Below are positions 1 through 64,000 of a stretch of DNA of 64,000 nt, one piece after another (position 1 is the first letter of the stretch; the number at the start of each line of letters is the position of its first letter). The stretch is from NCBI GenBank assembly GCA_963666515.2, contig OY762897.2, positions 1,408,001 through 1,472,000 of the forward strand, given 5' to 3'. Origin of the DNA: Candidatus Binatia bacterium. GTDB taxonomy: Bacteria; Desulfobacterota; Binatia; UBA9968; JAJDTQ01. Both the position numbers and the translations under genes were made by a program. The notes under the pieces were generated by a model. The model was not told where the DNA came from. It searched no databases and saw only the letters and a program-made list of their open reading frames with translations.

Positions 1-50
1 CGCAACGCTCCTTGAGACTCCGTAATACGCTCATGTCGGGCTCCTTCGCA

Positions 51-75
51 CGGGGCGACCGCAGGTCGCCCCTAC
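51..75 (-). repeat. GTAG-type REP-like palindrome
   Basis: Minus strand reads GTAGGGGCGACCTGCGGTCGCCCCG: GTAG tetramer followed by a GC-rich hairpin, just downstream of the NHase-like gene. Confidence 0.65.
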
Positions 76-83
76 CTGTCGCC

Positions 84-902
84 TCAGTCGGCCATCATTT
101 CCTTTTGCATCGGGGTGAGGGCGTTGGAACAACCCACCATGCTGTTGCGGGTCACCAGCCCGGCCAGTTGCTCTTCGCTCCAGCCCTCGGTCCCTTCCGG
201 ACGGCGGGGCACCACCAGGTAGCGGGTCTCAGCGGTGCTGTCCACCACCCGCACCTCCATGGACTCGGGCAGATCCAGCCCCATTTCCGTCAGCACCCGG
301 CGGGGGTCCACCACCAAGCGGGTTCGGTAATTGGTGCTCTTGTACCAGTCGGGCGGCTGTCCCAGCAGTTGGCGCGGATAGCACGAGCACAGCGTGCACA
401 CCACCACGTGGTGCACGTCATCGGTGTTCTCCACCGCGATGAGCTGATTGGCGGTGGACATGTCGACACCCAGCTCCTCGGCTGCAGCGATGCCGTCGCC
501 GAAAAGGCGCTTCTTGTACTCGGCGTCCACCCATGCCCGGGCCACGACACGCGAGCCCTGGTGCGGCGACACCCCCTCGTTCTCGTCGATCTTGCGCCGC
601 ACCTCATCCGTGCTGATGATGCCCTTCTCGCGCAGCAGGTTGCCCATGGCGAGCATCTGCTTCTCGAACAGCGTGTACTCGTGCTCGGTGGTGTCGATGG
701 GATTGTTCGCGTGGAGCTGCTCGAACACGTCGTCGTGGCTGTGGTCGTGTCCGTGGCCTCGTTTGACCTGCCTCACCTCATCCGCCGTCAGGACGCCCCG
801 TTCCAGCAACAGGTCCGCGGTGGCACGGGCGCGCCGCTCGAAGTAGGTCTTCTCATCGCCGGCCGCCGGCTCGGTGTGCTCTTCCTGCTTTTCCTTGGCC
901 AT
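84..902 (-). CDS. Co-type nitrile hydratase alpha / thiocyanate hydrolase gamma-like subunit with N-terminal extension
   Basis: VVVCTLCSCYPR metal-binding motif (CTLCSC, cobalt type), plus WYKSxNYRxRLV and RYLVVPRRPEGTEGW. Start placed at ATG 902 (GGAG upstream). Confidence 0.9.
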   Translation of the reverse strand: MAKEKQEEHTEPAAGDEKTYFERRARATADLLLERGVLTADEVRQVKRGHGHDHSHDDVFEQLHANNPIDTTEHEYTLFEKQMLAMGNLLREKGIISTDEVRRKIDENEGVSPHQGSRVVARAWVDAEYKKRLFGDGIAAAEELGVDMSTANQLIAVENTDDVHHVVVCTLCSCYPRQLLGQPPDWYKSTNYRTRLVVDPRRVLTEMGLDLPESMEVRVVDSTAETRYLVVPRRPEGTEGWSEEQLAGLVTRNSMVGCSNALTPMQKEMMAD

Positions 903-934
903 GACGTTCTCCCGTAGATTTCTTCCCGAAACGT

Positions 935-1225
935 TTACCTTGGTTCGAGCCACTGCTCGAAGATGTCCGCGTAGATCTTGTTGACGCCCTCGGGCGCGGG
1001 CCGGTCGTCCCACACGTGGGCCAGATCGAACTCGATGGAGTACAGGTTGGCCATGGGCAGGCCGTCCTTGCCGAAGGAAAGCAGTTCCGGGTCCTTGAAG
1101 CTGCCGCGGATGTCCGCCACCACGCCGTCCTTGCCCCTTAGATACTGGGGCGAGCGGATGTGGTGCCCCAGCGTCAACGTGTCCAGAACCCTGACCGGAT
1201 CGCCCGGCTTGTAGCGAAAGCTCAT
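935..1225 (-). CDS. SH3-like subunit (NHase beta C-terminal domain / thiocyanate hydrolase alpha-like)
   Basis: YKPGDPVRV...GHHIRSPQYLRGKDGVV...LYSIEF...ADIFEQWLEP pattern; directly upstream of the CTLCSC subunit. Confidence 0.85.
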   Translation of the reverse strand: MSFRYKPGDPVRVLDTLTLGHHIRSPQYLRGKDGVVADIRGSFKDPELLSFGKDGLPMANLYSIEFDLAHVWDDRPAPEGVNKIYADIFEQWLEPR

Positions 1226-1289
1226 GGGCGCCAGTCTCGACTTTCGGAGGTTGATTGTCAACTCCACGGCGCCGCGGCGGGTGGGTAAG

Positions 1290-3014
1290 TCAGGCTTTCG
1301 CCGTTCTACCGCTGAACCGGTCGAGCCAGGCGCCGCTCAGCAGCCAGGAATAGCCCCAGGTTCCGACGGCGATGAGCACGAACGCGGTCACGATGCCGGA
1401 TGTGCTCCCCTGGAGCGAGAAGCCCGGCACGTAGCCGAACAGGAAGGGCGCGAGGTAGAGGAACTTGGCGAACTTGAAGGCGCTGAACGCGGTCTTCCAC
1501 ATGTCGGCCTGGGCGATGGTGGCGCCGGTGAAGGCGGCGATGCATACCGGCGGGGTGATGTTCGAGTCCTGGGACAGCCAGTAGACGATCATGTGCGCCG
1601 CGATGGGGTTGGCGCCCAGCTCCGTCAGCGGCGGCACCGCCACGACTGCGGTGATCAGGTAGGCGGCGGTCACCGGCACGCCCATGCCGAGGATCAGGGA
1701 GGCCAAGGCGATGAGCAGGATGGTCAGCCACAGCCGGCCGTCGGCCAGCGCGATGACGATGTCGGCGAACGTGAGCACCAGGCCGCTGTAGGTCAGCACG
1801 CCGATGATGATGCCGATGACGCCCAGGGTGGCGCCGATCTTGAGGCTGTTCTCGGCCCCCGCGCGGGCCGCTTCCAGGAAGCGTTGCGGCCCGATCCTCG
1901 TGTCCGGGCGCAGCCAGCTCACCGCGATGCAGGTCGCCATGCCGAGTATGGCGGAATAGGCGGGCGAGTACCCCATCAGCATCAGCACGGTGATGACCGC
2001 GAGCGGCAGCACATAGTACCAGCCTCGCCCGAATATCTCTCCGGCGCAGGTCTCCGACTTCTCGCCCCGGATGCCGTGCTGCCTGGCCTCGTAGTGGACC
2101 ATGACGTAGACGCTGAAGAAGTACATGAGGGCCGGAAAGACGGCCACCAGCATGATGGCGGAGTAGGGCACGCCGGTAAGCTCCGACATGATGAAGCCGC
2201 CGGCGCCCATGATGGGAGGCATGAACATGCCGCCGATGGAGGCGGCGGGCTCGATGGCGCCGGCCACGTGCGGCTTGAAGCCGGCCTTCTTCATCATGGG
2301 GATGGTGAAGTTGCCGGTGGAGACGGTGTTGGCGATGGCGCTGCCGGAGATGGAGCCGAACAGGCCGCTGGCGATCACCGCCACCTTGGCCGGGCCGCCG
2401 ACCCGGTGGCCCACCGCGGCAAGCGGGAAGTCCACGAAGAACCGTTGCGCTCCGCTGGCTTCGAGGAAGGCGCCGAAGATGACGAACAGGATCACGTAGG
2501 TGGCCAGCACGTTAGCCATGATGCCGAAGACCCCGTCGCTCTTGTAGAAGATGCTGGTGCACAGGGCCGGGAAGGTATCCCCGGCATGGGAGATGAGGTC
2601 GGGCATGGAATCGCCGTAGACCCCGTAGAGCAGCATGACCCCGCCCAGGACGACGAAGACGTTCCCCACCACCCGGCGCGCCAGCTCCACGCCGATCAGC
2701 ACGCCCGCCACGGCGATCCATTGATCCAGGACGGTTTCGACGCCGACCCGGTAGTTGATGGCCTCGAAGTTCCACATCCAGTAGCCGATGCACACCACCG
2801 ACGCGGCCATCAGCAGATAGTCGGCCATCCGGCCCGGCCCGCTCCGGGAGCGGTAGAGGAGGAACACGAGCACATAGGTGATGACGACGTAGATGCCGCG
2901 ATGGTACTGGGTGGCCGCGGGAACGAGCACCGCGGAGTACGAATAGAACAGCACCAGGACGAGCGAGAGGACGTCGAACAGCCATCGCTCCGCGGTGTTC
3001 AGCTTTTCGAACAT
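1290..3014 (-). CDS. TRAP transporter fused (4TM/12TM) permease, TAXI type
   Basis: Polytopic membrane protein with GGPAKVAVIASGLFGSISGSAIAN, FMPPIMGAGGFIM and SNITPPVC motifs. Confidence 0.92.
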   Translation of the reverse strand: MFEKLNTAERWLFDVLSLVLVLFYSYSAVLVPAATQYHRGIYVVITYVLVFLLYRSRSGPGRMADYLLMAASVVCIGYWMWNFEAINYRVGVETVLDQWIAVAGVLIGVELARRVVGNVFVVLGGVMLLYGVYGDSMPDLISHAGDTFPALCTSIFYKSDGVFGIMANVLATYVILFVIFGAFLEASGAQRFFVDFPLAAVGHRVGGPAKVAVIASGLFGSISGSAIANTVSTGNFTIPMMKKAGFKPHVAGAIEPAASIGGMFMPPIMGAGGFIMSELTGVPYSAIMLVAVFPALMYFFSVYVMVHYEARQHGIRGEKSETCAGEIFGRGWYYVLPLAVITVLMLMGYSPAYSAILGMATCIAVSWLRPDTRIGPQRFLEAARAGAENSLKIGATLGVIGIIIGVLTYSGLVLTFADIVIALADGRLWLTILLIALASLILGMGVPVTAAYLITAVVAVPPLTELGANPIAAHMIVYWLSQDSNITPPVCIAAFTGATIAQADMWKTAFSAFKFAKFLYLAPFLFGYVPGFSLQGSTSGIVTAFVLIAVGTWGYSWLLSGAWLDRFSGRTAKA

Positions 3015-3037
3015 ACGATTTGCGTTCTTAGATGGCG

Positions 3038-3097
3038 CCCTTCGACTTCGCTTCGCTACGCCTGTCCTGAGCTCGTCGAAGGGCTCAGGGCGAACGG
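3038..3097. repeat. Intergenic palindromic repeat (CCCTTCGAC...GTCGAAGGG...CTCAGGGCGAACGG type)
   Basis: Inverted arms CCCTTCGAC (3038-3046) and GTCGAAGGG (3075-3083) between the SBP and permease genes; resembles a widespread extragenic palindrome family. Confidence 0.6.
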
Positions 3098-3122
3098 GAT
3101 TTTGAGAATGTCCGGCGGCTGC

Positions 3123-4094
3123 CTACATCACGCCCTTTTCCTTCCAGAAGCGTGTCGCGCCCGGGTGGAGCGGGGTCACGATGCCCTTGGTGCCGTCCTT
3201 GATGCTCATTTCCTTGAAGGTCTTCTTCTGGTTGCGCATGTAGGCGAGGCCCTCGTCCGTGTAGACCTTGGAGAGCAGGTCGTAGACGACATCCGCGGAC
3301 ACCTTGGAATTGGCGACCCAGAGCGTCGAGTCCTGGAACGAGGGGGCGGCCTTGTCGACGCCGCGGTAGGTGGCGGCGGGCACCGCCAGCCTGGCGAAGT
3401 AGGGGTACTTCTTGAAGAAGCCGCTGTCCTCGGCGTCCTTGGCGAGATCGACCAGTTCGATGTCGTTGGTCTGAGCGGCCATGATCACGGCGCCGCTGGG
3501 AAACGCGGTGAACAGCCAGAAGGCGTCGAGCTGGTTGTTGCCGAAGGCGGCGGCGGCATCGTTGTACCCCATGGCGTTGCGCTTGACCTTGTCCCAGATG
3601 CCCATGTGGGTGAAGAACAACTCGCAGTTGGCGAAGGCGCCGGAGCCCGCGTTGCCCACGCCGACCCGCTTGCCCACCAGGTCCTTGACACTGCGGATAC
3701 CCGACCCCTTGCGCACCACCAGTTGTGCCGGCGCCCCGTACAGGTAGGAGACTGCGAGCACGTCCGTGTATTTCCGCTTGTCGTTCTTCAAGCGGCCGTT
3801 GTGCCCGAGGTACACGTGACCGGAATAGACCACGCCGAACTGCATCCGGCCGGCGTTGACCTTGCGCAGGTTCTCCACCGAGCCGGCCGAGGACTGGGCC
3901 CTGACCGTGTAATCCTTGGACTGCTTGACCGGGCCGTAGGTCTGGATGGAGTTGGCCACGATCTGGAACGTGCCGCCCGCCGGGCCGCCGCCGAAGACCA
4001 TGCGTTTGCCGGCCAGGGCGGTAGCGGAAAAACCGAGGACGCAGGCCGTAAACGCCGCGCCTGCTACAAGGATCGCTCTGCGGCTCAAGCTCAT
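3123..4094 (-). CDS. TAXI family TRAP solute-binding subunit
   Basis: Signal peptide, GGPAGGTF, SAGSVEN, GKRVGVGNAGSG and PLHPGA motifs; AAGGAG RBS before ATG 4094. Confidence 0.92.
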   Translation of the reverse strand: MSLSRRAILVAGAAFTACVLGFSATALAGKRMVFGGGPAGGTFQIVANSIQTYGPVKQSKDYTVRAQSSAGSVENLRKVNAGRMQFGVVYSGHVYLGHNGRLKNDKRKYTDVLAVSYLYGAPAQLVVRKGSGIRSVKDLVGKRVGVGNAGSGAFANCELFFTHMGIWDKVKRNAMGYNDAAAAFGNNQLDAFWLFTAFPSGAVIMAAQTNDIELVDLAKDAEDSGFFKKYPYFARLAVPAATYRGVDKAAPSFQDSTLWVANSKVSADVVYDLLSKVYTDEGLAYMRNQKKTFKEMSIKDGTKGIVTPLHPGATRFWKEKGVM

Positions 4095-4213
4095 GATCGT
4101 TCTCCTTTCGAGTTCCTGATTCGTCCGGTTCACCAACTGGTTACGTCACGTTTCAGTAAAGATGACCCATGGCGGATGTCAATCCTTTCGTCCGCTCAAT
4201 GAGTCTTGAACGG

Positions 4214-4243
4214 TTGACAATCACCGCGGCCCTGACGTAGAAG
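4214..4243 (+). promoter_or_regulatory. Putative sigma70 promoter for the cbtB-like gene (very short or leaderless 5' UTR)
   Basis: TTGACA (4214-4219), 18-bp spacer, TAGAAG (4238-4243); ATG at 4252 has no obvious SD. Confidence 0.35.
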
Positions 4244-4251
4244 TTACGGCC

Positions 4252-4461
4252 ATGACGGAACGTACTGCCCGCCTGACTCACGAGGTGACTCTCGGACTTG
4301 CCTCGGTGACGTCCGAACGCTTTCCCTTCGTCCTGAAATCCGCGGCGTTCATGGCCGTGGTCGGCGTGCTTTTGTACGTGAGTCTGGCCGCCGCCTATCC
4401 TCCCGTTCACGATGCCATGCACGACTTCCGTCACGCGCTGGCCATTGTCCCGTGCCACTAG
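4252..4461 (+). CDS. CbtB-like cobalt transporter small subunit
   Basis: One TM helix followed by VHDAMHDFRHALAIVPCH, matching the CbtB HDxxHDxRH...PCH C-terminus. Confidence 0.8.
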   Translation: MTERTARLTHEVTLGLASVTSERFPFVLKSAAFMAVVGVLLYVSLAAAYPPVHDAMHDFRHALAIVPCH

Positions 4462-5588
4462 CCTGCCTCCCGTCCACTCCTGCCACGCCGCGACCCGCGG
4501 GCCGGCCCGTTTCACCTGTGTCTTACGGCCACGAGAGCCGAAACCCTGCCTTCGGCGCGTTGCTGTTTCTGGTTTCCCTGGTGCTGATGTTCGCGAGTCT
4601 GCCAAGCCCTCTTGCGGCCCAAGTGGAGCACATCAAGGTCCAGGTGTCACCCGACACGACCCTGCTGCGTCCGCTGAAGGACTCGGCCAGGATCACCATC
4701 GACGTGGATGGATCCGCGGAAACAATCCGCGGTCCGGTGCAACTCTCGGTCCGGCTCACGGCGCCGGCCTCCGGCGCCATCGTCTCCAGCGACTTCCCCT
4801 TGATCGAGGAAACCCGTCTCATCGACATGACCGTGGCCAACGTGACCGGCTCGCTGTCCTGGGACTACATCTTTCCCATTCGAGGCGAGTATCGGCTCGA
4901 CGTGAGCGCCACGGACCAACAAGGGCGCCGGCTCGAACGCTCCTTCACGCTCCGGGTGCATGAAAACCGCGCGAAGGTTGCCTTCCTCATTGGTTTCATC
5001 GCTGCGCTCTTTCTCCTGGGCTTGGTCGCGGGTAGAGTCTTCTCCGCCCCGGCGGGCGTGGCGGCGATCTTCATGGCCTTGGTCGTGTATGGTGCCGGCC
5101 CGGACCAAGGCCTTGGCGCGGATACGGGCCGAGGCGCCGCGTTAGAAGGGGAGTTGACCGTCGCGCCGCCCCGGGTGGGGACTCCCAGCATCATACGATG
5201 GCGCGGGACGGAGCCCGGTTCCGGGAAGCCCGTGCGCGCCACCGTAACCCTGAGAGTCGTGCAGCTTGAGAAAGGCAAAGAAGTATTCGCACTGCATCGC
5301 GTTCCCACGGACGGGACCCTCGATGTCGCGTTTCAGTTCACCGACGCGTCCCCTCATCGGGTCGTCGCCATGGCGACGACCCGGGACCGGCAAGGGGCAA
5401 CGGAAGTCGCACGGACCGTCGAGGTGGAATCGGCCACGCCACCCCTCGGCATCCGCGTTTGGCCGGTGATGCTGTTCCTGTTGGTCGTACTGGCCGGACT
5501 GGCAGCCGGCCGCTTCAGCAAGAAACGGCCCGTGCGGTTGCCCTGGATCGGCAAGCAGGTCAAGATGGACCCCAAGGAGGCATCATGA
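4452..5588 (+). CDS. Hypothetical membrane protein with two beta-rich domain + TM repeats (true start probably downstream)
   Basis: Signal-like hydrophobic segment; two units ending in LGLVAGRVFS and AGLAAGRFS; ATGA-coupled to the GST gene. Confidence 0.6.
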   Translation: MPLACLPSTPATPRPAGRPVSPVSYGHESRNPAFGALLFLVSLVLMFASLPSPLAAQVEHIKVQVSPDTTLLRPLKDSARITIDVDGSAETIRGPVQLSVRLTAPASGAIVSSDFPLIEETRLIDMTVANVTGSLSWDYIFPIRGEYRLDVSATDQQGRRLERSFTLRVHENRAKVAFLIGFIAALFLLGLVAGRVFSAPAGVAAIFMALVVYGAGPDQGLGADTGRGAALEGELTVAPPRVGTPSIIRWRGTEPGSGKPVRATVTLRVVQLEKGKEVFALHRVPTDGTLDVAFQFTDASPHRVVAMATTRDRQGATEVARTVEVESATPPLGIRVWPVMLFLLVVLAGLAAGRFSKKRPVRLPWIGKQVKMDPKEAS

Positions 5589-6208
5589 TCGATCTGTACA
5601 CCTGGAGAACACCCAACGGCCGCAAGGTGTCCGTCATGCTGGAAGAGCTGGAAATGCCGTACACCGTGCATCCCATCAACATCGGCAAGGACGAACAGTT
5701 CGCGGCGGATTTCCTCGCCATCAGCCCCAACAACAAGATCCCGGCCATCGTGGACCAGGACGGCCCCGGCGGCGGCGCCTACAGCCTGTTCGAGTCGGGC
5801 GCCATCCTGCTCTACCTTTCGGAGAAGGCCGGCGGCAGGTTCCTGCCCGAGGAATCCCGCGCCCGCCATGACGTCATGCAGTGGCTCATGTTCCAGATGG
5901 GCGGTGTCGGGCCCATGTTCGGCCAGGCGCACCACTTCCTGGGCGCCAAGGAGCAGGTCCCTTACGCCATCGACCGCTACAAGAACGAGGCCCGTCGCCT
6001 CTACGGCGTGATGGAGAAACGCCTGTCCGACCATGAGTATCTGGCCGGCGAGTACTCGGTGGCGGACATCGCCACCTATCCCTGGGTGGGGAGGCACGAG
6101 AGGCACCAGGTGGACTTGGCCGATTTCCCGCAGGTCAAGCGCTGGTTCGACACCATCGGCGCCCGCCCCGCGGTCCAGCGCGGCATGCAGGTGCCTCCGG
6201 ACGCATAG
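5585..6208 (+). CDS. Glutathione S-transferase, YfcG/Ure2-like
   Basis: MIDLYTWRTPNGRK, ISPNNKIPAIVD, FESGAIL and QWLMFQMGGVGPMFGQ motifs. Confidence 0.92.
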   Translation: MIDLYTWRTPNGRKVSVMLEELEMPYTVHPINIGKDEQFAADFLAISPNNKIPAIVDQDGPGGGAYSLFESGAILLYLSEKAGGRFLPEESRARHDVMQWLMFQMGGVGPMFGQAHHFLGAKEQVPYAIDRYKNEARRLYGVMEKRLSDHEYLAGEYSVADIATYPWVGRHERHQVDLADFPQVKRWFDTIGARPAVQRGMQVPPDA

Positions 6209-6351
6209 CAAGTGGGCCACGCTCCGCGACGGCAAATCGTTTGACAAGCCGCGCGAGGGCATGTCAGAAACGCCCCGCACGGCTTCGGAACGGGTCGGAA
6301 CGGGTTCTCACGCGTGCGTGGACGCCGATGCCGTGCTAGACTCCCCGATAC

Positions 6352-6425
6352 GCCCCCGTAGCTCAGCAGGATAGAGCACAGGATTCCTAATCCTGGTGTC
6401 GTGAGTTCGAGTCTCGCCGGGGGCA
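6352..6425 (+). tRNA. tRNA-Arg(CCT), CCA not encoded
   Basis: Cloverleaf: GCCCCCG/CGGGGGC acceptor, GCTC/GAGC D-stem, CAGGA-TT-CCT-AA-TCCTG anticodon arm, TTCGAGT T-loop. Confidence 0.95.
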
Positions 6426-6471
6426 CTTCCTTTTCGTGTTGGTGACGGCACGGCGATCGTCTCAAGCCCGC

Positions 6472-8472
6472 TCAAGGCAGATTGTCCCCGACAGCTTCTC
6501 GGAATGCCTGCCGGCAATCGGCCAGCAGCGCCTCCGCGTCCTCCGCCAGCATGTAACCTGCCTGTACCAGAGTGACGATGTGCTCGCGTACGCGGTCGAG
6601 ATAGCCGTCCACGTTCCCGTACCGCTCCTCCAGGGACGGCCGCGGGTCGCCCTCGGCCTCGCGTTCCGCACGGGTCCGGGGGAAGGGGATGGATGACCCC
6701 AGCAGACCGGCCAGCTCTCCTTCTGCCGCCTCCTCGGACTGCAGGTTCCAGCCGGTGCAGGTGGCGAGGGGAACGCTGACCCAGGGGAGACGGACGCCGG
6801 CGACGTCGTTGCCGTCGGCGTCCACGGCCGGCACGAGGACCGCGTAGCCAGCGCCGTCCGGCGGGGGCTTCGGATGAGCGTCGATGACGCCGCGGGTGAC
6901 GCCTTCTCCATAGTCCAGAAAAAGCTGGCGGTTGTGGAGCCCGGTGCAGTCCGCGCCGGGAATGGCCGGAAAGCCGGCGCGCAGGCGTTCGGGGGCGACC
7001 TGGGTGCCGTCGGCGCTCCGCGGGATGCGGCTCGGGGGCGGCGCGGCGCCGTCCGTGGCCCAGCGGTCCATGGCCAGGATGAGCGCCCGCAGGGCCGGGC
7101 CGATGGGCAGGGGGTTGCCCGGATGGCGCGTCTTGCCCTTGGCCGCGGGGATGCCGTACGGAGCGTTGTGCTGGGTGCTGGCAAGCAGGTAGATACGCAC
7201 GCCATCGGGCAAGGGGACATCGTTCCCCCGGCCGTCGGTGTGAGCGAGGGATCCTCGTTTCTGCCAGTACTCGGTGGATGTCTGGGTGTGGATCACCAGG
7301 GGATCGGTGGCGGGCCGCTTGAGGATGCCGTCCTCCCGGCCCGTCTGCGGGTCCTCCATGACGTTGTAGGCGAACGGGAACAGCTCGGGCTCCAACTGGT
7401 TGGTGTGCTGCTGGCACGATGTGACCGGCCGCGCGAACTCGTAGTTGAGGAACATGCGCCCGCCGCCCGCAGCGTGGGGGGCGATGGCGTCGAACACCCG
7501 GCGGCCTTGCTCGTCTTCGTTGAACCCCTGGTAGACGAGGTCACGCAGGAAACGGCCGCTTTGGGAGCGGCCCCAGGCATAGGCCTTTTCCACGCCCGTT
7601 CCGTCAGCCAGGGGGTTGGCGTTGCCGTCGCCATCTTCCTCCTCGTAGCGCAGGAACGCGACCAGATCGCGCACCGCGGCAAACCCCAGGCCCAGCACCA
7701 GCGGGTCCCGCGCGGTGTAAACCAACTCGTAGATGGCGCCCGGAATGAATCCGTCCGGCAGGTGGAGATGGGAAGCGCTGGGCGTGACCGCCGGCGCTCC
7801 GTCGCCGCCCCCGGTGTCCTCGACGGCAAACGACCAGTCCGTATGCGGGACGATTTCCCGCTCACCGTAGGACTTCATCCTGACGGTCAAATCGGCCCTG
7901 GAGGTATCCAGGGTGACGGCGGGGTAGCTGCGGACTCGCAGGTCGCCGCTCAGGGGCTGGCTGTGCACTCCCGGGCGGTTGACGCAGATCTCGGTGCGCA
8001 CCCGCCGCTGGATCGGCTCTCCGTCATCCGTGGCGACCGGGACGTCCAACGCCATGCCGTCCTTCCAGGGCACGAGGTCACCCTGCCAGCCGGACGTGAC
8101 CCAGGTGTAGCCCCAGCGCATCAGGAAGCCATTGCCGGCGTGCTGCAGAGTCACCGGATCGTTGCACTCCCGGGCGTCGTTGAGGAACATCAGTCCGCGC
8201 TTGCTGCCCCGATTGGGCGCCTCGTACAGCATCCGCCGGTTCCCCTTGCTCATGTCTTTCGGTCGCAGGATGTGCAAGTTGCAGGTGTACTCCACCGCGC
8301 CGCGATCATTGCGCGGCGCCTTGGCAATGTTGACGATGCAGGCATTGCGGGGATCGTCCGGTCGCACCTCTCCCTGGACCTCGCCCGCGACGACCTCGTA
8401 GGGGCCGACGGAACCGAACTCGTGACCGTCGGCGAAGGGCCGCGTACGATTGACGATGAAACGGCGAAGCAT
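6472..8472 (-). CDS. Alpha/beta hydrolase domain-containing protein
   Basis: GRSQSG nucleophile elbow, EAPNRG, GWQGD and VDADGNDVAGVRLP motifs; GGAGG RBS before ATG 8472. Confidence 0.8.
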   Translation of the reverse strand: MLRRFIVNRTRPFADGHEFGSVGPYEVVAGEVQGEVRPDDPRNACIVNIAKAPRNDRGAVEYTCNLHILRPKDMSKGNRRMLYEAPNRGSKRGLMFLNDARECNDPVTLQHAGNGFLMRWGYTWVTSGWQGDLVPWKDGMALDVPVATDDGEPIQRRVRTEICVNRPGVHSQPLSGDLRVRSYPAVTLDTSRADLTVRMKSYGEREIVPHTDWSFAVEDTGGGDGAPAVTPSASHLHLPDGFIPGAIYELVYTARDPLVLGLGFAAVRDLVAFLRYEEEDGDGNANPLADGTGVEKAYAWGRSQSGRFLRDLVYQGFNEDEQGRRVFDAIAPHAAGGGRMFLNYEFARPVTSCQQHTNQLEPELFPFAYNVMEDPQTGREDGILKRPATDPLVIHTQTSTEYWQKRGSLAHTDGRGNDVPLPDGVRIYLLASTQHNAPYGIPAAKGKTRHPGNPLPIGPALRALILAMDRWATDGAAPPPSRIPRSADGTQVAPERLRAGFPAIPGADCTGLHNRQLFLDYGEGVTRGVIDAHPKPPPDGAGYAVLVPAVDADGNDVAGVRLPWVSVPLATCTGWNLQSEEAAEGELAGLLGSSIPFPRTRAEREAEGDPRPSLEERYGNVDGYLDRVREHIVTLVQAGYMLAEDAEALLADCRQAFREAVGDNLP

Positions 8473-8524
8473 GAGCGGGACCTCCGACAATGGATTGCAG
8501 GGACGCGGCTCCACGCGGCGCGCG

Positions 8525-9079
8525 TCAGAAAACCTTTGTCAGGTCCACGGCCAAGCCTGGAAACAAGGGTGTGGTGAAGGTTTCTCTCCGCCCGTAAACT
8601 CCGGTAGGGGCCATCCGTCCGTCCTCCAGCCGGAGCGTCTCGATGATAGTGGTGTGCGGGTCCACCAGCCAGTACTCAGCGACGCCGTGGCGGGCGTAGA
8701 GATCCATTTTGACGCCGCGGTCACGCCGCCGGGTGGAAGGCGAAGCTATCTCGACGACCAGATCCGGGGCGCCGTGGACGTCGCGTTCGGTGATGATCGA
8801 CGCCCGCGCCGCGGACACGAAAAGGAGGTCCGGCTGCAGCACGTTGGTGTCGGAGAGGTAGACATCGGTAGGGGCGATGAGCACTTCGCCCAGACCATGC
8901 TCCTTCACGAACGGAACCAGGAGAACAGCGAGATCGACAAGCACCCTTTGGTGCGACGTGGTGGGCGCCGGCTCCATGACCACCAGTTCTCCTTCGATGA
9001 GTTCATACCGTACGTCATCAGGGGTCTTGAGATAATCCTGGTAGGTGTACAGGGTTTGGCTGGATTCGTTCGCCATCAT
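8525..9079 (-). CDS. Uma2 family (DUF820) endonuclease-like protein
   Basis: RYELIEGEL, QPDLLFV, APDLVVEIASPST and GVAEYWLVDP motifs. Confidence 0.9.
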   Translation of the reverse strand: MMANESSQTLYTYQDYLKTPDDVRYELIEGELVVMEPAPTTSHQRVLVDLAVLLVPFVKEHGLGEVLIAPTDVYLSDTNVLQPDLLFVSAARASIITERDVHGAPDLVVEIASPSTRRRDRGVKMDLYARHGVAEYWLVDPHTTIIETLRLEDGRMAPTGVYGRRETFTTPLFPGLAVDLTKVF

Positions 9080-9293
9080 GGGCCTCCCGTATCTCTCGAA
9101 ACGCCGCCGGGCACATGTCAATGGAAACAGGGAGAGGGGCAGAACGCAAGCGTGAGCACGGCCATGACCACCAGGACAAGACGGCGCTTCATCAACCGCC
9201 GCAAATGCGTTACGTTGGCCGATAACCCGCGCATCACGGCCGCGGGCGGCTTACGGACCACCCCGTGCGAGAATCTCTCAGGGAGGACTCCAC

Positions 9294-10130
9294 ATGATCA
9301 AGCCCACGGCACTCAAGCGTGGCCACTACGAATGCAAGTCCCTGGACGACACGCTGCCGGTCCTCACCGATCTGCTGGCCTTCGAGGTCGTGCGGCAGGG
9401 ACCCGGTCAGGCCGCGGTGAAGCACCCCAACACCGACTGGGAGCTGGTGGTCCACGAGGGCGCACCCGAGGCCGTGGACAAGCCGCACCTGCATCATTAC
9501 GGCGTGCGGGTCGAGACCCTCGACGAAGTCAATGCGGCCTACGACTACCTCCAGTCGCAGAAGGAGCGCTACAAGCTCAAGCGCGTCAGCCGTCCACACG
9601 AGAACCACTTCGCCCACTCGGTCTATTTCCGCGAGCCCGGCGGCAACGACTGGGAGATCGAGTACTACGACCACGAGGCGGTGGAGCGGGGCCAGCGGAA
9701 CGCCATCAACCCGTGGCGCGAAAAGATGCCGGAGGAGCGGTTTCCTGGGCGCGGCTATCTCCCTCAGGCGCTGAGCCACGGCACCCGCGAATGCGACGAC
9801 AAGGAGGTCAGCGCGAAGTTCTACAGCGAGGTGCTGGGGCTGGAGATCGCCGGCGGCGGGCGGTCGTCGGTGTACATCAAGCACTTCGATACCCCTTGGT
9901 ACGTGGTGGTGCTGCCCGGGCGGACGCGCCACTACGTGTCGTCGCTGAACCGCTTCACGCTCCAGGTGGAGACGGAGCAGGAGGTGGCGGACGCGCACCG
10001 GGCGTTCCGCACTTCCGGCAAGGACATCGGCATCGGCGAGGTGCAGGATCTCCAGGAGGACAACGGCGAGGTCTCGTTCGTGTTCAGCGACCTCGACCGA
10101 AACTGGTGGGACATCTGCGCCGCCCGATAG
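9294..10130 (+). CDS. VOC family (glyoxalase/extradiol dioxygenase-like) two-domain protein
   Basis: HHYGVRVE...SVYFREPGGNDWEIE and a second repeat SFVFSDLDRNWWDI; GGAGG RBS. Confidence 0.8.
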   Translation: MIKPTALKRGHYECKSLDDTLPVLTDLLAFEVVRQGPGQAAVKHPNTDWELVVHEGAPEAVDKPHLHHYGVRVETLDEVNAAYDYLQSQKERYKLKRVSRPHENHFAHSVYFREPGGNDWEIEYYDHEAVERGQRNAINPWREKMPEERFPGRGYLPQALSHGTRECDDKEVSAKFYSEVLGLEIAGGGRSSVYIKHFDTPWYVVVLPGRTRHYVSSLNRFTLQVETEQEVADAHRAFRTSGKDIGIGEVQDLQEDNGEVSFVFSDLDRNWWDICAAR

Positions 10131-10166
10131 GGCGTCGGCTTCGGACGGCAACAGGAGAAAACGAGC

Positions 10167-10478
10167 ATGTGGTTCATCGGAATGAGGAGCGCGACCAAGC
10201 CCAGGGAAGAGTGGACCGTGACGCTGGACGATCACCTGTCCTGGATGAAGCGCCAGCACGAGGCGGGAAAGATCGTCATGTCGGGGCCGACGCCGGACCG
10301 CAAGCTCGGTATCTACCTCATACGCGCGGACTCACGGGAGGAGGCGGAGGGCATCGCCGGCAGCGACCCCTACACCGCGGCCGGTTTCTGCACGTTCGAG
10401 CTGATCGAATGGGAGCTGCACCAGGTGATGGGAGCCGGGCCGTTCTCCATGGCGGAGATCAAGGCGCACGGACGATGA
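10167..10478 (+). CDS. YciI family protein
   Basis: HLSWM...GKIVMSGP...EEAEGIAGSDPY pattern. Confidence 0.8.
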   Translation: MWFIGMRSATKPREEWTVTLDDHLSWMKRQHEAGKIVMSGPTPDRKLGIYLIRADSREEAEGIAGSDPYTAAGFCTFELIEWELHQVMGAGPFSMAEIKAHGR

Positions 10479-10481
10479 GGT

Positions 10482-11261
10482 CTACAGGGCGGCGGCTGAG
10501 AACGTGCGCCGCCAAGCGAAGGCGCGCTGCTCGAAGCGGGCGATGACGCCGTACTCGATGATCAGCATCAGGATCACGAACAAAAGCACCCACGCCAGCA
10601 CCTGCTCCATGTCGAAGCTCTCGAACCAGAAGAAGAACATGTAGCCGATGCCGAACTTGATACCGAAGGTCTCGGCCAGGGCGACGATCTTCCAGGTCAT
10701 GCCGAAGGCGTAGCGGAACGCCGACATGAGGTAGGGCATGAGCTGGGGGATGTAGACCTTCCGCAGCATCATCTGCTTGCTGGCCTTGAAGGCCTTGCCC
10801 ATGTCCATGAGGCTCTTGTCCATGGCCTTGGTGCCTTCGGCCATGTTCACCGTCACGAAGGGCGTCACCACCGCCATCACCGCCACCAGGCTGCCGGTCT
10901 CGCTGAAACCGAACCACAGCACCGCCAGGAACACCATCAGTATGGTGGGAATGGTCAGGAACAACGGGATCAGGCTCATGAGCGAGAACTCCACGGTCCT
11001 GCGGAGTCCCATGGCCAGCCCGATGCCGATGCCGGCGAGCATCGCCGCCACGAACGCGATGACGATGCGGAACAGGGTGATGCCGATGTGGAAGAAGGCC
11101 GTGTTGCCCTCGGGACCCAGCTCCACGAGGATCTTCCCCATGGTCTGAAGTATCCGGTAGGGGCTGGGCAGGACCTCCGGCGGGGTCAGCAGGGAGGCCA
11201 GCCACCAGACCACCACCAGCGTCACCATGGACGCCAGACGCATGTAGAGACGCATCGTCAT
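10482..11261 (-). CDS. ABC transporter permease (NitT/TauT family)
   Basis: Six TM segments, EAA-like loop, WKIVALAE. Confidence 0.9.
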   Translation of the reverse strand: MTMRLYMRLASMVTLVVVWWLASLLTPPEVLPSPYRILQTMGKILVELGPEGNTAFFHIGITLFRIVIAFVAAMLAGIGIGLAMGLRRTVEFSLMSLIPLFLTIPTILMVFLAVLWFGFSETGSLVAVMAVVTPFVTVNMAEGTKAMDKSLMDMGKAFKASKQMMLRKVYIPQLMPYLMSAFRYAFGMTWKIVALAETFGIKFGIGYMFFFWFESFDMEQVLAWVLLFVILMLIIEYGVIARFEQRAFAWRRTFSAAAL

Positions 11262-12040
11262 TGGTCTTGTGTCTGCTCCAGCACCGAGAAGAACTCCCGC
11301 ACCAGCTCTTTCTCCATGTCGAACAGCCGCGGGTCCTCGGGCTGCCTGGGCCGCGGCAGGTCCACCTGCACGTGCCGGAATATCCGCGCCGGCTTGGTGC
11401 TCATCATGTAGACGTCGTCTGAAAGGTAGACGGCCTCGCGCAGGTCATGGGTGACGAACAGGATCGTGGTCTTGGCCCGTTCGAGGATGTCCATCAGGTC
11501 GATGCGCATCTTGCGCGCGGTTATCTCGTCGAGATGGCTGAAGGGCTCGTCCATGAGCAGGACATCAGGCTCGATGGCCAGGGCGCGGGCGATGGCCACC
11601 CGCTGCTGCATGCCGCCGGACAGGTTGAGCGGGTAGTTGGGCTCCTGGCCCCCCAGGCCGACCATTTCCAGGTACTTGGTGACGCGGTCGCGCCACTGCT
11701 CGCGCGGCACGCCCTGGGCCTCCAGCGCGAAGCGTATGTTGTCCTCCACCGTGAGCCAGTTGAGCAGACGGGCGCTCTGGAACACGTAGCCCACGTGGAT
11801 GGCGCCGTCGGGGGACTCGGTAGCGGGGTGTACCGTGACGCTGCCGCCGTTCTCCACCTCGATGCCCGCGATGACGTTCAGGAGCGTGGACTTCCCGCAG
11901 CCGGAGGGGCCCACGAGGCTCGCGAACTCCCCCTCCTTGACGTCGAGGCTCACGGCGTCCAGCACCACGAACTCTTCGCCGCCGCCGGGAGCGGGAAACT
12001 TCTTTGTCAACTTGTCAACCTGAACGACCGTCGAAGCCAT
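11258..12040 (-). CDS. ABC transporter ATP-binding protein (NitT/TauT family)
   Basis: GPSGCGKST, LSGGMQQR, LMDEPF, VTHD. Confidence 0.93.
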   Translation of the reverse strand: MASTVVQVDKLTKKFPAPGGGEEFVVLDAVSLDVKEGEFASLVGPSGCGKSTLLNVIAGIEVENGGSVTVHPATESPDGAIHVGYVFQSARLLNWLTVEDNIRFALEAQGVPREQWRDRVTKYLEMVGLGGQEPNYPLNLSGGMQQRVAIARALAIEPDVLLMDEPFSHLDEITARKMRIDLMDILERAKTTILFVTHDLREAVYLSDDVYMMSTKPARIFRHVQVDLPRPRQPEDPRLFDMEKELVREFFSVLEQTQDQ

Positions 12041-12089
12041 GAACGATACCTGTATTGGACAATGAGATTGAATGCCGCGTGACGCGCGG

Positions 12090-12854
12090 TTACGTGGCCA
12101 CCTGGTGCCGCCAGCGGAAGGCGCGCCGCTCCCAGGACCGGAAGACCAGCACGTCCACCAGCACCATGAAGATCATGAAGCTGACGCCCCAGGCGAGCAT
12201 CAGGTCCACCCGCGTATCCTCGAAATGAATGATCAGCTTCTGGCCCACGCCGCTGCCCACGGCAAAGGCCTCTCCCACCAGCACGATCTTCCAGGACAGC
12301 GACAGCGCGATCCGCAATGATGAGAAGATGTAGGGCAGGAGCTGCGGTATGATGACCTTTCGGATGATCAGGTGCCGATCCGCCTTGTACACCTTGGCCA
12401 TGTCGATGACTTCCTTGTCGATGGCCTTGGTGCCTTCCCATACGTTGAGGGACACGAACGGGAAGACGATGAGCACCGTCGTGAAGATGGGCCCGATGTC
12501 CGAGAGCCCGAACCACAGGACCGCCAGAAAGGCCCAGCAAACCGCCGGAAAGGTCAGCGCCACCATGATCCAGCCGTCCAGGAACGCCTCCACGTGCCGG
12601 TGCATGCCCATGATCAGCCCGAGGATGCCGCCGATGATCATGGAGGCCAGGAGGCCCAGGATGATCCGCCGCAGCGTGTCCCAGACCACGACATAGGCCT
12701 CGGCCTCGGAATAGACCACCAGCAGCCTCGCTATCAGCTCCCGCGGCCCCGGCAGGAACGACGGCAGGAAGAGCAGGGACACCACCTGCCACAACAACAC
12801 GAAGCCGACGATTGTGAGGACCCCGGCGACAAGGCCGGGCTTGCCCTTGATCAT
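12090..12854 (-). CDS. ABC transporter permease (NitT/TauT family)
   Basis: Paralogue of 10482-11261; WKIVLVGE. Confidence 0.9.
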   Translation of the reverse strand: MIKGKPGLVAGVLTIVGFVLLWQVVSLLFLPSFLPGPRELIARLLVVYSEAEAYVVVWDTLRRIILGLLASMIIGGILGLIMGMHRHVEAFLDGWIMVALTFPAVCWAFLAVLWFGLSDIGPIFTTVLIVFPFVSLNVWEGTKAIDKEVIDMAKVYKADRHLIIRKVIIPQLLPYIFSSLRIALSLSWKIVLVGEAFAVGSGVGQKLIIHFEDTRVDLMLAWGVSFMIFMVLVDVLVFRSWERRAFRWRHQVAT

Positions 12855-12886
12855 GAGGAGAGCCTGTCGGAGATGGGCGCGAAGGC

Positions 12887-12928
12887 TCCGGGTCCCCGGC
12901 GCGGCCGAAGCCGTTCCGAGGACCCGGA
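12887..12928. promoter_or_regulatory. Intercistronic stem-loop between SBP and permease genes
   Basis: TCCGGGTCC (12887-12895) and GGACCCGGA (12920-12928) enclose an inner CGGC-CGAA-GCCG hairpin. Confidence 0.5.
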
Positions 12929-12942
12929 CGCCGTGACGTCGA

Positions 12943-13935
12943 CTAGTTGAGAATCAGCCCGTGCTTCTTCTTGTCCGGAACGAAGTCCAGGACGCCCCGC
13001 CGCTTCGCCATCTCGAGGAAGTTCCACTGATGGTCCACGGTTTCCTTGTCCCACTTGGCGATGAAGATCTTCTTCTTCTGCAGCCAGTCCCGGTAGACGC
13101 CGGCTTCGGCCTTGTTCTTGATGCCGGTCACCTTGGCGAACTTGGCCTCGGCCTGGTCGAAGTTCTTGGGGTTCCTGAGCCAGCGCATGGACTCCATGAC
13201 CGCACTCGCAAAGCCTGCCGCCCGCTTCGGGTCCTCATCCACCCACTCGCGCCAGCAGACCAGCGGCGCCGACCACACGATGGCCTGGCCGGTCTTCGAC
13301 TTCCAGTAGTCGTTGGGTGCGAACACCGAGCGGTACTTGTCGGGCTGCGATGCCGCCCGGACGGTCAGCGAGCTGATGTTGAACATGGAGTCCACGTCGC
13401 CGCGGTCCAGCAGTGCCAGCAGCGCGGGGGCGGCGGCCTGAACCAGGTTCATGTCCTTCTTGTTGAGGATGTCCATGCCGTGGCCGTCCATGATGACCGC
13501 GCGGGTGGCCTTGAAGGCGCCGGCGCCGGTGGACCAGGTGCCGTACTTCTTGCCCCGGAGGTCGCCGATGGACTTCACCGCGCTGTCCTTCTTGACGAAG
13601 ACCTCCTGCATGACGGTGAGGCCGCCTCCGACGATGACGAAGTCGAGCCCCTTGGTGATCCGGGCGATGGCGGCCGTGCCCGCGTACGACGAGCAGGGCA
13701 CTTCCTTGGCGGGCAGCGCGGCCATGTGTCCCTTGAAGGGGCGCACGTCCACGTCAGCATCGATGCCGTTCTTCTCGAAGATCCCGGCCAGCTCCCCCGC
13801 CAGATAGAGCATGGAGATGATGCTGTTCCGGCCGGCGGTGACCTTGACCTTGGCGAGGTCCTTGGCCGCGGCCTCGAAGGCCAGGAAACCCACCAGCGCA
13901 ATCGCCAACAATACGGTCCATGTGTAGCGTCGCAT
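12943..13935 (-). CDS. ABC transporter substrate-binding protein (SsuA/NMT1-like)
   Basis: Signal peptide, GIFEKNGID, SIGDLRGKKYG; AAGGAGG RBS. Confidence 0.88.
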   Translation of the reverse strand: MRRYTWTVLLAIALVGFLAFEAAAKDLAKVKVTAGRNSIISMLYLAGELAGIFEKNGIDADVDVRPFKGHMAALPAKEVPCSSYAGTAAIARITKGLDFVIVGGGLTVMQEVFVKKDSAVKSIGDLRGKKYGTWSTGAGAFKATRAVIMDGHGMDILNKKDMNLVQAAAPALLALLDRGDVDSMFNISSLTVRAASQPDKYRSVFAPNDYWKSKTGQAIVWSAPLVCWREWVDEDPKRAAGFASAVMESMRWLRNPKNFDQAEAKFAKVTGIKNKAEAGVYRDWLQKKKIFIAKWDKETVDHQWNFLEMAKRRGVLDFVPDKKKHGLILN

Positions 13936-14052
13936 TATCTGCCTCCTTTAGCTGGTTGCCGGTCCCACTGACCGCAACGAAAGCATTTCTTCTGTGCGAA
14001 ACACGGAGAACGACGAATACTAGTAAGTGCCCGGTGCTTTGTCAATGGCGCG

Positions 14053-15438
14053 TCAGGGTTTCAGATAGTCCTTCAGGTCCATCTTTTGCCACAGTTCCGG
14101 GTCCGGCTCGATCCTGGTCTCGAACTCCTTCTCCACCGGGCGGGTGGCGTCGATGACCAGGTGCGTGGTCATGGGGCCGCGGCCCGTGCGGGCCTCGTTG
14201 TAGGACACCGGATCGAGGTGCGCGCCCTTGACCCCGGGCATGATCAGCATGTCCTGGTCCGCCACCATCCGTGTACTGAAGGCCCACGCCACTTCGCGCT
14301 CGTTGTAGACGTCCACGTCGTCGTCCACCACCACCACGGTCTTGCCGTAGTTGTCGGTGGACACCGCCACCAGCCCGGCCTGCTTGCCCTCGCCGGGCAC
14401 CCGCTGCTGCAGCGACACGTACGTACCCAGCCAGCCCATGGTGTTGACCGCCTTGACGGTGGGGAACTGGGTCCGCAGCCGGTCGTACATGCTCATCTCT
14501 GCACTCACGTTGGGGCACAGGTTGTGCTCCACGTGGGCCGAGTCCAGGTGGTGGTAGATGGCGTCCCCGCGCATGGTGATGGCGCTCACGTCGATGACGT
14601 AGCAGGGCTTGTCGCCGACGCCGTAGTAGCCCAGGTACTCGGCGTAGGGGCCGTCGGTGGACATGGTGGAGGCGTCGATGGTGCCCTCGATGACGATCTC
14701 CGCCTGAGCCGGCACCGGCACGTCCACGGTCTCTCCCTTGACCACCTCCAGCGACTCGCCGAGATAGCCCCCCATGAGATCGAACTCCACCACCCCCTTG
14801 GCCTGGGAGGCCTGCAGCACCGCGGAGTGGTGGCCGATGACCAGCGCCACCTCCATGGGCCGTCCCAGCTCCGCGCAGCGCCGGGCGATGTAGGCGCCGT
14901 CGTTGCCGGGATTGATCATGCAGCCGAGCCGGTTCCGTCCCATCACCAGGTGGCGGTAGATGCCGGCGTTGGGAACGCCCGTGTCCGGCCACCGGGCGAT
15001 CATGAAGCCGGCGCCGATATATTTCCCGGCGTCGAGCTTCGAGTTGTGGATGATGGGCAGCACGCTCAGGTCCACGGCGTCGCCGACGAACTTCTTCTCC
15101 TTGACCGGCGCGTCCTCCTCGTCCACCCACACCGGATCCTCCCGCTGCGCCAGCTTCCTGCGCAGAACGTCGTAGATCTCCGCCCGGGTCATGCTGCGCG
15201 GGTCGCAGCCCAAGCCCCAGGCCAGCAGGCCGAAGGAGCCGAACATGTTGGTCACCAGCGGCAGCGAGCTGCCCTTGATCTCGGGGCAGTAGATCACCGG
15301 GTTGCGCCCCTCGGCCGCCAGCTTGTGCTGGATGATGCCGATCTCCAGGTAGGGGTCCAGCGGCTGGGTCACCTCGACGTAGTTGTCAGGCCCGGTCTCA
15401 CGGACCGCGCGCAGGAAATCTCGCAAGTTCGGGTTCAT
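14053..15438 (-). CDS. UbiD family (prFMN-dependent) decarboxylase
   Basis: LRDFL, NAGIYR, AEIVIEG, DGPYAEYLGYY, VVVDDDVD and IDAT motifs. Confidence 0.9.
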   Translation of the reverse strand: MNPNLRDFLRAVRETGPDNYVEVTQPLDPYLEIGIIQHKLAAEGRNPVIYCPEIKGSSLPLVTNMFGSFGLLAWGLGCDPRSMTRAEIYDVLRRKLAQREDPVWVDEEDAPVKEKKFVGDAVDLSVLPIIHNSKLDAGKYIGAGFMIARWPDTGVPNAGIYRHLVMGRNRLGCMINPGNDGAYIARRCAELGRPMEVALVIGHHSAVLQASQAKGVVEFDLMGGYLGESLEVVKGETVDVPVPAQAEIVIEGTIDASTMSTDGPYAEYLGYYGVGDKPCYVIDVSAITMRGDAIYHHLDSAHVEHNLCPNVSAEMSMYDRLRTQFPTVKAVNTMGWLGTYVSLQQRVPGEGKQAGLVAVSTDNYGKTVVVVDDDVDVYNEREVAWAFSTRMVADQDMLIMPGVKGAHLDPVSYNEARTGRGPMTTHLVIDATRPVEKEFETRIEPDPELWQKMDLKDYLKP

Positions 15439-15462
15439 CGGACAGCCTCCCTGTACAGGCCG

Positions 15463-16437
15463 CTAAACAAGCGGAAGGACCTCTTCGACGAAACGGCGGA
15501 TCTGAGCCGGCTGGTCGTGTCCGGTGAAGCGCAGCACCGGCGTGCTGATGCCCATGTCCAGCCATTCCCGCACCACCTCCGCGCATTCCTCCGGAGGACC
15601 GTGGGCGAGCCACACCCGGATGACCTCCTCGCTGGGCGGCGCCAGCGGGTAGTACGCCTGGAAGTAGTGCTTCGACTCGTCGTAGGCCGCCTGCCTGTCC
15701 TCGTTGATGTTGATCATGCCGTGAAGGCAGGTCTCGAAGCGGCCGAGGTCCCGGCCCTGCCGGTCCGCGGTTTCCTGTATGAAGTCCCAGCGGCGGCGGA
15801 ACTCGTCGGGCGCCACCGCGTCGGTCATGTAGCCGTCGCCCAGCCTGACCACACGCTCCAAGGCTCGCTTGACCAGCGCGCTGCCGTCGATGGACTGCCG
15901 CGGGTTCACCGCGATCCAGATGGGGCAGGGGCGCTGCACCGGTTTGGGCAGGATGTCGTAGTCCTCCAGGGTGTAGAAGCGCCCGCGGTGATGCACCCGC
16001 TCACCGCCCCACAGCGCGCGCAACAATTCGATCCCTTCCTCCAGACGGGGGATCCGTTCCTTCGAGGTCTGCCCGAAGGCGCGCAACTCGGGTTCATGAC
16101 CGCCGCCGATGCAGGCTCCCAGCAAGGTGCGCCCTCCGGAGACGTGGTCCAGACTCGCCCACTGGATCGCCAACTCCACCGGATGGCGCAGCGGAAAGGT
16201 GGCCATGCAGATGGTCCCCAGCCGCACGCTCCGGGTGCGAGCAGCCAGATTGGACAGCATGACGATGGAATCCAGCCGAGGCTTGTGGATGAAGCTGTCG
16301 CCCACCCACACCGATTCGAAGGCGCCGGACTCCTCCGCCAACGCCGCGGACGCGAACAGATCGTCCACCGTGGTGAGCCCGAACAGCACGCCGCGGTTGG
16401 GGAGGCTGAGGCCCCATCTTGTAGGGAGATTACGCAT
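15463..16437 (-). CDS. LLM class flavin-dependent oxidoreductase
   Basis: FESVWVGDS, LRHPVELAIQWASLDHVSGGR, PKPVQRPCPIWI. Confidence 0.9.
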   Translation of the reverse strand: MRNLPTRWGLSLPNRGVLFGLTTVDDLFASAALAEESGAFESVWVGDSFIHKPRLDSIVMLSNLAARTRSVRLGTICMATFPLRHPVELAIQWASLDHVSGGRTLLGACIGGGHEPELRAFGQTSKERIPRLEEGIELLRALWGGERVHHRGRFYTLEDYDILPKPVQRPCPIWIAVNPRQSIDGSALVKRALERVVRLGDGYMTDAVAPDEFRRRWDFIQETADRQGRDLGRFETCLHGMININEDRQAAYDESKHYFQAYYPLAPPSEEVIRVWLAHGPPEECAEVVREWLDMGISTPVLRFTGHDQPAQIRRFVEEVLPLV

Positions 16438-16674
16438 ATCTTTCCATATGTCCGATCATGCGCGCGTGGGGTCGTCCCTGTACTCTTGACAAACGCATGC
16501 GCTGACCGATTGGAACCAACCTCCTATCACGCCACGAACCCTGTTGGCCAGTCGTCAACCCGGTTGGCGGTGTCTGCGCAATGCGAGGAGTTCCCCTTCT
16601 GAGCAAGACAATTGGAATTTGCACCGTGCGTTTGGCCGTGCCATCCTTTCCGAAACTCCGGCTTCAGGGGTGTC

Positions 16675-17859
16675 ATGCTGGCGACCAATGAATTGTGTGC
16701 GTTGATCGAGGATCACGAGTCCGACCGCGTGGAACTTACGGTCTCCAAGACGAACACCGATAAGTTCGGCGAGGCGATTTGCGCCTTCGCCAACGACTTC
16801 CCCAATAACGCAAGGCCGGGCTACCTCATCATCGGCGTGGACGATCACGGGACAGTCAGTGCTGAGACCGTCAGCGACGAACTGCTACAGCATCTCGGAA
16901 ACCTGCGCTCGAACGTCAATATCGAGCCGCTGCCGGTCATGACCGTCCAGAAACACCTGTTGCCGGAAGGTGAGGTAGCGGTAGTGGAAGTCCTGCCGTC
17001 AGACCTGCCGCCGGTGCGGTACAAGGGTGTGGTCTGGATCCGTGTCGGTCCATCGCGGCGCCGCGCCAGCCAGCAGGAAGAACGGATTCTGATCGAAAAA
17101 CGGACCGCCCAGCAGCGGACCTTCGATCTCCGGCCGTGCGCGGGCTGCAAGATGGACGATCTCGTCCGGGACATGTTTCTCGTCACCTATCTGCCTGCCG
17201 CCGTGGACCGTGCAGTCATCGAGGAGAACAACCGCGCCATCGAAGAGCAGATGGCTTCGCTACGGTTTTACGATCTGACCGCGGACTGCCCCACGAACGC
17301 TGGAGCGCTCTTGTTCGCCCGGGACCCGTTACGCTGGGTGCCGGGGGCCTGGATCCAGTTCGTCCGTTGGGCGGGAACCACGATGGCAGACGACCCGATC
17401 AGCGAGAAACGGCTCAGTGGCGATCTGATTACGGTCCTGCGGGAACTGGAAGCATTGGTTTCTCTTCCAGCACAACCGCACCCGGTGGCGGAATCGGCTC
17501 TCCGGGAACGAACGGTGACCGACTATCCGCCCGCAGCCATCCGCGAACTGCTCTTGAACGCCATCATGCATCGATCCTACGAGTCAAACGCGCCGGTTCG
17601 CTTCTACTGGTACGATGACCGCATAGAGATCCAGAATCCGGGCGGTCTGTATGGCATGGCGTCACCGGAGAACTTCCCGCGGCAGACGGATTACCGAAAT
17701 CCGGTCCTGTCGGAGGCCCTGGCGACTCTTGGCTATGTCAACGCGTTCGGACGCGGCGTCATCCGTGCACAGGAAGCGTTGCGCCGCAACGGAAATCCGG
17801 AGGTGGAATTCACGTTCGAGCCTTCCCACGTGCTGGCGACCATCCGGAGGGCGGCGTGA
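16675..17859 (+). CDS. AlbA_2 (Schlafen-like) domain + RecG-C/HATPase-like domain protein
   Basis: ESDRVEL...AICAFAND...GYLIIGVDD N-terminus; YPPAAIRELLLNAIMHRSY, RIEIQNPGGL and RNPVL...G in the C-terminal part. Confidence 0.85.
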   Translation: MLATNELCALIEDHESDRVELTVSKTNTDKFGEAICAFANDFPNNARPGYLIIGVDDHGTVSAETVSDELLQHLGNLRSNVNIEPLPVMTVQKHLLPEGEVAVVEVLPSDLPPVRYKGVVWIRVGPSRRRASQQEERILIEKRTAQQRTFDLRPCAGCKMDDLVRDMFLVTYLPAAVDRAVIEENNRAIEEQMASLRFYDLTADCPTNAGALLFARDPLRWVPGAWIQFVRWAGTTMADDPISEKRLSGDLITVLRELEALVSLPAQPHPVAESALRERTVTDYPPAAIRELLLNAIMHRSYESNAPVRFYWYDDRIEIQNPGGLYGMASPENFPRQTDYRNPVLSEALATLGYVNAFGRGVIRAQEALRRNGNPEVEFTFEPSHVLATIRRAA

Positions 17860-18848
17860 AAACGATCGCTTTCTTCAACAACAAGGGCGGCGTGGGCAAG
17901 ACCACGCTGGTGTACCACTTGGCGTGGATGTACGCGGACCTCGGATTCTCGGTGGTGGCCGTGGACCTCGATCCACAAGCGACCCTCAGCACCGTATTCC
18001 TCAGGGAGGACCGCCTCGAGCAGTTGTGGCCCGACGGCGAACATCCCGACAGCATCCTGGGCGCGATTTCGCCCATCCTGCGAGGGCTTGGCGACATCCG
18101 GGAGCCGCATGTCGAACAGGTCGCTTCGAATCTCGGCCTCGTCGTCGGCGACTTGGCGCTGTCGAGTTTCGAGGCGAAGCTGTCGGCAGCGTGGCCGAGC
18201 TGTCTGAGCGGCGACGAGTCGGCGTTTCGCACAGAGTCGGCGTTCCATCGGATGATTTGCCACGCCGCCAACAAGCAGAATGCCGACTTGGCGTTGATCG
18301 ACGTCGGTCCGAACCTGGGTGCTATCAACCGGGCGGCGATCATTGCGGCGAGCTTCGTCGTGTTTCCGCTCGCCCCCGATCTTTTCTCCTTGCAGGCGCT
18401 CCGCAACGTCGGGCCGACGCTCCGGGATTGGCGCAACGACTGGCGGGACCGTCTGGAACGCCGTCCGAAGGTTTCCGATCTCGACCTTCCATCGGCCGAA
18501 ATCACCCCCGCTGGCTACATTGTGATGCAGCACGCCGTGAGCGCGGACCGTCCCGTGCAGGCGTACCAGAAGTGGATCAGGCGAATTCCAGAGGTGTACG
18601 GCAAGGAAGCGCTCAACGGTGCTGGCTGTGGCGTGTCCTCGACAGAGGACGATACCGAATGCCTGGCCACCCTGAAACACTATCGAAGCCTGATGGCCAT
18701 GGCTCACGAGGCCCGCAAGCCAATGTTCCGCCTCACCGCCGCAGACGGTGCGCTCGGCGGTCACTTCTACGCAGTGCGGGATTGTTACGAGGACTTCGAG
18801 AAGCTCGCGAAGGCGATAGCCGGCAAGTGTGATGTACGCGCCCGTTGA
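17856..18848 (+). CDS. Orphan ParA/Soj-family ATPase
   Basis: FNNKGGVGKTT deviant Walker A, DLDPQ, IDVGPNLGAINR; GTGA-coupled to the upstream gene. Confidence 0.88.
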   Translation: MKTIAFFNNKGGVGKTTLVYHLAWMYADLGFSVVAVDLDPQATLSTVFLREDRLEQLWPDGEHPDSILGAISPILRGLGDIREPHVEQVASNLGLVVGDLALSSFEAKLSAAWPSCLSGDESAFRTESAFHRMICHAANKQNADLALIDVGPNLGAINRAAIIAASFVVFPLAPDLFSLQALRNVGPTLRDWRNDWRDRLERRPKVSDLDLPSAEITPAGYIVMQHAVSADRPVQAYQKWIRRIPEVYGKEALNGAGCGVSSTEDDTECLATLKHYRSLMAMAHEARKPMFRLTAADGALGGHFYAVRDCYEDFEKLAKAIAGKCDVRAR

Positions 18849-18939
18849 GATCGGACAGAGCGATGTTCACCGCACCGAGGAAGTGCTTCGGGTGGTGGTC
18901 ACGCCATTCGTCGGTTGAAACGACTCGTATCCTCCAGCG

Positions 18940-21198
18940 TTAACGGGTCCTCAACCCCCTCAGAATCCGCTCCGGCGTCATGGGCAGTGTCCGCACGCGC
19001 ACCCCCACCGCGTTGTAGATGGCGTTGGCGATGGCCGGGGCGACCGGGCCGAAGGGCAGCTCGCCGATGCCTTTGGCGCCGTAGGGGCCTTCGGAAGGGT
19101 CGCCCTCGACGAACGCCGCTTCCAGCCGCCTGGGCATGGTGCCGAAGGTGGGGACGCGGTAGTCCACGAAGTTCGGGTTCAGCACCTGGCCGCCGTCGAT
19201 GGCAAGGTCCTCGTACAGCGCGAAGCCCAGCCCCTGGGTGAGGCCGCCCTCGATCTGCTGTTCGACGCCGAGGGGGTTGATGGCTTTGCCCACGTCGTGT
19301 ACCGCCAGGTAGCGCAGCAGTTCCACCGCGCCGGTCTCCGTGTCCACCCGCACCTCTGCCACGTGGCAGCACGCGGCGATGACCGGAGCCGCGGCCTCGT
19401 AGTCGTTGGTGACGAACCGGGTGGCCTCCTCGTCCACGAACGCGCCCTTGCCGATGATAAGCAGGCCCTGGCGGTCGTAGGCTTCCCGCACCACCTCGTC
19501 GAAGGTCGTTTCGCCGCCGGGCTCCACCGTGGACGCCACGCGGTCGCCGGCGAACACGAGGGTCTCGGGAGTTGCGCGCAACATGCCGGCGGCGACCTCC
19601 GCCAGCCGCCGGCGCGCGTCGGCCGCGGCCGCGGCCACGGCGTTGCCGCACACGTAGGTGGTGCGGCTGGCCCAGGTGCCCAGGTCGAAGGGGATCACGT
19701 CGGTATCGTTGTGGAAGATGCGGATGCGGTCCACGGATACGCCGAGCTGCTCGGCCGCGATCTGGGCCATGACGGTGCGGGTGCCGGTGCCGGTGTCGGC
19801 GATGGTGGCGATGATGGCCACGCTGCCGTCGCGATCCACCTTGACGATGGCCTCGGTGGAGTTCTGCCGGTAGTAGCGCAGGCCCGCGCCGGTCTCCGAC
19901 AACACCGCCATGCCGATGCCCGTGCGCGTCGTGCCTTCGGCGGTTCCCTTGCCCGGCCGCATCAGCTCGGTGGCGCGCTCCACGCAGGCGCGCTCGCACG
20001 GCCGCCGCAGGTTCTCGGTGCGAACCGTCACCGGGTGCAGTCCGAGCCGCTCGGCCATGGTCTCCAGGATGGACTCGAAGGCGAAGGTCTCCTCGGCGTG
20101 CCCGAAGCCCCGGTAGGCGGCGCCGGGCGGCTTGTTGGTGTACACCAGCCGGGCGTCCACCGACGTCGCCGGGCGATGGCGGTCGTAGGACGAGAAGAAC
20201 GACATGGTGATGAAGTTGATGGTGGAGATGCCCTTGTCGTTGTAGGCGCCGTTGTCGCCGAGAACTTCCAGGTGCTTGGCGCGGATGACGCCGTCCCGGG
20301 TGCAGCCCAGCCTGAGCTTGAAGCGGTAGGCGTAGCGGGCGCCGGCGCAGCGGAACTCCTCGTCCCGGGTGTTGACGATGCGCACGGGCCGCCCCCCCGA
20401 CTTGCGGGACAGGGTCGCGGCGATGGGCACCATGACGTTCATCACCAGCCGGGCGCCGAACCCGCCGCCGGTTTCGGGCTGGATCACGCGCACCAGCCGC
20501 TGGGGGATATCCAGGGTGCGGGCGATCTCGGCGCGCAGGGTGTGCGGCGCCTGGGTCTGGTGCCACACGGTGAGCTGGCCGGTGGCGCCGTACTGGGCGA
20601 TGCAGCCGCGGTTCTCCATCACCGCATGGGACTGGCGCGCGGTTTCGAACTCCTCCTCCACCACGATGTCACAGTCGGCGAAGGCGGCCACGACGTCGCC
20701 TTTCGCCTTGTGCACCTCGTAGGCCAGGTTGCCGCCGTCGTGGACCTCGGGAGAATCCGGCGACAGCGCGGCCTCCAGGTCCAGCACCGGTTCCAGGGGC
20801 TCGTAGTCCACCTCGATGAGGCGCGCGGCCTCCTCCGCGGTGCGCTCGTCCAGCGCCGCCACCGCCGCCACCTCGTCGCCGGCGTAGCGCACCGTGCGGC
20901 CGGGCGCGCACAACGGCACCTTGTCCGCGAACTCCGGCACGAAGCTGAACTCGATGTCGGGCATGTCGGCCGCGGTGATGACCGCAACCACGCCGGGCAG
21001 CCGCTCCGCCCGGGAGGTATCGATGCCGCGGATCCTGGCATGGGGAAGGGGGCTGCGGCAGATCTTGCCGTACAGCATCCCCGGCGCGTGGAGGTCCTCC
21101 AGGTAGCGCGCTTCGGCGGTAACCTTCGCCGCGCCTTCAACGGCAGGCGTCGGCTGTCCGATGATGTTGAGCGTACGCCGTTCCGCGGGCAGTTCCAT
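18940..21198 (-). CDS. Xanthine dehydrogenase family molybdopterin-binding large subunit
   Basis: RSPLPHARI, GGGFGAR, AYRGFG, DLGTWASR, INPLGVEQQIEGG, YGAKGIGE. Confidence 0.92.
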   Translation of the reverse strand: MELPAERRTLNIIGQPTPAVEGAAKVTAEARYLEDLHAPGMLYGKICRSPLPHARIRGIDTSRAERLPGVVAVITAADMPDIEFSFVPEFADKVPLCAPGRTVRYAGDEVAAVAALDERTAEEAARLIEVDYEPLEPVLDLEAALSPDSPEVHDGGNLAYEVHKAKGDVVAAFADCDIVVEEEFETARQSHAVMENRGCIAQYGATGQLTVWHQTQAPHTLRAEIARTLDIPQRLVRVIQPETGGGFGARLVMNVMVPIAATLSRKSGGRPVRIVNTRDEEFRCAGARYAYRFKLRLGCTRDGVIRAKHLEVLGDNGAYNDKGISTINFITMSFFSSYDRHRPATSVDARLVYTNKPPGAAYRGFGHAEETFAFESILETMAERLGLHPVTVRTENLRRPCERACVERATELMRPGKGTAEGTTRTGIGMAVLSETGAGLRYYRQNSTEAIVKVDRDGSVAIIATIADTGTGTRTVMAQIAAEQLGVSVDRIRIFHNDTDVIPFDLGTWASRTTYVCGNAVAAAAADARRRLAEVAAGMLRATPETLVFAGDRVASTVEPGGETTFDEVVREAYDRQGLLIIGKGAFVDEEATRFVTNDYEAAAPVIAACCHVAEVRVDTETGAVELLRYLAVHDVGKAINPLGVEQQIEGGLTQGLGFALYEDLAIDGGQVLNPNFVDYRVPTFGTMPRRLEAAFVEGDPSEGPYGAKGIGELPFGPVAPAIANAIYNAVGVRVRTLPMTPERILRGLRTR

Positions 21199-21377
21199 GG
21201 TCGAAGAATCGCAGAAAACCGGCTTGCATTCCAGACCGGATGTGGAATAGGCTTTGTTTCCTTGGAAGAATGGTCTGTTGGCCGCAAGGGATTACGGGCG
21301 GTGCCCCTTCCCGCCGGAGTCGCACAAGATCCTCACGACGCCCCGTCCAGCAGTCGAGTCAAACGGAGGTTACCTTC

Positions 21378-23111
21378 ATGAGTGACAAGAAGATTCTGAG
21401 CCGCGACAAGCGGCGCTATACGCTGCCGTCGGAGCGAGCCCTCGGCGCCGAGACGCACAGCTATCTGCCGGAACTGTGCGATCAGCTTCGCACCAGCAAG
21501 ATCACCCGGCGCGACTTCCTGCGTCAGGCGGCGCTCTTGGGCATGACGGCCGGCGTGGCGTATGCCACCGCCGACAGGCTCATCGGCGGCGCCCTGGTTC
21601 CGACCGTGCAGGCGGCGACGCCGAAGCCCGGCGGGACGCTCCGAGTCTCCATGCGCATTCAGGAGGTGACCGATCCGGCGAGCTTCGACTGGACCGAGAA
21701 ATCCAACGTTGCGCGCTTCCTGGTGGAGCACCTGACCCGGACAAAGGCGGACAACGTCACGGTGCCCTATCTCGCCAGCAAGTGGGAAGCATCCGACGAC
21801 CTCAAGACCTGGGTGTTCCATCTCCGTAAAGACGTCACTTGGTCCAACGGCGACAAGTTCACCTCCGCGGACGTCGCCCACACGGTCAACCGCTGGCTCG
21901 ACCCCAAGACCGGCTCCTCGAACCTGGGCCTCTTCGGCGCCATGGTGGAGACCGTGAAAGGTCCGGACGGCAAGCCGATGAAGCGCGGCATCGCCAACGC
22001 GGTCGAGGTCATCGACGACCACACCATCAAGTTCAACCTCAAGCAGGCCGCCCTGGCCATGCCGGAGAACTTCTACAACTATCCCACCGCCATCGTGCAC
22101 CGGGGCTTCGGCAAGGACTACGCCGCCGACCTCTCCAAGAACCCCATCGGCACCGGCCCCATGAAGCTGGAGGCGTTCGCGGTCGGCGAGAGGGCGATTT
22201 TCAAGAAGGCACGGAAATGGTGGGCCGGACCGTTCTACCTGGACGAGATCCACTACTTCGATCATGGTGAGGACACCAATGCCTGGATCGCGGCCTTGGC
22301 GTCGCAGCAGGTGGACATGGTCTTCCGCGTGCCCAACCAGGCCATCGACACGATCAAGCGGTTGCCTTTCGTGGAGCTTCACGAGGCCACGACGGCGCAG
22401 ACCGCGGTCATGCGTTTCCGCGTCAGCGAGAAGCCCTTCGACAACCTCAAGCTCCGCCAGGCCATCGCCGCCTGCATGGACCACAAGGAGATCCTGGACA
22501 AGGCGTTCAAGGGCCTCGGCCAGATCGCCGAGAACCACCACGTCTGTCCCATCCATCCGGAGTACGCGGCGCTGCCGCCGCTCAAGCGGGACGTGGAGAA
22601 GGCCAAGAAACTGCTGGCCGAAGCGGGCTACCCCAAGGGCATCACCGTCGAGATCGCCAACGGCGACACCGAGGGCCCATGGATGACGGACGCCTGCGCG
22701 ATCTTCAAGAACCAGCTCGCGCCCGCGGGCATCAACCTGAAGATCAACAAGATGCCGGCCAACCAGTACTGGGAGGTCTGGGACAAGGCGCCCTGGGGCT
22801 ACACCGCGTGGACGCACCGTCCGCTCGGCACCATGGTGCTGGGCCTCGGCTACCGCGCCGGCGTGCCCTGGAACGAGACCGCCTACAACAACCCCAAGTT
22901 CGACGCTGCCCTCGACGAGGCCGAGGCCACCCTCGACGTCAACGAGCGCAAGAAGAAGATGGCCGTCTGCGAGAAGATACTCCAGGACGACGCCATCATC
23001 CCGCAGCCCTTCTGGCGCTCGGTCTTCAAGGCGGCGAACAAGCGGGTCAAGGGGCACCAGACCCACCCGACGCTGTATCACCAGTTCCATAACGTGTGGC
23101 TGGAAGGTTAG
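21378..23111 (+). CDS. Peptide/nickel ABC transporter substrate-binding protein (Tat signal)
   Basis: ITRRDFLR twin-arginine motif, WVFHLRKDVTWSNG, PIGTGP; GGAGG RBS before ATG 21378. Confidence 0.9.
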   Translation: MSDKKILSRDKRRYTLPSERALGAETHSYLPELCDQLRTSKITRRDFLRQAALLGMTAGVAYATADRLIGGALVPTVQAATPKPGGTLRVSMRIQEVTDPASFDWTEKSNVARFLVEHLTRTKADNVTVPYLASKWEASDDLKTWVFHLRKDVTWSNGDKFTSADVAHTVNRWLDPKTGSSNLGLFGAMVETVKGPDGKPMKRGIANAVEVIDDHTIKFNLKQAALAMPENFYNYPTAIVHRGFGKDYAADLSKNPIGTGPMKLEAFAVGERAIFKKARKWWAGPFYLDEIHYFDHGEDTNAWIAALASQQVDMVFRVPNQAIDTIKRLPFVELHEATTAQTAVMRFRVSEKPFDNLKLRQAIAACMDHKEILDKAFKGLGQIAENHHVCPIHPEYAALPPLKRDVEKAKKLLAEAGYPKGITVEIANGDTEGPWMTDACAIFKNQLAPAGINLKINKMPANQYWEVWDKAPWGYTAWTHRPLGTMVLGLGYRAGVPWNETAYNNPKFDAALDEAEATLDVNERKKKMAVCEKILQDDAIIPQPFWRSVFKAANKRVKGHQTHPTLYHQFHNVWLEG

Positions 23112-23134
23112 GCAGCCACACTGCGGTGGACCCC

Positions 23135-23162
23135 GTAGGGGCGGCCGGCCGGCCGCCCCTAC
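23135..23162. repeat. Perfect 28-bp GTAG-type palindrome
   Basis: GTAGGGGCGGCCGGCCGGCCGCCCCTAC is its own reverse complement; lies between the SBP and permease genes. Confidence 0.75.
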
Positions 23163-23223
23163 CCGCGCCCTTCCCGATTGACCGGGGTGTGCAAGCCACG
23201 ACTAGAGAGCAGCGGAGACTGAC

Positions 23224-24156
23224 ATGCCACAACTGATCCTGCGCCGCGTCGGCATGATGATCCTCATCATGCTGGTGGTGGCGCTGCTTCTTTTCCTCAT
23301 GAACGAGGGCGATCCCCGGCTCATCGCGCGCAGCGTCCTGGGACCCTATGCCCAGGACCAGCAGCTCGACGCCTGGATCGCCCAGCACGGCTACGACCGG
23401 CCCATCCTGGTGCGTTACGTCGAATGGATCGGCCGGGTGCTGTCCGGCGACCTCGGCGACTCCATCATCTACAAGCGGCCGGTCAACGAGATATTCTGGG
23501 ACCGCCTCGGCAACACCGGCATCCTCGCCGGCGTCACTTTCGTGGTCATGGTCATCGTGGCGCTGACCCTGGGCGTGCTGGCCGGCATGAAGGAAGGCTC
23601 CACCCAGGACCGGGTGATCTCGGTCTTCTCCATCACCACCACCTCGATACCGGAATACGCCAGCGCGGTGCTGCTGGCCTGGATCTTCGTCTTCGGGCTC
23701 GGCTGGTTGCCGGGCACTTCGTCCATGGTGTCGGGGTTCAACGTGGTGGAGCTGATCCTGCCGGTGATGGTGCTGACCCTGTACGGTTTCGGCTACGTGG
23801 CGCGGATGACACGGGCCTCCATGGCGGAGGTCATGACCAACCACTACATCCGCACCGCCATGCTCAAAGGGCTGCCCTACCGGCACATCATCATGAAGCA
23901 CGCGCTCAGGAACGCGCTCATCGCTCCGTTCACGGTCATCATGCTGCAGATCAACTGGCTGCTGTCGGGGGTGGTGGTGACGGAGTTCGCCTTCGGCTAC
24001 AAGGGGTTCGGCGCGCTGCTGCTGGAAGCGGCGCTGCGCCGGGACATCTTCGTGATCGAAGCCTGCGGCACCGCGGCGGTGTTCGTGGCCGTCTTCACCC
24101 AGACCATCGGCGACCTCGGGTACACCTACCTGAACCCGAGAATCCGGTTCAAGTGA
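23224..24156 (+). CDS. ABC peptide transporter permease (DppB-like)
   Basis: GDLGDS, RMTRASM...YIRTAMLKGL...HALRNA, LNPRIR. Confidence 0.92.
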   Translation: MPQLILRRVGMMILIMLVVALLLFLMNEGDPRLIARSVLGPYAQDQQLDAWIAQHGYDRPILVRYVEWIGRVLSGDLGDSIIYKRPVNEIFWDRLGNTGILAGVTFVVMVIVALTLGVLAGMKEGSTQDRVISVFSITTTSIPEYASAVLLAWIFVFGLGWLPGTSSMVSGFNVVELILPVMVLTLYGFGYVARMTRASMAEVMTNHYIRTAMLKGLPYRHIIMKHALRNALIAPFTVIMLQINWLLSGVVVTEFAFGYKGFGALLLEAALRRDIFVIEACGTAAVFVAVFTQTIGDLGYTYLNPRIRFK

Positions 24157-24166
24157 GGAGGGGATC

Positions 24167-25060
24167 ATGGCTGCGAGTACCACTGATACACCTCTGGTCA
24201 GGCCGGATTCGAGCATCGTGAACGCCGTCAAGGCGGTCGCCCTCCTGCGGGAGAGCCCCGTAGGCATGGTGGGCGCGTTGATCGTCGTCTTCTTCGTCCT
24301 GCTGGCGATCTTCGCGCCGCTGGTGGCGCCCTTCGACCCCAACGCGACGATCCTGCCCTTCGCCTTCCCGGGCACCGCGGCCCCGGACGGCGGCGTGTTC
24401 CTGTTCGGCACCGACCATCTCGGACGCGACATCCTTTCGCGCATCATCTGGGGCGGACAGCGGGTGCTGTTCTACGCCACGGTGGCGACCATTTCCGCCT
24501 ATATCGTCGGGATCATCATGGGCCTGGCCGCGGGTTACTTCCGCGGCTACCTGGACGAGATCATCTCGTTCTTCGCCAACGTGATCCTCTCGTTCCCGAT
24601 CATGGTCCTGTACGTGCTGATCATCGCCAAGGTCGGCGCCTCGGGGCTCAACATCATCTTCGCGGTGGTGTTCGCGTCCGCGCCGGGCATCATGCGCATC
24701 GTGCGCGGGGTGACCATGGACATCGCCACCCGCGACTACATCGCCGCTTCGCAGACCCGCGGCGAGGGGCCCTGGTACATCATGCTGGTGGAGATCCTGC
24801 CCAACGCCCGCAGCCCGCTGATCGTCGATTTCTGCCTGCGCATGGGCTACACGACCATCACCATCGGCGCGCTGGGGTTCCTGGGGCTCGGACTGCCGCC
24901 GCCGGACCCGGACTGGGGCGGCATGATCACCGAGACCCGCGCCTTCGTGACGGGCGGCTTCCCTCACATGGCGATCCTGCCCGCGTGCGCGGTGTCCCTG
25001 CTGGTGCTGGGCTTCAACCTGCTGGCCGACGGCCTGCGCGAAGTGTCCTTGAAGGACTAG
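24167..25060 (+). CDS. ABC peptide transporter permease (DppC-like)
   Basis: FGTDHLGRDILSR, LGFLGLG...PDWG, FNLLADGLR. Confidence 0.92.
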   Translation: MAASTTDTPLVRPDSSIVNAVKAVALLRESPVGMVGALIVVFFVLLAIFAPLVAPFDPNATILPFAFPGTAAPDGGVFLFGTDHLGRDILSRIIWGGQRVLFYATVATISAYIVGIIMGLAAGYFRGYLDEIISFFANVILSFPIMVLYVLIIAKVGASGLNIIFAVVFASAPGIMRIVRGVTMDIATRDYIAASQTRGEGPWYIMLVEILPNARSPLIVDFCLRMGYTTITIGALGFLGLGLPPPDPDWGGMITETRAFVTGGFPHMAILPACAVSLLVLGFNLLADGLREVSLKD

Positions 25061-25070
25061 GAGGAACGTG

Positions 25071-27209
25071 ATGGCTGATCACAACGGACAAGGCAACGGA
25101 AGCGGCGAGGCGCCGGTCCTGGAGATCTCCGGTCTCCGGCTCAGCTACTACACCCGGGCCGGGGAGATCCCCGCGGTCATGGACTTCGACCTCACCATCC
25201 AGAAGGGCGAGTCCGTCGGCCTGGTGGGCGAGTCCGGCTGCGGGAAATCGACGGTGGCCAACGGCATCATGCGCTACATGGGCAAGAACGGCGGCATCGT
25301 CGGCGGCACCATCAAGTTCCAGGGCCGAGACATGGCCGAGCTGACCGAGGAGGAGATCCGGCGTGTCCGGGGCAAGGACATCTCGATGATCTACCAGGAG
25401 CCCATGGCCGCGCTCAATCCGAGCATGACCATCGCCGCGCAGCTCATGGAAGTGCCGATGATCCACGAGGGCGTGAGCGAGGAGGAGGCCTTCCAGCGCT
25501 CCTTCGACATGCTGGCGGCCGTGAACATCCCGGACCCGAAACGGCTCATGGACTCCTACCCGCACCAGGTCTCCGGCGGCCAGCAGCAGCGGGTGGTCAT
25601 CGCCATGGCGCTGCTGTCGCGTCCGGCGCTGCTGTTGCTGGACGAGCCCACCACGGCCCTGGACGTCACGGTGGAAGCCGGGATCGTGGAGCTGATCGCC
25701 GAGTTGAGCAAGGAATCCGGCGCGTCATTGCTCTACATCTCCCACAACCTTGGCCTGATGCTGGAGGTCTGTGACCGCATCTGCGTCATGTACTCCGGCG
25801 AGGTGGTGGAGGAAGGCCACATCGATTCGATCTTCTCCTGGCCCAAGCACCCCTACACCCACGGGCTGTTCGGCTGCATCCCGCTGCCGCACGCCGACAA
25901 GAACGCGCGTCCGCTGACCGCCATCAAGGGGCAGCTCCCGTTGCCGCACCAACGGCCCAAGGGCTGCTATTTCGGACCCCGCTGCGAGTTCTTCGAGCCC
26001 GGACGCTGCGACGACGACCACATTCCCATGGAGGGCGTGCACACCGACGACGATCCCGCGCACCGGGTGCGCTGCCTGCGGTGGGACGAGATCGACCACG
26101 ACAAGGCCATCCAGCCCGACACGACCCGGGAGCCCATCGAGGTGGGCGAGACGGTCCTCGAAGTCGACAACATGCGCAAGTACTACGACGTCAAGGAGAG
26201 CACCCTGGCGGCGCTCATCTCCCAGGAATCCGTGCGTCAGGTGAAGGCCAACGAAAGCATCAGCTTCGACGCGGGAGAAGGGGAGACCGTGGCCATTGTC
26301 GGCGAGTCGGGCTGCGGCAAGTCCACCTTCGCCAAGGTGCTGATGGGCCTCGAGACCGCCACCGACGGCGAGGTGCGCCTGGACGGAACCGACCTGGGCA
26401 GCATCGAGGTCAAGAAACGCACGCCGGAGCAGCTTGCGTCCTTGCAGATGGTGTTCCAGAACCCCAACGACACGCTCAACCCGTCGCACTCCGTCGGCTA
26501 CCAGATCGGCCGGGTCATCAAGCGCTTCGGCATCGAGTCCGATCCGGCGAAGATACAGGAACGGGTGCACAAGTTGCTGGATACGGTGAAGCTGCCGCGG
26601 GCCTTCGCGCACCGCAAGCCGCGCCAGCTCTCCGGCGGCCAGAAGCAGCGGGTGGGCATCGCCCGCGCCTTTGCCGGCAACCCCAAGACCGTCATCGCCG
26701 ACGAGCCCATTTCCGCGCTGGACGTGTCCGTGGCCGCGGCCGTGACCGAGTTGCTGATGGACATCCAGCGCGAGCATCGCACCACGCTCCTGTTCATCAG
26801 CCACGACCTGTCCGCGGTTCGATATCTTTCCGACCGCGTGGTGGTGATGTACCTGGGGCAGATCATGGAGCGGGGGACCACCGAAGAAGTCTTCGCGCCG
26901 CCGTACCATCCGTACACCGAGGCGCTGCTGTCGGCGGTGCCCATCGCCGACCCGGAGGTGGAGAAGCGTCGCATCGTGCTGGAAGGGAACCTGCCGAGCC
27001 CCCTGGACCCGCCCAAGGGATGCCCGTTCTCCACCCGCTGCCAGCGAAAGGTCGGCAGCATCTGCGACGACGAGCCGCCCCCGGTGCAACTCGACGGCGA
27101 GGGCCATTCCATCGCCTGCCACATCCCGCTGGAGGAACTGCGCGAGGTGGAGCCGGTGATCACCATCCCGGACCGGGACCTGGAGACGCCGGCGCCGACG
27201 CAGGCGTGA
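25071..27209 (+). CDS. Fused double ABC ATPase (DppD/DppF-like)
   Basis: Two GESGCGKST Walker A motifs, two SGGQ signatures, HPYT and Cys-rich C-terminal domains. Confidence 0.93.
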
Positions 27210-27369
27210 GGGAGGGTAGTCCGGGCCGGGCTTGAACTTCCCCGCGCGCGGTCGTTGGGGTCTGCACAAATCGCTCTGTGTGTGCCTTTTTCGTCGCATG
27301 GCCGAGTGACGGAATGACGTATGCCTTCTCCAGGGAAGAGGGACTCTGGAGGTCCGACCACACCAAATC

Positions 27370-29265
27370 ATGATCCGGGCAGACGAATTCAAGATATGGC
27401 TTGAGGAACGTGGCGCGAAGTCCTCTGGCGCACGGAGTTCACGTACTTCCGCACTTGGAAGGATCGAAAAGAAATTGGAAGAGCTTGGAATGCCCTTCCC
27501 GGATCTGGATACAGCCTGGAAAGAAGATCGTTTCGAGTCACTAATTGAACGCCTGCAGCGGATGCGGGAGGATGCAGGCCATGGCGGACAGGACTATCGG
27601 ATACTTATGCCGCAGTCCAAGGACCCCCTCAACCGGCTGTCAACCTGGAACGGCTACTTGAAGCGATATGGCCAGTTCCTCGAAGGTGAGTCACCAGGAC
27701 CAACCCAACAGCTTGAGCCAAAGGCCATGCCGATTGAGCCCATGAACCTCATCCTCCACGGACCGCCCGGCACCGGCAAGACGTTTCTCACAGCCGCGGA
27801 AGCCGTGAGCTTGTGCGGAGAACAAGTACCTGGGGATCGCGATGCACTGATGGAGACCTATCGCCACCTTGTCGCGATGGGACGCATCGAGTTCGTCACC
27901 TTCCACCAGTCGATGTCCTACGAGGATTTCGTGGAAGGCCGTCAGCCGATGACCGAGTCGGACGAAGACGGCGATACTTCTTCCGCTGGCTTCCGGTTGG
28001 AGACCGTTCCCGGCATCTTCCGTCGCATCGCGAAACCTGCCGAGACGAGCCGGGGCCGGTCGCCCGGAGACGAACAGATCGCCATCGTAGACCGGCAGGT
28101 ATTCAAGATGTCGATCGGCGTAGCGAACGACCCCGAAGACGCACATCTTTTCGAAGAAGCCATCGACGGCGGCTACGCGCTGCTCGGTTGGGGAGACATC
28201 GATTGGAGCGATGACAGGTACGCCGAACGGGAGGCTATCATCAAGGCTTGGGAGACAAAGGGCCGCAACGACCTCAACGCTCGGTCTGGGGAGGTCCAGA
28301 TGCCCTTTATCTTCCGCAACTGGGTGCGCAAGGGCGACCTCGTGATCGTGTCGAAGGGCAATTCACTGTTCAGGGCGATCGGTGAATTCACCAGTGATTA
28401 CGAATACCATCCCCGGGCAGAGGGTGGCTATGCCCATCGACGTGCCGTACGCTGGCACTGGATAGATCGCCAGGGCGTGCCCGTCAGCGAGATTTACAAG
28501 CGATACTTCTCGAGGAAGGCAATCCACATGCTTTACGAAACGGAGCTTAACATTCCTGCGCTGGAGCGTTACCTGCACAGCCAGCACGCGGAAGACCCGG
28601 CCGAGCCGGAACACTTCGTTTTGATCATCGACGAAATCAATCGCGCCAACATCTCGAAAGTCTTCGGAGAGCTGATCACGCTCCTCGAACCGGACAAGCG
28701 CCTTGGCCAGCCGAATGCGCTGAAGGTCCGCCTACCATACTCCGGCGATGAATTCGGGGTACCTTCGAACCTGCACATCCTGGGTACGATGAACACCGCG
28801 GACCGGTCGATCGCGCTGCTGGATACGGCCCTGCGCCGCCGTTTCACCTTCCGCGAAATGATGCCCGAACCATCCCTACTCGACGAGGCAGCCGAAAAAT
28901 CCGGGCTCGACCTGCCGCGAATCCTCGACTCTCTCAATGAACGGATCGAGTACTTCTATGACCGCGAACACCAGATAGGGCATGCCTATTTCATTGGTTG
29001 TGCATCAAAGGAGGAAGTGGACGCTGTCATGCGGCACAAGGTGATCCCGCTGCTGGCCGAATACTTCTTCGAGGATTGGGGGAAGATCGCGGCTGTGCTC
29101 GGCGATGCAGCCTCGCATGATGGGGTGATCATCGGCAGGTTCCTCAAGCGGTCGGTGCTCAAGGCGCCGCCTGGGCTCGAGGAGGGCGATGACCTGCCCC
29201 GTTTCCGTTGGGAGGTCCGCTCCGAAGAGGAAGGCTTCGATTACACGCGATTGACCGAAGGATGA
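27370..29265 (+). CDS. mcrB: McrB family GTPase/AAA subunit of a type IV restriction system
   Basis: GPPGTGKT, FVTFHQSMSYEDFVEG, IIDEINRAN, TMNTADRSIA, ALRRRF, IGHAYF. Confidence 0.9.
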   Translation: MIRADEFKIWLEERGAKSSGARSSRTSALGRIEKKLEELGMPFPDLDTAWKEDRFESLIERLQRMREDAGHGGQDYRILMPQSKDPLNRLSTWNGYLKRYGQFLEGESPGPTQQLEPKAMPIEPMNLILHGPPGTGKTFLTAAEAVSLCGEQVPGDRDALMETYRHLVAMGRIEFVTFHQSMSYEDFVEGRQPMTESDEDGDTSSAGFRLETVPGIFRRIAKPAETSRGRSPGDEQIAIVDRQVFKMSIGVANDPEDAHLFEEAIDGGYALLGWGDIDWSDDRYAEREAIIKAWETKGRNDLNARSGEVQMPFIFRNWVRKGDLVIVSKGNSLFRAIGEFTSDYEYHPRAEGGYAHRRAVRWHWIDRQGVPVSEIYKRYFSRKAIHMLYETELNIPALERYLHSQHAEDPAEPEHFVLIIDEINRANISKVFGELITLLEPDKRLGQPNALKVRLPYSGDEFGVPSNLHILGTMNTADRSIALLDTALRRRFTFREMMPEPSLLDEAAEKSGLDLPRILDSLNERIEYFYDREHQIGHAYFIGCASKEEVDAVMRHKVIPLLAEYFFEDWGKIAAVLGDAASHDGVIIGRFLKRSVLKAPPGLEEGDDLPRFRWEVRSEEEGFDYTRLTEG

Positions 29266-30569
29266 TCCGTCGTACCATCCGCGAATGGGAGCGTATCGGC
29301 TACGGCACGGACGACACTGAGATCCCGGCGTCGCATGCAGATCAAATCGCCGCAGAGGCACGGGCATCGACCTCCTCCGGGCGCGGCGGCGAAGGGGTGT
29401 TGGAACACGGTCGCAAAGGACTACGCGCCCGTGGCGTGGTGGGAGTGATCGCTACGCACGCCTGCCAGCTTGAAATTTTGCCGAAGATTGAGGGTGTGGG
29501 CGAAAGCGACGTGGACCCCGCCACGCTACGCCACCGGCTGATCCACATGCTGGCCGTGGCGCGGGACATCCGGATCGATTTTGGGGCGATTACGCAACTG
29601 GGCTGGCAGCGCGACACGATCCTGGAACTATTGATCCGGCTCTTCTGCGGCAAGCTCGCCGACGCCGTGCGCCACGGCATACCGCAGCAGTACAACGACC
29701 AGGAAGATGACCTCCCCATGCTGCGCGGGCGTCTGAATGTGACGCGGCAATTCTCGACCCTTGCGGTTTCGCCGCAGATGCTGGCGTGCCGGTTCGACGC
29801 GCGCTCGCCCGACATTGCACTCAATCAGGTCATGCGGGCGGCCATCGGCAAATTGTCCCGTCTCGCACGGGCTCCAGACAATCAACGCGCTCTGCGCGAG
29901 TTGAACTTCGTATACGCGGACATCTCGGAGGTCCCCGCGGCAGCCTTGCGTTGGGACCTTATCGTACTCGACCGGACGAACACACGATGGCGAGAGCTTT
30001 TGTCGCTGGCGCGCCTATTTCTGCGTGATCACCACCAGCGGACAAGCGCCGGCCCTATTGACGGCTACGCGCTGCTGTTTGAGATGAACATTCTCTTTGA
30101 GGAATACGTGGGGCGACTGCTCGCCCGCGCGCTCGCGGGCACCGACTTTAGAGTTGTAGCGCAAGGCGGTCACCTCGACTGCCTTTTCGAGGGAGAGACC
30201 GGACGGTTCCGTACACGTCCCGACCTGATCGTCCGGCGAGGCGGCCAGATCGCTCTCATCATCGACACGAAGTGGAAACGCATCACGCGGGCCGACGATC
30301 CCAAACGGGGCGTGAGCCAAGCCGATGTCTACCAGATGATGGCCTACGGCAGGCTATACGACTGCCCACGTGTCATGCTTCTCTATCCGCATCACGGCGA
30401 TTTGCCGCCTGATACAATCCATCAGCGGTATTCCATTGGAGTGCCTGACGCACAGGAGAGCCTATTCGTGGCAACCCTCGACGTCACTGGACCGCACAGG
30501 AGCCACGAAATCGCCCTGAAACACCTGACATGCGCCGTTACCCGAACAGCTTTCGATGAGACGACATAG
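29262..30569 (+). CDS. mcrC: McrC family nuclease subunit
   Basis: LEILPKI, LFEMNILFEEYV, RPDLIV...IIDTKWK...ADVYQMMAYG; ATGA-coupled to mcrB. Confidence 0.9.
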   Translation: MIRRTIREWERIGYGTDDTEIPASHADQIAAEARASTSSGRGGEGVLEHGRKGLRARGVVGVIATHACQLEILPKIEGVGESDVDPATLRHRLIHMLAVARDIRIDFGAITQLGWQRDTILELLIRLFCGKLADAVRHGIPQQYNDQEDDLPMLRGRLNVTRQFSTLAVSPQMLACRFDARSPDIALNQVMRAAIGKLSRLARAPDNQRALRELNFVYADISEVPAAALRWDLIVLDRTNTRWRELLSLARLFLRDHHQRTSAGPIDGYALLFEMNILFEEYVGRLLARALAGTDFRVVAQGGHLDCLFEGETGRFRTRPDLIVRRGGQIALIIDTKWKRITRADDPKRGVSQADVYQMMAYGRLYDCPRVMLLYPHHGDLPPDTIHQRYSIGVPDAQESLFVATLDVTGPHRSHEIALKHLTCAVTRTAFDETT

Positions 30570-30611
30570 CGCTTCGAGACGCGCTGGTGGGGTACGGAAC
30601 CCAGAACCGGA

Positions 30612-30800
30612 TCATGCCGGTTCGCCGCGCTGTTGCGCTGCCGCGGCCAAGCGCTCCTTGAGAGCGCGAAATTGGGGTTCGTCGAGCCCCGTTGCCGACT
30701 TGATCAGATCCCAGCCCACGCCGACTCGCAAAAGGCCTTCCACGGCCTCTACCTTGCCGCGCTGTACGCCTTCCGCCAAAAGTTCGTGAGCATATGCCAT
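30612..30800 (-). CDS. Putative in-frame RpnS small C-terminal protein (62 aa)
   Basis: Internal AAGGAGGAG SD (30806-30814) 5 nt before the in-frame ATG at 30800 (MAYAHELLAEG...). Confidence 0.65.
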   Translation of the reverse strand: MAYAHELLAEGVQRGKVEAVEGLLRVGVGWDLIKSATGLDEPQFRALKERLAAAAQQRGEPA

Positions 30801-31544
30801 GGGTTCTCCTCCTTGGCCGGGTGCATGGCGTCGTACCGCTTCGCCGAATGCCTGCGCTGCCGCCCGGTCCTGCGTCGCTAATACATAGAGCGTGATTATC
30901 CGAATATAGTCCACCGTGCCGCCGGAAACCAGCGACGCCGCCAGCTTGGCGGCCGTCTCCAGCGCTGTGCCCGGGTGCCGGTCAAAGGCCGCCATCATCA
31001 GTAACTGGGCAATGCGGCCCATGGCGGTACCTGTGACATCGCTGGGGTACATTTCCGTCTGGTCCAGCAGCACGTGCTCGAAACGAGGCACCCAGGGGCA
31101 AATACGGAACGCTTCCGGGAACAGGTCCGCGAACTCCGTTGAGTGGCTCCAGCCGCGCGATCCCTGATAGAACACCAGCGGCACGACCGGCCGCAACTCC
31201 GTCCGCCTCGGATCATCGCGCAGGTCTGCATCCCAGATGCGGCAACAGTACTTCAGAAGCCGGAACGGCATCCATATATCCGGTGTCGATTGATGCTCGA
31301 GGAGCATGTAAAGCTGTATGCGCTCCTTCCCCTTCCCGTAGCTGGCATCGAACAACAGGTCGGACTCGCTATGGCGCAACGCGTCGTCCACGAAGGTTCC
31401 CTCCGCAAGTCGCAGACTGTTCCAATCGACGTTCTCGCGGAGATCCTGCGGCACGGCCGCCTGGAGCAGGCTGGCGGCTTCTGTGGCGTTGGAGTAGACC
31501 GCGCGAAACAGCCGGTCATGGGGGTGATCGATTTCTTCTGCCAT
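30612..31544 (-). CDS. Rpn family (YhgA-like) PD-(D/E)XK nuclease
   Basis: HPHDRLFR, SDLLF, YMLLEHQSTPDIWMPFRLLKY, VVPLVFYQG. Confidence 0.9.
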   Translation of the reverse strand: MAEEIDHPHDRLFRAVYSNATEAASLLQAAVPQDLRENVDWNSLRLAEGTFVDDALRHSESDLLFDASYGKGKERIQLYMLLEHQSTPDIWMPFRLLKYCCRIWDADLRDDPRRTELRPVVPLVFYQGSRGWSHSTEFADLFPEAFRICPWVPRFEHVLLDQTEMYPSDVTGTAMGRIAQLLMMAAFDRHPGTALETAAKLAASLVSGGTVDYIRIITLYVLATQDRAAAQAFGEAVRRHAPGQGGEPMAYAHELLAEGVQRGKVEAVEGLLRVGVGWDLIKSATGLDEPQFRALKERLAAAAQQRGEPA

Positions 31545-31818
31545 GAGTGACCCTCCCAGACGTGGACTCCCTGCCCATCAGTTCTGTCTGTCCTATAGAG
31601 AGTGATCGGCACCTCGTGCCGGAACTTAAACCCCAGTCCTGGGCACAGTGGAACAGCCTGCGTAAATTTGCTGGACGGCAATGTCGGAATCACCAACTTT
31701 GACGCTACCCTCGCACCTCTGACGTGCATCCGCTGTCCCACGGCAATTTGCATTCCGGGCCGAAGGTGGTATTTCTCCTGTTGAAAAGACGTGCCGACTA
31801 GCCAAGAGGGAGACGAAC

Positions 31819-32841
31819 ATGGGGAAGATCGACCCTACCGTTAAGGTAATCGACGCGGACGCTCACGCGCGGGACAACGACGACTTGGTCAAGCCGTTCC
31901 TGGGCGAGGCTTTCCAGAACCGGCGTCCGCCGTTCATCCCGCGGGAAACCTACGACCGCAACCTCGGCGGCACCCTGGGCCACGCGGGCATCAAGCACGA
32001 GGAACGCCTGGCCGCCATGGACACCCAGGAAATCCACACCGCGGTCATGTATCCCACCAGCGGGCTGGGCATCGGCCGCATCCGCGAGCCCGGCTACCAG
32101 ACGCAGTTGTGCCGCGCCTACAACGAGTTCATCGCCGACTACTGCAAGGCGTCCCCCCGCCTCAAGGCGGTGGCGAACCTGCCGGTCAATGCCCCGGAGG
32201 CCGCGGCCGAGGAGCTGCGTCACGCGGTCCAGGATCTGGGCCTCGTGGGCGGCATGCTGGCGGCCCAGGGCCACGGCAAGAACTTCGGCACGCCCGAGTA
32301 CTATCCGCTGTACGAGGAGGCGCAGAAGCTCGACACGCCGCTCGCCATCCACGCCTTCGGCGGCGACGAGCCGGGCAGCGAGATCTTCGACCAGTTCATC
32401 TCCATCCACACCACCGGCCACCCGTTCCCGGTGCTGCGGCAGCTCACCGGCATGATCTTCGGCGGCGTCCCCGAGATGTTTCCCGACCTGAAGCTGGGGT
32501 TCCTCGAGATCGGCTGTGGCTGGATACCCTACTGGTCGGACCGGATGGACGAAGAGTGGGAGAAGCGCGGCGCGGTGGAAGCCCCCGAGTGCAAGCAGGA
32601 GCCCAGCCACTACATCACCAGCAGGAACGTGTACTACGGCTGCGAGCCCGACGAGAAGACCATCGGCTACGTGGTGGGGGAGATCGGCTCCGAGACCATC
32701 ATGTACGCCTCGGACTATCCTCATTGGGACATGAGCTGGCCGGAGTCCGGTTCCCTGATCTGGCAGCGGGACGACCTGTCACCGGAAGCGAAACAGAACA
32801 TACTGGGCGACAACGCCCGGCGGTTCTACGGACTCGACTGA
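31819..32841 (+). CDS. Amidohydrolase family (Amidohydro_2, decarboxylase/hydratase-like)
   Basis: IDADAH, YNEFIADYC, LAIH, FPDLKLGFLE, MYASDYPHWD, GDNARRFY. Confidence 0.9.
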   Translation: MGKIDPTVKVIDADAHARDNDDLVKPFLGEAFQNRRPPFIPRETYDRNLGGTLGHAGIKHEERLAAMDTQEIHTAVMYPTSGLGIGRIREPGYQTQLCRAYNEFIADYCKASPRLKAVANLPVNAPEAAAEELRHAVQDLGLVGGMLAAQGHGKNFGTPEYYPLYEEAQKLDTPLAIHAFGGDEPGSEIFDQFISIHTTGHPFPVLRQLTGMIFGGVPEMFPDLKLGFLEIGCGWIPYWSDRMDEEWEKRGAVEAPECKQEPSHYITSRNVYYGCEPDEKTIGYVVGEIGSETIMYASDYPHWDMSWPESGSLIWQRDDLSPEAKQNILGDNARRFYGLD

Positions 32842-32854
32842 GGGAGTGAATTCG

Positions 32855-33604
32855 ATGGCATTGTCCGGCGAAGCCTTTGTACAGGAAATCCAGGAAGCGG
32901 TCCGCGCCAAGCACTCCAAGGACAACCCCTTGATCGGGATGATCGAAAGGGGCGAGATCGATCGGGAGGCGCTCAAGGGGTTCGTGGGCCAGTTCTACCT
33001 CTTCTTCCCCAAGCCCTTTCCCAAGCCCATCGCGGCCATGCTCGGGCGCTGCCCCGACGACCCCGAGCTGGAAAGGATGTGGATCGAGAACGTGGTGGAG
33101 GAGGGCACCGGCGAAATCTCCGGGACCGACAGCCATCGGGGCCTCTTCATTCGTTTCGCCATGTCCTGCGGTTACGAGTCCAAGGCGGAGCTGGACTCGG
33201 TCCAGCCGCTGCCGGAGACTTCCGCGTTCCTCGACTGGCGAGAGCTGCTCATGTACCAGCGCTCGTGGCTGGAACTCTTCGCATGCCAGGGCTTCTGCCT
33301 GGAAGGGACCGCCAGCGAGCGCATGAGCCGCATCGTCACCGGCCTCACGACGCACTACGGCTTCGACCGCGAGAGCGAGGACATCCGCTACTGGACCCTC
33401 CACATGGGAGTGGACGAAGAACACATGAAGGTGGGTCCCGAGGCCGTGCGGAAGTACGCCGTCACCGATCAGCAACAGGAGACGGTGCGCCAGTCGATCC
33501 ACAAGACCCTGGACCAGTTCTGGCTGGCGTTCGACGGCATCAAGCGGGCCTTCGTGGACAAGGACCCGATCTACGCCGGCTGGCGTAACGGCAGTTCCGC
33601 CTGA
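32855..33604 (+). CDS. Heme-oxygenase-like diiron oxidase (CADD/PqqC/TenA fold)
   Basis: Helical protein with ENVVEE...SH, LEG and WTLHMGVDEEH, a candidate diiron ligand set. Confidence 0.75.
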   Translation: MALSGEAFVQEIQEAVRAKHSKDNPLIGMIERGEIDREALKGFVGQFYLFFPKPFPKPIAAMLGRCPDDPELERMWIENVVEEGTGEISGTDSHRGLFIRFAMSCGYESKAELDSVQPLPETSAFLDWRELLMYQRSWLELFACQGFCLEGTASERMSRIVTGLTTHYGFDRESEDIRYWTLHMGVDEEHMKVGPEAVRKYAVTDQQQETVRQSIHKTLDQFWLAFDGIKRAFVDKDPIYAGWRNGSSA

Positions 33605-33643
33605 TACCCGGTCGAACCCGTCAAGCCCTCAGGATACACGACC

Positions 33644-34294
33644 ATGTCCATGATCGATCTCTCGCGGATAATCTACGACGGCATGCCCAAGATTCCGGTG
33701 CTGCCGGACGTGCACGTGCAGCGGTTCTTCGACCTCGGCAAGGGCCATCCGCTGAACGTCACCGAGATTAACCTGCCGTGTCACGCCGGCACCCACGTGG
33801 ACGCCCCGGTCCACATCGTCCCGGACGGCAAGTCCATCGAGGAGCTGTCCCTGGACGCCTTCGTCGGCCCCGGCGCCGTCATCTCGGTGGAGAAGAGCGG
33901 GGGGGAGGAAGTCACCGCCGCGGACCTCGAAGCCTCGGGCGTCACGGTCGAGCGCGGCGACATCCTCATGCTGCACACCGGATGGGACGAGAAATTCGAA
34001 AGTGATGAGTACAATATGCACCCCTATCTGTCCGTCGACGCGGCGGAATGGATCGTCGAGCACGGGGTGAAGCTATTCGGCATCGACTGCATCACGGTGG
34101 ACCTGCCGACCCCGTTGCGGCCCAAGGGGTTCGACTTCCCGGTGCACCGGACGCTGCTGGGGAACGACGTCCTGATCGCCGAAAACGTGACCAATCTCGC
34201 GGCCATCGCGGGCCGGAAGAGCCGCATCATGGCGCTGCCGCTCAAGGTGCAGGGAAGCGACGCGGCCCATGCCCGGATCGTCGCTGAGGTCTAG
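33644..34294 (+). CDS. Cyclase family protein (kynurenine formamidase-like)
   Basis: HAGTHVDAPVH motif, GID, VHRTLL, IAEN. Confidence 0.9.
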   Translation: MSMIDLSRIIYDGMPKIPVLPDVHVQRFFDLGKGHPLNVTEINLPCHAGTHVDAPVHIVPDGKSIEELSLDAFVGPGAVISVEKSGGEEVTAADLEASGVTVERGDILMLHTGWDEKFESDEYNMHPYLSVDAAEWIVEHGVKLFGIDCITVDLPTPLRPKGFDFPVHRTLLGNDVLIAENVTNLAAIAGRKSRIMALPLKVQGSDAAHARIVAEV

Positions 34295-34331
34295 CGTCCC
34301 GTCCGCTTCGTTCCCATGACAAGGTGAAGGT

Positions 34332-35297
34332 ATGCTGGCAAGCCCCATCAGAGGAATCATCGGCGCGGCGCTGACCCCGTTCACGGACGACGGGAAGGTC
34401 GATTACGACGCCCTCGCGCGCGAGATCGAATTTCTCGTGGCCGACTGCGACGCCATCTCCGTGGTGGCCGTCGAAGCCTCGGAATACACGGTGCTGTCCC
34501 TCCAGGAGCGCAAGGAGGTCATGGGGCGCGCCACCGAGATCGTCAACAAGCGCGTGCCGGTCATCCTCGGGGCGTCGAGCCATTCCATCGAGACGGTTCT
34601 CGACCTGGCGGACCATGCCGCCGCGGTGGGCGGCGACCTCATCCAGGTGCTCATGCCCATCCGCCCGTGGGGAGGCCAGCCCACCATCGCGGACCTGGTG
34701 CAATTCTTCACCGAGGTGGCGTCGGTCAGCCCGCTGCCCATCGTCGCCTATCACAACCCCGGCCCGGGCGCCGATCCGCCGCTGGACGCCTTCGTGCGGC
34801 TGAGCGAGCTGGAGAAGGTGGACTACTTCAAGGAAAGCTCGCGCGACATCACCAAGATCACGCGACTCATCGAGCAGGTCCACTTGGCCGGCAAGGCCAA
34901 CTACTTCACCACCATGCAGCCGCTCTTGACGACGCTCATGATGGGCGGCGCCGGCGCCACCATGCCGCCGCCGGGCACGCGCATCGGCGCCAGGGTGGTG
35001 CGCGCCTTCCGGGAGGGCGACATCGACAAGGCGCGCTACTGGCAGCGCTGTTTCACGTTGTTCCCGGGAAAGTGGGGCGCCTACGGGCTGCCGCCGATCA
35101 TGAAGTCGGCGCTCAAGCACTTCGGCGTGGACATCGGCGATCCGGCCCGGCCGTACGCTCCGGTGAATCCTCGGGACCATGCCCAGATCGGTCAGTTCCT
35201 GGGCCAGATCGGCATCCTGGGGGACGCAGAGCCGGACGAAGCGGCCTTCGACCAGGCCGCGGACCAGCTTGCCCAGGAAGACACCTTCCTTCGTTAG
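34332..35297 (+). CDS. Dihydrodipicolinate synthase family class I aldolase/lyase
   Basis: LTPFTDDGKVDYDAL, AYHNP, FKESS (Schiff-base Lys); lacks the DapA GTTGE motif (AVEASE instead). Confidence 0.85.
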   Translation: MLASPIRGIIGAALTPFTDDGKVDYDALAREIEFLVADCDAISVVAVEASEYTVLSLQERKEVMGRATEIVNKRVPVILGASSHSIETVLDLADHAAAVGGDLIQVLMPIRPWGGQPTIADLVQFFTEVASVSPLPIVAYHNPGPGADPPLDAFVRLSELEKVDYFKESSRDITKITRLIEQVHLAGKANYFTTMQPLLTTLMMGGAGATMPPPGTRIGARVVRAFREGDIDKARYWQRCFTLFPGKWGAYGLPPIMKSALKHFGVDIGDPARPYAPVNPRDHAQIGQFLGQIGILGDAEPDEAAFDQAADQLAQEDTFLR

Positions 35298-35303
35298 GCG
35301 CCC

Positions 35304-35513
35304 ATGTCCGGCGGACTGTTCACGTGGATCGCGGAGCCGATCAAGGCATGCTCCGATTTTCTGGTGCTGCTCCTGATCCGCGGCACTTCGCGGTTCGAGT
35401 CCGAGCTGACCGAGGAAGGGCGGCAGGAACAGCGCATGTGGCGGGACCGCCGCATGCGCAGCCTCAAGGGCCTCGCGCTTCGCGCCAGGCGGCGACAGCA
35501 GAAGGCTTCCTGA
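35304..35513 (+). CDS. Small hypothetical protein
   Basis: 69-aa ORF filling the gap in a same-strand run; no recognised motif. Confidence 0.4.
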   Translation: MSGGLFTWIAEPIKACSDFLVLLLIRGTSRFESELTEEGRQEQRMWRDRRMRSLKGLALRARRRQQKAS

Positions 35514-35547
35514 CGGTCACGGGCTTCACGGCGCAACGGGATCAGGG

Positions 35548-36705
35548 ATGCACTACCACAACGGACGCAAACAGATCGTCGTGCTCGGCGGCGGCAGCGG
35601 CGGCGTCGTCGCCGCCACCAAGCTCGGCCGCGCCCTGGGAGCGGACCATGACGTGATCCTCATCGACCGCCGGGCCGATCACGTCTTCATGCCGGCGTTC
35701 CTGTTCCTGATGGTGGGGCAGCGGCGCCCCGAAGACATCACGCGGAAGCTCAAGCGCCTGGAGAAACGCAACATCCGGGTGCTCCAGGCCGAGATACTGG
35801 GGATCGATCCCGCCCGCAGGCAGGTCATCCTCGAAAGCACCGCGATCCCGTACGACTACCTGATCGTGTCCCTGGGCCTCGACGTCAGGCCCGACCTGCT
35901 TCCCGGCTTTGCCGAAGGCGCTGACCACCCCTGGGAGATGGACGCGGCCGTGCGTCTCAAGAGCACCCTCGACGGTTTCCGCGAGGGCCGCGTGCTGGTG
36001 GGCATTCCGCAGGGACCCTACCGCTGTCCGCCCGCTCCATACGAGGCCCAGTGGATGCTGGACAGCTACTTCAAGGAGCGGAACACCCGCGACCTGGTGG
36101 ACCTGCAGTACTTCACCCGGGAGCCCGAGCCCGCCGGCGAGGAGCACGTGCCCTCGGTATGGATGGACGCCCAAAGCAAGAAGCGCAACGTTACCATCCA
36201 CTACGACTTCGTCGCGCAGTCCATCGACGCGGAGAAAAAGACGGTCAAGGGCCTCTACGGCTACGAGCTGTCCTACGACCTGCTGATGATGGTGCCGCCG
36301 CACCGGCCTTCCAGGGTGCTCTACGACTGCGGGCTGGCGGAAAAGGAAACCGGCATCCAGGTGGACTACGACACCCTGGAGACCAAGTGGGAGGACGTCT
36401 ACGCCATCGGCGACTGCGCCGACATGCCGGCCTCCAAGGCCGGCGGCGTGGCGCACCAGGAGGCCGACGTGGTGGCGGAGAACCTGGTGGCGGAGATCAC
36501 CGGGGAAGGGGAGCTGTCCACCCTGCACCTGCACACCATATGACTGCTCTCCTGCGGCGCGGGACGCGCCGCCGCCAACCGCACGACGTACCCCCAGGGT
36601 TGGCCGCCCTTCGGCGCCACCAACTCGCGCTCCTGGGGTCCTTCGCGGATGATCTACTGGAGCAAGGTCCTGTTCGAGAAGTGGTGGCTATGGCGCTACT
36701 TCTGA
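35548..36705 (+). CDS. Sulfide:quinone oxidoreductase-like FAD-dependent oxidoreductase, probable selenoprotein (UGA at 36541-36543)
   Basis: GGGSGG FAD motif, PYRCPPAPYE first Cys, YAIGD...KAG. Frame stays open 53 codons past the UGA and ends WSKVLFEKWWLWRYF, an SQR-type C-terminus. Confidence 0.8.
36554..36572 (+). promoter_or_regulatory. Putative bacterial SECIS hairpin
   Basis: GCGGCGCG-GGA-CGCGCCGC perfect 8-bp stem with a G-led loop, beginning 10 nt after the in-frame UGA. Confidence 0.65.
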
Positions 36706-36723
36706 CCTGCTGACGGCACGGCC

Positions 36724-37761
36724 ATGATCGTTCGCGAGCTTAACGGCGAAAGCTGCAAGACCTACCTGGTCGCCGACGAGGACAGGGGACACGCGGTGCT
36801 GGTTGATCCCCTTTACGCCCACGTCGACCGCTATCTCGCGGTGCTCGCGTACCACCGGCTCCAGCTCGACCTGGTCATCGACACCCACACGCACGCCGAT
36901 CATCTCAGCGGGTGCCCGCAACTGCGTTTCCTGGTCGGGTCCCGGTTCGCCATGCAGAAATGGGCGCCGAGCCCGGCCGTAGACGTCCATCTGGAAGAGG
37001 GCGACGTGATCCCCGTCGGCGATCTCGTGGTGCGCGTTCTCCACACTCCCGGACACACGCCCGACGGCATGAGTCTGCTGGTGGAAGGGAACGTGCTCAC
37101 GGGCGACACGCTGTTCATCGGCGGTTCCGGACGCACCGACTTCGCCGGAGGCGACGCCGGCGCCCAGTTCGACGCCGTGACCCGCAAACTCTTCACGCTC
37201 CCGGACGACACCGTGGTCCGTCCGGGCCACGACTACCGCGGCAACACCTCGTCCACCATCGGCCGGGAGAAACAGACCAACCCGCGGCTCGCGAACCGCA
37301 CCCGCGAAGAATACATCGACCTCATGAACAACCTGGGGCTCTCGCCACCTCAGAACATCCAGGAGGTCCTGCAACCCAACCAGTCCGCCCTCGGTTGCGG
37401 AGAGATCAACTTTCCGGACTGGAGCGAGTTGAAGAAGGTCCGCGAAATCGACGTGACCGCGCTGCAAGGGATGATGGCCTCGGAAAACCGCCCGCTGCTG
37501 GTGGACGTCCGCGAGCCCGCCGAGTACTCCGGCGACCTCGGCCATCTGCCCGGCAGCGTGCTGATCCCGCTCCGGGAACTCATGATCCGCCTGGACGAAA
37601 TCGACGGGAACCGGGCCGGTCCCGTGGTTACCGTGTGCCGCGCCGGCATGCGTAGCGCCACCGCCGCGGCCATCCTCGGCAGGTCCGGCTTCACCGACGT
37701 CTCCAACTTGGCCGGCGGCGTCCTCGCCTGGAACGAGGCCGGCCTGCCGGTGGAACGGTAG
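36724..37761 (+). CDS. Persulfide dioxygenase (ETHE1-like MBL fold)-rhodanese fusion
   Basis: THTHADH, TPGHT, TGDTLF, GRTDF, PGHDY; C-terminal VDVREP...VCRAGMRS...LAGG. Confidence 0.9.
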   Translation: MIVRELNGESCKTYLVADEDRGHAVLVDPLYAHVDRYLAVLAYHRLQLDLVIDTHTHADHLSGCPQLRFLVGSRFAMQKWAPSPAVDVHLEEGDVIPVGDLVVRVLHTPGHTPDGMSLLVEGNVLTGDTLFIGGSGRTDFAGGDAGAQFDAVTRKLFTLPDDTVVRPGHDYRGNTSSTIGREKQTNPRLANRTREEYIDLMNNLGLSPPQNIQEVLQPNQSALGCGEINFPDWSELKKVREIDVTALQGMMASENRPLLVDVREPAEYSGDLGHLPGSVLIPLRELMIRLDEIDGNRAGPVVTVCRAGMRSATAAAILGRSGFTDVSNLAGGVLAWNEAGLPVER

Positions 37762-37825
37762 CCTCGCCGTCGTATGACCGAAAGCCGACCAAGTCAAGCC
37801 ATCCAGGAATACCCCCGTACCGGTC

Positions 37826-38164
37826 ATGCCGAGGAAACCGAAACGCCGACGCCGTTATCCCGACTGGGAGAACACCTGTAACTACTGCCTCCACCTTCAG
37901 TCCGTACCCGGCAGCGCAGGTTCCGGAAACTGCACCTTCCACCGCCAGTGGATCCACCGGTCCGCGTTCAGCACCTGCAGCGACATGAGCGCGCAGCCGC
38001 TGGAGAAGGGCATCTACACCCTGAGCACCAGCGCTTACGGCACATGGAACTACCACCGCCGCCGCGAGCGCGTCAGAGCCCGCCTGTTCCTTGTCCAGGG
38101 CGGAGCAGACGGCACCCGACCTCGGGACACCGAGAACCCCACACGCACCAAGAAACGCGGATAA
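37826..38164 (+). CDS. Hypothetical Cys-rich protein
   Basis: CNYC...C..H...C pattern in a basic 112-aa ORF. Confidence 0.5.
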   Translation: MPRKPKRRRRYPDWENTCNYCLHLQSVPGSAGSGNCTFHRQWIHRSAFSTCSDMSAQPLEKGIYTLSTSAYGTWNYHRRRERVRARLFLVQGGADGTRPRDTENPTRTKKRG

Positions 38165-38214
38165 CCGGATAGGGGAGAGTTCGCCGGATAAGGGCGGGTC
38201 CGCAGCGAGCATCC

Positions 38215-38274
38215 TATATTATGTCAGCTTCCGTATCGGCGCAGAGCCGCCGATACGGAAGTTGACATAATATA
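38215..38274. repeat. 27-bp inverted repeat overlapping the dif-like site
   Basis: Arms 38215-38241 and 38248-38274 with one mismatch; 6-nt loop CAGAGC. Confidence 0.9.
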
Positions 38275-38287
38275 CATTATCAGACAT
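38260..38287 (-). other. dif-like XerC/XerD recombination site
   Basis: ATGTCTGATAA-TGTATA-TTATGTCAACT; 20/28 identical to E. coli dif, including a 16-nt unbroken run; intergenic and between convergent gene blocks. Confidence 0.8.
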
Positions 38288-38373
38288 TGTGTTTGTGTGC
38301 TCAGAGCAGGTGCACGGACCTCTGACAACGCGGGATAAGGGAGTGATGCCGTCGTGGAGAACGGCGACGGACG

Positions 38374-39072
38374 TTACGGCGTCGTGGCCTTTTCGGGGGG
38401 GTTACCGGCTCCGGCTTCCAGACGTTGGAGTTGCAACGCGATCTCTACGGTCTCGTCTTCGGGAAATTCCTTGAGGTATGCTTTGTAACCGGCTACTGCA
38501 TCTTGTGTTTTACCGAGCCGTGTATTGCAGCGCGCTTTGCCCAGCATGGCTTCCTGCCGCAACGGTCCCTGGTGATCCAGAGCCCGGCTCAGGGACTGAA
38601 CGGCGTCTTCGCAGGCGCCTTCCATTTCCTGGGCCAGACCGAGGGTGACCAGCCCCACTTGGGTCAGGAACCCGTCACCGCCTCCAGACACGTTGCCGCC
38701 AAGCGTTTCGACGGCCTTCCCGGGCTGATCCAGCGCGATGTAGCTGTTGGCGATGTAGAGGTTCGCGAGCGTGTCGTAGGGCGCTTGGCCTCGGTCCTTG
38801 AGGTTTCGGAACGAGTCGAGGGCCGCATCGTACCGCCCTGCCTGATAATTCCTGAGCCCCTGGTTGTACTCCTGGAACGCCAGGTCCCGCTGGTAACCGC
38901 GATAGTACTGCCAACCCACCACCACGACCGCAACCGCCACGACGGTCGCCGCCGCACCTATCAACTGCGTCCGGTAGGCCCGAAACAGGTCGAGAGCCCG
39001 GCCCATCAGCACCATGAAGCGGTCCGGTTGACGGATGTCCTTTCGCAGAATGCGTTTTCGCGGCGCGGCCAT
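38374..39072 (-). CDS. Membrane-anchored tetratricopeptide repeat protein (YfgM-like)
   Basis: KDIRQPDRF N-terminus, single TM, TPR-like helices. Confidence 0.75.
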   Translation of the reverse strand: MAAPRKRILRKDIRQPDRFMVLMGRALDLFRAYRTQLIGAAATVVAVAVVVVGWQYYRGYQRDLAFQEYNQGLRNYQAGRYDAALDSFRNLKDRGQAPYDTLANLYIANSYIALDQPGKAVETLGGNVSGGGDGFLTQVGLVTLGLAQEMEGACEDAVQSLSRALDHQGPLRQEAMLGKARCNTRLGKTQDAVAGYKAYLKEFPEDETVEIALQLQRLEAGAGNPPEKATTP

Positions 39073-39096
39073 ACCTACAGATTCTCCAGTGCTTTC

Positions 39097-39612
39097 TTAC
39101 ATCTTGTACTTGAAGTCGTCGGGCGACATCTTGTCCAGGATCTCGCCCCACTTCTCCTTGGAGACGCTGGAGAAGTTCGGGTCCTTCCCCTCTTCCGTCT
39201 GCTGCAGCACGCTCGACTGCTCCAGCACTTCCTTCGCGACGTAGATGGGGGTCTTGCTCCGCAGCGCCATGGCAATGGCGTCGCTCGGGCGTGAGTCCAT
39301 CATCACCTCACGGCCCCCCACGAGCAGGGTTATGACCGCGTAGTACGTGTTCTCCTTCAACTCGGTGATGGCCACCCTCTTCACCTCCCCGCCCAGTTCG
39401 GCGAGCACGTTCTTGAACAGGTCATGCGTCATGGGGCGCGCCATCTTGATGCCTTCCAGTTCCGTGGCCATGGCGGTGGCCTCCAGCAGACCGATCCAGA
39501 TGGGTAGCTGCAGCTTGTTCTCGGAGTCCTTCAAGACCACGATGGGCGTCCGAGTGACCTGGTCGAGCGTCAGTCCCGCCACGGTCATCTCGATAGCGTC
39601 AGGACCCTTCAT
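39097..39612 (-). CDS. Bifunctional nuclease family protein (DUF151)
   Basis: LPIWIG, RPMTHDL, DSRPSDAIA; TGATG overlap with miaB. Confidence 0.9.
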   Translation of the reverse strand: MKGPDAIEMTVAGLTLDQVTRTPIVVLKDSENKLQLPIWIGLLEATAMATELEGIKMARPMTHDLFKNVLAELGGEVKRVAITELKENTYYAVITLLVGGREVMMDSRPSDAIAMALRSKTPIYVAKEVLEQSSVLQQTEEGKDPNFSSVSKEKWGEILDKMSPDDFKYKM

Positions 39613-40946
39613 CACATGACCTCCCTTGCTTCGACGGCCTCGCCCACCAGTGAATTCGGCGTGGCATCGATAACCCGCACCCGCGCCATCTCGTCCGGCA
39701 CCGTGGCTTCGTCGGGCGTGAAATTGACGATCCGGTTGGTCCGGGTCCGGCCCATGAGCTGATCCCTGCCCAGCCGCGACGGTCCTTCCACGAGGACCTC
39801 CTGATCCGTGCCGATCAGGCTCCGGTTCTTCCGAAGGGAAATGCCCTTCTGCAACTCTTGCAGCCTCCGGCAACGTTCCCCCTTCACCTCGTCCGGGACG
39901 TCGTCGCGGTACACCTTGGCCGCCACCGTGCGGGGTCGCGGCGAATAGGTGAAGGTGAACATGTCGTCGTACTCGATTTCCCGAACGATGGACAAGGTCT
40001 CCTCGAACTCCACCTCGGTTTCACCCGGAAATCCTACGATCATGTCCGTGGTGACGGCAACCTCTGGCCGGCGCTGTCGCAGCGACCGGATCCGTTCCAT
40101 GTACTCGTCCAGCCGGTAGCCACGGCGCATGCGCCCCAGCACCGCATCGGAGCCGGACTGAAGCGGCAGATGAAGGTGCTCACAGAGGTTTTCCAGCCGG
40201 ACGAAGGCGTCCACCAGCTCCGGCGAGAGGTCCTGCGGGTGCGACGTCGTAAAGCGGATCCGCTGGATGCCGGGGATGTCGTTCACCCGCTCCAGCAACT
40301 CCGGGAACGATCTCTCCCCTTCCGCGGTCCGGCCGTAGGAGTTGACGTTCTGGCCCAGCAGCATCACTTCCTTGACGCCCTGCCGCACCAGCGCCTCCAC
40401 GTCCCGGACGATGTTCTCGCTGGGGCGGCTCACCTCTCGCCCGCGCACGCGCGGGACGATGCAGAAGCTGCAGACCTTGTTGCACCCCTGCATGATGGTG
40501 ACGTAGGCTTTGGCCCCGTCGGTCTCGGGCAGCCCAGACGGATTCTCCAGGTAGAACGGATCGCGGTAAAAGGCCGTTTCCACCGAGCGCCGGGCGGCCT
40601 CCCGCGCCTCCTCCACCATTTCCGGCAGCTTGTGCATGTTGTGGGTGCCGAACACGAGGTCCAGGTGCGGCGCCCGCCGCAGCAGCGTCTCCCCTTCCTG
40701 CTGGGCCACGCACCCGCCCACGCCCAGGATGACGCCCTTCTCTTCCTTGAGCCCGCGCCACCGTCCCAGTGCGCTATAGACCTTCTGCTCCGCCTTGTCC
40801 CGCACGCTGCAGGTATTCAGGATGATGAGATCCGCGTCGTCCGCGCTGTCGGTAGGCTCATAGTCCGCGGACTTCATGAGCTGCACGATCCGAGCCGAGT
40901 CGAGCTGGTTCATCTGGCAGCCCCAGGTTTGCACGTAGAGTTTCAT
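39612..40946 (-). CDS. miaB: tRNA-i6A37 methylthiotransferase
   Basis: GCQMN, NTCSVR, GCVAQ, CNKVCSFC radical-SAM motif, C-terminal TRAM domain. Confidence 0.95.
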   Translation of the reverse strand: MKLYVQTWGCQMNQLDSARIVQLMKSADYEPTDSADDADLIILNTCSVRDKAEQKVYSALGRWRGLKEEKGVILGVGGCVAQQEGETLLRRAPHLDLVFGTHNMHKLPEMVEEAREAARRSVETAFYRDPFYLENPSGLPETDGAKAYVTIMQGCNKVCSFCIVPRVRGREVSRPSENIVRDVEALVRQGVKEVMLLGQNVNSYGRTAEGERSFPELLERVNDIPGIQRIRFTTSHPQDLSPELVDAFVRLENLCEHLHLPLQSGSDAVLGRMRRGYRLDEYMERIRSLRQRRPEVAVTTDMIVGFPGETEVEFEETLSIVREIEYDDMFTFTYSPRPRTVAAKVYRDDVPDEVKGERCRRLQELQKGISLRKNRSLIGTDQEVLVEGPSRLGRDQLMGRTRTNRIVNFTPDEATVPDEMARVRVIDATPNSLVGEAVEAREVM

Positions 40947-41318
40947 GGCTCGCTGGTTGCAGGAAACGATGAGATTTACCGCATGTTCGGTTCGCCGCAA
41001 CGTGGAGCCAGTATTTCACAGTTCGGAGGGTTTCGCCATCACCCGATGTTCGAGACCCCGTAGACACGCCACACCAGACAGGCGCCTTTCCGAGCATCCC
41101 GACACACAGGGCCGGCTCCTCGGTCGTGAATGGAGAAGGACAAAAAGGGGCGGTAGGCTGGACCCCTACCCCCCTGCGCAAATCGTGTCGAATCTTCCGC
41201 TTATCCCTTCATGGGACATTCAGGCCGAGCGGTTTCCTGGAGGGTGATGGATCAGATGGTTTCGGACCTCGCCGTCCTGCCACTCGGTCTCGCGTCGAGC
41301 CTTTGATGGTGATGCCAG

Positions 41319-43352
41319 TCACCTTAGTTTTTGGCGCTTCCCGCCAAAGGAGCCCTGCAAGTGATTTTCGTCTACAATCTGTTCGAAAATCCCCGCCACC
41401 TCCTCTGCATTTGGTCCGTAAAAGTCTCCGTCAATATACCCCACTCTCAAGTCCATATTCGGGTTTGGCTTGTGATTTCCTTGTAGGAAAAACGACCCGT
41501 CGCTGTTCTGCCTCAGATTCTCCCAACTAAGTACTCTCCTCCCCGTATACGGGGTGGTGATCCCTGGCAAACCTGGAAGATCGTCCGCGACGGTCAAGGT
41601 CACGTCCAATGTATCGTCAGCGAAGTGGTATTTCACTTCCGACGTGCCGCCCAAACTACCACTTTTGTCGTACTCACCAACACGGCTCCACCACCCGAAC
41701 ATCCCACCACGCCATGTGGCGACAGCTTCGTTGCCAAGAGGTCTCGGAAAGTCTTCATACAACTGGCCGAACGCAAAACTGTGTGTCGAGTGGCCACTGA
41801 GAAGAGTCTCGTCAGGAATCAACATCATACCCCAAGCGCCGTACTCTCCCCAGTTGCCTACAGCGTTGAAACCATTGAACAGATCTTGCTCATCCGGCGT
41901 CAGGGGTTGTCCGCTGGCGAGTTTGTCAAGGGCCGAGGTCATCTTCGGCAAATCTGGACCAAACACAAAGTATCCATTCGAATCCGGTTGGTCCGACTGC
42001 TTAACTATTTTACCTTCCAATTCTTCCAGAACATATCCTGCGCTTACGGTTTGACGGCTTCCACCTCGACGATTGTCAATTGTACAAAGCCTACCTCTAC
42101 TGCCCACGCCGGGACAAATCACCTCGTCGCGTAACAATTCTTGAGGGCGGTTTATGTAATAATAGGTTACGTCACTCAGTTCAAAATGGTCTGCACTGAA
42201 GTGGGGCAAGCCAGCAGGAAGATCAGGGTAAGACGTCGTTTGGACCCGTGGCGGCAACTTGACAACAGATCCGTTTATCGTTTCCGTAGGTGCAGCCCAG
42301 TACGTTAAATTGTACTCCGGATAAACCGTGTTATCAAGGAGAAATAGGCGGTTTACGGCACAGCCACCCGCGTCTGAACACGTATAGACGCGCCGCGTTC
42401 CATCTGCTGCCTGTACTACCTTCTCTTCTCCCATTCTCAAGAAAAAGCCGCTTTCGTCGTCGGTCACATGTATTCTATCATTCGAATACCATTCCCAGGA
42501 ATTCGGCCCCGTAGCTCGCAAATTTTCGAACTCACATTGGCTATCTTGGGCGCACGTAACGAATTGTTTACGGGAACTTCCAAGCAACATCACAGGGATT
42601 TGTTCCCACGGATCCAAGTGGCCAGTGAGGAGTCCGCTAGCGCCTTCCAGGTATAGCGGTCGGCCGCTATCTTGATCGAGCTCGATGCTGAACAGACCCG
42701 CTTGGTCCTTGGTGACGGATATTATACGACAACCTGGACCACCAGAGGGACACAGTAAAAAGGTACCTTGTGACAATCTTCCACCAGTACCGGCGTTCAG
42801 AGTAAAGGGGATACTCCCGCTCGTCTCTGCAGTAAGCATTCCCCCGGAATATCGGGCCTCCCCTCCAGCCCCATCTACCGTCACCACACATGCGGCCTCG
42901 CCCGCACATGTAAACCGAACGCCGTCACGCTCCAACGTCTCACCAGGCTCCACTTGAAAACTTTCACTGCCGGTAAAAGTGTGCCCCGCCGGTAAACTAA
43001 CGGGTGTCCCTTGCGAGGGCGGCGGAACAGCGGCCACGTTGAGCATTCCGCCTGTATATCGCGCCTCTCCTCCAGCCGCGTCTACCGCCACCACACATGC
43101 GACCTCGCCTGCACACGTAAACCGAACGCCGCCACGCTCCAACGTCTCACCAGGCTCCACTTGAAAACTTTCACCACCGATAAGAGTGTGCCCCGCCGGC
43201 AATGCAACGGTTGTCCCTTGCGACGACGGGGGAACTGTTGTTCGCTGCCCGGCGCTACTGCATGCCACACCGACAAGCGTCATCATCAACGCGATATACC
43301 GGATCGAACCCATGTGACCTAGAAACGGCCATCTTCTATGACCTCTACTCAT
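41319..43352 (-). CDS. Surface lipoprotein with 69-aa tandem repeat and TbpB-like C-terminal beta-barrel
   Basis: Lipobox-like GVAC; C-terminus IDGDFYGPNAEEVAGIF...LQGSFGGKR; lower GC than the flanks. Confidence 0.7.
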   Translation of the reverse strand: MSRGHRRWPFLGHMGSIRYIALMMTLVGVACSSAGQRTTVPPSSQGTTVALPAGHTLIGGESFQVEPGETLERGGVRFTCAGEVACVVAVDAAGGEARYTGGMLNVAAVPPPSQGTPVSLPAGHTFTGSESFQVEPGETLERDGVRFTCAGEAACVVTVDGAGGEARYSGGMLTAETSGSIPFTLNAGTGGRLSQGTFLLCPSGGPGCRIISVTKDQAGLFSIELDQDSGRPLYLEGASGLLTGHLDPWEQIPVMLLGSSRKQFVTCAQDSQCEFENLRATGPNSWEWYSNDRIHVTDDESGFFLRMGEEKVVQAADGTRRVYTCSDAGGCAVNRLFLLDNTVYPEYNLTYWAAPTETINGSVVKLPPRVQTTSYPDLPAGLPHFSADHFELSDVTYYYINRPQELLRDEVICPGVGSRGRLCTIDNRRGGSRQTVSAGYVLEELEGKIVKQSDQPDSNGYFVFGPDLPKMTSALDKLASGQPLTPDEQDLFNGFNAVGNWGEYGAWGMMLIPDETLLSGHSTHSFAFGQLYEDFPRPLGNEAVATWRGGMFGWWSRVGEYDKSGSLGGTSEVKYHFADDTLDVTLTVADDLPGLPGITTPYTGRRVLSWENLRQNSDGSFFLQGNHKPNPNMDLRVGYIDGDFYGPNAEEVAGIFEQIVDENHLQGSFGGKRQKLR
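42835..43248. repeat. Two diverged direct repeats of 207 bp within the lipoprotein gene
   Basis: TCCCTTGCGA at 43007 and 43214, AGCATTCC at 42835 and 43042 (offset 207); duplicated LPAGHT...ESFQVEPGETLER.GVRFTCAGE unit. Confidence 0.9.
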
Positions 43353-43460
43353 TTGAGCTCCCTTCTTTGCATTTGTGACTCCTGCATGGATTACGACGCA
43401 TGTACGCTAAGACGAAATTCTGACTGGAACTTCGGGCTAAGGCGAGAGTCTCCGTGGCAC

Positions 43461-43685
43461 TGGAGTTACCCCGTTTCAGTGGACAGTTGAGGGCGCTTGT
43501 CGCACCCAGTTCCGAATCGCTGAAGCCGAGCACTCAAACTCCCGAGCCGGCTCCGTTGGCCTGCGACCCCCGCGAACCAACTCAACCACCTGTTGCCGGT
43601 ATTCCGCCGCGAACGACGGACCTTTCCTCGACATACCGACACCTCCTGCGCACAGTTTAGTGTCCACCAAATCGGGTCAACTCCA
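43461..43685 (-). mobile_element. Internally deleted IS3-family element (mini-IS, 225 bp)
   Basis: TG...CA ends with imperfect IRs TGGAGTTGACCCGATTTGGTGGACA / TGGAGTTACCCCGTTTCAGTGGACA; contains an RBS and the 5' part of orfA (EYRQQVVELVRGG...AIRNWVRQ). Confidence 0.85.
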
Positions 43686-43700
43686 TGGTGCGATGTCGCG

Positions 43701-44732
43701 TTATTCGCGTTTAGCTCCGAATGAGCCGACGATCCTGACACCACGCTCGCCATGGCCGGCGGTGAAGGGGTCGGCGTCGAATTTGAAATAGGTGCCTGCC
43801 ACTTCCTGCCAGTCAGGGCCGTAGAAGCGTCCCTCGACGTTCCATCCGCCGATCTCAAAAACGTTGCCGAACATGCCGTGAGACTGAAGCTCTTGGACTT
43901 CTAAGCCGCGCCAGCGGACGCCAGTCGCGAGTTCCGGGATGGTTCCTTCGAAGTTTCTTAGAGCGATGTCTAGGGTCATGCTGCTGTCGAGGTCGTCCTC
44001 GTAGGTCGCGGTTATCATGGCGTCTCCCTGGGCAAATCCGGTTGCTCCTATGGCAAGGCGTCCAGGATCTTCGGTCCGGGCGACTTCTATGCGCCTTGCG
44101 GATGTAAAGCCCCTGTAAGTGGCTGTTCTGAATGGTGGATTGCCGACAGGCGGGATGCCGTGTACGTGCGCTTGAGCGTAACGGACGAAGTGATCACCCT
44201 CGACGAAGCCGTTGCTGAAAGTGGCAAAATAGTGCCAATCTCCCCAGGCGCCGTAGATGTGGCCGACGTGGATGTTGGCGTCGCTGAAGCCTCTGCCACT
44301 GAAATCTCCGGTCATTCCATTGCCCCCCGGGACTCGGAGGCTTGCTTGGGACACGTCGAAACTGGCGGGGCTTCCATAAAGACCAACAAGGGATTCGAAC
44401 CTCTGGGAGTCCTGTCTGCATGACTGGCTTCCTGCAGACTCGCAGGCTGCTTGTATATTAATTCGAGATCCGAAATCGTCTCCTTCTTCTGCTTTGGCGA
44501 TGATCGCTGCGATGGCTGTGTTCGCCTGTGATGAGCTTGTGACGTAGCCGGGCCCTCTCTGCGCCGTCGGCTCCTCCTGACCCGTGTTCTTGCCTGACTG
44601 CTGGTCTTCACCTGGCGTTGGCGGAAGAATCTCTTCTTGGAAGGAAGTGCCGCTGCAACCGGTAAGGACGAGCAAGGCAACAAGCGAAGAGGCTATTGAG
44701 GTCTTCTTCACAACATACATAGCGAGCTTCAT
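43701..44732 (-). CDS. Surface lipoprotein with TbpB-like C-terminal beta-barrel
   Basis: LTGC lipobox, low-complexity linker, VEGRFYGPDWQEVAG...VGSFGAKRE; GAGGAG RBS before ATG 44732. Confidence 0.72.
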   Translation of the reverse strand: MKLAMYVVKKTSIASSLVALLVLTGCSGTSFQEEILPPTPGEDQQSGKNTGQEEPTAQRGPGYVTSSSQANTAIAAIIAKAEEGDDFGSRINIQAACESAGSQSCRQDSQRFESLVGLYGSPASFDVSQASLRVPGGNGMTGDFSGRGFSDANIHVGHIYGAWGDWHYFATFSNGFVEGDHFVRYAQAHVHGIPPVGNPPFRTATYRGFTSARRIEVARTEDPGRLAIGATGFAQGDAMITATYEDDLDSSMTLDIALRNFEGTIPELATGVRWRGLEVQELQSHGMFGNVFEIGGWNVEGRFYGPDWQEVAGTYFKFDADPFTAGHGERGVRIVGSFGAKRE

Positions 44733-44844
44733 AACAATCTCTCCTCTCAGGGTTGATTGGCTGTAGCGGGCAACGGTAAACCCTATAATTGCAAAACCCG
44801 CACCCTTAGTTGCTCCCGTCATTCGGTGAGAGTCCGTTGGTACG

Positions 44845-45333
44845 CTACTCCAGCACCTGCCACAACTTTCCGTCCTTCGACGCAACCTTCAGACACCTGA
44901 GCAAAATCAGCTTCGTTTCTGCCGCCGTCTTTTTCGCGCCTTCACTCATGGAACCGACCAATCCGGTGACGAGCCCCACGCCGGCGCCAATGCCGGCTGC
45001 TTCCCCGATCTTGACGCCGCCGACACCCGCCATGTCGAAGATCTGTGCCATCTCGGTGGCCATCGCGGCCCCTTGCACCGTGGATTGGGCCGTATCTGTA
45101 AGGGTCGCCAATTGTGCTTCCTGCGCGGCCGTCATTTGACGGTTGTTGGCGACGTTCCGACAAATCCCGAGCACCTGCTTGTATTTTTCCTCTTGTCCCG
45201 GCTCGACGTAGACCGACGGTATGTACTGTCCGGCTCCAAGCCCGCTGGAGTCGACGGCTCCCTTGTAGGCCGATCCACAACCAGCGAGAAAGAACAGCCA
45301 CAGAACCGCAGATACCTTGCCTATGTTTCGCAT
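44845..45333 (-). CDS. Glycine-zipper lipoprotein
   Basis: LAGC lipobox, AAGIGAGVGLVTGLVG zipper, two further Cys; GAGGAGG RBS. Confidence 0.7.
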   Translation of the reverse strand: MRNIGKVSAVLWLFFLAGCGSAYKGAVDSSGLGAGQYIPSVYVEPGQEEKYKQVLGICRNVANNRQMTAAQEAQLATLTDTAQSTVQGAAMATEMAQIFDMAGVGGVKIGEAAGIGAGVGLVTGLVGSMSEGAKKTAAETKLILLRCLKVASKDGKLWQVLE

Positions 45334-45625
45334 GTCGATTTCCTCCTCTAGTCCAAGCCGTCGTCTGACGGTCGCGTGAAAGCCGATCCGTACGTATAAG
45401 GGGCAGCGACAGGTTCTACGGGTTCCAAGCTACTGCACCTCTCGACGCTTTAAGGTCATGATCGACCTAAACGCACGATATTGGGTGTTGAGTGCACTAG
45501 CTAGACCACAACCTGACAATGATTGACATTTCAGGGCGCTAGCGATCAGGAGGATGCGCGAGGTGGAGGTGCAGGGCAGGGGTGCGAAGGTTGCAAATCT
45601 GTCCGGGGGGCTGACGGTGGATTTC

Positions 45626-46264
45626 TTACTTGGGCACCACGTAGTGCGGTAGTGACCGTTTTGCCTCGTCACAGGCGGCCTGTATGAAATTGACACCCGC
45701 CTCCACGGCGTTCGTTGAGCGACGGCTGAACGCGGTCCCGTACCGGATCAATAGCAGTGACAAGACGGACGTCGCTTCTTCGGCATCCCATTCACCCGCC
45801 CCGGACAACGTAGTCTGTATGGCGCCGTCAGCGGCCTTGAAGGCCGCCACAACCCGGTCTACGTCGCCCTTCTCTCCCAATGGCTTCCCGTCCAGTACGA
45901 GGCTTCTCGTGAGGAACAGGGACAACACGTACAGTGCTTCCCTGAAACCCCACTCGCTTGGGTTCAAGAGTTCCCGTTGAATGGTGTCTTCGGCAGCCGC
46001 CAAAACCGCCGTGAGGTCGAGGCGGTCACTCTGCGACTCGTTCCTGTTTTGTCCGTCACCGTCGCCCAATGCCGCCAAAGTGGCGAGCTCGATCTTCAAT
46101 GCCTGCGCGATGGCAATGGCCGACTTGAGCCGCGTAAGACTTCCGCCCTTCTCGATGCGCCGGATCGTTCGCCCATCCAGGACGGCCTCTTCGGCCAACC
46201 TTTCCGGGGTCCAACCAAGCTCCAGCCGCCTCCGCCGCATTAGTTCATGATTGACTCGGACCAT
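45626..46264 (-). CDS. XRE-family HTH protein
   Basis: RRRRLELGWTPERLAEEA...RTIRRIEKG...AIAQALKI; AGGT RBS. Confidence 0.8.
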   Translation of the reverse strand: MVRVNHELMRRRRLELGWTPERLAEEAVLDGRTIRRIEKGGSLTRLKSAIAIAQALKIELATLAALGDGDGQNRNESQSDRLDLTAVLAAAEDTIQRELLNPSEWGFREALYVLSLFLTRSLVLDGKPLGEKGDVDRVVAAFKAADGAIQTTLSGAGEWDAEEATSVLSLLLIRYGTAFSRRSTNAVEAGVNFIQAACDEAKRSLPHYVVPK

Positions 46265-46521
46265 GGCAGGACCTCTCCGTTCTTGGCCCGCAAAAGCGAT
46301 TCGTCGAACTGAGAACCTGTTACCAGAGCTTCAACGGCACTAGCTATGCCATAACTCGGCAATGAGAGGCATTTAATGACACTCAAAGAGGAGAACTGTA
46401 TGAATGATGCGTTCGACGGGCACGACTGAACCTGCATGGCACCATTGATCCCCACTTCATCGACGCGCGGCTACCGGATGGTCCGCCAAACAGCGGCCCC
46501 GTCGGCGCTTGTGACGCTCGC

Positions 46522-46689
46522 TCATTCGGTATCGTCCTCGGAAGCTTCACTTGAGCGCTGGTTGAGCTGATCGAGTTCCGCCATCGACTCGAGAATTCGG
46601 AACGCGGCCTCTTCGAAAATGTCGCAATACCGGTTCTCTTTCCACTCTGGTCCATCGGGAGTGACATCCAAGAAGACGTTCCAACCCTT
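46522..46689 (-). pseudogene. 3' part of an XRE-HTH gene interrupted by the IS1595 element
   Basis: Removing the element and one TSD restores ...EWKGW-NVFLDVTPDGPEW...DDTE-stop in frame. Confidence 0.75.
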
Positions 46690-46744
46690 GGGAATTATAT
46701 ACTAGTTTACCCAAGGTGGTGGACTAGAGACGGGGGGTATGCCG

Positions 46745-46990
46745 ATGAGAATACGTTGGTGGCAAATGGGTTTGCATGTTGACGCAGAGTCCGAGGAGGA
46801 ACACGAGTCACTGGTACAGATATGGAGAGCCCTGAAAGGGTTGAACAACTTAGGATTCGTCGTTGATGATAAGGGTTGGTCTATCCGAACCGTACCAATC
46901 GGAGTTGTCGAGGCAGACGACAAGGAGGTCGTCGTTACTGTCGATGAAGCGGTTGAAGTGAAGGAAAAGCCTCTTGGCGGTGGTTCCTGA
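46745..46990 (+). CDS. Small hypothetical protein (module A), paralogue of 49635-49886
   Basis: MRIRWWQMGLHVDAESEEEHESL vs MRVYWHYKYGLVLGPENEEEREHL; both preceded by GGGGGGTA-N5-ATG. Confidence 0.55.
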   Translation: MRIRWWQMGLHVDAESEEEHESLVQIWRALKGLNNLGFVVDDKGWSIRTVPIGVVEADDKEVVVTVDEAVEVKEKPLGGGS

Positions 46991-47110
46991 TACGTTGATG
47001 AGCCATTGAGAATCCAGCACTTTCAGAGGGCGATAAACGGTTAGTGCCTTTCTTAGTTTAGGGTAGTCCTGTTCAGGATAGTTGAGGTCGTAGTTAATGA
47101 GGTATCTCAT
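46850..47110 (-). CDS. Cas2/VapD-like ferredoxin-fold small protein (module A)
   Basis: MRYLINYDL N-terminal strand with Asp, LDSQWLI, IDSNDDLLVV. Confidence 0.65.
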   Translation of the reverse strand: MRYLINYDLNYPEQDYPKLRKALTVYRPLKVLDSQWLINVSGTTAKRLFLHFNRFIDSNDDLLVVCLDNSDWYGSDRPTLIINDES

Positions 47111-47188
47111 GGTTGGCGTGTATTGCACGGGGTATGGCGTCTGTCAAGAGGGTTTTGGACGGGTCGGTTTTGCTGTGGAGAAAGGGGG

Positions 47189-47218
47189 TTGACAGGGTAG
47201 TTGGGGGTTTAGTAGGGT
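47189..47218 (+). promoter_or_regulatory. Putative promoter of structured RNA 1
   Basis: TTGACA (47189-47194), 18-bp spacer, TAGGGT; predicted start falls near the first base of the closing stem. Confidence 0.45.
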
Positions 47219-47224
47219 GCGAGG

Positions 47225-47358
47225 TTGCCAACGTCTTTCGGGAATCCGCTAAGTCGGGTTACCCGCTGAATAAAACAGCCTCTAGCCCGGCTCGGACTAG
47301 CTACCTGAGCCTAGGTAAATAGGTGGGGACTTCCCTCATTCCTGAGAGATGTTGGCAA
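47225..47358 (+). ncRNA. Putative structured ncRNA 1 (about 134 nt)
   Basis: 21-bp closing stem (47225-47245 / 47338-47358) in which all three non-Watson-Crick pairs are G-U; nested inner stems; followed by hairpin CCGACACC/GGTGTCGG (47363-47383). Confidence 0.6.
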
Positions 47359-47412
47359 TGGCCCGACACCAACGGGGTGTCGGCGAAATGCCTTATGAGG
47401 GAGGTACGGGGT

Positions 47413-47811
47413 ATGGCCAGATGGTTCAAGAAACTGAAGAAAGAATGGGAGACGGACTTTGAGAAGAACAATCCGCGTCAAGCCGCGACAGTGAGATGGT
47501 TGAACTCGGAACGGGCGCAAGCTGGGGTGCTTGGTTTTTTCCTTATGCCGTTGTTGTGCACTTTTTCTTGGGTGTGCTTGGTAGGTTTTCTCTGGCTGGT
47601 CGTGCTTTTGCTCAGAGGTGCGGCGAGTGGAGGAATGTCGATTCTTGAGGCGTACATATGGTATGAACTGATATTTGCTTCGATGGGCATTGCTGTTTTG
47701 GTGGGGTTGGTCCACGGATTAGCGAAATGGTTCAAGGCAACAAGGAGGCGAGCGGTTCGGGAAGAGGAGGAAATCCGTCTTGCCGTGCGACAACAGAGAA
47801 TGAATGAGTGA
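47413..47811 (+). CDS. Hypothetical membrane protein (transposon passenger)
   Basis: Two to three hydrophobic segments; GGAGGT RBS before ATG 47413. Confidence 0.55.
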   Translation: MARWFKKLKKEWETDFEKNNPRQAATVRWLNSERAQAGVLGFFLMPLLCTFSWVCLVGFLWLVVLLLRGAASGGMSILEAYIWYELIFASMGIAVLVGLVHGLAKWFKATRRRAVREEEEIRLAVRQQRMNE

Positions 47812-47895
47812 TTGGCCAAGTCTTGATGCGTATCATTGCTGAGGTCTGTACGGTTGTAGAGTGGCGGAACGGGGTTCCGTGTGGGAGTGAAGGCG

Positions 47896-48252
47896 ATGAA
47901 AACATACAAGATATTGGTAGGTTCGTCGGGTCGGGTTGAAGCGGTAAAACAGGGGTGGTCATGGCCAGCATTCTTCTTCAACATGTTTTGGTTGCCGGTC
48001 AAGAAGTTGTGGGGATGGAGGGCGGTTTTCTGGGGCGCTTGGGCTGCGATGGCGGTGACGACCACTTTTCTTGGCGTTCAGGGTGTTGAAGGGGCGGTGA
48101 ATATAGTGGTTGGCATTGTTCTTGGTCAGGTGGGAAATCAGATGAGGGAGAAGAACCTTGTATCGAGGGGGTTTGAGGTTCGTGATACGGTTCAGGCCGG
48201 GAATGTTGAAGCGGCTTTGGCTGCGTGGGAGAAGGGTGGTTCTGTTAGTTAG
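47896..48252 (+). CDS. DUF2628-like membrane protein (transposon passenger)
   Basis: EAVKQGWSWPAFFF...W...KKLW and GN...L.SRGF motifs. Confidence 0.75.
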   Translation: MKTYKILVGSSGRVEAVKQGWSWPAFFFNMFWLPVKKLWGWRAVFWGAWAAMAVTTTFLGVQGVEGAVNIVVGIVLGQVGNQMREKNLVSRGFEVRDTVQAGNVEAALAAWEKGGSVS

Positions 48253-48280
48253 GTTATATGTTGGGGGCTTGGAGTAGGGC

Positions 48281-48511
48281 GAGTTGTTTCAGTTTCGGGC
48301 ACCCTGTGCCGCTAGTCTATGCGGACGAGAAAGCAAAACGCCTTCTTTCCGTACCAACTAGCGAAAATCCTCGTCCCATTTTTCAATGTGATCGAGGATG
48401 TAAATTTCCACCGGTAGCCCGGTGGGGGTTCTGGGTAGGTCATGAGGCTACCCTCCTTTCTGGCGACGGTGCGCCCCTGAAAGGTGAGGGTGCCCGAAAC
48501 TGAAGCAATTC
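48281..48511 (+). ncRNA. Putative structured ncRNA 2 (about 231 nt, multi-branch)
   Basis: 25-bp closing stem (48281-48305 / 48487-48511, two G-U pairs) enclosing five consecutive hairpins. Confidence 0.65.
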
Positions 48512-48590
48512 ATACTTACTATGTAAGAGTCTGCATATGTCGGTCAGAATTTCAAGATGCCTTAATGGGCTATTTTCGTAATGGGTTCGT

Positions 48591-48619
48591 TTGACATTCA
48601 TCCAGCTTTGGGGTAAACT
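48591..48619 (+). promoter_or_regulatory. Transposase promoter overlapping a TIR-like motif
   Basis: TTGACA-17 bp-TAAACT, then AGGAGG RBS; GGGTAAACTA is identical to the TIR core. Confidence 0.7.
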
Positions 48620-48646
48620 ACTTCCATAATTAGGAGGTAGGGAAAG

Positions 48647-49615
48647 ATGTCACAGAAGGCACCGGGCAAGGCATTTAGGCAGGGGCTGTCGATCAAGGCG
48701 TTGTTCAAGATGTTTCCTGATGACGAGACGGCGGAGAAGTGGTTTACTGAGGTCAGGTGGCCGGAAGGGGTTCGGTGTCCTAAGTGTGAGTCCGACAACA
48801 TCCAGGAGCGGGCTACGCGGAAGCCTCAGCCGTATCGTTGCCGGTCTTGCCGGAAGGACTTTTCAGTCAAAACGGATACCCTGATGCACAACTCGCCGTT
48901 GGGTTATCAGACGTGGGCGGTGGCGATTTATCTCATGACCACGGGATTGAAGGGGGTGTCGTCAATGAAGTTGCACCGGGATTTGGATGTGACGCAAAAG
49001 ACGGCGTGGCACTTGGCGATGAGAATCCGGGAGACCTTCGAGGACAAGGGGGTTGCGTTTGCTGGGCCGGTAGAGGTTGACGAGACGTATGTGGGTGGCA
49101 AGGAGAAGAACAAGCACGCGGACAAGAAGTTGAAGGCGGGGCGTGGGGCGGTGGGCAAGGCGGCGGTGGTGGGGATGAAGGACCGGGAGACTAACCGGGT
49201 GACGGCGGAGGCGGTTGAAAGCGTGGACGGGTTGACTTTGAAGGAATTCGTGCTGGACCAAGTGGTGGATGGTGCGAAGGTTTACACGGACGAGAACCGG
49301 GGGTATCAGGGGCTTCCGAACCACGAGACGGTGAATCACTCGGTCAAGGAGTACGTGGACGGGATGGCGCATACCAACGGGATTGAGTCCTTTTGGGCGG
49401 CATTGAAGCGGGGTTATCACGGTGTGTACCACAAGATGAGTGCGGAGCATCTGGACCGCTATGTTGGGGAGTTTGCGGGGCGACACAACATCAGGGACGA
49501 GGACACGGTAGTTCAGATGGCCGCTGTTGTACGAGGAATGGTCGGCAAGCGGTTGAGGTATAGGAATCTGGTTGCTTCACCGGAGAAGAAGATGCCGGGG
49601 AATGATGTCTTTTGA
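48647..49615 (+). CDS. IS1595 family transposase
   Basis: Zn ribbon CPKC...CRSC, HTH (SSMKLHRDLDVTQKTAW), VEVDETY, VYTDE, HTNGIESFW. Confidence 0.95.
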   Translation: MSQKAPGKAFRQGLSIKALFKMFPDDETAEKWFTEVRWPEGVRCPKCESDNIQERATRKPQPYRCRSCRKDFSVKTDTLMHNSPLGYQTWAVAIYLMTTGLKGVSSMKLHRDLDVTQKTAWHLAMRIRETFEDKGVAFAGPVEVDETYVGGKEKNKHADKKLKAGRGAVGKAAVVGMKDRETNRVTAEAVESVDGLTLKEFVLDQVVDGAKVYTDENRGYQGLPNHETVNHSVKEYVDGMAHTNGIESFWAALKRGYHGVYHKMSAEHLDRYVGEFAGRHNIRDEDTVVQMAAVVRGMVGKRLRYRNLVASPEKKMPGNDVF

Positions 49616-49634
49616 GAAGGGGGGGGGTAGCCCT

Positions 49635-49886
49635 ATGCGTGTTTATTGGCATTATAAGTACGGCTTGGTATTGGGTCCAGAAAATGAAGAAGAGAGGGAG
49701 CATCTTAAAGTAGTGCAAAAGGTGTTTGAGATACCTAAAGAGGGTGAACCCGAATACGTGGGGGTAGAGAGGAGAGCGAGAGAGCACCGTTACGCGATGT
49801 ATCAGAAGCGTCAGAGGGATGAGTCAGCGGGGAAGGTCCCTGACATAGGGGGCGTCGCGGATGAGGGTGGGGGGGTGCATGACTGA
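49635..49886 (+). CDS. Small hypothetical protein (module B), paralogue of 46745-46990
   Basis: Shared N-terminal W..GL....E.EEE.E.L motif. Confidence 0.55.
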   Translation: MRVYWHYKYGLVLGPENEEEREHLKVVQKVFEIPKEGEPEYVGVERRAREHRYAMYQKRQRDESAGKVPDIGGVADEGGGVHD

Positions 49887-50117
49887 TGCGTCGTCTATGG
49901 AGGTGATGATTAGTTCGATACACATTCCGTCGTCTAGGTCGAGTTTGGCAAGAATGGATCTAAGGATGGCCTTGGCTTCTTTGTCGCTTTTCACGGTCCT
50001 TTGAGACTGGAGTATGGCTTTGGCGTTGTAGTCGATCTCTACAACGGCTTTGTCGATACTGAGATAGATGGCGGTGTCGTCTATGTGAGCATCATAACTG
50101 ACAAGGTAGAGTTCCAT
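49824..50117 (-). CDS. Cas2/VapD-like small protein (module B)
   Basis: MELYLVSYD N-terminus, ILQSQ, LDLDD; GGAG RBS; similar to 46850-47110. Confidence 0.55.
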   Translation of the reverse strand: MELYLVSYDAHIDDTAIYLSIDKAVVEIDYNAKAILQSQRTVKSDKEAKAILRSILAKLDLDDGMCIELIITSIDDASVMHPPTLIRDAPYVRDLPR

Positions 50118-50259
50118 GACATGTTCTCCCTTCAGTGCGGGGATGGGCGTTTCCGTAGCACGGGGATGGGATTAGGGTCAAGGACTGGGACTGTGCGGCG
50201 GTTGATGGGTTGGTAGCCGCTGAGGAGAAGCCTGTGGTACAGGCAGGAAGCGATGTGTT

Positions 50260-50469
50260 TTGATGGCAAAGGATGGACGGGTCACAGCTGGGTCTATGGA
50301 TGGGAAAAGCGATGGTGTGAAGAAAAGCAAGCGGGGTCGTCCGGGGAGCCCGAAGTATCAGGAGTCCATCCGCATTGACGCCAATCCGGAAGCCGTTGCT
50401 AGGGCCATCATGAAGGGGCCACCAAAGCCGGATGGAGAGTGGCGCTATCTCAAGAACAAGGTTTGCTGA
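50260..50469 (+). CDS. Small basic protein at the right end of the IS1595 element
   Basis: KRGRP...IRIDANPEAVARAIMKGPPKP...WRYL; ends 9 nt before the right TIR. Confidence 0.55.
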   Translation: MMAKDGRVTAGSMDGKSDGVKKSKRGRPGSPKYQESIRIDANPEAVARAIMKGPPKPDGEWRYLKNKVC

Positions 50470-50503
50470 TAGGCAAGGTTGGGTAAACTAGTATATAATT
50501 CCC

Positions 50504-50850
50504 CAACCCTTCCACTCCCCGCTCAAACGAAACATGAACTCCGGGTGTGCCGGTAACTTGCCATCTGCACCATCGTAGCCCTCTTTAAGCCATGTCTTGA
50601 TGATGGACTTGGCGTTTCCCAGGAAGTCCTCCAGCTCGCCTAGCATCGCCCTGATGTCGCTGCGCAGAACCAACTCCTCGAAGGGAATGTCGAGCACGGT
50701 TGCGATATTCCTGGCCGTCTTGACGAACACCGGGTGACCACTTTCCGCTCGCCTATAGGTGGCTTCCGAGATCTCCTCCAAGAAACCCTTTTCGGCGATG
50801 AGGTCCATTACTCCGTTTATACTCAACCCCCGATGTTCTCTTTCGCGGCG
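50504..50850 (-). pseudogene. 5' part (itself N-terminally truncated) of the interrupted XRE-HTH gene
   Basis: REHRGLS...ISEATYRRAESG...NIATVLDIP HTH-like pattern; upstream sequence is replaced by IS1634 DNA. Confidence 0.7.
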
Positions 50851-52734
50851 CCGACCGGGGCAGGAGCTACTTCACCCACCGCCTGGTGCGCTCCGAGCGC
50901 AGCGGCGTGCGGGTGCGGCAGCGCACCCTGCTCAATCTCGGCAGTGACTTCGAGGTGGCCCCGGAACATTGGGCGGTGTTGTGCGCGCGCGTCGAACAAT
51001 TGATCGACCCGCAAGCGGTGCTGGTGGAGTTGGGGTGTTCGGAAGAGGTGGAACGGGAGGCCCAACGGATCGCCATGCAACTGGTGAGCCGGGCGCCTCG
51101 GGCGGAAGGCGGCGGAGGGGATGTGCAGGCCGTGGATGTGGACTCGTTGGAGTTGGTGCGCCCGCGCTCGGTGGGGGTGGAGCACGTCGGGCTTTGGGCC
51201 ATGGAGCAGGTGGGGCTGGACGAATGTTTGGAAGGCCTTGGGTTCAACGGTCGGCAAAGGGCGGCAGCCATGGCGTTGATCATCGGACGCATGGCACAGC
51301 CCGGATCGGAACGGGCCACTTGGCGGTGGTTGTGCGACCGCAGCGCTCTCGGCGAGTTGCTCGGCGTGGACTTCGAGAGCCTGAGCCTGATGCGGCTCTA
51401 CCGTGCCTCGGATGCGCTGATGGCCCATCGCAAGGCCGTCGAGAGCCACTTGTTCGAGCGGGTGACGGAGTTGTTTGGCCTGGGGCACACGGTGACGCTG
51501 TACGATCTCACCAACACCTTCTTCGAGGGCGAAGCTCAAGGCCAGCCCAAGGCCAGACGGGGGCACTCGAAAGAGAAGCGCAGCGACTGTCCGCTGCTCA
51601 CCCTGGGGCTGGTGCTCGACGGTTCCGGCTTCGTGCGCCGCTCCGAAGTGTTTGCCGGCAACGTCGATGAAGACAAGACCCTGGCGTCCATGCTTGAAGC
51701 CCTCAAGGCCCCCCGCCAGGCGCTGGTGGTGATGGATGCGGGCATTGCCACCGAGAACAACATCGCCTGGTTGCGCAGCCACGGCTACCGCTATCTGGTG
51801 GTCAGCCGCCAACGCACCCGGCTGTTCGATCCCGAACTGGCTACCGCCATCGAGACCCGTTCCCAACAAAAGGTTCACCTGCACCGGGTGGTCGATGAGG
51901 ACCACGACGAGGTGCGGCTTTACTGCTACTCCGAAGCTCGCGCCAAGAAAGAAGAAGGCATTTCCGAACGCTTTGCCGCACGCTTCGAGGGCGCCTTGCA
52001 AAAACTCCACGAGGGGCTCTCCCGCCCCCGCACCCGCAAGGCCCTCGACCATGTCTGGCAACGCATCGGGCGCATCCAGGAGCAAAGCCGGGGGGTCGCT
52101 CAGCATTACCAGGTCGAGGTCGTGGCCGACATCCAAGGCGACAAGGCCGTGGCCGTCACCTGGAAACGCCAGCCCCGCCCGGGCACCATGCTCACTCATC
52201 CCGGCGTCTATTGTCTGCGCACCAACCTCGACGACTGGGACCCGCAAGCCCTCTGGCGCACTTACACCATGCTCACCGACCTCGAAGCCGTATTCCGCTC
52301 CCTCAAGTCCGAACTCGGCCTGAGGCCCATCTTCCACCAAAAGCAGCACCGCTCCGACGGCCATTTGTTCATCACCGTCATCGCCTACCAACTCGTGCAG
52401 ATTGTCCGCCGCCGACTCGCCGCCTTGGGCGAGACCGCCAGTTGGACCACCTTGCGCCGCATACTCCAGGGCCAACACCGGGTCACCGCCACTTTCCGAC
52501 GCAAGGACGGCCGCACCCTGCATGTCCGCAAGGTCACCCAGGCCGAACCCCAGCAGCTTGAAATCTACAACGCTCTCCGCCTCGATTCCGCGCCTGGCGG
52601 TATCAAAAAGTTGATCGTCTGAACTCTCGGAATTCCCGTTGAATCACCAGAATGTAGTGCCAGAAGACCAAAATCGCCCCGCTAACACCCCGATTTATAA
52701 CGACTTTCAAATACCCTTGTTAAACCTGGGTTAG
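50844..52734 (+). mobile_element. IS1634-family element, left end missing
   Basis: Transposase followed by a plausible right end ...TGTTAAACCTGGGTTAG; no left end or native start codon visible. Confidence 0.75.
50886..52622 (+). CDS. IS1634 family transposase (5'-truncated by a few codons)
   Basis: RQRTLLNLG, LYDLTNTFFEG, RGHSKEKRSDC, VMDAGI, LEAVFRSLKSELGLRPIFHQ. Confidence 0.88.
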   Translation: MRSERSGVRVRQRTLLNLGSDFEVAPEHWAVLCARVEQLIDPQAVLVELGCSEEVEREAQRIAMQLVSRAPRAEGGGGDVQAVDVDSLELVRPRSVGVEHVGLWAMEQVGLDECLEGLGFNGRQRAAAMALIIGRMAQPGSERATWRWLCDRSALGELLGVDFESLSLMRLYRASDALMAHRKAVESHLFERVTELFGLGHTVTLYDLTNTFFEGEAQGQPKARRGHSKEKRSDCPLLTLGLVLDGSGFVRRSEVFAGNVDEDKTLASMLEALKAPRQALVVMDAGIATENNIAWLRSHGYRYLVVSRQRTRLFDPELATAIETRSQQKVHLHRVVDEDHDEVRLYCYSEARAKKEEGISERFAARFEGALQKLHEGLSRPRTRKALDHVWQRIGRIQEQSRGVAQHYQVEVVADIQGDKAVAVTWKRQPRPGTMLTHPGVYCLRTNLDDWDPQALWRTYTMLTDLEAVFRSLKSELGLRPIFHQKQHRSDGHLFITVIAYQLVQIVRRRLAALGETASWTTLRRILQGQHRVTATFRRKDGRTLHVRKVTQAEPQQLEIYNALRLDSAPGGIKKLIV

Positions 52735-52985
52735 GCTTAGATTTTTCGAGACGGGTCTCCGTGGTTGATCTCCTGACCCGATTATACTTACGCGCGCGGA
52801 ATCAAGTCCAATCATCTCAGTGTTGAAATGAAAGTTCTTTCATCTCGTGTTGAATCGCAGGGGAAAACGAGCGGTACTACCAGGCAACACCTCCGGTTGG
52901 GCAGCCAACGAGGTGGAAGAATGGCGCGGAAAACCGCCGCACGTCAACGACAACGGCTCCGCGACGGGCTTCAAGTACACACGGT

Positions 52986-53654
52986 TCAACGAGCCGCGTA
53001 TTCGGCGAAGAGGGAGTCGAAAGAGGAGAAATCCGACAGCAATCGTAGTGTAGCGAAGGCAGGGAAATCGAGGGATGACCCACCCTGTTTTCGCCAGAAA
53101 AGCAGCGCTCTTTCAGGCCGGCGCCAGACGAATCCGTCCGCACGGATATTCTCCGAAACCCTTACGAGGAAGAACGCTTTGATCGTCCCGGGACGCGTGC
53201 CGGTCCACGTCGAGAAGAACAGCAAGCGGGTAAGGTCGACGTAAAGATCTTGCGCCTTGAGGTATGCCGCAAGTTCCCGAGCGCGCCGACCGGACGGCGG
53301 GTCGCCACGCAAAGGCAGGGTCCGCCGCACAGCTTCGCGAGACGTACCTCGGACAACGAAGAGAACCCCGGAGACATCGAGCAAGACCCTCATCCCCGCC
53401 ACCCAGTGACCCATAGCGCGCGCGGGTCTCATCCCATGGCCCAGAAATCCGCGGGCTTGCGTTCCCGTGAGTCCGTGACAGCGCTCCAACACACGTGGGG
53501 CGTAGTCGTCGGCTTCCACGTCGCCCTCTGGAAGCCACCCCAAGTGTCCTTCGGCGCCGGCCAACGCCACCTCGGATCGCAACAGCACCTGGAGCCCATA
53601 ACGCCGGCTGTCCCGCACGCACACCAGCGCCACCCGGTCAGCGCCGTCATCCAT
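52986..53654 (-). CDS. Nudix-hydrolase-like protein with degenerate Nudix box
   Basis: LPEGDVE and VAGMRVLLDVSGVLF in place of the GG.V and AAxRELFEETG motifs; W..P..AL near the C-terminus. Confidence 0.5.
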   Translation of the reverse strand: MDDGADRVALVCVRDSRRYGLQVLLRSEVALAGAEGHLGWLPEGDVEADDYAPRVLERCHGLTGTQARGFLGHGMRPARAMGHWVAGMRVLLDVSGVLFVVRGTSREAVRRTLPLRGDPPSGRRARELAAYLKAQDLYVDLTRLLFFSTWTGTRPGTIKAFFLVRVSENIRADGFVWRRPERALLFWRKQGGSSLDFPAFATLRLLSDFSSFDSLFAEYAAR

Positions 53655-53703
53655 CAGACACCCGCTCTCCCATCACCTCCGCAACCGGGACACCTGCGCG
53701 CGG

Positions 53704-55080
53704 TCAGCCCTTCCACACGGGCAGCCACAAGGGTTCCGCCAGCACGTAGTCCTTTTGCGCGATACGATCCAGGGCTTGGCGCAACTGTCCCACGCTGGTC
53801 TCTTCCAGGGTGATCACGAACGGGAGGACCTCGCCGGGTGCGGCCCCGCCCGTCCCTGCCCCGACCAGGGATTCCAGTTCCTCCTCGCCGTGGTCGAGTT
53901 GCCAGATCTCCGAGACGTTGATCTGCTTGTCGCCGAAAATCTCACAAAGCTCGCCGACGATGCCGCTCTGGTCCCGCACCACGAAGCGCACGTAGAAGGA
54001 GGCCCTCAGATCGTCTTCCGGCCGCACCGAGTCTACCCCGGACCGGATACTTTCCACCGGCAGGAAGGGCGAATCGCCGGAACGTGTCACCAACTCATGG
54101 ACGTCGCCCAGGACGGCCACCGCGGTGGCCCCGCCCCCGGCCCCCGGACCCGCGAACACGTAGTCCCAGTCGCCGGCGTCGGGCGCGCCCCCGTCGCTCA
54201 CCTCACCCTTGAAGAACACCGCGTTGGTGACGCCGTCGATGCCCGCGATGGGATGGCTTTCGGGCACCACCATCGGCGTCACCATGGCCTCCAGCGCGCC
54301 CTCGACGTTGCGCGCGAGGGCCACCGACTTGATGGTGCTGCAGCCCTTCCGGGCGGCGTAGAGGAAATCGATGGCGTGGACGCGCTCGATGCCCTTGCGG
54401 TGGATGGCGCCCGGCGCAAGACGTGCACCGAAGGTGATGGACGCCAGCAGCAGCAGCTTGGCCTCGGCGTCGCGGCCGCTCACGTCGGCGTCCGGGTCGG
54501 CCTCGGCGTAGCCCAGGGCCTGGGCCGACGCCAGGGCGTCGTCATAGGACCGGCCCCGTTGAGCCATTTCCGTCAGGATGTAGTTGCAGGTGCCGTTGAC
54601 GAGGCCATACACGGCTGCGGGCCGTTCGGCGCTGAGGCTCTGGGTCAGCGGTCCGATGATGGGGATGCCGCCGCCGACGCACGCCTCGAAGCGCACCGCC
54701 CGGCCGCATTCCCGGGCGGTGGTCCAGATCTCGTCTCCGTGGGCTACCAGCAGCGCCTTGTTGGCGGTGGCCACGGACTTTCCGTGACGGAGCGCGTCCA
54801 CCACCCATTCCTTCTGAATCCGCAGGTCCCCGGCGCCGCCGGCGCCCAAAACCTCCACCACGATGTCCACGTCGGGGTGGCGGGTGACCTCCGTCGCCTC
54901 CCTGGTGAACAGTTCCGGCGAAGCCGCGTACTTGGCTTTGCTCCCGGGCGTGCGCGTAAACACCTTGACCACCTCGGCCTCCACGCCGAAGCGCGCCAAG
55001 TGGCCGGCAGAGACCAAGTCGTGGACCGCGCCGCCCACGGTGCCGGCGCCGAGGATGCCGATGTGGACCCGGGATGCCAT
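53704..55080 (-). CDS. hom: Homoserine dehydrogenase with ACT domain
   Basis: GAGTVG, ATANKA, FEACVGGGIP, NGTCNYIL, GYAEADP, GPGAGG. Confidence 0.93.
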   Translation of the reverse strand: MASRVHIGILGAGTVGGAVHDLVSAGHLARFGVEAEVVKVFTRTPGSKAKYAASPELFTREATEVTRHPDVDIVVEVLGAGGAGDLRIQKEWVVDALRHGKSVATANKALLVAHGDEIWTTARECGRAVRFEACVGGGIPIIGPLTQSLSAERPAAVYGLVNGTCNYILTEMAQRGRSYDDALASAQALGYAEADPDADVSGRDAEAKLLLLASITFGARLAPGAIHRKGIERVHAIDFLYAARKGCSTIKSVALARNVEGALEAMVTPMVVPESHPIAGIDGVTNAVFFKGEVSDGGAPDAGDWDYVFAGPGAGGGATAVAVLGDVHELVTRSGDSPFLPVESIRSGVDSVRPEDDLRASFYVRFVVRDQSGIVGELCEIFGDKQINVSEIWQLDHGEEELESLVGAGTGGAAPGEVLPFVITLEETSVGQLRQALDRIAQKDYVLAEPLWLPVWKG

Positions 55081-55108
55081 GCTCCAACCCTGTCTTGCCG
55101 ATTCGACG

Positions 55109-56287
55109 CTATTCCGGGAGCACGCCCACGGCCTTGCGGATGGTGCGCACGGCCTGCCGGGTGCGGTGCTCGTTCTCGATCAGGGCGAAGCGCACGTGCT
55201 GGTCGCCGTACTGTCCGAAGCCGATGCCGGGCGACACCGCCACCTTGGCCTCGTTGAGCAGGAACTTCGAGAACTCCACCGACCCCATGGACCGGTACGG
55301 AGCCGGGATCTCGGCCCACACGAACATGGTGGCCCTGGGCTTGCGGATCATCCAGTTGACCCGCGCCAACCCGTCAACCAGCGCGTCCCGCCGGCTCCGG
55401 TAGGTCTCGGAGATCTCCCGCACGTCGTCGTCCTGGGAGTTGAGTGCGTGGATGGAGGCGATCTGAACCGGCTGGAAGATGCCGTAGTCCAGGTAGCTCT
55501 TGATCCGCGCCAGGGCGTGGATCATGGTAGCGTTGCCGACGGCGAAACCGACCCGCCAGCCGGGCATGTTGTAGCTCTTGGACATGGTGAAGAACTCGAC
55601 GCCCACGTCCTTCGCGCCCGGCGCCTGGAGGAAGCTCGGGGGCTCGTAGCCGTCGAAGGTCAGGTCGGCGTAGGCCAGGTCGTGGATCACCAGGATCTCG
55701 TTGTCCTTGGCGAACTTCACGATCCGCTCGAAGAAGTCGAGTTCCACCACCTCGGTGGTGGGGTTGTGGGGGAAGTTCAGGATCAGCAGCTTGGGGCGGG
55801 GCCAGGTCTGCTTGATGGCCTCCTCCAGGTGTTCCATGAACCCCTCGCTGGAAACCAGCGGGATGCTCCGCAGGTCGCCGCCGGCGATCACCACCGAATA
55901 CTGGTGGATGGGATAGGTGGGGCTCGGACACAGCACCACGTCCCCCGGATCGATCATCGCCAGCACCAGGTGGGCCAGCCCTTCCTTGGAGCCGATGGTG
56001 ACGATGGCCTCGTCGTCCGCGTCGATGGACACCCCATAACGCCGCTGATACCAGTCGGCGATGGCCACCCTGAGCTTGTAGATGCCCCGCGACACCGAGT
56101 AGCGGTGGTTCTGGGGCTTCTGCACCGCCTCCACGAGCTTGTCGACGATGGGCGCCGGCGTCGCCATGTCCGGATTGCCCATGCTGAAGTCGACGATGTC
56201 CTCTCCCCTCCTCCTGGCCTCCTGCTTGAGGTCGTTGATGGTGTTGAAGACGTACGGCGGCAGCCTCTTGATCCGGTTGAACTCCAC
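55109..56287 (-). CDS. alaC: Class I/II aminotransferase, AlaC-like
   Basis: [44 protein letters not shown]. Confidence 0.8.
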
Positions 56288-56342
56288 GGTGAAGGTTTAT
56301 AAGTCATTGACTGCACAGGCGCAAATCATCGACGGGAGCCGG

Positions 56343-58601
56343 TCAATCCGCCCAGGCTCCCAACTGCATGCCGTCTCCCCAGCGGTGCTGCAGGACCGCC
56401 CCGATGCGCCGGGAGGCTTCGCTGCGGAGGCTCGGGTTCCGCGTGAGCCAGTCGCGGGCCTCCTGGCGCGCCGCATTCAGCACCTCGTGATCGTGCACCA
56501 GGTGCGCCACCCGAAATCCCTGGTAACCGGCTTGGCGCGTGCCCAGAATCTCTCCGGCGCCGCGGAACCTCAGGTCGGCCTCGGCCACCTCGAACCCGTC
56601 CGCGGTTCGTTCCAGGACCTCCAGGCGCCGGCGGGAATCGTCGTCCCGGGAGCCGTAGTGGACCAGGACACAGTAGGACTCGTCCCGGCCCCGCCCTACC
56701 CTGCCCCGGAGTTGGTGCAACTGCGCGAGGCCAAACCGCTCCGCGTGCTCCACCACCATCAGGGTGGCGCCGGGCACGTCGATGCCCACCTCGATGACGG
56801 TGGTGGCCACCAGCACTTGGATCTCCCCCTGCCGGAAGCGCCGCATCACCCGGTCCCGTTCCGTAGCGGGCATCTGGCCGTGGACCATGCCCAGGCGCAG
56901 CCCCTTCATGACGGTCCGGGAGAGTTCCCGCGCCATGCTCTCGGCGGCCGCCATCGGCATTTTCTCCGAGTCCTCCACCAGCGGGTAGACCAAGTACGCT
57001 TGGCGTCCATCCGCCACCGCGGCCCGGACCCGCTCGTAGACCTTCTGCCGCTGGGCAGCTTGAACCACCACCGTGCGCACTGGCGTCCGGCCCGGCGGCG
57101 CCTCGTCCAGCAGCGATACCTCCAGGTCGCCGGACAGGACCATTGCGAGGCTGCGGGGAATGGGCGTGGCGCTCATCAGGAGCAGGTCCGGCTCGGGCGC
57201 AGCCCGGTCCGCCACCAGCCGCAGGGAGAGCCGCGCGAAGGCGGTGCGCTGGCTCACTCCGAAACGGTGCTGCTCATCGATGATCCCCAGCCCCATGCGC
57301 GGCACAGACACGCCTTCCTGAATGAGCGCGTGCGTGCCGACCACGAAATCCACCTCGCCGTTGCCGATGCGCCCGGTGATCTCCTTCCGGGCGGCGGCCG
57401 GAAGAGAGCCGGAGAGCAGCGCCGCGCGCACACCCAACCGCTCGGCGTAGGGTTGGAGCCTTTCGTAGTGTTGCTCAGCCAGCAGTTCGGTGGGAGCCAG
57501 CAGCAGCGCCTGACGGCCATTCTCCATGGCCCGCAGGGCGCTGAGCCACGCGATGACGGTCTTCCCGGACCCCACGTCACCTTGCAGCAGACGGCGCATG
57601 GGGTTGGGCGATTCCATGTCCTGGTAGATCTCCTGCAGCACCCGTTCCTGACCGCGAGTAAGACGGTAAGGAAGCAACTCACGCATCAAGCGGGCAAGCC
57701 GATCCGACCGCGCCGGCGAGCGGATGCCCGGAGTATTCAAGTGCTGCTGTCGCCGCAGCGCCAGAGCCAGTTGGAAGTAGAAGAACTCGTCGAACGCCAG
57801 GGAGCGGCGAGCCGCGGCGCGGGTTCCCTCGACCGCGCCGCGGCCCCGTGCACTGTCTGCCCGAGGGTTCTCGTCCGCCGGCACGGGCGGGATGTCCTCG
57901 CTTCCGGGGGACGGGCGGTGGAGGAAATCCAGCGCCTGTTTCAAGTCCATGAGTCCCTGCCGCTCCGCCGTCTCCGGCGGCAGGAAACTGGGCAGGAACT
58001 TGCCGAACCGCTCCAGGGCCTGAGCGATCCAGCCGCGCAGGTTCGTTTGGGAGACGGCGCCGGGCTTTTCATAGACCGGGCGCACCTCGGGTTGCCGCTC
58101 CCTTCCCCCATCGAGCACGTCGAATTCCGGGTGGGACACGCTGAGCCGGGCGCCTCGCCCAGGCGCCACTCTCCCGTAGACGGAAAGGCGCTGACCCACG
58201 CGCAACACGTCCGCGACGTAACGGACGGGGTTGAACCAGACCAGTTCCAGAGTCCCGGTGTCGTCGGTCAACGTGCCCGTGAGGATACCGCGGCCCCGAC
58301 GAATCCGTCCGGCCCGCAGGCTGGTTAGGCGGCCGACAAAGATGCCGCTTTCGCCAGCCGCGGCTTTGGCGATGGCGGTGGCATCCCGGCGGTCCTCGTA
58401 GCGGAAAGGCAGGTGGTAAAGCAGATCCTCGACGGTTGCGAGGCCACGCCCGGCGAGTTGTGCGGCCCGGACTGGGCCTATGCCCTTCAGGGAATCGAGG
58501 CCGAGCCCTAGCCATTCAAAGCACTTGACGGGTTCAGTCGTCGTGACGTGATAAGGGTAAGACACGGAATCCGTGGCGAGGCGGAGAGGCGCTATGGCCA
58601 A
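56343..58601 (-). CDS. recG: ATP-dependent DNA helicase RecG (start uncertain)
   Basis: QGDVGSGKT, DEQHRFG, SATPIPRS, TTVIEVGID, AQLHQLRGRVGRG. Confidence 0.95.
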   Translation of the reverse strand: MAIAPLRLATDSVSYPYHVTTTEPVKCFEWLGLGLDSLKGIGPVRAAQLAGRGLATVEDLLYHLPFRYEDRRDATAIAKAAAGESGIFVGRLTSLRAGRIRRGRGILTGTLTDDTGTLELVWFNPVRYVADVLRVGQRLSVYGRVAPGRGARLSVSHPEFDVLDGGRERQPEVRPVYEKPGAVSQTNLRGWIAQALERFGKFLPSFLPPETAERQGLMDLKQALDFLHRPSPGSEDIPPVPADENPRADSARGRGAVEGTRAAARRSLAFDEFFYFQLALALRRQQHLNTPGIRSPARSDRLARLMRELLPYRLTRGQERVLQEIYQDMESPNPMRRLLQGDVGSGKTVIAWLSALRAMENGRQALLLAPTELLAEQHYERLQPYAERLGVRAALLSGSLPAAARKEITGRIGNGEVDFVVGTHALIQEGVSVPRMGLGIIDEQHRFGVSQRTAFARLSLRLVADRAAPEPDLLLMSATPIPRSLAMVLSGDLEVSLLDEAPPGRTPVRTVVVQAAQRQKVYERVRAAVADGRQAYLVYPLVEDSEKMPMAAAESMARELSRTVMKGLRLGMVHGQMPATERDRVMRRFRQGEIQVLVATTVIEVGIDVPGATLMVVEHAERFGLAQLHQLRGRVGRGRDESYCVLVHYGSRDDDSRRRLEVLERTADGFEVAEADLRFRGAGEILGTRQAGYQGFRVAHLVHDHEVLNAARQEARDWLTRNPSLRSEASRRIGAVLQHRWGDGMQLGAWAD

Positions 58602-58624
58602 TTCTCCTCTTCAGTCGTGATTCG

Positions 58625-58972
58625 TCAGTTCGGAGCGTTCCGTTCAGTACGTTCGATCAAGGCATGGAGCGCCGCCATGGCTTCAGCGTGCTGTCGTTCA
58701 CCGGCTTTCATGTTCTCGACGTGTCCGGCCATGAATTCAGCATGCTGCCGCTTGCCTGCCTCCATGTTCTCGGCGTGCTTGGCCATGGCTTCGGCATGCC
58801 TGTCGGCATGTCGCTGCTCGCGATTGCCGCTGTCCCTGACCATGGTACGGACAGCCCAAGCGATCACCCCGATTTCCCCGAGCCCTACCACCAAAGCGAC
58901 GCTGGCCTGCACCACGCCGACCCAAATGAGGGCGTTCTGTGCTGAGAGCGTGGCTGCTTCGAACTCCGTCAT
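58625..58972 (-). CDS. Small membrane protein with His/Met-rich 18-aa repeats
   Basis: N-terminal hydrophobic segment, then RHAEAMAKHAENMEAGKR / QHAEFMAGHVENMKAGER / QHAEAMA. Confidence 0.65.
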   Translation of the reverse strand: MTEFEAATLSAQNALIWVGVVQASVALVVGLGEIGVIAWAVRTMVRDSGNREQRHADRHAEAMAKHAENMEAGKRQHAEFMAGHVENMKAGERQHAEAMAALHALIERTERNAPN

Positions 58973-59054
58973 GATGTGTTCGTTCCGGCGGCCCGGCCGT
59001 CCGACGCACGTTCGTTGCCTACACTATAGGTAATCGGCGAATGCAGCGAGAACT

Positions 59055-62315
<3,261 letters not shown>

Positions 62316-62316
62316 C

Positions 62317-63435
<1,119 letters not shown>

Positions 63436-63466
63436 AAGATCAACCGGCGCACTCGATGTCCCGATG

Positions 63467-64000
63467 TCAGTAGATGAGGCCGCCGATGCGCCACCAGCGC
63501 AGCCGGCTGTTCTCCGAGTCCCAGGACCAGTACTTGACGAAGGCCCGGCCGCGGACGTCCTTGATGGGCACGAAGCCCCAGAAGCGGCTGTCGAAGCTGC
63601 GGTCCCGGTTGTCGCCCATGACGAACACGTGCCCCTCGGGCACCGTTATCGGGCCGAGGTTGTCGCGGAGGTGTCCGGCGCCAAGGGTCATTCCCTGCTC
63701 CTCGAAATGGGCGTGGGCATCCTCTACCGCCTCGCCGTTGATGTAGAGCTTCTTGTCCCGGATGACCACCTCGTCGCCGGGCACCCCCACCACCCGCTTG
63801 ATGAAGTCCTTGCAGCGGTCCTGCGGATAGACGAACACGATCACGTCGCCCCGCTCCGGCATGTCCCATTCCATCACGTGGGAGCCCCGGGCCACGTCGA
63901 TGCAGCCGGCGAAGGGCACCCAGTTGACGTCCGGGAGCCGCACGCCGTAGGAGAGCTTGTTGACCAGGATGTGGTCACCGATGGCCAGGGTGGGGATCAT
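63467..64000 (-). CDS. lepB: Signal peptidase I (partial, runs off the window)
   Basis: [35 protein letters not shown]. Confidence 0.93.

Follow-up and report, generated by a model that had tools for sequence, protein, structure and literature searches.

A conserved structured RNA, most likely a 5' leader, whose core resembles sRNA-Xcc1

Comparative analysis indicated that a real, strand-specific structured RNA, here called RNA1, is read from the + strand of the window (the whole stretch of 64,000 nucleotides that was analysed) and is most likely the 5' leader of the gene at 47413. Its family would constitute an undescribed, well-supported class of structured RNAs that Rfam 15 does not detect, and the predicted core of this family aligns helix for helix, below threshold, with the small RNA sRNA-Xcc1. 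We give an even chance to a reading in which RNA1 acts in cis as a switch-like leader and represents a new, longer variant of the sRNA-Xcc1 fold.

RNA1 is predicted to fold into a long closing stem around a conserved arm

The structured region of RNA1 extended over 47224-47367 (+), and the whole proposed leader, one of a family of ~145-nt leaders, over about 47224-47383 (+). The sequence-only reading had proposed a structured RNA on this strand with a promoter-like site just upstream, and this was supported by our analysis. Folding of 47189-47400 gave -91.2 kcal/mol for the + strand (z -3.4; 1 of 200 shuffles was as good) and -68.3 kcal/mol for the - strand (z -1.8).

All the elements of RNA1 described here lie on the + strand. 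The 5'-most end of the predicted transcript, GUUGCCAACGUCUUUCGGGA (47224-47243), pairs with UCCUGAGAGAUGUUGGCAAU (47340-47359) to form the closing stem P1. A closing stem of 21 bp with three G-U pairs had been described; the long stem was present, but in the MFE structure it was made of 20 bp, four of them G-U. Element B (GUCGGGUUA, 47253-47261) provides the 5' side of the long-range helix B:C and is followed by a conserved arm, P3-P4-P5 (47262-47327, coordinates checked on the window sequence). In this arm, P3 (47262-47267 with 47322-47327, CCCGCU/GGUGGG) leads to the internal loop GAAUAAAACA (47268-47277), which lies opposite AAAUA (47317-47321), then to P4 (47278-47280 with 47314-47316, GCC/GGU) and to P5 (47289-47295 with 47305-47311, GGCUCGG/CCUGAGC). 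The P5 loop (47296-47304) includes the palindrome UAGCUA (47298-47303). The pyrimidine-rich linker GACUUCCCUCAU (47328-47339; columns 165-170 of alignment A2 read R-H-Y-Y-Y-Y) connects P3 to the 3' strand of P1. Element C (UGGCCCGAC, 47359-47367) is complementary to B over 9 bp and is also the 5' half of the next hairpin, C:D (47363-47383), in which CCGACACC (47363-47370) pairs with GGUGUCGG (47376-47383). This is the downstream hairpin that had been noticed from the sequence. It has no U-run behind it, and no terminator-like site was called there on the + strand by the scan.

The inner stems GGGTTA/TAGCCC and GCTG...CAGC, also drawn previously, were recovered in the single-sequence MFE but compete with the covarying helices P3, P4 and P5. 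The MFE of RNA1 also paired B with an internal ACCCGG stretch, for which the partner columns in the family were only 54-65% C.

Family members share covarying helices, and two of the pairings would exclude each other

The family was collected with a pattern in which GUCGGG and the two GAAUA motifs were fixed, and instances lacking a CCCGRC-like anchor were discarded (104 of 118 kept). The conservation of the GUCGGG, GAAUA and CCCGRC letters is therefore partly built in by the search pattern and the anchor filter. P1 was found as a long stem in 104/104 instances, with a real score above the shuffled one and medians of 18.5 bp and -29.7 kcal/mol; its pairs comprised 1271 Watson-Crick, 109 G-U, 30 A-C and 12 other combinations. 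Across 108 relatives, P3, P4 and P5 covaried; P3 was paired in 97%, and one of its pairs was CG in 54 sequences, UA in 39 and UG in 12. In the model-fitted alignment both sides changed in 16 of 26 pairs, and the observed score was reached by 0/500 shuffles. The asymmetric internal loop, GAAUAnAAnA/GAAUA, was near-invariant in the family, and the P5 loop contained a self-complementary stretch of at least 4 nt in 85 of 103 members.

B:C is a 9-bp helix formed by GUCGGGNNN with NNNCCCGRC, which crosses P1 and was 97.2% paired in 108 sequences. The three bases that follow GUCGGG in B covaried with those preceding CCCGRC in C; the third variable pair was GC in 46 sequences, AU in 27 and UA in 7, and none of 500 shuffles reached the observed score. 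A local hairpin first drawn, P2 (NNCCCG...CGGGNN), was abandoned, as it was paired in 60.7%, no better than shuffles.

Element B lies just inside P1 and element C just outside it, beginning a median of 1 nt after P1. With medians of 6 nt and 1 nt, the linkers around the 18-bp stem would not let P1 and B:C coexist, which argues for two exclusive folds. The length of the linker correlated negatively with that of P1, an uninformative result because the total length is fixed. C paired with downstream sequence in 81/103 instances; the family presents two sets of alternative pairings, P1 versus B:C and C:D versus B:C. A T-rich tract after the C:D region was absent in 90 of 103 instances and present in 13.

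A promoter-like site is conserved ahead of P1

The promoter-like site at 47189-47215 (+) is made of a -35 hexamer TTGACA (47189-47194), a 15-nt spacer and a poor -10 hexamer, TAGTAG (47210-47215); the RNA1 transcript is predicted to start at ~47222-47224. The TTGACA promoter of the sequence-only reading was thus present as a hexamer, but the consensus promoter scan did not call the 47189-47215 site because of its poor -10. Support for it as a promoter came solely from the family, in which its position is conserved. In the genome, the five other copies had TTGACA, TTGACT or TTGCCA, a spacing of 17-18 nt and a TAGTCT-like -10, ending 6-9 nt before P1. A promoter score of at least 9/12 was obtained at 28 of 94 family sites and at 0/94 shuffled ones, and the -10 ended 5-7 nt ahead of P1 in 70 of the 94 sites. 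Given this conserved geometry, transcription would start on the first base of P1.

Copies are dispersed and found in mobile regions

Six copies of the family were found in this genome, and five relatives from the same genus were identified by BLAST. The family was present in 21/27 genomes of the genus (1-19 copies each) and in 3/5 genomes of a sister family; it was found in 0/28 genomes of another family of the same order. In named MAGs, the pattern search identified at least 116 loci, and the labels of these MAGs cover about a dozen phylum-level groups; the lineage names of several of these matches suggest marine invertebrates as hosts. The family covariance model gave 103 matches of 59-125 bits. 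No match was found with the family pattern in the viral contigs (viral_contigs set), nor in plasmids by blastn with one family member. At gathering thresholds Rfam yielded only a tRNA in the window, and a search of 46500-49000 at E<=10 gave nothing beyond a snoRNA match attributable to chance. The publications retrieved on candidate riboswitches and structured RNA motifs, in sponge symbionts or ahead of signal-peptide genes, contained nothing on the RNA1 motif in their titles or abstracts.

Two other explanations were considered. The window includes a low-GC island that carries IS1595 and IS4-like transposases, and in genome G013 four copies share a 25-kb island, which also contains a TrwC relaxase, an MmeI-type enzyme, transposases and a tyrosine integrase. 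Such mobile surroundings, the spread of named matches over so many groups and a predicted start at the first base of P1 are all in line with a portable, constitutive expression module without sensing, in which a promoter and a 5' stem acting against 5'-end-dependent decay would have spread horizontally with their cargo. We consider this unlikely, since a protective stem needs no near-invariant internal loop, covarying arm, palindromic loop or B:C helix.

The long inverted repeats, the palindromic P5 loop, the variable downstream genes and the reported integron-borne location of sRNA-Xcc1 could also point to an element acting as DNA, such as an attC-like recombination site, a mobile-element terminus or a palindrome bound by a protein. 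The pairs of P1 argue against this, G-U (109) exceeding A-C (30) on the + strand, as do the conserved promoter and Shine-Dalgarno geometry, and we judge it very unlikely. The attC core sites are RYYYAAC and GTTRRRY, found at the base of the hairpin. An integron attC site was rejected as a candidate: the P1 arms GUUGCCAAC and GUUGGCAAU fit neither core, no integron integrase was found among the ORFs of the window, and the copies were dispersed on both strands and not in arrays.

RNA1 shows no relationship to the larger RNA or the Cas2-like gene

It had been suggested that RNA1 is homologous to a larger RNA located nearby (RNA2, 48281-48511) and serves as an RNA antitoxin or substrate of a divergent Cas2-like protein. 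The divergent ORF was confirmed at 46850-47128 (-), with a weak match to the Cas2 Pfam family (E 1.3e-3; 19.3 bits, the cut-off being 23.8). The motifs said to be shared, CCGCTA and ACTAGC, did occur once in each RNA, but in different structural roles and at chance level, because the best local alignment between RNA1 and RNA2 scored like that of shuffled sequences (16 versus 15.9 +/- 2.2; 256/500 shuffles scored at least as high). The proposed homology was not borne out: with filters off, the sole match of the family covariance model anywhere in the window was 47223-47367, at 106.4 bits, leaving 48281-48511 without a match at E<=10. BLAST searches with RNA2 in this genome and 60 relatives returned only RNA2 itself and short matches of 22-33 nt.

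The link with the Cas2-like gene fared no better. No homologue of either Cas2-like ORF was detected by tblastn (E<=0.01) in 132 other loci, which include those of 102 further family-model matches, and the upstream genes differed in the five closest relatives. What favours an antitoxin or substrate is the gene order at the RNA1 locus alone, the weak Pfam match and a modest likeness of the ~30 nt around both predicted starts (26 versus 17.5 +/- 2.9; reached in 15/1000 shuffles). Comparison across the family already largely refutes such a role, which we regard as improbable in the extreme, and indicates that RNA1 has no relation to RNA2 or to the adjacent Cas2-like gene.

Downstream genes are varied and mostly encode exported proteins

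The gene downstream of RNA1 (47413-47811, +) is preceded by GAGGGAGG and encodes a 132-aa predicted membrane protein matching no Pfam family. The second gene of the likely transcript (47896-48252, +) encodes a DUF2628 protein (Pfam, E 6.9e-10). No homologues of these two proteins were found in the 132 other family loci. An ORF with a Shine-Dalgarno-like site followed shortly after element C in 89 of 103 family members, usually with 25-65 nt between the leader structure and the ribosome-binding site and ORF, and this is why we read the 47413 gene as served by the RNA1 leader; no ORF was called downstream in the other 14. The sequence-only reading would have given way to an unstructured 5' UTR of the 47413 gene. 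Most likely RNA1 does serve that gene as its 5' leader, yet it is highly structured and conserved.

Signal-peptide-like hydrophobic N-termini were found in 64 of the 89 downstream ORFs (27 with a lipobox), against 19 of 158 other ORFs from the same loci. The protein encoded at 47413 did not pass this heuristic (-0.23 in the first 40 residues), its hydrophobic segments occurring later. Pfam matches of downstream proteins included CsgG, SNase, collagen, ankyrin, OMP barrel, M4 and M8 peptidases and TbpB_B_D, whilst SymE was matched at E<=1e-3 by 0/89. Collectively, these predictions indicated that the downstream genes are heterogeneous but mostly encode exported proteins.

A model for RNA1 as a switch-like leader

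In the model that we favour, RNA1 would be the structured 5' leader of an mRNA carrying the 47413 membrane-protein gene and then the DUF2628 gene, the two being presumably co-transcribed. In a first fold, P1 would coexist with the C:D hairpin and bury the 5' end. In a second fold, B:C would close the core as it does in sRNA-Xcc1, leaving the 5' strand and element D free. Some signal, whether a small ligand, a protein or a processing event, may shift the balance between the two folds and so set the stability or the translation of the mRNA. As copies precede many different genes for exported proteins, these genes would form a co-regulated set. A conserved, covarying domain between promoter and ORF, as expected of a riboswitch, was found in RNA1, its position being deduced from sequence. 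Neither fold visibly hides the Shine-Dalgarno site and no terminator was found, so no expression platform was recognised. On energetic grounds, P1 should prevail over B:C, a helix of 9 bp; the RNA may have to be processed or bound by a partner to reach the second fold, or else B:C may act in trans.

A broader reading is possible, and we put it forward tentatively. The family may be a new, horizontally spread class of leaders, possibly a riboswitch or a self-dimerising RNA switch, through which a single signal would control a whole set of surface and exported proteins in bacteria of about a dozen phylum-level groups. This set would include lipoproteins, nucleases, peptidases and proteins of the ankyrin- and collagen-like kinds. 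The exchange between P1 and B:C would be the switch, the palindromic P5 loop would allow kissing-loop dimers, and sRNA-Xcc1 would be the minimal form.

A structured RNA class with six copies here and up to 19 in a relative would have been missed by Rfam 15, and through it the poorly understood sRNA-Xcc1 would become part of a much wider fold. The cargo is of a kind usually discussed as host-interaction factors, namely exported lipoproteins, nucleases, peptidases and ankyrin- or collagen-like proteins, and a shared leader would make a common regulation of these genes directly testable. Two mutually exclusive, independently supported pairings and a palindromic loop offer concrete targets for mutation.

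Comparison with known systems

Rfam model RF02221 (sRNA-Xcc1) matched 2 of the 18 family loci scanned at E<=1, over model positions 1-87 and with 33.7 and 32.2 bits, below the gathering threshold of 53; at E<=10 it matched neither the copy in the window nor the rest of the genome. In the two members aligned by cmscan, the 9-bp closing helix of sRNA-Xcc1 (GgCcGGggG/CccCCgGcC) corresponds to B:C, its next helix inward to P3, its loop AAUACAAuA opposite GAAu to GAAUAnAAnA opposite GAAUA, and its 3-bp CCC/GGG helix to P4; an ACC after the closing helix is common to both. The family differs from sRNA-Xcc1 by an insertion of ~30 nt in place of the small P4 loop; this insertion is the P5 arm, whose loop is palindromic. 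The second local hairpin of sRNA-Xcc1 is absent; it is replaced by one strand of the 18-20-bp P1, whose partner is a 5' extension, and P1 therefore crosses the closing helix. The family also lacks a U-run tail, and its cargo consists of varied exported proteins, whereas the neighbour of sRNA-Xcc1 is symE.

The title of Chen et al. 2011 describes sRNA-Xcc1 as trans-acting. In Xanthomonas campestris, it was mapped as a discrete sRNA of 88 nt (PMC2996969); it lies upstream of symE, in the same orientation and in an integron-cassette context (bioRxiv 10.1101/2025.06.18.660453), and seven copies in Xylella were detected as transcripts (PMC12189769). The available portions of the published accounts of sRNA-Xcc1/RF02221 describe no long 5'-leader form. 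From what these accounts report, sRNA-Xcc1 and the RNA1 family have in common several copies per genome, a gene downstream on the same strand and horizontally moving DNA.

This resemblance raised the question of a free-standing, trans-acting sRNA like sRNA-Xcc1, with its own promoter and an end, or a processing site, at C:D; the next gene would then be a neighbour or reached by read-through. The alignment of the core over the full sRNA-Xcc1 model, the mapping of sRNA-Xcc1 as a discrete RNA that itself sits upstream of a same-orientation gene, and the transcripts detected in Xylella are consistent with this explanation, and the conservation of B and C among copies would make pairing in trans possible. 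The hairpin, however, lacks a U-run in 90 of 103 members, the spacing to the Shine-Dalgarno site and ORF is tight in most of them, and the strong bias towards exported proteins downstream is hard to explain for a mere neighbour. We find this explanation rather unlikely.

Two known kinds of leader share other features with RNA1. Riboswitches of the c-di-GMP-I (GEMM) class occur in many copies per genome before diverse genes for cell-surface and secreted proteins, with a core conserved across phyla. The RNA1 family is similarly multicopy, with surface or secreted cargo and a covarying core found across phyla, but it has no sequence or Rfam match to GEMM and its closing stem is far longer than those of known aptamers. 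The ompA leader is a stabilising stem-loop at the 5' terminus of the mRNA of an envelope-protein gene. In the RNA1 family, too, a stem would begin at the first transcribed base ahead of an envelope-protein gene; unlike that of ompA, it surrounds a large conserved core and has a second covarying helix as its competitor.

RNA1 is a strand-specific structured RNA

Folding of positions 47189-47400 gave a minimum free energy of -91.2 kcal/mol on the + strand (z -3.4; 1 of 200 shuffles was equally good) versus only -68.3 kcal/mol (z -1.8) on the opposite strand. The long closing stem, branched interior and following hairpin described in the sequence-only reading were all seen in the sequence of RNA1 (about 47224-47383, +). 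In the minimum free energy structure of 47223-47400, the closing stem (P1) paired 47224-47243 with 47340-47359 (+, 20 bp, 4 G-U), and the downstream hairpin paired 47363-47370 with 47376-47383 (+). The TTGACA hexamer reported as a promoter element was found at 47189-47194; because the -10 site on the same strand is poor (TAGTAG, 15-nt spacer after TTGACA), a simple promoter scan did not call it. At gathering scores, the sole Rfam 15 match across the window was a tRNA, with none at RNA1, and relaxing the threshold to E<=10 over 2.5 kb around RNA1 returned nothing but a chance snoRNA match. RNA1 is a real structured RNA, and of more interest than first proposed, on other grounds.

RNA1 belongs to a widespread family

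Searching by blastn with RNA1 matched the inner part in five genomes of the same genus (G002, G026, G005, G007 and G017). Their alignment showed a conserved core and closing stems that diverge in sequence yet still pair, with a promoter-like TTGAC 5' of the element and GGAGG 3' of it. The genes downstream were unlike one another, and none of the five carried a Cas2-like gene in front of the element. At least 116 loci in a one-genome-per-species collection matched a pattern derived from the core. Among the matches listed, all titles were those of metagenome-assembled genomes (MAGs), labelled Alpha- and Gammaproteobacteria, Latescibacterota, Gemmatimonadota/Longimicrobiales, Acidobacteria/Terriglobia/Bryobacterales, Chloroflexi/Dehalococcoidia, Binatia, Spirochaetia, Rhodothermales, Nitrospirales, Limisphaerales and 'Syntrophobacterales'. 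MAG names such as Poriferihabitaceae and Palauibacter poriticola are, by themselves, a hint of marine invertebrate hosts. The core pattern had no match in 2.9 million viral contigs, nor did one family member in a plasmid collection.

A covariance model (R1) was built from an alignment of 108 sequences (A2), comprising the window copy, three relatives and, out of 118 pattern instances, the 104 with a CCCGRC-like anchor. Run with filters off on the whole window, R1 identified a single place, 47223-47367 (106.4 bits, E 1.4e-21; runner-up 12 bits). The whole source genome contained 6 copies (78-106 bits). Across the 60 genomes of relatives searched, the family was present in 21 of 27 from the same genus (1-19 copies each), in 3 of 5 from a sister family and in 0 of 28 from another family of the same order. 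One genome of the same genus (G020) held 19 copies, three of them with an identical score of 92.1 bits, which suggests recent duplication. Applied to 100 source sequences, R1 returned 103 matches of 59-125 bits, which make up alignment A3.

RNA2 and the Cas2-like ORF are unrelated to the family

The larger RNA at 48281-48511 (+), RNA2, had been proposed as a homologue of RNA1. It is strongly structured (-132.4 kcal/mol, z -8.2), a 25-bp stem closing an interior of five branches, and has the DUF2628 gene on one side and the promoter-like site (48591-48619) of an IS1595 transposase on the other. RNA2 matched neither R1 nor Rfam, its local alignment with RNA1 was at chance level, and blastn found no homologue in the source genome or the 60 relatives; the proposed homology was not borne out, and RNA2 is an element in its own right. 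Both RNAs do contain the hexamers CCGCTA and ACTAGC, as had been noted, but the roles of these hexamers differ: ACUAGC belongs to the palindromic P5 loop of RNA1 and is paired with CGCUAGU in RNA2. Only about 30 nt around the two predicted starts were alike (score 26 versus 17.5 +/- 2.9 for shuffles, 15 of 1000 as high; best score of other island segments, 20), a weak likeness within G-rich sequence.

The suggested link to a Cas2-like protein likewise found no support. Against the Cas2 Pfam model the ORF concerned (46850-47128, -) scored below threshold (E 1.3e-3), and it had no relative at 132 other family loci. An ORF of 83 aa on the + strand (46739-46990) overlaps it, and either frame may be the real one. 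A second small ORF (49824-50117, -) shares 26% identity with the Cas2-like ORF (E 0.16), and both start M-x-Y-L-I/V-x-Y-D.

The family has a conserved promoter-like site, closing stem and inner arm

The five other copies in the source genome are preceded by TTGACA, TTGACT or TTGCCA, a 17-18 nt spacer and a TAGTCT-like hexamer whose end lies 6-9 nt upstream of the stem. Taking the best score per site, 28 of 94 family sites reached at least 9 of 12, versus 0 of 94 shuffled sites. The -10 end stood 5-7 nt from the first paired base in 70 of the 94; given this conserved distance, the transcript most likely starts at the first base of P1. P1 arms paired better than shuffled arms in 104/104 instances (family median 18.5 bp, -29.7 kcal/mol). 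Their best gapless segments contained 1271 Watson-Crick, 109 G-U, 30 A-C and 12 other pairs, and the excess of G-U over A-C indicates that the constraint on P1 acts on the RNA of the + strand.

Inside P1, helix P3 (CCYGCY with RGCRGG) was 97% paired in the family alignment, one of its pairs being CG in 54, UA in 39 and UG in 12 sequences and another CG in 90, UA in 12 and GC in 3. The internal loop closed by P3 is asymmetric, with GAAUAnAAnA opposite GAAUA; the search pattern had both GAAUA motifs preset, so their conservation is in part a product of that pattern. Beyond this loop come P4 (GCC with GGY), a variable junction and the hairpin P5. In the model-fitted alignment, which leans towards the model, the nested structure was 91.4% paired versus 83.1% for shuffles, with both-side changes in 16 of 26 pairs and a score that 0 of 500 shuffles reached. 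The P5 loop reads UAGCU in 52/103 members; others are UAGCUA, GGCC, UCAUGA, UAAUUA, UUGCAA, GAUC, CGCG and UCGCGA. A self-complementary stretch of at least 4 nt was found in 85/103 and was absent in 18, 9 of which read UCGCU. The letters vary while self-complementarity stays, as a kissing dimer between P5 loops would show, and we regard such a dimer as a lead.

Two crossing helices suggest a switch

Just inside P1 lies element B, an invariant GUCGGG, preset in the search pattern, with the three bases behind it; just outside P1 lies its complement, element C, made up of three bases and CCCGRC. The B:C helix was 97.2% paired (n = 108), its third variable pair being GC in 46, AU in 27, UA in 7, GU in 4 and other in 20. 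The pairing score was reached by 0 of 500 shuffles, and shifting the partner lowered pairing to 51% or less. A local hairpin first drawn for B was unsupported when tested. C also pairs with the sequence behind it, element D, in 81/103 instances; a T-rich tract followed C:D in only 13/103.

With P1 pairing i to j and B:C pairing k to l, the order i<k<j<l means that the helices cross. Median spacings in the family are 1 nt from P1 to C, 6 nt from the P1 5' strand to B and 9 nt from P3 to the P1 3' strand. Co-existence with an 18-bp P1 would need fully stretched linkers, and P1 and B:C are therefore read as mutually exclusive states. State I would form P1 and C:D and bury the 5' end; State II would close the core by B:C, leaving the 5' 20 nt and D free. 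Blocking the P1 5' strand of the window copy raised the minimum free energy from -88.1 to -60.0 kcal/mol. P1 is predicted to be far more stable than its alternative, and for this reason State II would need processing, a factor or a ligand; otherwise B:C would act between molecules. RNA1 could also be a constitutive protective module, a reading we consider improbable. At locus L025 (- strand), the P1 3' strand and element C (…CTGCGGATTGGTCACAACGGCCCGGCACC) occur twice in tandem behind the leader, which would amount to a naturally duplicated 3' half of the switch.

The family mostly precedes genes for putative exported proteins, with copies in mobile DNA

An ORF with a Shine-Dalgarno-like site followed soon after C in 89/103 members, mostly 25-65 nt on. 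By a crude heuristic with uncurated ORF starts, the N-terminus of 64 of these 89 ORFs has a hydrophobic stretch, and 27 of the 64 also have a lipobox; among the 158 other ORFs in these loci that reach 100 aa, only 19 have such a stretch. Pfam left 67 of the 89 without a family and assigned the other 22: CsgG-like (3), SNase (2), collagen repeats (2), zinc ribbon (2), ankyrin repeats, OMP barrel, thermolysin M4, leishmanolysin M8, dienelactone hydrolase, TbpB_B_D, DUF7424, DUF898, DUF932, GT25, T5orf172 and SH3_3, with DMP19 below its own cut-off. In the window, the downstream gene (47413..47811, +) encodes a 132-aa protein with hydrophobic segments and no Pfam family, and a DUF2628 gene (47896..48252, +) comes next; neither protein has relatives at the 132 other family loci. 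The cargo of the leader in G005 (L004 1662-2564) has a TbpB_B_D domain, and two predicted lipoproteins with a C-terminal TbpB_B_D beta-barrel are encoded in the window (41319-43352, -; 43701-44885, -). In an alphaproteobacterial MAG (L057), the leader and its gene sit between tRNA and tRNA-Sec genes (1214-1301, -, and 2090-2180, -).

Between 46.5 and 50.5 kb, where the window copy lies, G+C is about 52% (window, 63%), the GC skew is very strong (+0.17 to +0.39, G-rich on the + strand) and small ORFs are many (46500-50500), so this stretch is compositionally foreign DNA. IS1595 and IS4-like transposases adjoin it. Genome G013 (L136/L137, C1:1008000-1046000) carries four leader copies within 25 kb, scattered over both strands, in an island encoding a TrwC relaxase, an MmeI-type restriction-modification enzyme, three transposases, a trypsin-like peptidase and a tyrosine integrase with an Arm DNA-binding domain. 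Judged from the surroundings in the window and G013, the DNA around leader copies is mobile. Members in the source genome, G013 and G002 repeatedly have a transposase gene of the IS1595 family (ISXO2-like) within a few kb (window 48647-49615, +; L134 34-1053; L137 1404-2384; L002 2792-3127). Elsewhere in the window, a McrBC restriction pair (AAA_5 and McrBC; 27370-30569, +) and a Schlafen/AlbA_2 protein with a ParA-like ATPase (16612-18848, +) are possible defence genes.

Our leading reading, at about even odds, is that RNA1 acts in cis as a switch-like 5' leader and belongs to a family that has spread horizontally and stands in front of genes for exported proteins; the transcription of RNA1, its switching and its effect on the gene are deduced from sequence.

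The family resembles sRNA-Xcc1

Scanning 18 family loci against Rfam at E<=1 gave two matches to sRNA-Xcc1 (RF02221), both sub-threshold (33.7 and 32.2 bits; gathering score 53 bits), spanning model positions 1-87 and beginning exactly at GUCGGG. At E<=10, RF02221 matched neither the window copy nor any place in the whole source genome. In the printed alignments, the 9-bp closing helix of sRNA-Xcc1 corresponds to B:C, its next helix to P3, its AAUACAAuA / GAAu loop to the internal loop, its CCC/GGG helix to P4, its small P4 loop to the insertion point of the P5 arm and its second hairpin to the P1 3' strand.

sRNA-Xcc1 is described as 88 nt long, its ends having been mapped, and as giving a Northern signal of ~100 nt (PMC2996969); its structure was revised with R-scape in Rfam 15 (PMC11701678). 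In Xanthomonas, the integron cassette with the widest distribution is reported to carry it upstream of symE, oriented away from Pc (bioRxiv 10.1101/2025.06.18.660453). A further citation gives it as the product of a cassette that has no ORF (bioRxiv 10.1101/427781), and Xylella carries seven copies, five clustered in an island (PMC12189769). RNA1 might be a discrete sRNA of this kind; we consider this unlikely and favour the cis-acting leader. The family differs from sRNA-Xcc1 in having no second hairpin, integron context or symE and, in most members, no U-tail, and it scores below Rfam membership. On the basis of the shared core fold, we have filed the family as a candidate new long variant of the sRNA-Xcc1 kind, outside RF02221 membership.

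Follow-up and report, generated by a model that had tools for sequence, protein, structure and literature searches.

To judge from its pattern of substitution, the strongly folding element at 48281-48511 of the window (by which the whole analysed stretch of 64,000 nt is meant) contains a conserved protein-coding gene on the minus strand, and the reading given most weight here, with a probability of about 0.55, is that the mRNA of this small gene, carried as cargo of a transposon, would be locked by its own folding in the manner of type I toxin mRNAs. The preliminary description had regarded the element as an intergenic six-way junction and had proposed a functional RNA (guide or scaffold, antitoxin, or ribozyme) tied to a DDE transposon. 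Part of this proposal stood, as the fold was found not to be due to chance, to show compensatory changes in four genomes and to lie within or beside IS1595-type sequences in three of them. The stretch is not intergenic, however, since it holds a conserved minus-strand ORF of 43 aa, and the notion of a non-coding guide, scaffold or ribozyme was given up, because the interior is a coding gene with hundreds of relatives and the plus strand is the better-folding one in only one of four copies.

Fold, coding content and conservation of the element

With RNAfold the plus strand of 48281-48511 was folded into a closing helix of 25 bp, two of its pairs being G-U, around five hairpins (MFE -123.9 kcal/mol), all at the places given in the preliminary description. 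None of 200 dinucleotide shuffles (mean -71.65, sd 4.73) equalled this stability, which corresponds to z = -11.05; for the minus strand an MFE of -115.0 and a z of -9.81 were obtained, again equalled by 0/200 shuffles. In the closing stem, bases 1-25 pair with bases 207-231 of the element, the arms being a 25-nt inverted repeat with 92% complementarity and a spacing of 181 nt, and both G-U pairs are G-U in the plus-strand reading. Strand-biased mutation was considered as the origin of these two pairs and ruled out, as the loss of C that extends over the transposon is absent from the 231-nt module, where the GC skew is 0.03. In a cmscan of 46000-51000 against Rfam 15 (E<=1) the element had no match, and one weak unrelated match was recorded at 46171-46233. 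Contigs of four runs (e.g. X1 record 1, X2 record 10) match the module sequence without any difference, and no joint removing 48281-48511 was found in them, a comparison at contig level that is blind to rare variants. The coordinates of all features are compiled in Table 1.

Table 1. Features of the folded element and its carrier transposon in the window, and copies of the module in related genomes.
Feature	Position	Strand	Remarks	Basis
Small-protein gene, 43 codons + TAG stop	complement(48312..48443)	-	product P0001, MTYPEPPPGYRW...CFLVRID	translation
Shine-Dalgarno (SD) region GAAAGGAGGG	48451..48460	-	AGGAGG-type, end 7 nt before ATG	read from sequence
Anti-SD CCUUUC (minus-strand sense)	48479..48484	-	partner GAAAGG of SD region; hairpin 48455-48484
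Closing stem, left arm	48281..48305	.	3' flank of small gene in mRNA sense	fold and inverted-repeat listing
Closing stem, right arm	48487..48511	.	5' flank of small gene in mRNA sense	fold and inverted-repeat listing
Hairpin CGCTAGT/ACTAGCG	48310..48363	.	F/Y-A-S codons paired to stop-codon region	RNAfold, both strands
Hairpin ATCCTCG/CGAGGAT	48367..48399	.	within coding sequence; consensus helices 5 and 6, 4 pairs changed on both sides
Hairpin CCACCGG/CCGGTGG	48403..48430	.	in PPGYRW codons; consensus helix 4, 8 pairs, 2 changed on both sides
Left terminal inverted repeat	46690..46714	+	preceded by 8-bp target duplication CAACCCTT (46682-46689)
Right terminal inverted repeat	50479..50503	+	25 nt, 100% complementary to left; followed by CAACCCTT (50504-50511)
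IS1595/ISXO2-like transposase, 322 aa	48647..49615	+	divergent from small gene	Pfam match
Sigma-70-like promoter site	48591-48619	+	before transposase gene	consensus scan
Passenger ORF, DUF2628 membrane protein	47881..48252	+	end 28 nt before module
69-aa ORF	50260..50469	+	common to G004 sister transposon, 63% identity over 60 aa	tblastn, blastn
Module copy in G003	L003 1277-1532		256 nt
Module copy in G004	L009 1498-1763
Module copy in G020	L042 1468-1728		closing stem worn down to ~16 bp

The product of the minus-strand gene contains seven basic and two acidic residues, its longest uncharged run is AFCFLV, and it has no hydrophobic stretch. An AF2 model (pLDDT 92.6) presents a small sheet with strands at residues 10-15, 17-19, 25-27 and 36-41 and one helical turn. 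A plus-strand ORF of 81 aa (48258-48503) was rejected as a second gene candidate, being absent from the G003 and G004 copies.

The same module was found once each in three further genomes of the same genus, G003, G004 and G020, and all three copies retain the frame, the SD region and a recognisable peptide. The genome to which the window belongs, G000, has a single copy, by DNA as well as by protein profile, and a search of 123 genomes of the order and of the metagenome collection added no more copies. The 64 metagenome matches to the arm pattern were all single, none with a partner arm or the ORF, and were attributed to chance; single arm matches with two mismatches within the order were likewise dismissed, as they occurred at about the frequency of a reversed control pattern and six inspected ones proved to be unrelated sequence. 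Order-level tallies of arm pattern and profile include the unpublished genomes G074 and G069, on which no claim depends. Homology among the four copies begins and ends at the outer edges of the arms, and the 300-nt flanks on each side are dissimilar with the sole exception of a 32-nt match (E 2.5e-4). A target duplication of any length was found at none of the four copies; in the window no direct repeat flanks the 231-nt unit, as had been noticed in the preliminary description.

The minus-strand consensus of the four sequences comprises 52 pairs, with 94% of the cells paired, and 13 of these pairs were changed on both sides yet still paired. Shuffled controls gave 6.0 such changes (sd 1.6; 0/500 reached 13) and controls with slid partners 0-5, the latter comparison being one in which the consensus is favoured because it came from the tested sequences; the whole set consists of only four sequences, G004 and G020 being close (79% nucleotide identity in the coding sequence). 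Both arms of the closing stem are conserved, with two-sided changes, in G003, G004 and G020: 11 of 17 consensus pairs are invariant, and at the four variable positions both arms are altered with pairing retained. The 11 invariant pairs fit recognition of a specific sequence equally well as mere pairing. The remaining two-sided changes are situated in hairpins of the coding sequence, and the accompanying replacements in the protein (P-P...R-W to R-P...R-L, S to W) go together with pairing. The 231-nt structure is real and under selection.

As to the strand, the consensus energy was lower for the minus strand (-67.1, covariation term -2.12) than for the plus strand (-58.8, -0.75), and the MFE was lower on the minus strand in three of the four copies (G003 -138.6 vs -124.0, G004 -146.1 vs -133.5, G020 -136.0 vs -129.0), the exception being the window copy. 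The strands were not separated by G-U cells (14 on the minus, 13 on the plus strand) or by A-C cells (five each). The SD region is predicted to be paired in all four modules, with a mean P(unpaired) of 0.09-0.20 (0.09 in the window copy), and an equivalent of the hairpin formed by anti-SD and SD is predicted in each of them.

The carrier transposon and its surroundings

The carrier of the module is an IS1595-family transposon of 3,814 bp (46690-50503), and the module is cargo in its left part. The IS1595 family is characterised by 8-bp target duplications and includes subgroups with passenger genes, as described in ISfinder-based reviews. All marks of membership were present here, i.e. the transposase type with its zinc ribbon, terminal repeats and the 8-bp duplication; the transposase exceeded the Pfam cut-offs of DDE_Tnp_IS1595 (E 2e-40) as well as of Zn_ribbon_IS1595 (E 2.3e-9). 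The location of the element before the promoter of the transposase gene, reported in the preliminary description, was confirmed by a sigma-70-like site (Table 1). In G004 a sister transposon of 4,103 bp was recognised. Its terminal repeats are those of the window copy apart from 2-3 changes, it has an 8-bp duplication of its own (CAAATTTT), and its transposase is 84% identical to that of the window (324 aligned residues). There the module lies ~75 nt inside the left end, so that its distance to this end differs between the two sisters, and the passenger genes are unrelated, the cargo of G004 otherwise consisting of a methylase-HNH fusion and a HARE-HTH-like ORF. The fusion (L037 7832-9250), 472 aa long, joins an N6/N4 DNA methylase (E 1.3e-38) to an HNH nuclease domain (E 3e-12 to 4e-14) at the C-terminal end of the protein. 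Members of the IS1595 family with a length of roughly 1 kb exist, and the two carriers of 3.8-4.1 kb are several times longer; their cargo differs, and the module is common to both.

The arms of the module are unlike the carrier's own terminal repeats. Small gene and transposase gene are divergent in the window and in G004, whereas in G003 they stand in tandem, with the module directly downstream of a broken IS1595 gene, and recognisable IS ends were not found in that genome. G020 has no transposase within 6 kb of the module, and in G438 the small gene, which lacks an enclosing repeat, is convergent with a distant IS1595 transposase gene. The link between module and transposase is loose. Among 56 stretches compared, IS1595 transposase genes adjoin the small gene in four; on the same strand, an unknown protein of 127 aa precedes the small gene in 14 stretches and a pair of XRE and ImmA/IrrE genes in 10, and DUF2188 comes after it in 13. 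Next to the module of G020 lie two ORFs (L057 5824-7397) that look by eye like a kinase of the HipA type (435 aa) and a small partner of the XRE type, which would make this a toxin-antitoxin neighbourhood.

Several further observations were made on the transposon and its flanks. Between 46500 and 50500 of the window the plus strand is rich in G and poor in C (GC skew +0.17 to +0.39), the flanks being mostly negative. A comparison of the transposase genes of the window and G004 gave 127 losses of C (C>T in 55 cases, C>G in 52 and C>A in 20) against 25 gains; of the 220 differences, 148 fall on third codon positions. Near one transposon end a 92-aa ORF (46850-47128, minus strand) matched Pfam Cas2 at E 0.0013 with 19.3 bits, below the cut-off of 23.8; near the other a 97-aa ORF (49824-50117, minus strand) had no Pfam match. 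Both overlap plus-strand ORFs and are candidate genes. The transposon was apparently inserted into a minus-strand gene (50488-50826 and 46383-46714, both minus strand), with a minus-strand ORF of 112 aa ending in the right terminal repeat and more open frames left of the left repeat. Beside the transposon, a plus-strand ORF of 578 aa (50886-52622) appears by eye to encode an IS4/IS1634-type transposase; if so, a cluster of mobile elements would be present. A tandem direct repeat of 194 nt in two copies, 88% identical, is located at 42835-43235.

A family of small proteins

A profile of four sequences, compared with 1.84 billion proteins, recovered 682 representative clusters (50% identity) at E<=1e-3, of which 37 also reached E<=1e-10; most members are 40-50 aa long. 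With a profile of 32 sequences, 1742 clusters (90% identity) at E<=1e-3 were obtained among 2149 candidates; the named entries are 'hypothetical', one of them from a Microcystis phage. Of the 32 members compared with Pfam, NCBIfam, PHROGs and PADLOC, at most one matched any given family there, and none of the ten longer proteins that match the family profile has a Pfam domain. Weak profile matches in 14 genomes of the order (E 7e-5 to 9e-4) were treated as unrelated local similarity; for 13 of them the surrounding open frame has 286-420 aa, and for the remaining one 111 aa.

Pairwise comparison of 33 genes (GC 0.29-0.62) yielded 0.39, 0.37 and 0.66 differences per site at codon positions 1, 2 and 3. 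For the four module genes dN/dS was 0.16-0.38 in the three of six pairs in which dS was unsaturated, and was omitted in the three pairs that include G000, where dS was saturated. Substitution of the coding type together with hundreds of relatives argues that the interior of the element is a gene and against a non-coding RNA. This large family of ~45-residue proteins occurs in phages, integrative elements and transposons, and is nameless in the four libraries searched; owing to their small size, such proteins can be missed by gene callers.

Searches with the structure of the 43-aa product gave no match below E 6.8 in the PDB with Foldseek and a best Z of 2.5 with VIA-align wide, and in a search of the PDB by sequence the best E was 0.07. 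Matches in BFVD were only uncharacterised phage proteins that resemble family members (E 0.06-0.09), and those in the ESM Atlas were unnamed clusters only (0.87-0.88). A known DNA-binding fold was matched neither in structure nor in sequence, one of the 32 members matching Pfam AP2 at E 0.0023. Our guess is that the protein might bind nucleic acids and serve mobile elements as a regulatory or addiction factor, on the grounds of its basic, aromatic-rich sheet and of its position after regulator pairs of the XRE/ImmA type in other elements.

Coding sequences of the family fold better than neighbouring segments of the same length, with a mean z relative to shuffles of -2.01 (n=30) against -0.37 (n=104), and a Mann-Whitney test gave p 2.6e-7, a value for related genes that are not independent. 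The 30 members had been picked by eye from 50 loci before computing, 18 near-duplicates or doubtful starts being omitted and two loci of the same genus being computed separately, and the 104 control segments were taken from 27 of the loci, at a distance of 900 or 1500 nt. The coding sequences of the four modules have z values from -3.0 to -5.5. A helix common to the whole family was not found (highest mean pair probability 0.27), and part of the foldability derives from codons such as AAA-GCU-UUU (K-A-F).

An inverted repeat that encloses the ORF and stands clearly above shuffles was present in three of 50 genome loci, namely G003, G004 and L087. The repeat of the former two is 27 nt long, whereas the controls reach 14 nt at most. 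L087, from a Peribacteria MAG, has a 22-nt repeat and a module of 326 nt (2871-3196) around a homologous ORF of 49 aa, with an MFE of -101.9 and a z of -9.1 (mononucleotide shuffles). The 16-nt repeat of L063 is marginal alone (control maximum 15), but it also exists in the viral contigs L176 and L177 at equal distances and with one compensated outer pair. Since the arms of the L087 and L063 lineages are unrelated in sequence to those of the window, pairing would be the property under selection, which speaks against recognition sites of one recombinase; in at least three lineages the gene is predicted to be wrapped by an end-to-end RNA helix. A comparison of upstream with downstream flanks by RNAduplex had no discriminating power, even the known stems of L062 and L091 being inconspicuous in it. 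Both viral copies (L176 1483-1620, L177 959-1096), with their 16-nt repeat intact, have an in-frame stop where relatives have Q or R (PPGY*W), which could be due to a pseudogene, a sequencing variant or read-through.

A proposed locked mRNA and alternative readings

If the mRNA is locked by its own folding, the six-way junction would be the fold of the minus-strand transcript of the small gene, in which the 25-bp helix would join the 5' flank to the 3' flank, the upstream CCUUUC anti-SD would mask the SD region, the start codon would lie in a hairpin loop, and the other hairpins would fall in the coding sequence, where one of them would cover the stop codon. Folded in this way, the mRNA would be stable, with little translation before removal or melting of the terminal helix or of the anti-SD hairpin, for example through 3' trimming or through cleavage of the 25-bp duplex, which is a plausible substrate of RNase III. 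Release by RNase III would fit G003 and G004, where a same-strand gene ends only 6 and 25 nt, respectively, before the module. The ORF, its family, the statistics of the fold, the covariation and the transposon are shown; the transcribed strand, the lock on translation, the way in which it is released and what the protein does are inferred. Upstream of the small gene, between module and transposase, only a weak minus-strand promoter site (9/12, 48653-48626) was detected with a consensus that may not fit the host, and terminator-like sites for the gene numbered 0. Evidence against a locked mRNA is seen in the better folding of the plus strand in the window copy, in the lack of an enclosing repeat in most family members, and in a protein that is not hydrophobic and is accompanied by no visible antisense RNA gene.

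Type I toxin mRNAs such as hok and aapA are described as being kept inert by long-distance pairing of 5' and 3' ends and by anti-SD hairpins (PMC6733600); in hok/Sok and aapA/IsoA an ORF of ~30-50 codons is contained in a transcript of 200-400 nt, in which the SD is masked by CU-rich anti-SD elements and which remains inert until processed. The module resembles these mRNAs in its predicted 25-bp end-to-end helix and its conserved anti-SD hairpin. It differs from them in that its anti-SD is located upstream of the SD and not in the 3' end, that most relatives of the small protein are without the terminal helix, that its product lacks a hydrophobic stretch and is predicted to form a four-strand sheet, and that no antisense RNA gene or promoter was detected at the module with a consensus that may not fit the host. 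Because its peptide is not of the hydrophobic kind and an antitoxin RNA did not come to light with a promoter consensus that may not fit the host, the module is placed outside the type I toxin-antitoxin class as defined, in spite of which it may, by analogy, work like a type I toxin mRNA.

Two other kinds of elements invite comparison. With MITEs, which the preliminary description had named as the alternative that would contradict its proposal, the module shares a length of ~230-270 bp, inverted repeats as boundaries (the 25-nt arms), strong self-folding and a location beside an IS; a MITE is nonetheless contradicted by the single copy per genome, the missing target duplication at all four copies and the coding capacity for a conserved 43-aa protein. 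In RNase III stalks, as in rRNA operons and phage early transcripts, long inverted repeats form a cleavable duplex of 20 bp or more. Similarly, the inverted repeats of the module bracket a unit that could be released by cutting of the duplex, but this unit is the mRNA for a 43-aa protein, and cleavage in the module is hypothetical.

Instead of a protein, a structured plus-strand RNA could be the product, which would either act on the small gene as a cis-antisense regulator ('antitoxin') or halt read-through from the passenger genes into the transposase, be it by a roadblock or by processing. Such an RNA would agree with the stronger plus-strand fold of the window copy, with the two closing-stem pairs that are G-U on this strand, and with the location of the module between plus-strand passenger genes and transposase promoter in the window and in G004, and every helix of one strand is mirrored on the other. 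We nevertheless hold it to be unlikely: the minus strand is the better one in three of four copies and in the consensus, the interior is under protein-coding selection, Rfam provided no match, no plus-strand promoter-like site was found in or just before the module with a consensus that may not fit the host, the orientation to the transposase varies (divergent, tandem, convergent, absent within 6 kb), and nothing found points towards an antisense antitoxin. No greater credit is given to the module as an autonomous mobile cassette, coding and MITE-like and nested in the transposon, in which the arms would serve as terminal repeats for a trans-acting recombinase and the gene would be cargo. The abrupt end of homology at the outer ends of the arms, the four different contexts in four genomes, the different distances to the left end amid unrelated passengers in the sister transposons and the largely invariant arm sequence would be expected of such a cassette. 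Against it stand the single copy per genome, with no extra one in the 123 genomes of the order or the metagenome collection, the missing target duplications, arms that do not resemble the terminal repeats of the transposon, and the unrelated sequence of the repeats in L087 and L063; besides, with a dS of at least 0.76 between the copies, neutral flanks would be unrecognisable anyway.

The least probable of the alternatives regards the inverted repeat as a pair of binding sites in double-stranded DNA, at which a regulator, possibly the small protein itself, would repress the gene, with the RNA fold as a by-product. The invariance of 11 of 17 stem pairs despite saturated or nearly saturated synonymous sites, the small, basic and beta-rich protein, and the frequent position of family members after XRE/ImmA regulator pairs are in line with it. 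Yet the four variable stem positions change on both arms with pairing retained, and the internal hairpins and the anti-SD pairing covary, which a DNA-site model does not predict; inverted operators 181 bp apart around a whole gene are unusual, and the search for DNA-binding folds yielded only the AP2 match of one member mentioned above.

The best reading remains that the module is a variation on a known regulatory theme, a folded small-protein gene of an unnamed and widespread family linked to mobile elements. A bolder version, to which we ascribe only a small probability, would see in it a new addiction or regulatory cassette, in which a soluble beta-sheet protein of 43 aa would be silenced by a closed mRNA and freed by cleavage of the 25-bp duplex, which would also excise the unit from longer transcripts; the cassette would aid the persistence of IS1595-type transposons and other mobile elements, and the family of ~1,700 clusters would represent small proteins of mobile elements controlled by the folding of their own mRNA. 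One false lead has been removed, namely a guide RNA or ribozyme serving a DDE transposase. Should the folding control translation, the principle by which type I toxin mRNAs are regulated would hold for a protein that is not a membrane protein as well, and the module would provide a compact and testable model for the control of transposon cargo genes at the level of mRNA.
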